Shown here: in pieces, positions 1 to 11,440 of the stretch
Numbering within the stretch: position 1 is the stretch's first letter
Layout of the letters: every line of letters begins with the position of its first letter
IMG/VR virus record: IMGVR_UViG_2585427781_000005
DNA length: 11,440 nucleotides
Reading direction: 5' to 3' (one strand)
Source of the DNA: a virus
Taxonomy: Duplodnaviria > Heunggongvirae > Uroviricota > Caudoviricetes
Notes under the pieces: model-generated
What the model was told of the DNA's origin: nothing
Seen by the model: the letters and a program-made list of their open reading frames with translations, nothing else
Database searches by the model: none
Translations under genes and position numbers: made by a program

Positions 1-1
1 C

Positions 2-961
<960 letters not shown>

Positions 962-1090
962 AAACTGGGGATAACGCCTTAAATGGCGAAGAAACGGTCT
1001 AAATAGGCTGATTCGATGTGTTTGCGGGAAAAAAATCGGCCCAGATCCGCGAAATTTTAATCAGCGAGTCAGCTTGGGAAGAAATGACCT

Positions 1091-1106
1091 GCTTATTCGC
1101 ACCTTC
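1091..1106. repeat. IS5 terminal inverted repeat (16 bp)
   Basis: cttattcgcaccttcc is read directly from the sequence, 130 bp downstream of the transposase stop. Confidence 0.8.
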
Positions 1107-1395
1107 CTTAAGTGAAGATGCTTGACGAATCGCCAAATAAAACATCTTCATCAGCATAAAAATCCATATATGATTGAAAATTTAGTCATTAATACCATTC
1201 ATATCTGAATACTGACCTAATATGCTTACTAACCGTGAGAAATCTTTTTTTTCGACTTAATCACTCGAAATAAACTTTCACTCAATTGAAAACAATTAGC
1301 TACAATTATCATTGCAATATCAAATCAAACATAACAACTTGCATAAATTCTCATGGGATACAGCATCAGTTGTGCCAAACACATAAGGAATTGAA

Positions 1396-1593
1396 ATGGA
1401 CGGAGAAAGCTTTAACTTTGATGACAATGATATTGAATTTATTGCTTCAATGTATGCATCATGTAAATTATCAGGAAGCATCGCCCCCATAATGCATATA
1501 ATGGTTAGCATTCCAAGAAATAAGAAAAAACAATTCTACGAACGAGTTGAGCATTATTGTAGTTTATATTCCAATAAAAACCCACCTTCTTAA
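1396..1593 (+). CDS. hypothetical small protein, 65 aa, acidic N-terminus (MDGESFNFDDNDIEF...), no recognisable family
   Basis: ATG at 1396 is preceded by AAGGA (1385-1389) with a 6-nt spacer, a near-ideal Shine-Dalgarno arrangement. The frame is open for 65 codons to TAA at 1591-1593, unusual in stop-rich AT-rich DNA. A TACAAT -10-like hexamer sits at 1301-1306. No homology is recognised. Confidence 0.3.
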   Translation: MDGESFNFDDNDIEFIASMYASCKLSGSIAPIMHIMVSIPRNKKKQFYERVEHYCSLYSNKNPPS

Positions 1594-1725
1594 ATTCGCT
1601 GCATTCTAGTGGATTCCATTAAGAAAACAATGACATACACTCAAACACATCTTTTTTATCAACAGTGAATTTCAGTTCGGCCAGTTTTTACCAGCTATTA
1701 TAAAAATAGCATCCATATAAAGTTT

Positions 1726-1829
1726 TTACCCCACAGGTACAGCTGGCCATTCGATAACCGCACTAAGGAAGTGCCAACACGATATCAGCAAGACCCGATA
1801 TTTCTTCCATGCCGCCAGCAACGATGTTA
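1726..1829 (-). pseudogene. remnant of the 3' end of a second, diverged tfa (tail fiber assembly) gene
   Basis: Minus-strand translation gives ...[32 protein letters not shown], against the intact Tfa C-terminus ...[32 protein letters not shown]. The DNA at 1726-1826 aligns colinearly with 2412-2512, with matching ends and a divergent centre. Upstream of ~1830 the frame is AT-rich with no Tfa similarity. Confidence 0.55.
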
Positions 1830-1981
1830 AGGTTAAATTAATTATAAAAAATATATTATAATTCCATCTTCGCATTAAATTTTAACCTTTAATCTCCACA
1901 CGGAACAAGTTGCATAGGTGACTATATTAGGAAAACTTATAACCACCAAAACATTTGCTTTGCAAACAAAAACAGTGACCA

Positions 1982-2010
1982 TTGACTCTAAGAAAATTCC
2001 GATCTATTGT
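1982..2010 (+). promoter_or_regulatory. candidate sigma70 promoter (TTGACT, 17-bp spacer, TATTGT)
   Basis: -35-like TTGACT at 1982-1987 and -10-like TATTGT at 2005-2010 with a 17-bp spacer, placed about 35 nt upstream of the ATG at 2045. This is a sequence match only, and AT-rich DNA gives many such matches. Confidence 0.2.
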
Positions 2011-2044
2011 TAGGATCATCAAAGTTACTTAACAGTATTCCGAA

Positions 2045-2146
2045 ATGAAAATACAAAGCAAGCTAATTGTCTTATTAAACATTATCATTGCATTTATATT
2101 ATTTGAGCTTTTAGCTCAAAAATTTGGTTTGAGTACATTATTTTAA
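2045..2146 (+). CDS. hypothetical 33-aa hydrophobic peptide MKIQSKLIVLLNIIIAFILFELLAQKFGLSTLF (one predicted transmembrane helix)
   Basis: ATG at 2045 to TAA at 2144-2146. The N-terminus has two lysines followed by an ~18-residue hydrophobic stretch. It sits between a promoter-like element and a clear intrinsic terminator. There is no obvious Shine-Dalgarno, and AT-rich codon bias gives I/L/F/K-rich ORFs by chance. Confidence 0.2.
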   Translation: MKIQSKLIVLLNIIIAFILFELLAQKFGLSTLF

Positions 2147-2294
2147 AGCAAGATAAACAATATCGGGCACTCTAGTTTTTATAATTAACAATTAAACGTC
2201 CATAAAATGTTATTTACTTTTGTTCGCTATTGTCATATCTTAATATAGTGGCTTACGCCACTCTACTTTCATCACATTTTGTACGTTTATGTAC

Positions 2295-2328
2295 TCGCCA
2301 TGAAGCTCTTTCATGGCGATTTTTTATT
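2295..2328 (+). terminator. rho-independent terminator (10-bp stem, 5-nt loop, T-tract), plus-strand specific
   Basis: tcgccatgaa (2295-2304) pairs with ttcatggcga (2310-2319) around loop gctct, followed by ttttttatt (2320-2328). The minus-strand reading lacks a U-tract after the hairpin, so it ends a plus-strand transcript converging on tfa. Confidence 0.6.
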
Positions 2329-2411
2329 CTTAATCCAAGAACATACTCCCTACCTATAGCAAAATCACTTTTTGAACAAAAGAATAACGTATTTAGGTAA
2401 TCATTACGAAT

Positions 2412-2993
2412 TTACCCTATAGGTGCTACTGGCCATTCAATATCCGGTGCAGTTGTTGTATTAACACGGTTCAGCAACACCCGATACTTTTTCCAGGCTT
2501 CCAGCAACGAGTTTTCTTCCTCCGTTGCGATTTCCAGATCTACAGCATCCTGAAGTGGCGCAATATGCTCATTCGCTGCCTGCATCAGGCTGTTTTTTGT
2601 TTCTTCCGCCTCCCGGATCCGGAATAGTTTTTCTGCTTCTGCATCTTTCACCCAGGCTGTGCCGTTCCACTTCTGAAACTCCCCTTCCGGGGATAACCAG
2701 GTGACATTTTCCGGTAATGAGCCGAGTTCAGAAATAAATAACGCGTCGCCGGAAGCCACGTCATAAACCGTTTTACCCCGATGATCTTCAACGAGATGCC
2801 ACGATAACTCATCACTGTTGAAAACAGCCACGAAGCCAGCTGGAATATCTGGCGGTGCAATGTCGGTACTGTTTGCTGGCAGACCTGTATGAGGCGGAAT
2901 ATATGCATCACCTTCACCAATAAATTCATTAGTTCCGGACAGCAGATTATAAATTTTTATGGTCCGTGCTTGTTCACTCATTCTGAATGCCAT
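2412..2993 (-). CDS. tfa: tail fiber assembly protein Tfa (lambda Tfa-like chaperone), 193 aa
   Basis: The translation [51 protein letters not shown]... matches lambda Tfa from memory. Its ATG overlaps the stf stop as TAATG (2991-2995). Confidence 0.95.
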
Positions 2994-5900
2994 TATGCAA
3001 GCCTCACAATATAGTTAAATGCGATGTTTTTGACGGTGTTTTCCGCGTTACCAGCAGCGTTAACGGTGATGGTGTGTCCATGTGAACCAATCGCAACCGA
3101 GTGCGTATGCGCACCAATACCTACAGTATGTGCGTGTGCACCTGCGCTTGCAGCAGTACCCGATACAGAGTGCGTATGAGCGCCTGCAGAAGAAGTGTTA
3201 ACACTGTATTTAGAATAATCAGGTGATCCACTTCCCGGAGCACCACTGGAACCACCTGAAACAAATGTCATCGAATGGGTATGTGCACCGGCTGAAGCAG
3301 CCGTACCGCTAACACTATGGGTATGCGCACCAGTGTTATTCGTGGATTTAGTGCCGTAATCAAACGACGATGTGGTTTTCGTCCCCAAATCAGTACTGGA
3401 TGCGCTGGCGCTGTGGGTATGCGATTTTATGCCGTCCTGTTCCTGAGACAATACGGCACGACCACTGGCGGGCTTGCCCTTAATCGTCCAGCCACGCATA
3501 TCAGGGATCACGCCTGACGGATAAGCGGCTGCAAGTTTCGGGTAGGCAGATTTGTCAAAAGTCTGCCCCTGCATCAGGGCATAACCAGACGGAACGGTAT
3601 CTGATGGCCACGGGATTGGTGCGCCGACTGGGTAGCTTTCTGGTGGAAGATTTTTCGAGGTATAAACTTCTGCCCAGTCTTCCTCAAAACCATAACCGTC
3701 TCTTGAAGAACGGTAGAACAGACCACCATTTCTGTAATGCGCCTTCATCTGCAAGGTCCGGCAACTTCCGACTCCGGTATAGAAGTTAACCAGAATATAG
3801 CTGTCGCCAGAGCGGGTGACCTTATAAGCGCCTGATTCGGCATTCCAGGGAACGCCCCCATCCGCATCGGCATATGTATCCGTTGCCCTTCTGGCAAAAG
3901 CAGCCACATGCGCGGCGGTTAAAGTGATATCAGTAGAACCATCAAATGGAACACCGGATATTTTTCTTGCAGTCTGAAGTTTTGTAGCAGTTGCAGCATT
4001 ACCAGTGGTGTTCTGATTACCCGTAGTGTTTACACCTGGAAGGTTAATATTTGCAGAACCGTCGAAAACAACTCCACCGATAGATCTTGCCGTCTGCAAT
4101 TTCGTGGCTGTACTTGCATTACCATTCAATGAACCAGTTAATCCACCTGTAACAGACAACGGACCTGAAACTGTTCCTCCGGTTGTTGGCAGTGCTCCAA
4201 TATCTGATGGTGTAGGTTTCTGATGTGAGCTATACATCGTATAAACAACACCATAGGTAACGCTGGAAGGCTTACTCGCTGAATATGTTGGCGAGGTATA
4301 AACAGAAACTGACGCATTTGCAGTACAATCCCAATGGATATTTACACTCGTCGCATAATTGCCAATCTCAACGTAAATATCATATGTATCGCCGGATGTG
4401 TTGATCCAGGCGAAATTCGTTAATCCGACGGCTGTACGCTTCCACAAAGCCCCGGTAATTCCTTTGGGGTTTCCATTGCCTGCTCGTAGAACCAGTTCTG
4501 AAATGCCTGCCTGATGTGGGGAACCGACGTTGTAACCAGCGCCACCAATCAATGCGATGTAAACGATGGAACTCGCTTGTGGCATGGTAACCGTAGCCAG
4601 TTTGAACCACCCAGCCCCGCCAGAGAAAGACATCGTTACTGAATTTAAAGTACCAATATCTTTCGGCGTTAATGTTATATCCGCAGTCAGTGCTTTTCCG
4701 TTAACTTTTCGGTTAGATGGCACCCTGCTATTCGCATTGTCATTGGCTGCTTTAACTGCTTTTGGCGTTGCGGCCAGCGATTCACTGGTGCTATCAACAG
4801 CACTGCTAAGTTTCACAACACCTTTAGTTGTAAGGCTTGCGTCTTCCATCGCAACTGCACCGGCCATCTCTTCAGCACGATCAGCAGCAGCTTCCGCACG
4901 GGTCGCAGCGGATTCAGCAGTAGTTTTGCTCTGAGATGCTGCCGTCGCACTGCCTGCCGCCTCTGTTGCCTTCGTGGATGCCGTCGTGGCGCTGCTCTTC
5001 GCTGCTGACGCCTGTCTGGTCGCCTCATCTTTTGAAGCAGACGCAGATGATGCCGATGACGACGCCGAACTGGCTGACGATGCGGCAGCCGTTTTTGAGG
5101 ATTCTGCGCTGGTTTCCGACGCTTTCGCGTTCGTTTCGGATGTCTTCGCTGCGGAAGCAGACCTCGCTGCTGCGCTGGCCTGTTCAGTGGCTTCGCCAGC
5201 CTTCGTTGTGGCTGTTGAAGCAGACGATGCGGCGCTTTCTGCCGATTTTCCGGCGGCGGTGGCACTGGCTGAGGCCTGCCCGGCACTTGTTGACGCTGCA
5301 CTGGCAGACGACGCAGCCGCTGTTTTTGAGCCTGCCGCAGCCGAGGCGCTCTGTCCCGCTGCCGTTTCAGAAGACCTGGCGTTCGTCTCTGACGTTTTTG
5401 CCGCCTTCGCGGAATTTCCTGCCGCTGTTGCCGAGGAAGCTGCGCTACTGGCGCTCGAGGATGCGTTCGTTTCTGATGATTTTGCCGCCTCTTTTGAAGC
5501 CGCCGCATCCCGGGCTGAGGTGGCAGCTTCTGACGCTTTCGTAGTTGCGGTGGATGCAGAAGTGGCTGCTGATTGTTGTGACGCTGCAGCATTCGTTTCT
5601 GACGTTTTCGCGGCACTGGCACTGGTAGCTGCCGCGCTTTTTGAGGACTCTGCAGCGGCAGCACTTTTTGATGCTTCAGTAGCCTTTGTTGATGCCGTTC
5701 CTGCGCTGGAAGTCGCTGACTGAGCCGACGACGCGGCCTGTCCGGCTGACGTGCTGGCTGCGCGTGCTGAGCCTGCAGCATCAGTCGCATGGGTTGCCGC
5801 CTCACGGGCTGATGTGCTGGCATCACTGGCTGACTTCTTCGCGGCTGCCGTGTTCTGTGCCACCACGGACGCGTTACGCGCCACCTCTTCCACCATCAGC

Positions 5901-6220
5901 TCAAAACGGCGCAGTGCCTCCGGACGGGCATCATCCTCCGTCATGGCACCGAGAAAATCATTCAGCGTACCGGGTCGGGAATCTTCATACACTGTGATGG
6001 TCCCGGCATGTGACGGCGGGAATCCTTCCACCAACAGACTGACGCTGTACTGACCGTACTCAACGTCCATACTGTAACGCCCGGCTTCATCCGGATTTTC
6101 AGATGCCAGCGTGTTCACCACCACCGTGGTACTGTTACGTTTTGCTTTCAGCTGGATTGTGCAGTTCTGTACCGGTTTTCCTGTGCCGTCTTTCAGTACA
6201 CCTGAAATTTTTACTGCCAT
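2993..6220 (-). CDS. stf: side tail fiber protein Stf, intact, 1075 aa from the ATG at 6220
   Basis: N-terminus [26 protein letters not shown]... and C-terminus ...[31 protein letters not shown] match lambda Stf from memory. The track start at 6226 is a GTG two codons upstream; ATG at 6218-6220 gives the canonical MAVKISG N-terminus and follows GGGG at a suitable distance. Confidence 0.95.
3914..4120 (-). repeat. two copies of a ~29-aa phage tail-fiber repeat inside stf
   Basis: The DNA at 3965-4003 and 4085-4123 is visibly repeated and encodes N-A-[SA][11 protein letters not shown][GS]-G-V-x-F-D-G-S twice. Confidence 0.7.
4847..5854 (-). repeat. low-complexity Ala/Ser/Thr-rich shaft region of Stf with a recurring AAKTSETNA motif
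   Basis: About 335 residues are dominated by A, S and [10 protein letters not shown] occurs three times, 70 and 84 residues apart. This GC-rich, stop-poor DNA accounts for the long overlapping ORFs in other frames. Confidence 0.75.
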
Positions 6221-6231
6221 ATTCACCCCAC

Positions 6232-6258
6232 AAAAAAGCCCGCCTGAACCGGCGGGCT
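6232..6258 (-). terminator. rho-independent terminator downstream of lom, immediately upstream of the stf start
   Basis: On the minus strand agcccgcc / ggcgggct form an 8-bp GC-rich stem (plus-strand 6237-6244 and 6251-6258) with a 6-nt loop, followed by a 5-6-nt U-tract (plus-strand aaaaaa 6232-6237). It lies 8 nt upstream of the stf SD/ATG. Confidence 0.55.
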
Positions 6259-6284
6259 GTCATAACACTGTGTTACCTGGCTAA

Positions 6285-6884
6285 TCAGAATTTATAACCA
6301 ACACCCACGATGAACCCGTCAGTGCGCCAGTCACCACTGCCGGAGCCTTCATAAGCGACATCAATGGCCACGGATTCGGTCGGGTTAAACTGCACGCCAG
6401 CTCCCCACGCCAGAGACGTGTTGCTGTGGCGACCGTCATCACTTCCGGTCAGCACATCGTGCTTTTTCCCCTTGTTGTCAGTTACGTGGAGATAATCCCC
6501 GGAGAAAGTCGACACACGGCTGTAAGCCACACCCGCCATCGCATACGCGCTGAACCATTCATTCACGCGCACAGACGGCCCCGCCATTACGCTGAACCAG
6601 CGGTTACGAACGGAATCTTCATGCCAGCGGGTATCGCTGTAACGGGTAATCTGGCGATTCTTGTCTCCTGCATAGCTGAACGACGTCACCATCCCCAGTG
6701 TGTCCGTAAACTCATAACGGTATTTCACGTTAATCCCGTTCAGATCATCACTGCCGGGAACGTTCGTCCGGGCATGAAGATACCCCGCGCTCAGCGTGGA
6801 CTGATGTTCAGACGCCCATGCAGGCGCACCGGATACGGCCAGACAAATGGCTGCGGACAAAATGGCGGCATAAAGTTTACGCAT
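6285..6884 (-). CDS. lom: outer membrane protein Lom (Ail/Lom/PagC family beta-barrel), 199 aa
   Basis: The translation [38 protein letters not shown]...[10 protein letters not shown] matches lambda Lom from memory, with a signal-peptide-like N-terminus, a C-terminal aromatic residue, and a GAGG Shine-Dalgarno. Confidence 0.95.
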
Positions 6885-6906
6885 AATTACCTCTCGCTTT
6901 TCTGCA

Positions 6907-6932
6907 ATAAAAAAGGCGTCATTTCTGACGCC
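6907..6932 (-). terminator. rho-independent terminator between J and lom
   Basis: On the minus strand ggcgtca / tgacgcc form a 7-bp stem (plus-strand 6915-6921 and 6926-6932) with a GAAA tetraloop, followed by ttttttat (plus-strand 6907-6914). It lies 19 nt after the J stop and 22 nt before the lom ATG. Confidence 0.55.
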
Positions 6933-6950
6933 CGTTCTGGGTTATAAAAT

Positions 6951-10352
<3,402 letters not shown>

Positions 10353-10372
10353 TCACGCTCCATAAACGACAA

Positions 10373-10390
10373 AACCGCCCGGAGGCGGTT
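10373..10390 (-). other. GC-rich hairpin in the I-J intergenic region
   Basis: aaccgcc (10373-10379) and ggcggtt (10384-10390) form a 7-bp stem with a 4-nt loop. On the minus strand it is followed by ttgtcgttta, which is U-rich but interrupted. Function is unclear. Confidence 0.3.
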
Positions 10391-10409
10391 TCACATAAAA
10401 CATTTTGCA

Positions 10410-11057
10410 TCAGCGACCAATCACCACAACCTGACCACCATCCCCTTCGTCTGCCGTGCTGATCTCCTGAGAAACCACCCGCGACCCCACGCGCATTTCA
10501 CCGTACAGAACAGGCAAAACATTGCCCTGGGCAACCATGTTATCCAGTGAGGAGAAATAGGTGTTCTGTTTGCCGTTATCTGTACTGGCTGCCGTGGGCG
10601 TCCTGGCTTTCGGTGCCAGCATCTGCGCCACTCCGCCCAGGATCATACTGGCCCCTGCCGCATACATGCCCGATACAGCCGCGGCACCCAGCCAGCCCAC
10701 AGGGTTCCACCATGCCACCGCAATCAGCGCCGCCCCAAGCACCACCTGAAACACACCGCCACTTTTAGCTCCCGCCAGACGCGGCACGATGTGGATCACG
10801 GCACCATTTGCCAGCGGCTCATTAAGACGGGCAGATAATTCATTTTCGCCTGCATCACGCCCGGCAATGCGCACCTGATACCAGCCCTTATTCAGTTTCT
10901 GACGAAACGCCGGGAGCTGAGTGGCCAGCGCCCGGATGGCTTCGGCCCCCGTTTTCACACGAAGGTCGATGCGGCGGCCAAATCGTTGCAAATCCCCGTA
11001 AAGGCAGATGCGTGCCATGCCCGGTGACGCCAGAGGGAGTGTGTGCGTCGCTGCCAT
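10410..11057 (-). CDS. I: tail assembly protein I, 215 aa
   Basis: The N-terminus MAATHTLPLASPGMARICLYGDLQRFGRRIDLRVKTGAEAIRALATQLPAFRQKL and C-terminus ...NVLPVLYGEMRVGSRVVSQEISTADEGDGGQVVVIGR match lambda I from memory. The central hydrophobic segment is shorter than I remember for lambda. Confidence 0.93.
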   Translation of the reverse strand: MAATHTLPLASPGMARICLYGDLQRFGRRIDLRVKTGAEAIRALATQLPAFRQKLNKGWYQVRIAGRDAGENELSARLNEPLANGAVIHIVPRLAGAKSGGVFQVVLGAALIAVAWWNPVGWLGAAAVSGMYAAGASMILGGVAQMLAPKARTPTAASTDNGKQNTYFSSLDNMVAQGNVLPVLYGEMRVGSRVVSQEISTADEGDGGQVVVIGR

Positions 11058-11440
11058 TTGTCGGTATACCTCTCTCGTTTGCTCAGTTGTTCAGGAATAT
11101 GGTGCAGCAGCTCGCCGTCGCCGCAGTAAATAGCGGCATGATTCGGCACCGATGAACCAAAACAGCACAGCAGCACATCGCCCGGCTGCGCCGCTGACAA
11201 CGGCACCTGATACAGCCCTGTAGCCTCCAGATTATCCAGATAGAGATTCTGACCGTTACGCCACCAGTCATCCCCGCGATGAAAATCCGGCATCTCAATC
11301 CCCGCCAGATGGTAAGCATCCCGGAACAGCGTGTAACAGTCCGTCACCCCGTGCTCAAAGCGCCGCCCGGTGAGATGCGGCACACAGCGGAATTTATGAA
11401 TCTCACCCCGGCAGACCAGCCACCACGGCAAATCACTCTG
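10955..11440 (-). CDS. K: tail assembly protein K (NlpC/P60-type cysteine peptidase domain), C-terminal part only
   Basis: The frame is open to the window end. The track start at 11431 is a TTG read as Met, not a real start. The D-C-Y-T-L motif (nt 11327-11341) carries the NlpC/P60 catalytic Cys. The 103-nt overlap with I matches the lambda K/I arrangement. Confidence 0.9.
   Translation of the reverse strand, partial: QSDLPWWLVCRGEIHKFRCVPHLTGRRFEHGVTDCYTLFRDAYHLAGIEMPDFHRGDDWWRNGQNLYLDNLEATGLYQVPLSAAQPGDVLLCCFGSSVPNHAAIYCGDGELLHHIPEQLSKRERYTDKWQRRTHSLWRHRAWHASAFTGICNDLAAASTFV

Follow-up and report, generated by a model that had tools for sequence, protein, structure and literature searches.

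The AT-rich segment at positions 1108-2411 of the window (the whole 11,440-nucleotide stretch of DNA that was analysed) is a variable cargo slot, equivalent to the lambda b region, at the tail-fibre end of a Qin-type lambdoid prophage in ydfJ. We think it likely that this Qin-family slot contains two modules lying behind tfa 3′ ends: module A, which would be a moron-like unit with a putative YncL-family peptide gene, and module B, which would hold no functional gene (Table 1). As prophage cargo slots go it is an ordinary one with one modestly new item, the predicted gene for a prophage-borne YncL paralogue, and outside this gene the segment looks like ordinary mosaic scar DNA. A conserved YncL-like peptide gene is predicted directly behind tfa in about 15% of complete E. 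coli genomes and in several viable lambdoid phages. The first-pass annotation had interpreted the segment as an AT-rich accessory island, free of long open reading frames (ORFs), between tfa and an IS5 element, and this interpretation is partly supported.

Table 1. Coordinates of features in and around the AT-rich segment
Feature	Position	Strand	Description and evidence
IS5-family element, ISKpn26-like, 3′ part	1..1107	+	transposase ORF 62-961; terminal inverted repeat ends at 1107
TTAA, 4-bp IS target	1108..1111	none	equals L001 12002-12005 in the IS-free locus
Module B	1108..1724	none	AT-rich, 31.3% G+C; left end cut by the IS
65-aa orphan ORF	1396..1593	+	PGAP hypothetical protein WP_001421370.1; good Shine-Dalgarno sequence (AAGGA)
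tfa relic	1725..1833	−	last ~33 codons and stop codon; direct repeat of 2411-2526; 49.5% G+C
Module A	1834..2411	none	AT-rich, 28.9% G+C; follows the tfa stop codon
Promoter candidate, sigma-70-like	1982..2010	+	TTGACT-17-TATTGT; 9/12 consensus match
yncL-like gene, 33 codons	2045..2146	+	encodes MKIQSKLIVLLNIIIAFILFELLAQKFGLSTLF; NCBIfam, BLASTP, shuffle, substitution pattern; predicted single-pass small membrane protein
6-bp hairpin in 3′ untranslated region	2247..2262	+	conserved; fold
Intrinsic terminator (predicted)	2295..2328	+	10-11-bp stem followed by AUUUUUUAUU; fold
tfa, intact tail fibre assembly gene, 193 aa	2412..2993	−	PF02413, 9.5e-44; phrog_105; annotated tfaQ in L001

A variable cargo slot next to tfa

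The segment has a G+C content of 31.7%, computed from the window sequence, and is bordered to the left and right by DNA of about 54% G+C (54.4% in the IS part at 1-1107 and 54.5% over the whole tail side, with 47.3% in tfa itself). The low values run from the tfa stop codon (2412, minus strand) to the IS inverted repeat (cttattcgcaccttcc, last nucleotide 1107), which confirms the sharp compositional drop that had been described between these two points; the bounds proposed for it, 1107-2411, are correct to within 1 nt, the IS ending at 1107 and the TTAA occupying 1108-1111. The reported lack of a long ORF is confirmed as well. The longest ORF with a start codon encodes 68 aa, and the longest stop-free stretch, at 72 aa, is at chance level since mononucleotide shuffles of the island gave 73 ± 17 aa. 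An Rfam scan of 900-2700 at E ≤ 1 returned no known RNA family in the island, only IS009 and a chance snoRNA match; the island has no tRNA genes and no tandem repeats, and its small ORFs gave no match in PHROGs, Pfam or PADLOC. For the 33-codon ORF of module A, too, the local Pfam copy was empty, although one frameshifted database variant carries a precomputed PF28073 match.

In NZ_AP022215, a locus that is free of the IS and otherwise identical, truncated ydfJ′ (the Qin attachment site) is followed by about 0.42 kb, the segment and then tfa(tfaQ)-stf-lom-J. K-12 Qin has the same integration site, ydfJ, an attR-side arm that is 88% identical and a tfa that is 94% identical, but it diverges immediately 3′ of the tfaQ stop codon, and the content between the arms is wholly different: K-12 carries ynfT-ydfK-pinQ there, whereas the segment has neither an invertase nor a cold-shock gene. 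The K-12 slot also includes ynfT (YnaM/YnfT family), which encodes a small hydrophobic protein, although that protein is unrelated to the YncL-like peptide of the segment. Most genomes share only ydfJ with the IS-free locus L001, to about position 11579, and K-12- and B-type Qin prophages share it to about 11846. Beyond tfa, other prophages carry sitABCD, an AraC-type regulator or a DinI-like gene.

The b region of lambda lies between tfa and att, and EHEC prophages have exchangeable effector loci downstream of their tail-fibre genes. The segment likewise lies between tfa and the attachment site and its content varies among relatives, so that the earlier suggestion of a b-region-like variable slot is supported both by the gene order in NZ_AP022215 and by the different content of K-12 Qin between the same arms. 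Its position beyond tfa is that of other lambdoid prophage cargo loci, and in MP1 and GF54 module A lies between tfa and sitABCD; here, however, what follows is module B and the IS alone, without a conventional cargo gene. The first-pass annotation had set its island against ordinary conserved backbone DNA of the phage family, and the segment goes part of the way towards the latter, 577 complete E. coli genomes carrying the whole 1.3 kb with at least 95% identity.

Two AT-rich modules separated by a tfa relic

Within the segment, 109 nt depart from the low G+C content, an exception that 200-nt windows smooth to 38.5%. These nucleotides are a relic of the tfa 3′ end. Alignment showed 81-85% identity to the end of the intact gene at a spacing of 686 nt, a repeat search returned direct repeats of the tfa 3′ end (D1/D2) at 1725-1824 and 2411-2510, and the translation of the relic, ...IEWPAVPVG, confirms its origin. 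A second Rfam IS009 match falls on the relic; the IS009 model covers the coding 3′ half of tfa, and IS009 matches therefore reflect tfa homology. The cargo slot proposed earlier stands, but the single island does not, as there are two AT-rich modules split by the relic. Because this piece of tfa separates the two modules, part of the content derives from the tail module, contrary to the view that the tail module explains none of it.

A third copy of the tfa 3′ end lies further left in IS-free relatives (L001 11886-11961), and all three copies are in direct orientation. The mosaic junctions coincide with tfa stop codons. GF54 has relic 1 (1725-1833) and the start of module A in common with the window, with Bcr-sitABCD in place of module B. 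We rejected a Pin/Gin-type invertible segment as a reading of the relic, the copies being direct rather than inverted and an invertase being absent here, and also a specific site at which the relics were commonly truncated, since relic 2 reaches about 18 nt beyond relic 1.

These observations suggest that two AT-rich modules were stacked, each immediately behind a tfa 3′ end (one intact, the other a relic of about 100 nt), and that the stack is what remains after tail fibres and cargo had been exchanged repeatedly around this conserved end. Recombination of the relaxed homologous or the illegitimate kind may have produced these exchanges; between lambda and Qin or Rac, Red-dependent relaxed homologous recombination occurs at stf/tfa (PMC3945230). 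The layered relics would then form a readable record of how the tail-fibre end of lambdoid prophages is rebuilt. A more speculative and rather doubtful extension is that the repeated tfa 3′ ends act as portable homology anchors, units of a ~100-nt tfa 3′ block plus an AT-rich module being added, swapped or lost by Red/RecET-type recombination so that cargo stacks behind tfa. The three direct copies and the junctions exactly at tfa stop codons are consistent with such anchors, as is the joining of one relic to module B in the window or to Bcr-sitABCD in GF54. Cargo arrays would then stack somewhat as integron cassettes do, but without a site-specific recombinase. We saw no gain/loss polymorphism of modules through the tfa repeats, the junction of relic 1 with module B being fixed in 580 genomes, and found neither an intact ancestral arrangement of tfa with module B nor copies that had lost module A by repeat recombination.

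A putative YncL-family gene in module A

The 33-codon ORF of module A matched the NCBIfam YncL profile NF000537 (E = 1.3e-5) over profile positions 1-28 of 30 with the starts aligned. The score, 25.0 bits, does not reach the curated equivalog cut-off of 35 bits, and a match that is significant yet below threshold suggests a paralogue or distant member rather than an equivalog. BLASTP against K-12 YncL gave 11/28 identical and 18/28 positive residues without gaps (39% identity, E = 2e-7). In a Smith-Waterman comparison the pair scored 60, whereas shuffled sequences scored 20 ± 4 with a maximum of 45 in 20000 (p < 5e-5), so that by BLASTP and shuffling alike the similarity goes beyond composition. 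The 19 other ORFs of the AT-rich island gave no match.

YncL (b4598) is a stress-induced inner-membrane protein of E. coli K-12 with 31 aa, close in length to the prophage peptide. The two align start to start, sharing M1, S5, L10, N12, A16, L19-F20, L22 and F27-G28, and both are predicted to start with a basic N-terminus that leads into one hydrophobic helix; in the prophage peptide, as read from its sequence, MKIQSK precedes an 18-residue hydrophobic stretch, which agrees with the size and helix of a YncL-type protein. They differ in that the prophage peptide is only 39% identical and under the equivalog cut-off, in that yncL lies at the chromosomal patD-ortT locus whereas the prophage gene adjoins tfa, and in that yncL has the Shine-Dalgarno sequence AAGGTGG whereas the prophage ORF has none upstream. 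The flanking DNA and terminator are unrelated, and the function of the prophage peptide is predicted only.

All 92 locus observations (44/44 and 48/48) show an uninterrupted ORF. In the MP1 copy it shows four synonymous changes and one non-synonymous change, and in the GF54 copy five amino-acid changes against about nine synonymous codons with zero indels, compared with 34 indel columns in the flanks. This pattern points to purifying selection on small substitution numbers, as only two diverged copies are informative and none comes from outside E. coli. The ORF is unannotated in all RefSeq records listed. Pattern scans of one-genome-per-species contigs with the terminator and with the ORF core gave 0 matches each, and a profile-guided IMG/VR scan returned near-identical copies only, plus one at 85%; these scans found no distant phage-borne relatives of the peptide and nothing outside E. 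coli. A tblastn search of phage records with the peptide came back empty even though mEp332 and other phages contain it, a miss that we put down to the low-complexity filter. No paper in our literature search ties yncL to prophages in the manner described here, nor did the peptide string occur in searchable paper text.

Transcription signals and the nature of module A

Of 5426 complete E. coli genomes, about 830 carry module A together with a tfa 3′ end and about 4600 lack the module; it is also present in the isolated phages mEp332, ev099 and PhiR70_1. These tfa-proximal 578 bp of the segment travel with the tfa 3′ end, and as a rule with the tip of stf as well, both in those genomes and in viable phages. 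Module A thus behaves as a fixed partner of the tail-fibre cassette more than as free cargo, which does not support the accessory island as first described.

The promoter candidate upstream of the ORF keeps its position in the 80%-identical GF54 copy (TTGACT-17-TATCGT). The region contains no more promoter-like matches than shuffled sequence does (4 against an expected 7.3), and we regard the evidence for this promoter as weak. The predicted terminator is convincing, being strong and correctly oriented: it ends 84 nt before the tfa stop and would halt plus-strand transcripts converging on tfa. The structure of terminator and hairpin has z = −5.8, with a U-tail on the plus strand only and no T-run on the minus strand. 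In the GF54 copy, 80% identical overall, the terminator is ~96% conserved and falls within the best-conserved part of the module.

The whole segment might instead be non-functional AT-rich scar DNA, probably bound by H-NS, with the 33-codon ORF a chance frame. Its longest ORFs are indeed no longer than chance, the 33-codon ORF lacks a Shine-Dalgarno sequence and module A is without any RefSeq annotation; moreover, the tfa relics mark a recombination graveyard, and IS elements accumulate (IS1 in H19 and H128, ISKpn26 here). A chance frame, however, does not account for a YncL similarity that depends on residue order (by both the shuffles and the profile E value), for an ORF uninterrupted at every locus observed, for a synonymous excess and lack of indels amid indel-rich flanks, or for so well conserved and correctly oriented a terminator, and we consider scar DNA throughout unlikely.

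It is less likely still that the product of module A is an RNA instead of a peptide, either a 3′-UTR-derived or an independent small RNA from 2238-2328 (hairpin, A/U-rich linker and terminator). That the structure is stable, that 2238-2320 is best conserved in the 80% copy (about three changes in 75 nt) and that a C-to-T change in the hairpin stem of the MP1 copy keeps a G-U pair on the plus strand only would all fit such an RNA; yet no compensatory double changes are available, Rfam gave no match, and an RNA-only model leaves the coding-type substitution pattern of the ORF unexplained. The RNA and peptide readings are, in any case, mutually compatible. We give very little weight to a type I toxin-antitoxin system, in which the role of toxin would fall to the hydrophobic 33-aa peptide and a cis-antisense RNA would keep it in check. 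The predicted peptide, small, hydrophobic and single-pass, resembles Hok, Ldr, TisB and Ibs, and overproduction of its relative YncL depolarises the membrane; on the minus strand, a promoter-like site (2236-2207) is directed into the ORF, and a leader without a Shine-Dalgarno sequence is expected for tightly repressed toxins. Unlike for these toxins, no cognate antisense RNA was found for the peptide, and the stretch that would encode it, 2147-2235, shows the lowest conservation and the most indels within module A in GF54. The minus strand has no convincing terminator, Rfam again returned no family, and the YncL literature searched does not describe YncL as a member of a toxin-antitoxin pair.

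The reading we prefer is that module A is a moron-like transcription unit converging on tfa, running from the candidate promoter at ~1982-2010 through the YncL-family peptide gene and a structured 3′ untranslated region to the intrinsic terminator. The moron concept reportedly goes back to Hendrix and Juhala. Like morons and the lambda b region, the module lies between tfa and the attachment site and is present or absent in related prophages with identical flanks: it is extra DNA between elements that are adjacent in relatives, as seen in K-12 Qin with the same arms and in the genomes with and without it. Its G+C content is far under that of the phage (28.9% vs 54.5%). Of the transcription signals expected of a moron, its own factor-independent terminator is convincing, but the candidate promoter is a 9/12 match of a kind not enriched in the region. 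It differs from morons in its payload, which would be a peptide gene of 33 codons, putatively expressed from the repressed prophage, instead of a conventional protein gene, and in being tightly tied to the tfa 3′ end across contexts.

Overproduction of YncL leads to membrane depolarisation and nucleoid condensation and pushes cells towards a quiescent state (PMC12542507). Given these effects, a phage-borne copy is a plausible lysogenic-conversion factor, for which stress tolerance, persistence or phage exclusion would be candidate targets. We infer that the peptide is made in the lysogen and inserted into the inner membrane, where, if YncL-like, it might lower membrane potential and metabolic activity and so affect stress tolerance or the exclusion of phages. 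More generally, prophage stretches that appear to lack ORFs can hide small genes under selection.

Module B and its 65-aa ORF

About 590 of the 5426 genomes contain module B, each of them in the ydfJ-prophage arrangement; the phage collection lacks it. It contains no convincingly functional gene, and the coding status of its 65-aa ORF is doubtful. That this ORF is a real gene, encoding a small regulator of three helices and a distant relative of GlgS or of the theta/Hot family, strikes us as improbable, although in most genomes it is annotated by PGAP, a good Shine-Dalgarno sequence precedes it and an AF2 single-sequence model predicts three helices (pLDDT 69). The match to the NCBIfam GlgS profile (E = 0.037) is colinear over 11-57 and pairwise BLASTP gave E = 1e-4, but the profile score is 14 bits against a cut-off of 105. 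Foldseek of the model against the PDB found no significant neighbour, the top match being Hot/theta at E = 0.8, and did not return GlgS; phmmer against PDB sequences was empty, and we rejected the GlgS link as unproven. The ORF occurs in E. coli only, in 13 clusters, several with frameshifted C-termini, and its synonymous/non-synonymous counts (3/6 plus a frameshift, 3/9 and 3/3) suggest that it evolves almost neutrally. It is no better conserved than its flanks, and its length is within chance for the composition. Annotated neighbouring "hypothetical proteins" such as this one can thus be less credible than an unannotated small ORF.

The IS insertion

Module B was cut by a private insertion of the ISKpn26 type, whose junction with the segment occurs in none of the 5426 complete E. 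coli genomes. The end of the element was placed by comparison with another copy. Its assignment to IS5 holds at the level of the family, given the Pfam domains DDE_Tnp_1 and DUF772 in the transposase and the 4-bp TTAA target, but it is not canonical IS5: it is closest (98%) to copies that PGAP labels ISKpn26, most other matching records being at 80-95%. IS elements have accumulated at this region, with IS1 in H19 and H128 and the ISKpn26-type element in the window.

Composition and borders of the AT-rich segment

In a 200-nt sliding window, G+C ran at 47-60% over positions 1-1100, fell to 26-38% over 1101-2400 and went up again from 2401, which bears out the sharp drop between the IS5-family end and the tfa stop described in the first-pass annotation (31.7% in the island, against 54.4% and 47.3% on its two sides). 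Its statement that the island holds no long ORF is also right. With a start codon required, ORFs reach 68 aa at most; the longest stop-free stretch, 72 aa, is what shuffled islands give (73 +/- 17 aa), so that the ORFs of 63-68 aa carry no weight by length alone. The element at the left end, named IS5 in the first-pass annotation, does belong to the IS5 family, but it is nearest to PGAP-labelled ISKpn26 copies (98%) and not to canonical IS5. None of 5426 complete E. coli genomes has the junction 1107/1108, so the insertion, which hit a TTAA in the left-hand part of the island (module B), is private to this DNA and recent. Other genomes (H19 and H128) have IS1 within the same island, so that the AT-rich slot collects insertion sequences.

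Coordinates of the island, its borders and its candidate features (window positions unless another locus is named)
Feature	Position	Strand	Details
IS part	1-1107		G+C 54.4%
Left border of island	end 1107		IS5-family inverted repeat, then TTAA
Whole island	1108-2411		G+C 31.7%
Module B	1108-1724		G+C 31.3%
Hypothetical protein, 65 aa	1396-1593		WP_001421370.1; PGAP call; good Shine-Dalgarno sequence
tfa 3' relic 1	1725-1833		G+C 49.5%
Module A	1834-2411		G+C 28.9%
Promoter-like site	1982-2010		TTGACT-17-TATTGT; position kept in GF54
33-codon ORF	2045-2146	+	encodes MKIQSKLIVLLNIIIAFILFELLAQKFGLSTLF; terminator downstream
Intrinsic terminator	2295-2319 (stem)	+	strong; stem 10-11 bp, then AUUUUUUAUU; end 84 nt before tfa stop
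Right border of island	tfa stop codon	-	193-aa tail fibre assembly gene; PF02413, 9.5e-44
tfa	2412-2993		G+C 47.3%
Whole tail side	2412-11440		G+C 54.5%
Recurring ~90-nt block	L001 11755-11846; L047 3865-3951; L046 1822-1917

The island fills a variable slot of Qin-family prophages

The whole 1305 nt occurs at >=95% identity in 577 of the 5426 genomes, chromosomal in every case. In L001, an IS-free locus of NZ_AP022215 whose island copy is 100% identical, the gene order is ydfI, truncated ydfJ, ~0.42 kb, the island segment, tfaQ, stf, lom, J and then the other tail genes. With the junction next to ydfJ as the query, several break points appeared across E. coli genomes: most have ydfJ alone in common, up to L001 ~11579, which is the prophage/host boundary; in K-12- and B-type strains homology runs ~267 bp further, to L001 ~11846; and the complete L001 arrangement is common to 566 genomes. 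Qin, a cryptic prophage of K-12, agrees with this locus in its ydfJ junction, in the arm (88%) and in tfa (94%), but has ynfT-ydfK-pinQ between arm and tfa in place of the segment. What the segment occupies is therefore the variable slot that a Qin-family lambdoid prophage has between tfa and attR. The island is the equivalent of the lambda b region, as the first-pass annotation had placed it, and variable, AT-rich DNA behind tfa is nothing unusual in a lambdoid prophage.

tfa 3' relics and the mosaic joint

What had been read as a single accessory island is instead two AT-rich modules, B and A, with a tfa 3' relic between them. A 49-codon ORF on the - strand ends in IEWPAVPVG, the conserved Tfa C-terminus; 1725-1824 and 2411-2510 are direct repeats at 81-85% identity, with a spacing of 686 nt; and the relic is far richer in G+C than either flanking module. 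The Rfam model IS009 (RF02111), which scores 212 bits on the coding 3' half of tfa (2452-2650, -) and weakly on the relic (1765-1840, -), here detects tfa homology and is no evidence for an RNA gene. To the immediate left of the IS target, IS-free relatives have yet another tfa 3' copy, the third and a more decayed one (relic 2, L001 11886-11961; 76% to window 2433-2509, direct orientation; equivalent position ~40-115 bp left of window 1107), so the ancestral slot had three tfa 3' ends in series. Its order was attR arm, relic 2, module B, relic 1, module A, intact tfa. We rejected inversion by a Pin-type system as the source of the relics, and likewise recombination at a specific site, since the tfa copies are direct and not inverted, an invertase is absent here, and the relics have no common start point, relic 2 being ~18 nt longer than relic 1.

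The two modules differ in their spread. Module A was present in 823-831 E. coli genomes, in ~48 IMG/VR contigs and in three phage isolates (mEp332, ev099 and PhiR70_1), and it is linked to the tfa 3' end: at most of 44 loci homology extends past tfa as far as the stf tip (~3145-3184), while at ~8 of the 44 it breaks earlier, either inside the gene (~2554) or at its stop codon. One IMG/VR contig (2563366948_000001; L024 ~12586) has module A cut at window-equivalent 2291 with unrelated DNA beyond, and retains only the terminator and 120 nt adjoining tfa. Beyond module A the DNA differs, with module B in the window and an AraC-type regulator in phages of the mEp332 type; in the prophages of MP1 and GF54, whose copies of module A are diverged, it is sitABCD. 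Module B occurs in ~590 genomes, in the ydfJ arrangement in all, and no copy was found in the phage collection. Of the two, module A does travel with the tail-fibre cassette, and module B has the narrower distribution.

GF54 is near-identical to the window over relic 1 and the opening ~130 nt of module A, has Bcr-sitABCD at the position of module B, and loses homology directly after the relic stop codon; K-12 diverges directly after the tfaQ stop. These break points identify the tfa 3' end as a recurrent mosaic joint, in agreement with experiments in which lambda underwent relaxed, Red-dependent homologous recombination with Qin or Rac at stf/tfa (PMC3945230). The stack may be the outcome of one exchange of tail fibre and cargo after another, with this conserved end as the anchor; that tfa 3' blocks serve as portable homology anchors for stacking cargo modules is a tentative idea that we consider rather unlikely. 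Another short conserved joint of the mosaic region is a ~90-nt block of the attR-side arm, which recurs at 80-84% beside sitD in MP1 and GF54.

Module A carries a probable YncL-like gene

Pfam and PHROGs searches of the 33-codon ORF of module A gave no match. NCBIfam NF000537, for the stress-response membrane protein YncL, matched it (E=1.3e-5, profile 1-28/30) with 25 bits, under the equivalog cut-off of 35 bits; the 19 other ORFs of the island had no NCBIfam match. Against K-12 YncL (MNVSSRTVVLINFFAAVGLFTLISMRFGWFI, taken from the genome), BLASTP aligned the 33-aa peptide start-to-start and ungapped (identities 11/28, positives 18/28, E=2e-7). The Smith-Waterman score was 60, while 20000 shuffles gave 20 +/- 4 with a maximum of 45, so the similarity is not a composition effect. 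A frameshifted database variant of the product has a precomputed PF28073 match.

The frame is intact in 44/44 and 48/48 loci. Informative substitutions within it are few: the MP1 copy has 4 synonymous changes and 1 non-synonymous, and the GF54 copy, in a module 80% identical to ours, still has its full 33 codons, of which 5 carry replacements and ~9 are changed synonymously, against 89 substitutions and 34 indel columns in the rest of the module. No Shine-Dalgarno sequence was found before the ORF, and it is not annotated in the RefSeq records among the matches listed. We consider the ORF quite likely to be a real small-protein gene of the YncL family, with a moron-like organisation. The K-12 Qin slot (L053 2891-3004) also begins with a gene for a small hydrophobic protein, ynfT (YnaM/YnfT family, 64 bits), whose product has no relationship to the YncL-like one; genes for small membrane peptides seem to be a recurring feature of the Qin-type prophage end. 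That the island is pure scar DNA would suit its relics and its want of a long ORF, and is unlikely beside a frame kept at every locus examined. A type I toxin-antitoxin pair, to which a small membrane peptide might point, is highly improbable for module A.

The promoter-like site upstream is a weak call because such sites are not enriched here. No T-run follows the terminator hairpin on the - strand, so the terminator is oriented to end a transcript converging on tfa. The best-conserved stretch of module A in GF54 is 2238-2320 (hairpin, linker and terminator). An RNA-only product from this 3' end would be compatible with the other readings, and we hold it to be very unlikely. As for the YncL-like gene, module A may be transcribed independently in the lysogen, and the peptide would then insert into the inner membrane and lower membrane potential and metabolic activity, by analogy with overproduced YncL (PMC12542507). 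If so, stress tolerance or phage exclusion could be affected. What is modestly new is an unannotated prophage-borne YncL paralogue, carried by ~15% of the complete E. coli genomes and also by viable phages.

The module B ORF and other frames

The 65-aa ORF of module B has relatives in E. coli only (13 clusters), several with a frameshifted C-terminus. Synonymous/non-synonymous changes number 3/6 in L051, which also has a frameshift, 3/9 in L050, whose assembly may be poor, and 3/3 in the IMG/VR copy, and conservation is no better than in the flanks. Similarity to GlgS is marginal, with E=0.037 for the profile and 1e-4 for the pairwise comparison. A single-sequence AlphaFold model has three helices (pLDDT 69) and no significant PDB neighbour, the best being Hot/theta at E=0.8, with GlgS not listed. 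We conclude that the ORF is probably non-functional, the chance of its being real lying between unlikely and doubtful; a functional regulator, for which its good Shine-Dalgarno sequence might speak, is improbable.

On the tail side, a 674-aa ORF (7725-9749, +) runs antisense to J (6951-10349, -) and is probably spurious. The window stf (2993-6226, -) is ~84 nt (28 codons) longer than that of L001, at 5407-5490, in loci otherwise 100% identical; the difference has the look of an in-frame indel within a repetitive stretch of this side tail fibre gene.

Follow-up and report, generated by a model that had tools for sequence, protein, structure and literature searches.

Why a lambdoid prophage should carry a complete tail-fibre assembly gene (tfa) and, 582 bp behind it, the 3' end of another tfa is the question raised by the locus analysed here. 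The locus lies in the window, which is the whole stretch of 11,440 nucleotides that was analysed, from IMG/VR virus record IMGVR_UViG_2585427781_000005. The best explanation, with a probability of about 0.8, is that the fragment is the dead 3' stump of a tfa that once lay directly upstream, in gene order, of the DNA at window 1110–1725, and that it was left there when a tail-fibre cassette was replaced.

The window is the tail end of an E. coli prophage, in which J, lom, stf and tfa are all on the minus strand. In genomes without the insertion element described below, the prophage borders directly on a truncated ydfJ (the Qin site), and the region 1000–2600 is found near-unchanged in about 580 of the 5426 complete E. 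coli genomes. The complete layout of an uninterrupted prophage end is tfa, M1, stub, D, older stub and attR, M1 and D being two short modules. The features of the window are as follows.

6951–10349, minus strand: J.
6285–6884, minus strand: lom.
2993–6226, minus strand: stf, the side tail fibre gene (1077 aa), partner of the intact tfa.
2412–2993, minus strand: intact tfa (193 aa; Caudo_TAP E = 9.5e-44; phrog_105; annotated tfaQ).
1830–2411: module M1, AT-rich, 582 bp, natively located behind this tfa allele.
1825–1845: the novel joint between the truncated 5' end of the stub and the left end of M1.
1726–1829, minus strand: stub 1, a non-functional tfa 3' fragment of 104 bases (32 codons and a stop).
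1115–1725: module D, DNA natively located behind the old tfa.
1108–1114, minus strand: all that the window retains of an older, third tfa 3' stub.
1–1107, plus strand: partial IS5-family element (ISKpn26-like by annotation, transposase ORF 62–961), inserted at the prophage end.

The right end of the IS5 element is at about 1107 and its TTAA target occupies 1108–1111, while genomes without it match from window 1104–1107 onward. This element is missing from most related genomes, and in one of them (L002) an IS5 sits at another place, within M1 near window 2172–2175. The intact tfa, with its stop at 2412–2414, matches the Caudo_TAP profile (PF02413, 131 positions) over positions 1–130 with 149 bits. 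Rfam IS009 (RF02111) is found with 212 bits at window 2452–2650 (minus strand), wholly within the tfa coding sequence, and matches the stub in part (33 bits, 1765–1840); conserved coding DNA of tfa and this 'RNA family' appear to be one and the same. No Rfam family reached its gathering threshold in the stub and M1, where only IS009, MicC and Esr41 were seen below threshold.

The stub lies in direct orientation to the intact gene, on the same strand. Its stop codon is TAA (1726–1728), and the DNA homology to the tfa 3' end extends to 1824, possibly to 1828. The local DNA alignment of the two scores 69, against a mean of 16.2 (sd 2.1, maximum 26) for 500 shuffles, and more permissive scoring gives 43 against 10.7 ± 1.3. 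A repeat search resolves two blocks in one register with a spacing of 686, 1785–1824 with 85% identity and 1725–1760 with 81%, leaving the centre of the stub (1761–1784) unmatched. An earlier note, made from the sequence alone, had described a copy of the tfa 3' end with its stop, in the same orientation, alike at the ends and different in the centre, and had proposed shuffled sequence as the control; this description is confirmed. Overall the stub and the intact tfa are about 75% identical. With no exact match longer than about 10 nt between them, the two copies should rarely recombine to delete M1.

The open reading frame of 49 amino acids that covers the stub (1726–1875) is named 'tail fiber assembly protein' in NCBI records, while PGAP describes homologous copies as 'tail fiber assembly protein; frameshifted; incomplete; missing N-terminus'. 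As read, it matches only positions 100–130 of Caudo_TAP, with 18.8 bits and E = 0.0018, the cutoff being 22.1 bits. Near 1785, directly behind the LL codons, the stub has a +1 insertion, which is common to every copy, and near 1757 a compensating −1 deletion, which is present only in some copies, those of the window lineage. One base more than in the window (GTGCCGGATATCG versus GTGC-GGTTATCG) is present in the copies of the A21-type prophage, from strain A21, and of loci L015 and L021, and with this base the 3' part reads RVGTSLVPDIEWPAAPIG followed by the stop in one frame and the 5' part is in another. The frame-corrected peptide, which ends in RVGTSLVPDIEWPAAPIG and the stop, scores 42.9 bits on Caudo_TAP (E = 6.8e-11), compared to 19.9 bits as read and 49.8 bits for the tail of the intact tfa. 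The stub is thus no functional member of the family, having a partial domain that as read stays at 18.8–19.9 bits, under the cutoff, and a reading frame that is not intact across copies; its native stop and significant frame-corrected homology identify it as a tfa-derived pseudogene fragment.

The segment ISCWHFLSAV in the centre of the translated stub is about ten codons read out of frame and not an allele signature, and it is carried by stub ORFs only. The earlier note had taken the stub for a different tfa allele rather than a recent duplication. The colinearity described below does bear out a different, older tfa as the source of the stump, but the argument from ISCWHFLSAV was a frameshift artefact, and for the same reason the absence of an allele bearing this segment, which had been offered as a refuting test, is not a valid one. 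Besides the frameshift state, the stop codon (TAA or TGA) varies between copies, and a W>R change occurs. Because the frameshift states differ between copies, the stub is decaying, and the variation fits neutral decay. It is a dead relic that has no function and lacks a start codon from its own lineage.

The origin of the relic is indicated by what lies next to it. A search for distant relatives of window 1110–1740 found about ten genomes with a copy roughly 80% identical. In one of them, E. coli strain 210205630 (locus L030), the homologue of D (window 1110–1725) lies right behind the stop of an intact tfa. Window 1104–1824 is colinear by BLAST with L030 4995–5718 at 78.6% identity, a stretch that comprises D and the last 99 nt of the intact gene. 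The L030 protein ends in IEWPAAPVG and the stub in IEWPAVPVG, and the sequences just past both stops are homologous. The sampled relative with tfa and D is only about 80% identical, so that the direct ancestor was not recovered.

A closer parent was sought by several routes. The search of related prophages for a full-length tfa matching the remnant (tail RVGTSLVPDIEWPA), which had been suggested earlier, yielded none in IMG/VR, among isolated phages or in a protein search. In IMG/VR, an exact 22-mer of the stub centre found stub copies only, a degenerate back-translation of GTSLVPDIEWP found two stub copies and no full-length tfa, and the pattern LAAWKKY found three further, unrelated tfa stubs and no parent. 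In GTDB species genomes, the tfa genes of full length found with LAAWKKYRV belong to other genera and lack the stub tail; the C-terminal tfa motif is conserved as far as distant Enterobacterales, Izhakiella, Citrobacter and Rouxiella having full-length alleles. The best full-length blastn match of the stub among isolated phages was 75.7% identical, and none of these phages had a full-length tfa encoding GTSLVPDIEWP. The protein search with the frame-corrected peptide collected three candidates, all of them stub ORFs, and is uninformative on the parent.

Module D contains an ORF of 65 amino acids (1396–1593, plus strand), which corresponds to the RefSeq hypothetical protein WP_001421370.1. In L030, whose copy diverges by 20% in nucleotides, it is open and of the same length; 9 of the codon changes are synonymous and 20 non-synonymous. 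It matches nothing in Pfam or PHROGs. It is probably a real but weakly constrained gene of the prophage end.

On its prophage-end side D adjoins the third tfa stub, which is about 130 nt long (tfa nt 436–568) and is best seen in the uninterrupted locus L001 (5879–6008), where it aligns with tfa at a score of 46 versus 11.1 ± 1.3 for shuffles. It is more decayed than stub 1. In the window the IS5 element sits in its 5' edge, so that about 7 bases (1108–1114) remain. The third stub is also present behind D in L030 and L031, and none was found in the A21-type prophage. The truncation points of the two stubs differ, lying at tfa nt ~483 in stub 1 and ~436 in the third, which indicates arbitrary breakpoints and argues against a fixed site. 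Independent tfa 3' stubs were observed in three IMG/VR prophage contigs (L032, about 9950–10050; L034, about 6040–6135; L033, about 1750–1840). One of the three is immediately upstream of an stf start codon, and another, that of L033, has an in-frame stop and lies beside a fragment resembling the N-terminus of a Pin/Hin-type invertase. Stubs of tfa seem to be common at module joints.

Module M1 does not always come with the stub. The tfa allele of the window is followed by M1 at 95–96% identity in phages mEp332, PhiR70_1 and ev099, which have no stub behind M1 and diverge into unrelated DNA left of about window 1843. Behind M1 of mEp332 no tfa-like sequence was found (score 11, versus 11.9 for shuffles). 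Among the complete E. coli genomes M1 is present in 831 and the stub in 593, and M1 directly follows tfa without a stub in about 240. The earlier suggestion that the segment 1830–2411 arrived with the incoming cassette finds support in the stub-less tfa-M1 order of the three phages. As M1 follows tfa without a stub in phages, and D follows an intact tfa in L030, M1 is the incoming module, D the old one, and the stub the remnant of the old tfa.

The joint itself reads, on the coding strand, AATTTAACCTTAACA joined to TCGTTGCTGG. One identical junction is found in all 20 of the 20 IMG/VR contigs with the stub centre and in the E. coli loci L001, L002, L006 and L007. Since every stub copy examined has this one junction, the event happened once. 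The flanks of the joint have different histories: compared to the A21-type prophage, which is located next to sitABCD, the window is ~96–100% identical only over ~1750–1930 and 60–80% identical on both sides, while mEp332-type phages are 96–100% identical from 1930 rightwards, 76–90% identical in 1840–1930 and unrelated further left. Locus L031 combines a window-type D with an A21-type M1. We read the junction patch, from these identity profiles, as what is probably a unique joint within a recombining pool of old, diverged modules. In principle, the near-identical patch 1750–1930 could be kept by selection, for example on an unknown element, and not only by linkage. The A21-type prophage (L006 5742–6350) has an intact tfa with a different, longer C-terminus, DVDWPAAPKCNSLELITCE followed by the stop, which is caused by a ~40-nt insertion at the extreme 3' end, just before its diverged copy of M1.

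The events can be ordered as follows. The ancestor would have had the arrangement stf, tfa, D, older stub and att, which is still present in strain 210205630, and L030 (tfa, D, older stub) thus represents the stage preceding tfa, M1, stub, D and older stub. Recombination would then have brought in a new stf-tfa-M1 cassette, which still exists in mEp332, PhiR70_1 and ev099. The left crossover would lie upstream in the conserved tail genes; it was not located, because all compared tfa genes and stf 3' parts are 90–95% alike. At the right-hand joint, the left end of M1 would have been fused, presumably non-homologously, to codon ~161 of the resident tfa, so that 32 codons and the stop of the old gene were left over. 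Later the stub acquired the +1 frameshift common to all copies, followed in the window lineage by the compensating −1; the two together produced the spurious ISCWHFLSAV. Homologous exchange on both sides of the junction would subsequently have given the same joint its different flanks. The same process would have occurred at least once before, leaving the older stub beyond D.

This interpretation of the stub as the scar of a cassette replacement, already put forward in the earlier note, is supported by the tfa-D colinearity of L030, the stub-less tfa-M1 phages and the single junction. The accompanying suggestion, that the stub originated from a crossover at the conserved 3' end of tfa, fails, as a homologous crossover at that place leaves no duplicate, and the stub marks a non-homologous right-hand joint. 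On parsimony, the stub was probably gained, and not lost in the mEp332-type phages. Recombinants of lambda and Rac with a crossover in tfa have been shown experimentally (De Paepe et al. 2014, PMC3945230).

Such crossovers are the basis of a rival explanation, which we consider unlikely, in which a circle carrying M1 and ~100 bp of tfa 3' homology was inserted in the Campbell manner, by a single homologous crossover at the 3' end of the tfa already in place. The complete tfa would be regenerated, a 5'-truncated copy would stand behind M1, and tfa ends would serve as a portable landing pad for morons. The topology of the product is identical (full gene, cargo, 5'-truncated copy, native downstream DNA), the pattern recurs both in tfa-M1-stub-D-stub and in the tfa-ybcY-tfa' order of DLP12-type phages, one junction has different flanks on both sides, and tfa is an experimentally shown recombination site. 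A homologous crossover, however, should leave shared stretches, and the two copies are ~75% identical with a longest exact match of ~10 nt. M1 stands directly behind tfa with no stub in three phages and about 240 genomes, the two stubs are cut at different tfa positions (nt ~483 versus ~436), and a single junction event lies behind all copies, with no sign of repeated insertions. The more general proposal, that tfa 3' ends are portable homology anchors behind any of which cargo such as M1, D or ybcY can be excised and re-inserted by homologous recombination, is given an equally small chance; if true, it would make the end of the lambdoid late operon a recombination-based cassette platform.

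The remaining explanations are far less probable. Had the 3' end of the present tfa been duplicated locally in tandem and then diverged, the direct orientation and close spacing would be accounted for, but the stub is colinear with the tfa of another arrangement together with the DNA downstream of that gene (L030), identity between the copies is 75%, against 95–100% conservation of the surrounding module in hundreds of genomes, and M1 is also found where there is no stub; there is very little room left for this explanation. Hardly any more can be said for a functional mini-gene, in which the 49-aa ORF would encode a truncated C-terminal Tfa peptide. The window copy is open from ATG to the native stop and is called a protein in some NCBI records, yet the frame is open only through the compensating deletion, and it is shifted in L015, L021 and the A21-type copy. 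The 10 residues at its centre are nonsense read out of frame, and its ATG belongs to a part of the module that has a different sequence in phages lacking the stub. The least probable of all is a relic of an invertible tail-fibre switching segment of the Gin/Pin/Cin type. Segments of this kind carry alternative tfa-like (U/U') genes beside tail-fibre genes, the K-12 Qin prophage, located at the same ydfJ site, carries pinQ, and the L033 stub has the invertase fragment next to it. Against this, both copies are on the minus strand and form an in-register direct repeat, not an inverted one, the window contains no invertase ORF, and a working version of the 26-bp crossover consensus of the Hin/Gin type has 0 matches in the window at three or fewer mismatches. 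As a part of a Gin/Pin/Cin/Hin switch the stub was ruled out by its direct orientation and by the lack of an invertase and of a crossover site.

In the cassette-replacement reading M1 is the cargo that came with the new tfa. Two features were recognized in it.

2045–2146, plus strand: hydrophobic ORF of 33 amino acids (MKIQSKLIVLLNIIIAFILFELLAQKFGLSTLF), YncL-like.
2247–2330, plus strand: structured 3' region, hairpins followed by an intrinsic terminator (MFE −27.1 kcal/mol, z = −6.4).

In a comparison with the A21-type copy, at 19% nucleotide divergence, 8 of the codon changes in the 33-aa ORF are synonymous and 5 non-synonymous, and there are no indels. It matches NCBIfam YncL (NF000537) with 25 bits and E = 1.3e-5, residues 1–28 aligning with positions 1–28 of 30, and as the curated equivalog cutoff is 35 it may be called YncL-like at most. 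No match was found in Pfam or PHROGs. The region is present in 828 of the 5426 complete E. coli genomes, and none of the 828 has a RefSeq feature under the ORF. The stem of the terminator, recognized in a terminator scan, is at 2295–2319 and is followed by a T run, and the region 2247–2330 is the best conserved stretch of M1, with 93–96% conservation where other parts have 70–80%. A promoter scan of M1 gave a 9/12 consensus match at 1982–2010, promoter-like sites being no commoner than in shuffled sequence. Short AT-rich inverted repeats of 16 nt around M1 were judged to be at chance level. M1 qualifies as a moron in that it has its own terminator and is absent from the L030-type arrangement while present in others. 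The ORF and the 3' region together look like a prophage moron for a predicted small membrane protein, and the 3' end behind the ORF may be sRNA-like. The 33-aa ORF is more likely to be a real gene than the 49-aa ORF of the stub.

The arrangement has a parallel in DLP12, where the order is tfaD, ybcY and tfaX in the E. coli K-12 gene names. Phages PhiR29_1 and 2G7b carry the DLP12-type order of tfa, a methyltransferase gene on the opposite strand and a partial tfa. Like the window, this type has a complete tfa, opposite-strand cargo and then a partial tfa in direct orientation, and the best nucleotide matches of the stub among isolated phages are DLP12-type second tfa copies (88.9% over 54 nt). 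The partial copy of the DLP12 type, however, consists of ~40 tfa codons, lacks both ends of the gene and is fused to a foreign coding sequence, while the window stub keeps its native stop. The cargo differs as well, being a methyltransferase gene in the DLP12 type and a 580-bp module with the 33-aa ORF in the window.

Exchange of tail-fibre genes among lambda, P2, Mu and P1 was reportedly described by Haggard-Ljungquist et al. in 1992 and by Sandmeier in 1994. Those cases concern shared functional gene segments, whereas the window contains a dead stub and no invertible segment. Hendrix, Juhala and colleagues are said to have described novel joints, gene fragments and morons in the mosaicism of lambdoid phages. 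The window resembles this mosaicism in its module exchange, its joint in dispensable DNA and its harmless remnants. M1 and D are both moron-like, being short, AT-rich and oriented against the late operon, M1 in addition having its own terminator. The stf-tfa region is a documented exchange region, in which lambda recombines with defective prophages by relaxed homologous recombination (De Paepe et al. 2014, PMC3945230). The joints of that study are homology-driven, whereas the right-hand joint of the window shows no detectable homology and is better explained by illegitimate or microhomology joining.

The stub is ordinary phage mosaicism, a well-resolved example of a tfa pseudogene fragment with a 'novel joint'. 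In itself it is of little import, being a non-functional relic that annotation pipelines already flag as a partial tfa pseudogene, and the 49-aa 'tail fiber assembly protein' ORF is better treated as a pseudogene in annotation. Its value is that of a clean worked example of how lambdoid tail-fibre, and hence host-range, cassettes get overwritten. The precursor (tfa-D-stub), the donor (tfa-M1) and the product (tfa-M1-stub-D-stub) are all extant in sequenced E. coli strains and phages, which allows the succession of events to be read from them as from strata.

Follow-up and report, generated by a model that had tools for sequence, protein, structure and literature searches.

A probable moron of lambdoid prophages that encodes a distant YncL-like membrane peptide and ends in a conserved RNA tail

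Introduction

YncL is a verified 31-aa, stress-induced inner-membrane protein of Escherichia coli (PMC12542507; PMC10470546). Its production brings about sublethal membrane depolarisation, a phage-shock response, less protein synthesis and nucleoid condensation, and lowers viability (PMC12542507). YncL and YohP have recently been found to depolarise the membrane and to bring cells into a quiescent, stress-protected condition. In Salmonella, yncL is carried on a short transcript that was originally listed among sRNAs, under the name STnc1110, and is termed a "coding sRNA" (PMC5437024). Proteins of fewer than 50 residues are routinely missed, and no report of the YncL family in phages was found in the literature searched.

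Here we describe a small unit in a window of viral DNA, the window being the whole stretch of 11,440 nucleotides that was analysed (virus record IMGVR_UViG_2585427781_000005). Taken as a whole, the unit is best explained, at a probability of roughly three in four, as a phage moron encoding a new member of the YncL family and carrying a conserved RNA tail. We compare it below with YncL of E. coli K-12, with the morons of lambdoid phages, with the membrane toxins of type I toxin-antitoxin (TA) loci and with the small RNAs of lambdoid prophages.

Organisation of the unit and its prophage setting

The prophage that carries the unit is lambdoid and has integrated at ydfJ, where Qin has its attachment site, and the unit is found at the tail-fibre end; its prophage neighbours on the minus strand are J, lom, stf and tfa, and the adjoining host genes are ydfJ, ydfI, ydfZ, rspR and ydfG. 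The features of the region are as follows.

1726-1840, minus strand: remnant of a second tfa 3' end, forming the left flank of the unit
1862-1981, no strand assigned: conserved block 5' of the promoter-like site, part of the mobile module according to the lineage alignment
1982-2328, plus strand: self-contained unit with promoter-like site, 33-codon ORF, hairpin and terminator in this order
1982-2010, plus strand: sigma-70-type promoter-like site, with the -35 element TTGACT (1982-1987), a 17-nt spacer and the -10 element TATTGT (2005-2010)
2017-2044, plus strand: putative AU-rich leader of 28 nt, read from the sequence
2045-2146, plus strand: gene for a 33-aa single-helix peptide, MKIQSKLIVLLNIIIAFILFELLAQKFGLSTLF, with ATG at 2045, 33 codons and TAA at 2144-2146
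2147-2246, plus strand: variable portion of the 3'UTR, which shares 66% identity with the 80% lineage and has three mutually cancelling indels
2247-2262, plus strand: hairpin 1, with a 6-bp stem and a UUAC loop
2263-2294, plus strand: linker CUACUUUCAUCA[C/U]AUUUUGUACGUUUAUGUAC, mostly single-stranded and ending in a weak 4-bp hairpin (2281-2294)
2295-2328, plus strand: intrinsic terminator, a stem-loop of 10-11 bp (2295-2319) followed by UUUUUUAUU
2412-2993, minus strand: tfa, the tail fibre assembly gene, with which the unit is convergent

The original prediction had described a compact moron-like unit made up of the promoter-like site, the ORF, the hairpin and the terminator, and every one of these four elements was recovered at the positions listed. 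The moron layout holds as well: a small gene that runs towards tfa has a promoter-like site and a terminator to itself, and the DNA around it is foreign in base composition (27-32% GC in the AT-rich stretch of the unit vs about 50% in the flanks). The unit is always found directly after the tfa stop codon, which the terminator faces from a distance of 84 nt. In the window, direct repeats of the 3' end of tfa enclose the module on both sides, and the tfa 3'-end remnant forms the left flank in 21 of 51 loci; overall, the module and the tfa 3' end co-occur in three different left-hand contexts. Insertion between phage modules is thus indicated by the deviant GC content, the three left flanks and the presence in 15% of genomes. 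The left boundary of the module was placed at about 1862-1866 by the lineage alignment, and the stretch 1841-1981 is 85-87% identical in the 80% lineage and the phage lineage. The upstream block may hold a divergent promoter on the minus strand, TTGGTG-17-TATAGT (from 1949 to 1921), a site that passes the scan only in L004.

These traits are the ones found in lambdoid morons, such as lom and bor of lambda and the cargo genes 3' of tail-fibre genes: a promoter-like site and a terminator that belong to one small gene, a base composition unlike that of its neighbours, a module boundary after the tail-fibre genes, and presence in some related phages and absence in others. By analogy with these genes, the unit probably serves the lysogen. 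However, its product is far smaller than the classic moron proteins.

A sigma-70-type promoter would probably start a transcript of about 310 nt, whose 5' end we infer near 2017; on sequence and conservation, this transcript would run towards tfa, end at the intrinsic terminator at 2328 and encode the 33-residue peptide. The promoter-like site matches 9 of the 12 consensus positions, and 9/12 matches by themselves are no better than chance in this window, where 7 were found vs 11.3 expected from shuffles. Both the site and the ORF rise above chance because they are recovered, or are under selection, in related copies. These copies fall into three lineages, with DNA identities that go down to 80%. 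The 80% lineage has TTGACT-17-TATCGT with identical spacing, the 93% lineage likewise keeps the site, and the -35 element is invariant in our alignment (A1). The own promoter and terminator of the unit are, in this sense, consensus matches kept in three lineages.

Coding selection on the 33-codon ORF

The 33-residue peptide is under coding selection. The ORF is intact in 77 of the 78 copies examined, which cover the three lineages, and in all 34 distinct copies; among the metagenome copies it is intact in 23 of 24, the exception being a change of ATG to ATA. Synonymous divergence is high between lineages (dS about 1), and dN/dS is 0.05-0.09, a value drawn from the few independent substitutions that a sample of only three lineages provides. 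The comparison with the 80% lineage yields eight synonymous codon changes and five conservative replacements, and that with the 93% lineage a ratio of synonymous to replacement changes of 4 to 1. When the same 18 substitutions were placed at random, none of 20000 placements combined such a low number of amino-acid changes with a frame free of stop codons. The view that the ORF could be a chance product of AT-rich sequence is refuted by these figures, and the conservation in homologous segments, whose absence the original prediction had listed among the refuting outcomes, is indeed present. Seven other small ORFs in 1841-2411 were considered and rejected, all of them being frameshifted, stopped or purely non-synonymous across the lineages; the ORF annotated in phage PhiR70_1, which corresponds to 1918-2013 of the window, was rejected among them by the same lineage criteria.

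A start codon further upstream is ruled out because an in-frame TAA is found at 2030-2032. The original prediction had noted the absence of a Shine-Dalgarno sequence, and this is borne out by the duplex with the anti-Shine-Dalgarno sequence before the ATG, of +0.1 kcal/mol, vs -7.2 kcal/mol for K-12 yncL, which, unlike the phage gene, has a good Shine-Dalgarno.

Relationship to YncL

As read from its sequence, the peptide has lysines at positions 2 and 6, a hydrophobic stretch at about residues 7-25, a further lysine at 26 and a K-F-G motif, that is, the build expected of a peptide of about 30 aa whose single predicted transmembrane helix is flanked by basic residues at either end. Its only NCBIfam match is NF000537 (YncL), with E=1.3e-5 and 25 bits, profile positions 1-28 of 30 being aligned. 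NF000537 is an equivalog model ("stress response membrane protein YncL") with a curated cut-off of 35 bits, which none of the three natural variants of the peptide reaches (25.0, 23.5 and 22.5 bits, vs 68.6 bits for K-12 YncL). Since these scores lie below the cut-off, the peptide is no orthologue or equivalog of YncL, but a distant paralogue.

Aligned with K-12 YncL by BLASTP, ungapped from Met1, the peptide has identical residues at 11 of 28 positions and similar ones at 18 of 28. The residues common to both are M1, S5, [KR]6, V9, L10, N12, A16, L19, F20, L22 and [KR]26-F27-G28. Composition does not account for this likeness: none of seven segment-preserving shuffles matches NF000537 at E<=10, and none of 5000 shuffles reaches the observed pairwise score (z = 8-10). 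By these profile and shuffle tests the peptide is a distant paralogue of YncL, a homology that rests on a short alignment (33 residues). Of the two readings that the original prediction had offered, small membrane-protein gene and type I toxin, the first is thereby upheld.

Other collections yielded little. A phmmer search of 1.84 billion representative proteins returned only the peptide itself and one frameshifted copy, and among about 15 billion predicted proteins the exact peptide was called on a single contig and one variant on another. Pfam and PADLOC gave no match; PHROGs gave none for the window peptide and, for the variant of the 80% lineage, one insignificant match of unknown function (E=0.59). 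The gene is, on the evidence of its sequence, a new and distant member of the YncL family that was never annotated among the matches listed.

YncL of E. coli K-12 (b4598) and the phage peptide resemble each other in size (31 vs 33 aa) and in having one hydrophobic helix each, and a short stand-alone transcript unit is known for yncL and predicted for the phage gene. They differ in several respects. Identity is only about 39%, so that the phage gene is no recent capture of the chromosomal yncL; it is located after tfa in a prophage instead of in the patD-yncL-ortT locus, and thus lacks the synteny of yncL; and its 3'UTR is unlike that of yncL and carries a U-tailed terminator of the canonical type. 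By analogy with YncL, the peptide most likely inserts in the inner membrane of the lysogen and alters its membrane energetics or stress state, from which the phage might benefit through stress tolerance of the lysogen or through the exclusion of other phages.

Comparison with type I toxin-antitoxin loci

The second likeness proposed by the original prediction, that to the small membrane toxins of type I TA loci, found no support. According to this explanation, the peptide would be a membrane toxin curbed by an unrecognised antisense or divergent sRNA. The phage peptide shares with type I toxins (Hok, Ldr, TisB, Ibs, ShoB, ZorO, DinQ) the condition of a short, hydrophobic, single-helix peptide, with a lysine-bearing N-terminus, and production of YncL, the closest of its relatives to have been characterised, depolarises the membrane at a cost to viability (PMC12542507). 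However, YncL is not counted among the TA toxins, and there is no sequence relationship between these toxins and the phage peptide: in the search against type I toxin families that had been proposed, the natural peptides matched no Hok, Ldr, TisB, Ibs, ShoB, Zor or DinQ-type family, and no PADLOC model was matched either.

The evidence on a regulatory RNA leans the same way. A promoter-like site on the minus strand, running from 2236 to 2207, could yield an RNA antisense to the 3' end of the ORF, but this site is lost in both diverged lineages and lies within the least conserved stretch (66%), and a minus-strand terminator is absent from the unit. Scans for promoters, terminators and complementarity within the unit detected no cis-antisense or divergent RNA that could serve as the antitoxin. 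The absent Shine-Dalgarno, together with a long-range pairing between the 5' and 3' parts of the mRNA, is frequent in type I toxin mRNAs, and the minimum free energy fold does pair CGAAAUG (2041-2047) with CAUUUUG (2275-2281); this pairing is, however, missing from the centroid structure. A self-targeting, antitoxin-like role of the 3' linker was considered and rejected, its complementarity to its own mRNA being like that of shuffles (P=0.36 for the translation start region and P=0.09 for the whole mRNA). With a known toxin family, a conserved antisense promoter and significant complementarity all lacking, we regard a type I locus as improbable.

The conserved 3' element and the small RNA question

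The terminator had been singled out earlier as the firmest element of the unit. This understated the case: the terminator is indeed part of it, but the most conserved stretch is the whole 82 nt that end in the terminator (2247-2328). Here, 77 of 82 positions (94%) are identical to the 80% lineage, whereas the flanking stretches show 66% and 67%. Set against these flanks and a dS of about 1 in the ORF, such identity suggests a sequence-specific RNA function for the last 82 nt. The 91-nt stretch 2240-2330 folds with z = -6.8 vs shuffles, the distance from the ATG to the hairpin is 202 nt in all lineages, and at each of its 933 places in 827 genomes, with an identity of 90% or more throughout, the element accompanies the unit.

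Within hairpin 1, the one-sided substitutions C2252>U and A2260>G lead to G.U pairs and leave a pairing that exists only in plus-strand RNA. Across the variants of the whole element 98.5% of cells are paired, and three one-sided G.U changes pair only on the plus strand; compensatory double changes were found in none of the variants of the three lineages. The linker varies at 3 of its 32 positions (2275, 2291 and 2294), plus one single-base insertion in one copy, and its unpaired probability is 0.72 over 2263-2280, which makes it a candidate seed or protein-binding sequence. As for the terminator, it ranks second in the scan of the window and first on the plus strand, the 13 distinct variants show no change in its nine inner stem pairs, and its closing pair, 2295-2319, is unpaired in 2 of the 13. 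The tail reads T6-A-TT at 2320-2328. A plus-strand terminator was recovered in the 93% and 80% lineages too, with an interrupted U-run (CUUUCUUAUU).

Conservation leads us to propose that the last 82 nt probably act as RNA, either in the control of stability or as a base-pairing sRNA derived from the 3'UTR, and the tail is possibly such an sRNA. Pressed further, this becomes an explanation in its own right, in which the key product would be an Hfq-type sRNA of about 80 nt (2247-2328) and the peptide a second function; the RNA would be released from the 3'UTR by cleavage or produced together with the mRNA, and the linker (CUACUUUCAUCA...AUUUUG) would pair with host or phage mRNAs. Besides the conservation described above, it would account for an unpaired linker that is near-invariant even though the terminator alone does not require it, for one-sided changes that retain G.U pairs on the plus strand only, and for a layout of enterobacterial sRNA type: a 5' hairpin, an AU-rich single strand, a GC-rich terminator and a U-tail. 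The element thus combines an intrinsic U-tailed terminator with a conserved unpaired seed, as expected of the sRNA class, with the qualification that two lineages have an interrupted U-run. E. coli is rich in prophage sRNAs, PasA-D and Esr41 among them, and the "coding sRNA" of Salmonella yncL would be a precedent. Against this explanation stand the lack of covariation and of a convincing promoter directly 5' of the hairpin, where inspection of the alignment A1 by eye revealed no convincing conserved hexamers. Its RNA-only version is excluded because the ORF is clearly under selection at the protein level. We consider an sRNA as the key product a possibility, though a tentative one.

Rfam membership is lacking as well. 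A scan of the whole window returned nothing in 1841-2411 at E<=1, and all that a focused scan at E<=10 produced were matches below threshold, to MicC, Aar and Esr41. The resemblance to MicC (RF00121) and Esr41 (RF02676) runs end to end, with 23.4 bits vs a gathering threshold of 90 bits and 15.6 bits vs 102 bits, respectively. Two IS009 matches in the window were discarded, since they correspond to the coding sequence of tfa. PasB of EPEC E2348/69 is flanked by IS009 and IsrG matches, like this window (Zhu/Storz 2026 preprint), and was rejected as an identity for the element, differing both in sequence and in locus (gpI-gpJ, antisense orientation): PasB is found at NC_011601.1 1466261-1466343, its published probe sequence is absent from 1700-2700 of the window, and the I-J spacer, the locus of PasB, measures only 60 nt here. 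More generally, PasA-D, Esr41 and AgvB/AsxR are, like the phage element, intergenic elements of lambdoid prophages of about 80 nt; they start with a hairpin, continue as an AU-rich single strand and close with a terminator that has a U-tail, and they occur only in E. coli and in few sequence variants. The phage element belongs to none of them and, unlike them, forms the tail of a predicted mRNA.

Among possible new prophage sRNAs, the near-invariant 3' tail is a concrete candidate. The most far-reaching version, in which one transcript would have two jobs, a YncL-like peptide that shifts membrane energetics and an 82-nt tail released as a new Hfq-type sRNA, is a somewhat longer shot. If true, the sRNA would reprogramme host genes, for example envelope or receptor genes, and the unit would represent a compact lysogenic-conversion module in about 15% of E. 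coli.

Functional unit or filler DNA

A very different explanation would take the region as filler DNA of the b region with the terminator as its only function, shielding the late tail genes from convergent transcription or ending transcripts derived from the b region or pL, and the conserved block as the result of recent recombination. Phage genomes are mosaic, identity changes abruptly along the region, only three lineages are known, and the terminator is strong and faces tfa at close range, all of which would fit. Nevertheless, the dN/dS of the ORF cannot arise in filler DNA, and the homology to YncL is specific. The block of high identity, moreover, matches the edges of the RNA structure (about 2245-2337), not a random recombination tract, and any two lineages still differ at 4-5 positions of the 3' element, which argues against a fresh transfer. 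We therefore give hardly any credence to filler DNA, either with a terminator that shields the tail genes or with one that ends upstream transcripts, and retain the moron with a YncL-like peptide and a conserved RNA tail.

Significance and distribution

A YncL paralogue borne by phages would mean that temperate phages have taken up such peptides as lysogenic-conversion cargo. Possible effects would include changes in stress tolerance, in sensitivity to antibiotics or antimicrobial peptides and in superinfection, and they could concern a considerable fraction of E. coli strains of commensal, avian, porcine and clinical origin.

No paper was found when the literature was searched with the peptide, terminator and linker sequences, and species-representative genomes contain no distant copies by protein pattern or by the 21-nt core. 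No K-12 or O157:H7 strain appears among the roughly 150 records listed of the about 830 that match, and, among the matches listed, nothing is annotated under the unit. The same three lineages, and no others, came out of IMG/VR, of the metagenomes and of the E. coli genomes when these were searched by sensitive blastn. The unit is present in 831 of 5426 complete E. coli genomes (about 15%), at 941 places, all of them chromosomal, as well as in three temperate phages (PhiR70_1, mEp332 and ev099), about 50 IMG/VR contigs and 24 metagenome contigs.

Setting and layout of the unit

The window covers the tail-fibre end of a lambdoid prophage. In strain WP8-S17-ESBL-05, whose genome is otherwise identical, this end adjoins a truncated ydfJ followed by ydfI, ydfZ, rspR and ydfG, which places the prophage at the Qin attachment site. 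The unit (1982-2328) lies on the strand opposite to tfa, within an AT-rich stretch (1100-2400) of 27-32% GC vs about 50% on either side. On sequence evidence it reads as a genuine phage moron, with a predicted promoter, a gene for a 33-aa membrane peptide of the YncL family and a terminator, and with an RNA tail that appears conserved beyond the needs of termination. The promoter-like site, ORF, small hairpin and terminator of the original prediction were all recovered.

Features of the prophage end and of the unit (identities are those of the window to the 80% lineage)
6951-10349, minus: gpJ, tail gene
6285-6884, minus: lom
2993-6226, minus: side tail fibre gene
2412-2993, minus: tfa (tail fibre assembly)
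1982-2010, plus: promoter-like site TTGACT-17-TATTGT, 9/12 consensus matches
2045-2146, plus: ORF of 33 codons, ATG to TAA, from conservation and dN/dS; 80% identity
2147-2246: 3'UTR spacer; 66% identity, three indels
2247-2262, plus: hairpin 1, 6 bp
2247-2328: tail (hairpin 1, linker and terminator); 94% identity (77/82)
2295-2319, plus: terminator stem of 10-11 bp, then T6-A-TT, from scan and fold
2329-2411: DNA between terminator and tfa; 67% identity

The promoter match alone is not above chance, with seven such sites in the window vs 11.3 expected. Nevertheless, in the corresponding sequence of the two diverged lineages (93% and 80% identical to the window) TTGACT-17-TAT[T/C]GT is the only plus-strand promoter-like site, and the plus-strand terminator is the only terminator kept in both, its U-run being interrupted there (CUUUCUUAUU). 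The proposed moron layout thus holds, with both signals recovered, in order around the gene, in AT-rich DNA. The plus strand is presumably the direction of b-region transcription from the int side of the circular phage genome, as in lambda, so early transcripts could also run on through the unit during the lytic cycle; in the lysogen it would rely on its own promoter.

A GATC (Dam) site at 2001-2004 abuts the -10 hexamer in all three lineages, and a second one, at the predicted transcription start (2014-2017), is present in the lineage of the window only. The activity of the promoter might conceivably be sensitive to methylation. Upstream of the promoter, the block 1862-1981 belongs to the mobile module, and the wider region 1841-1981 shares 85-87% identity with the 80% and phage lineages. 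The sequence CTTTAATCTC...GGAACAAGTTGCAT is invariant there. A minus-strand site of promoter type (TTGGTG-17-TATAGT, 1949->1921), back to back with the promoter, is picked up by the scan in a single locus, L004.

Distribution and mobility of the module

The 582-bp stretch 1830-2411 was found at 941 places, all chromosomal, in 831 of 5426 complete E. coli genomes, with no annotated feature under it among the matches listed. It is also carried by the temperate phages PhiR70_1, mEp332 and ev099, and the unit by some 50 IMG/VR and 24 metagenome contigs; no species-representative GTDB genome contains the unit. Only three lineages exist, ~95-100%, 90-93% and 80% identical to the window.

The right edge is always the tfa stop codon. 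On the left, 25 loci have the phage-type context with an AraC-family regulator, 21 have a tfa 3' remnant like the window, and 4 have sitD. This constant edge with three left flanks defines a mobile module of approximately 1862-2411. Since a second tfa 3' end remnant, reading ...IEWPAVPVG, occupies 1726-1840 (minus), the moron lies between two directly repeated tfa 3' ends, and the arrangement suggests that the module may move by recombination between tfa ends. In L003, a locus of the 80% lineage, tfa remnants flank the module on both sides. The phage context (25 of 51 loci; for instance L002 and L005, 830-1582, minus) comprises an AraC-family regulator gene and IS2-type transposase fragments about 0.9 kb left of the module. 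One IMG/VR contig (L056, 12466-12586) holds a degraded copy that matches the window only from 2291 rightwards, keeping the terminator and the DNA towards tfa and lacking the ORF.

The 33-codon ORF

Translation can begin only at ATG 2045, since an in-frame TAA lies upstream of it at 2030-2032. It had been considered that the ORF might be a chance product of AT-rich sequence, a reading contradicted by its conservation: none of the 34 distinct DNA versions disrupts the frame, and of 24 metagenome copies 23 are undamaged, the other having ATG>ATA (L125, 261-263). The 80% lineage differs from the window at 13 codons, with eight synonymous and five conservative changes (V9I, I15F, F17L, E21K, S30Y); the 93% lineage shows four synonymous changes and one nonsynonymous change (A24D). 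The resulting dN/dS is 0.05-0.09 (Nei-Gojobori; dS ~1.0 in the deepest pair), a purifying pattern across the three lineages, and random placement of the same 18 substitutions never gave five or fewer amino-acid changes without a stop (0/20000). The remaining two frames contain stops. That the ORF is a real gene is therefore well supported by comparative sequence analysis. The missing Shine-Dalgarno noted originally is borne out (anti-SD duplex +0.1 kcal/mol vs -7.2 for K-12 yncL), and we infer that the ORF is transcribed and translated without one.

The other small ORFs in 1841-2411 were rejected as genes, each being broken in some lineage; a minus-strand 24-codon ORF in the terminator region has only non-synonymous changes, and a different small ORF annotated in PhiR70_1 is frameshifted in other lineages.

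Relationship to YncL

The peptide (MKIQSKLIVLLNIIIAFILFELLAQKFGLSTLF) has a sole NCBIfam match, NF000537 "stress response membrane protein YncL" (E=1.3e-5, 25 bits, profile positions 1-28 of 30), in line with the suggestion of a small membrane-protein gene. It aligns without gaps from Met1 with K-12 YncL (MNVSSRTVVLINFFAAVGLFTLISMRFGWFI), with 11/28 identical and 18/28 similar residues, sharing S5, [KR]6, N12, A16, L19, F20, L22 and [KR]26-F27-G28. The similarity is not compositional, since no shuffle reached the observed score (0/5000, z = 8-10, including separate shuffling of hydrophobic core and termini), and the YncL model matched none of seven segment-preserving shuffles and all three natural variants (22.5-25 bits). 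The peptide lies below the curated cut-off of 35 bits, whereas K-12 YncL scores 68.6, and no DNA similarity to yncL is evident by eye; a distant YncL-family paralogue, rather than a captured copy of the host gene, is thus well supported at the sequence level.

RprA and KilS, a 3'UTR sRNA of prophage origin, are reported to target the E. coli yncL mRNA. YncL itself has been verified as a small protein of the inner membrane and is induced upon heat shock and in minimal medium. Producing either YncL or YohP leads to sublethal membrane depolarisation and a phage-shock response, together with reduced protein synthesis, nucleoid condensation and magainin-2 hypersensitivity (PMC12542507), and the intramembrane protease RseP cuts YncL in vivo (PMC10470546). 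Salmonella yncL is carried by a short transcript that depends on sigma-S and was initially catalogued as the sRNA STnc1110 (PMC5437024). By homology, the phage peptide would have a similar membrane location and phenotype.

Natural peptides match nothing in Pfam or PADLOC, and PHROGs gives one insignificant match, of unknown function, for one variant (E=0.59). Among ~15 billion predicted proteins, the window's peptide and its A24D variant were called on one contig each, both nameless, and the 80%-lineage variant never.

The type I toxin-antitoxin reading, prompted by a likeness of the peptide to small membrane toxins, is not supported, as the natural peptides match no type I toxin family and no conserved antisense promoter was found. 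The promoter-like site on the minus strand (2236->2207) falls within the stretch of lowest conservation, neither diverged lineage retains it, and the unit has no minus-strand terminator. Linker complementarity to its own mRNA is no better than in shuffles (P=0.36 for the start region, P=0.09 for the whole mRNA); the MFE fold, but not the centroid, pairs CGAAAUG (2041-2047) with CAUUUUG (2275-2281) over 7 bp.

The conserved 3' tail

The 933 occurrences of the tail, spread over 827 genomes, each have 90% identity or more and always accompany the unit. Across 13 distinct variants the terminator stem is invariant except for its closing pair, and the 32-nt linker varies, over all copies, at three positions only (2275, 2291, 2294), apart from one insertion of a single base. 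The three in-stem changes (C2252>U, A2260>G, C2294>U) are all one-sided and give G.U pairs, which form in plus-strand RNA only. There are no compensatory double changes among the 13 variants, so the structure rests on conservation and thermodynamics (z = -6.8), not on covariation. Because termination alone needs no invariant unpaired linker, the tail likely has an RNA function that depends on its sequence; the most natural guess would be an Hfq-type sRNA derived from the 3'UTR. A dual-function unit, YncL-like peptide plus sRNA, is the most novel possibility. In Rfam the tail belongs to no family (best MicC, 23 bits vs a 90-bit threshold; Esr41, 15.6 vs 102), and no convincing conserved promoter was found just upstream of hairpin 1. 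In each of the three lineages the ATG lies exactly 202 nt from hairpin 1 (2045-2247); the spacer indels of the 80% lineage (-5, +1, +4) sum to zero.

The tail was also considered as PasB and rejected, since PasB sits between gpI and gpJ in EPEC E2348/69. The 240-nt spacer that houses it there corresponds in the window to only 60 nt (10350-10409), between gpJ and an upstream tail gene (10410-11057, probably gpI), which indicates a prophage without PasB. A weak, non-significant isrG match inside the side tail fibre gene (5547-5635, plus; 16.9 bits vs a 100-bit threshold) is probably of the kind that the Pas sRNA preprint reports near PasB.

Other features of the prophage end

The Rfam "sRNA" family IS009 matches the tfa coding sequence (2452-2650, minus; 212 bits) and the tfa 3' remnant (1765-1840, minus; 33 bits); at least here, it is a piece of the tail fibre assembly gene and not a separate RNA gene. 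Positions 1-1103, with an ORF (62-961, plus) for an IS5-family transposase (NF033581, E=1.4e-108), lack a counterpart in the otherwise 99.9% identical locus L001, which has the truncated ydfJ instead; in the source genome an IS has apparently inserted where prophage and chromosome meet. A 65-aa ORF in the AT-rich stretch (1396-1593, plus; RefSeq hypothetical protein WP_001421370.1) shares the moron's strand and might be another small cargo gene; Pfam, NCBIfam, PHROGs and PADLOC contain no family that it matches.
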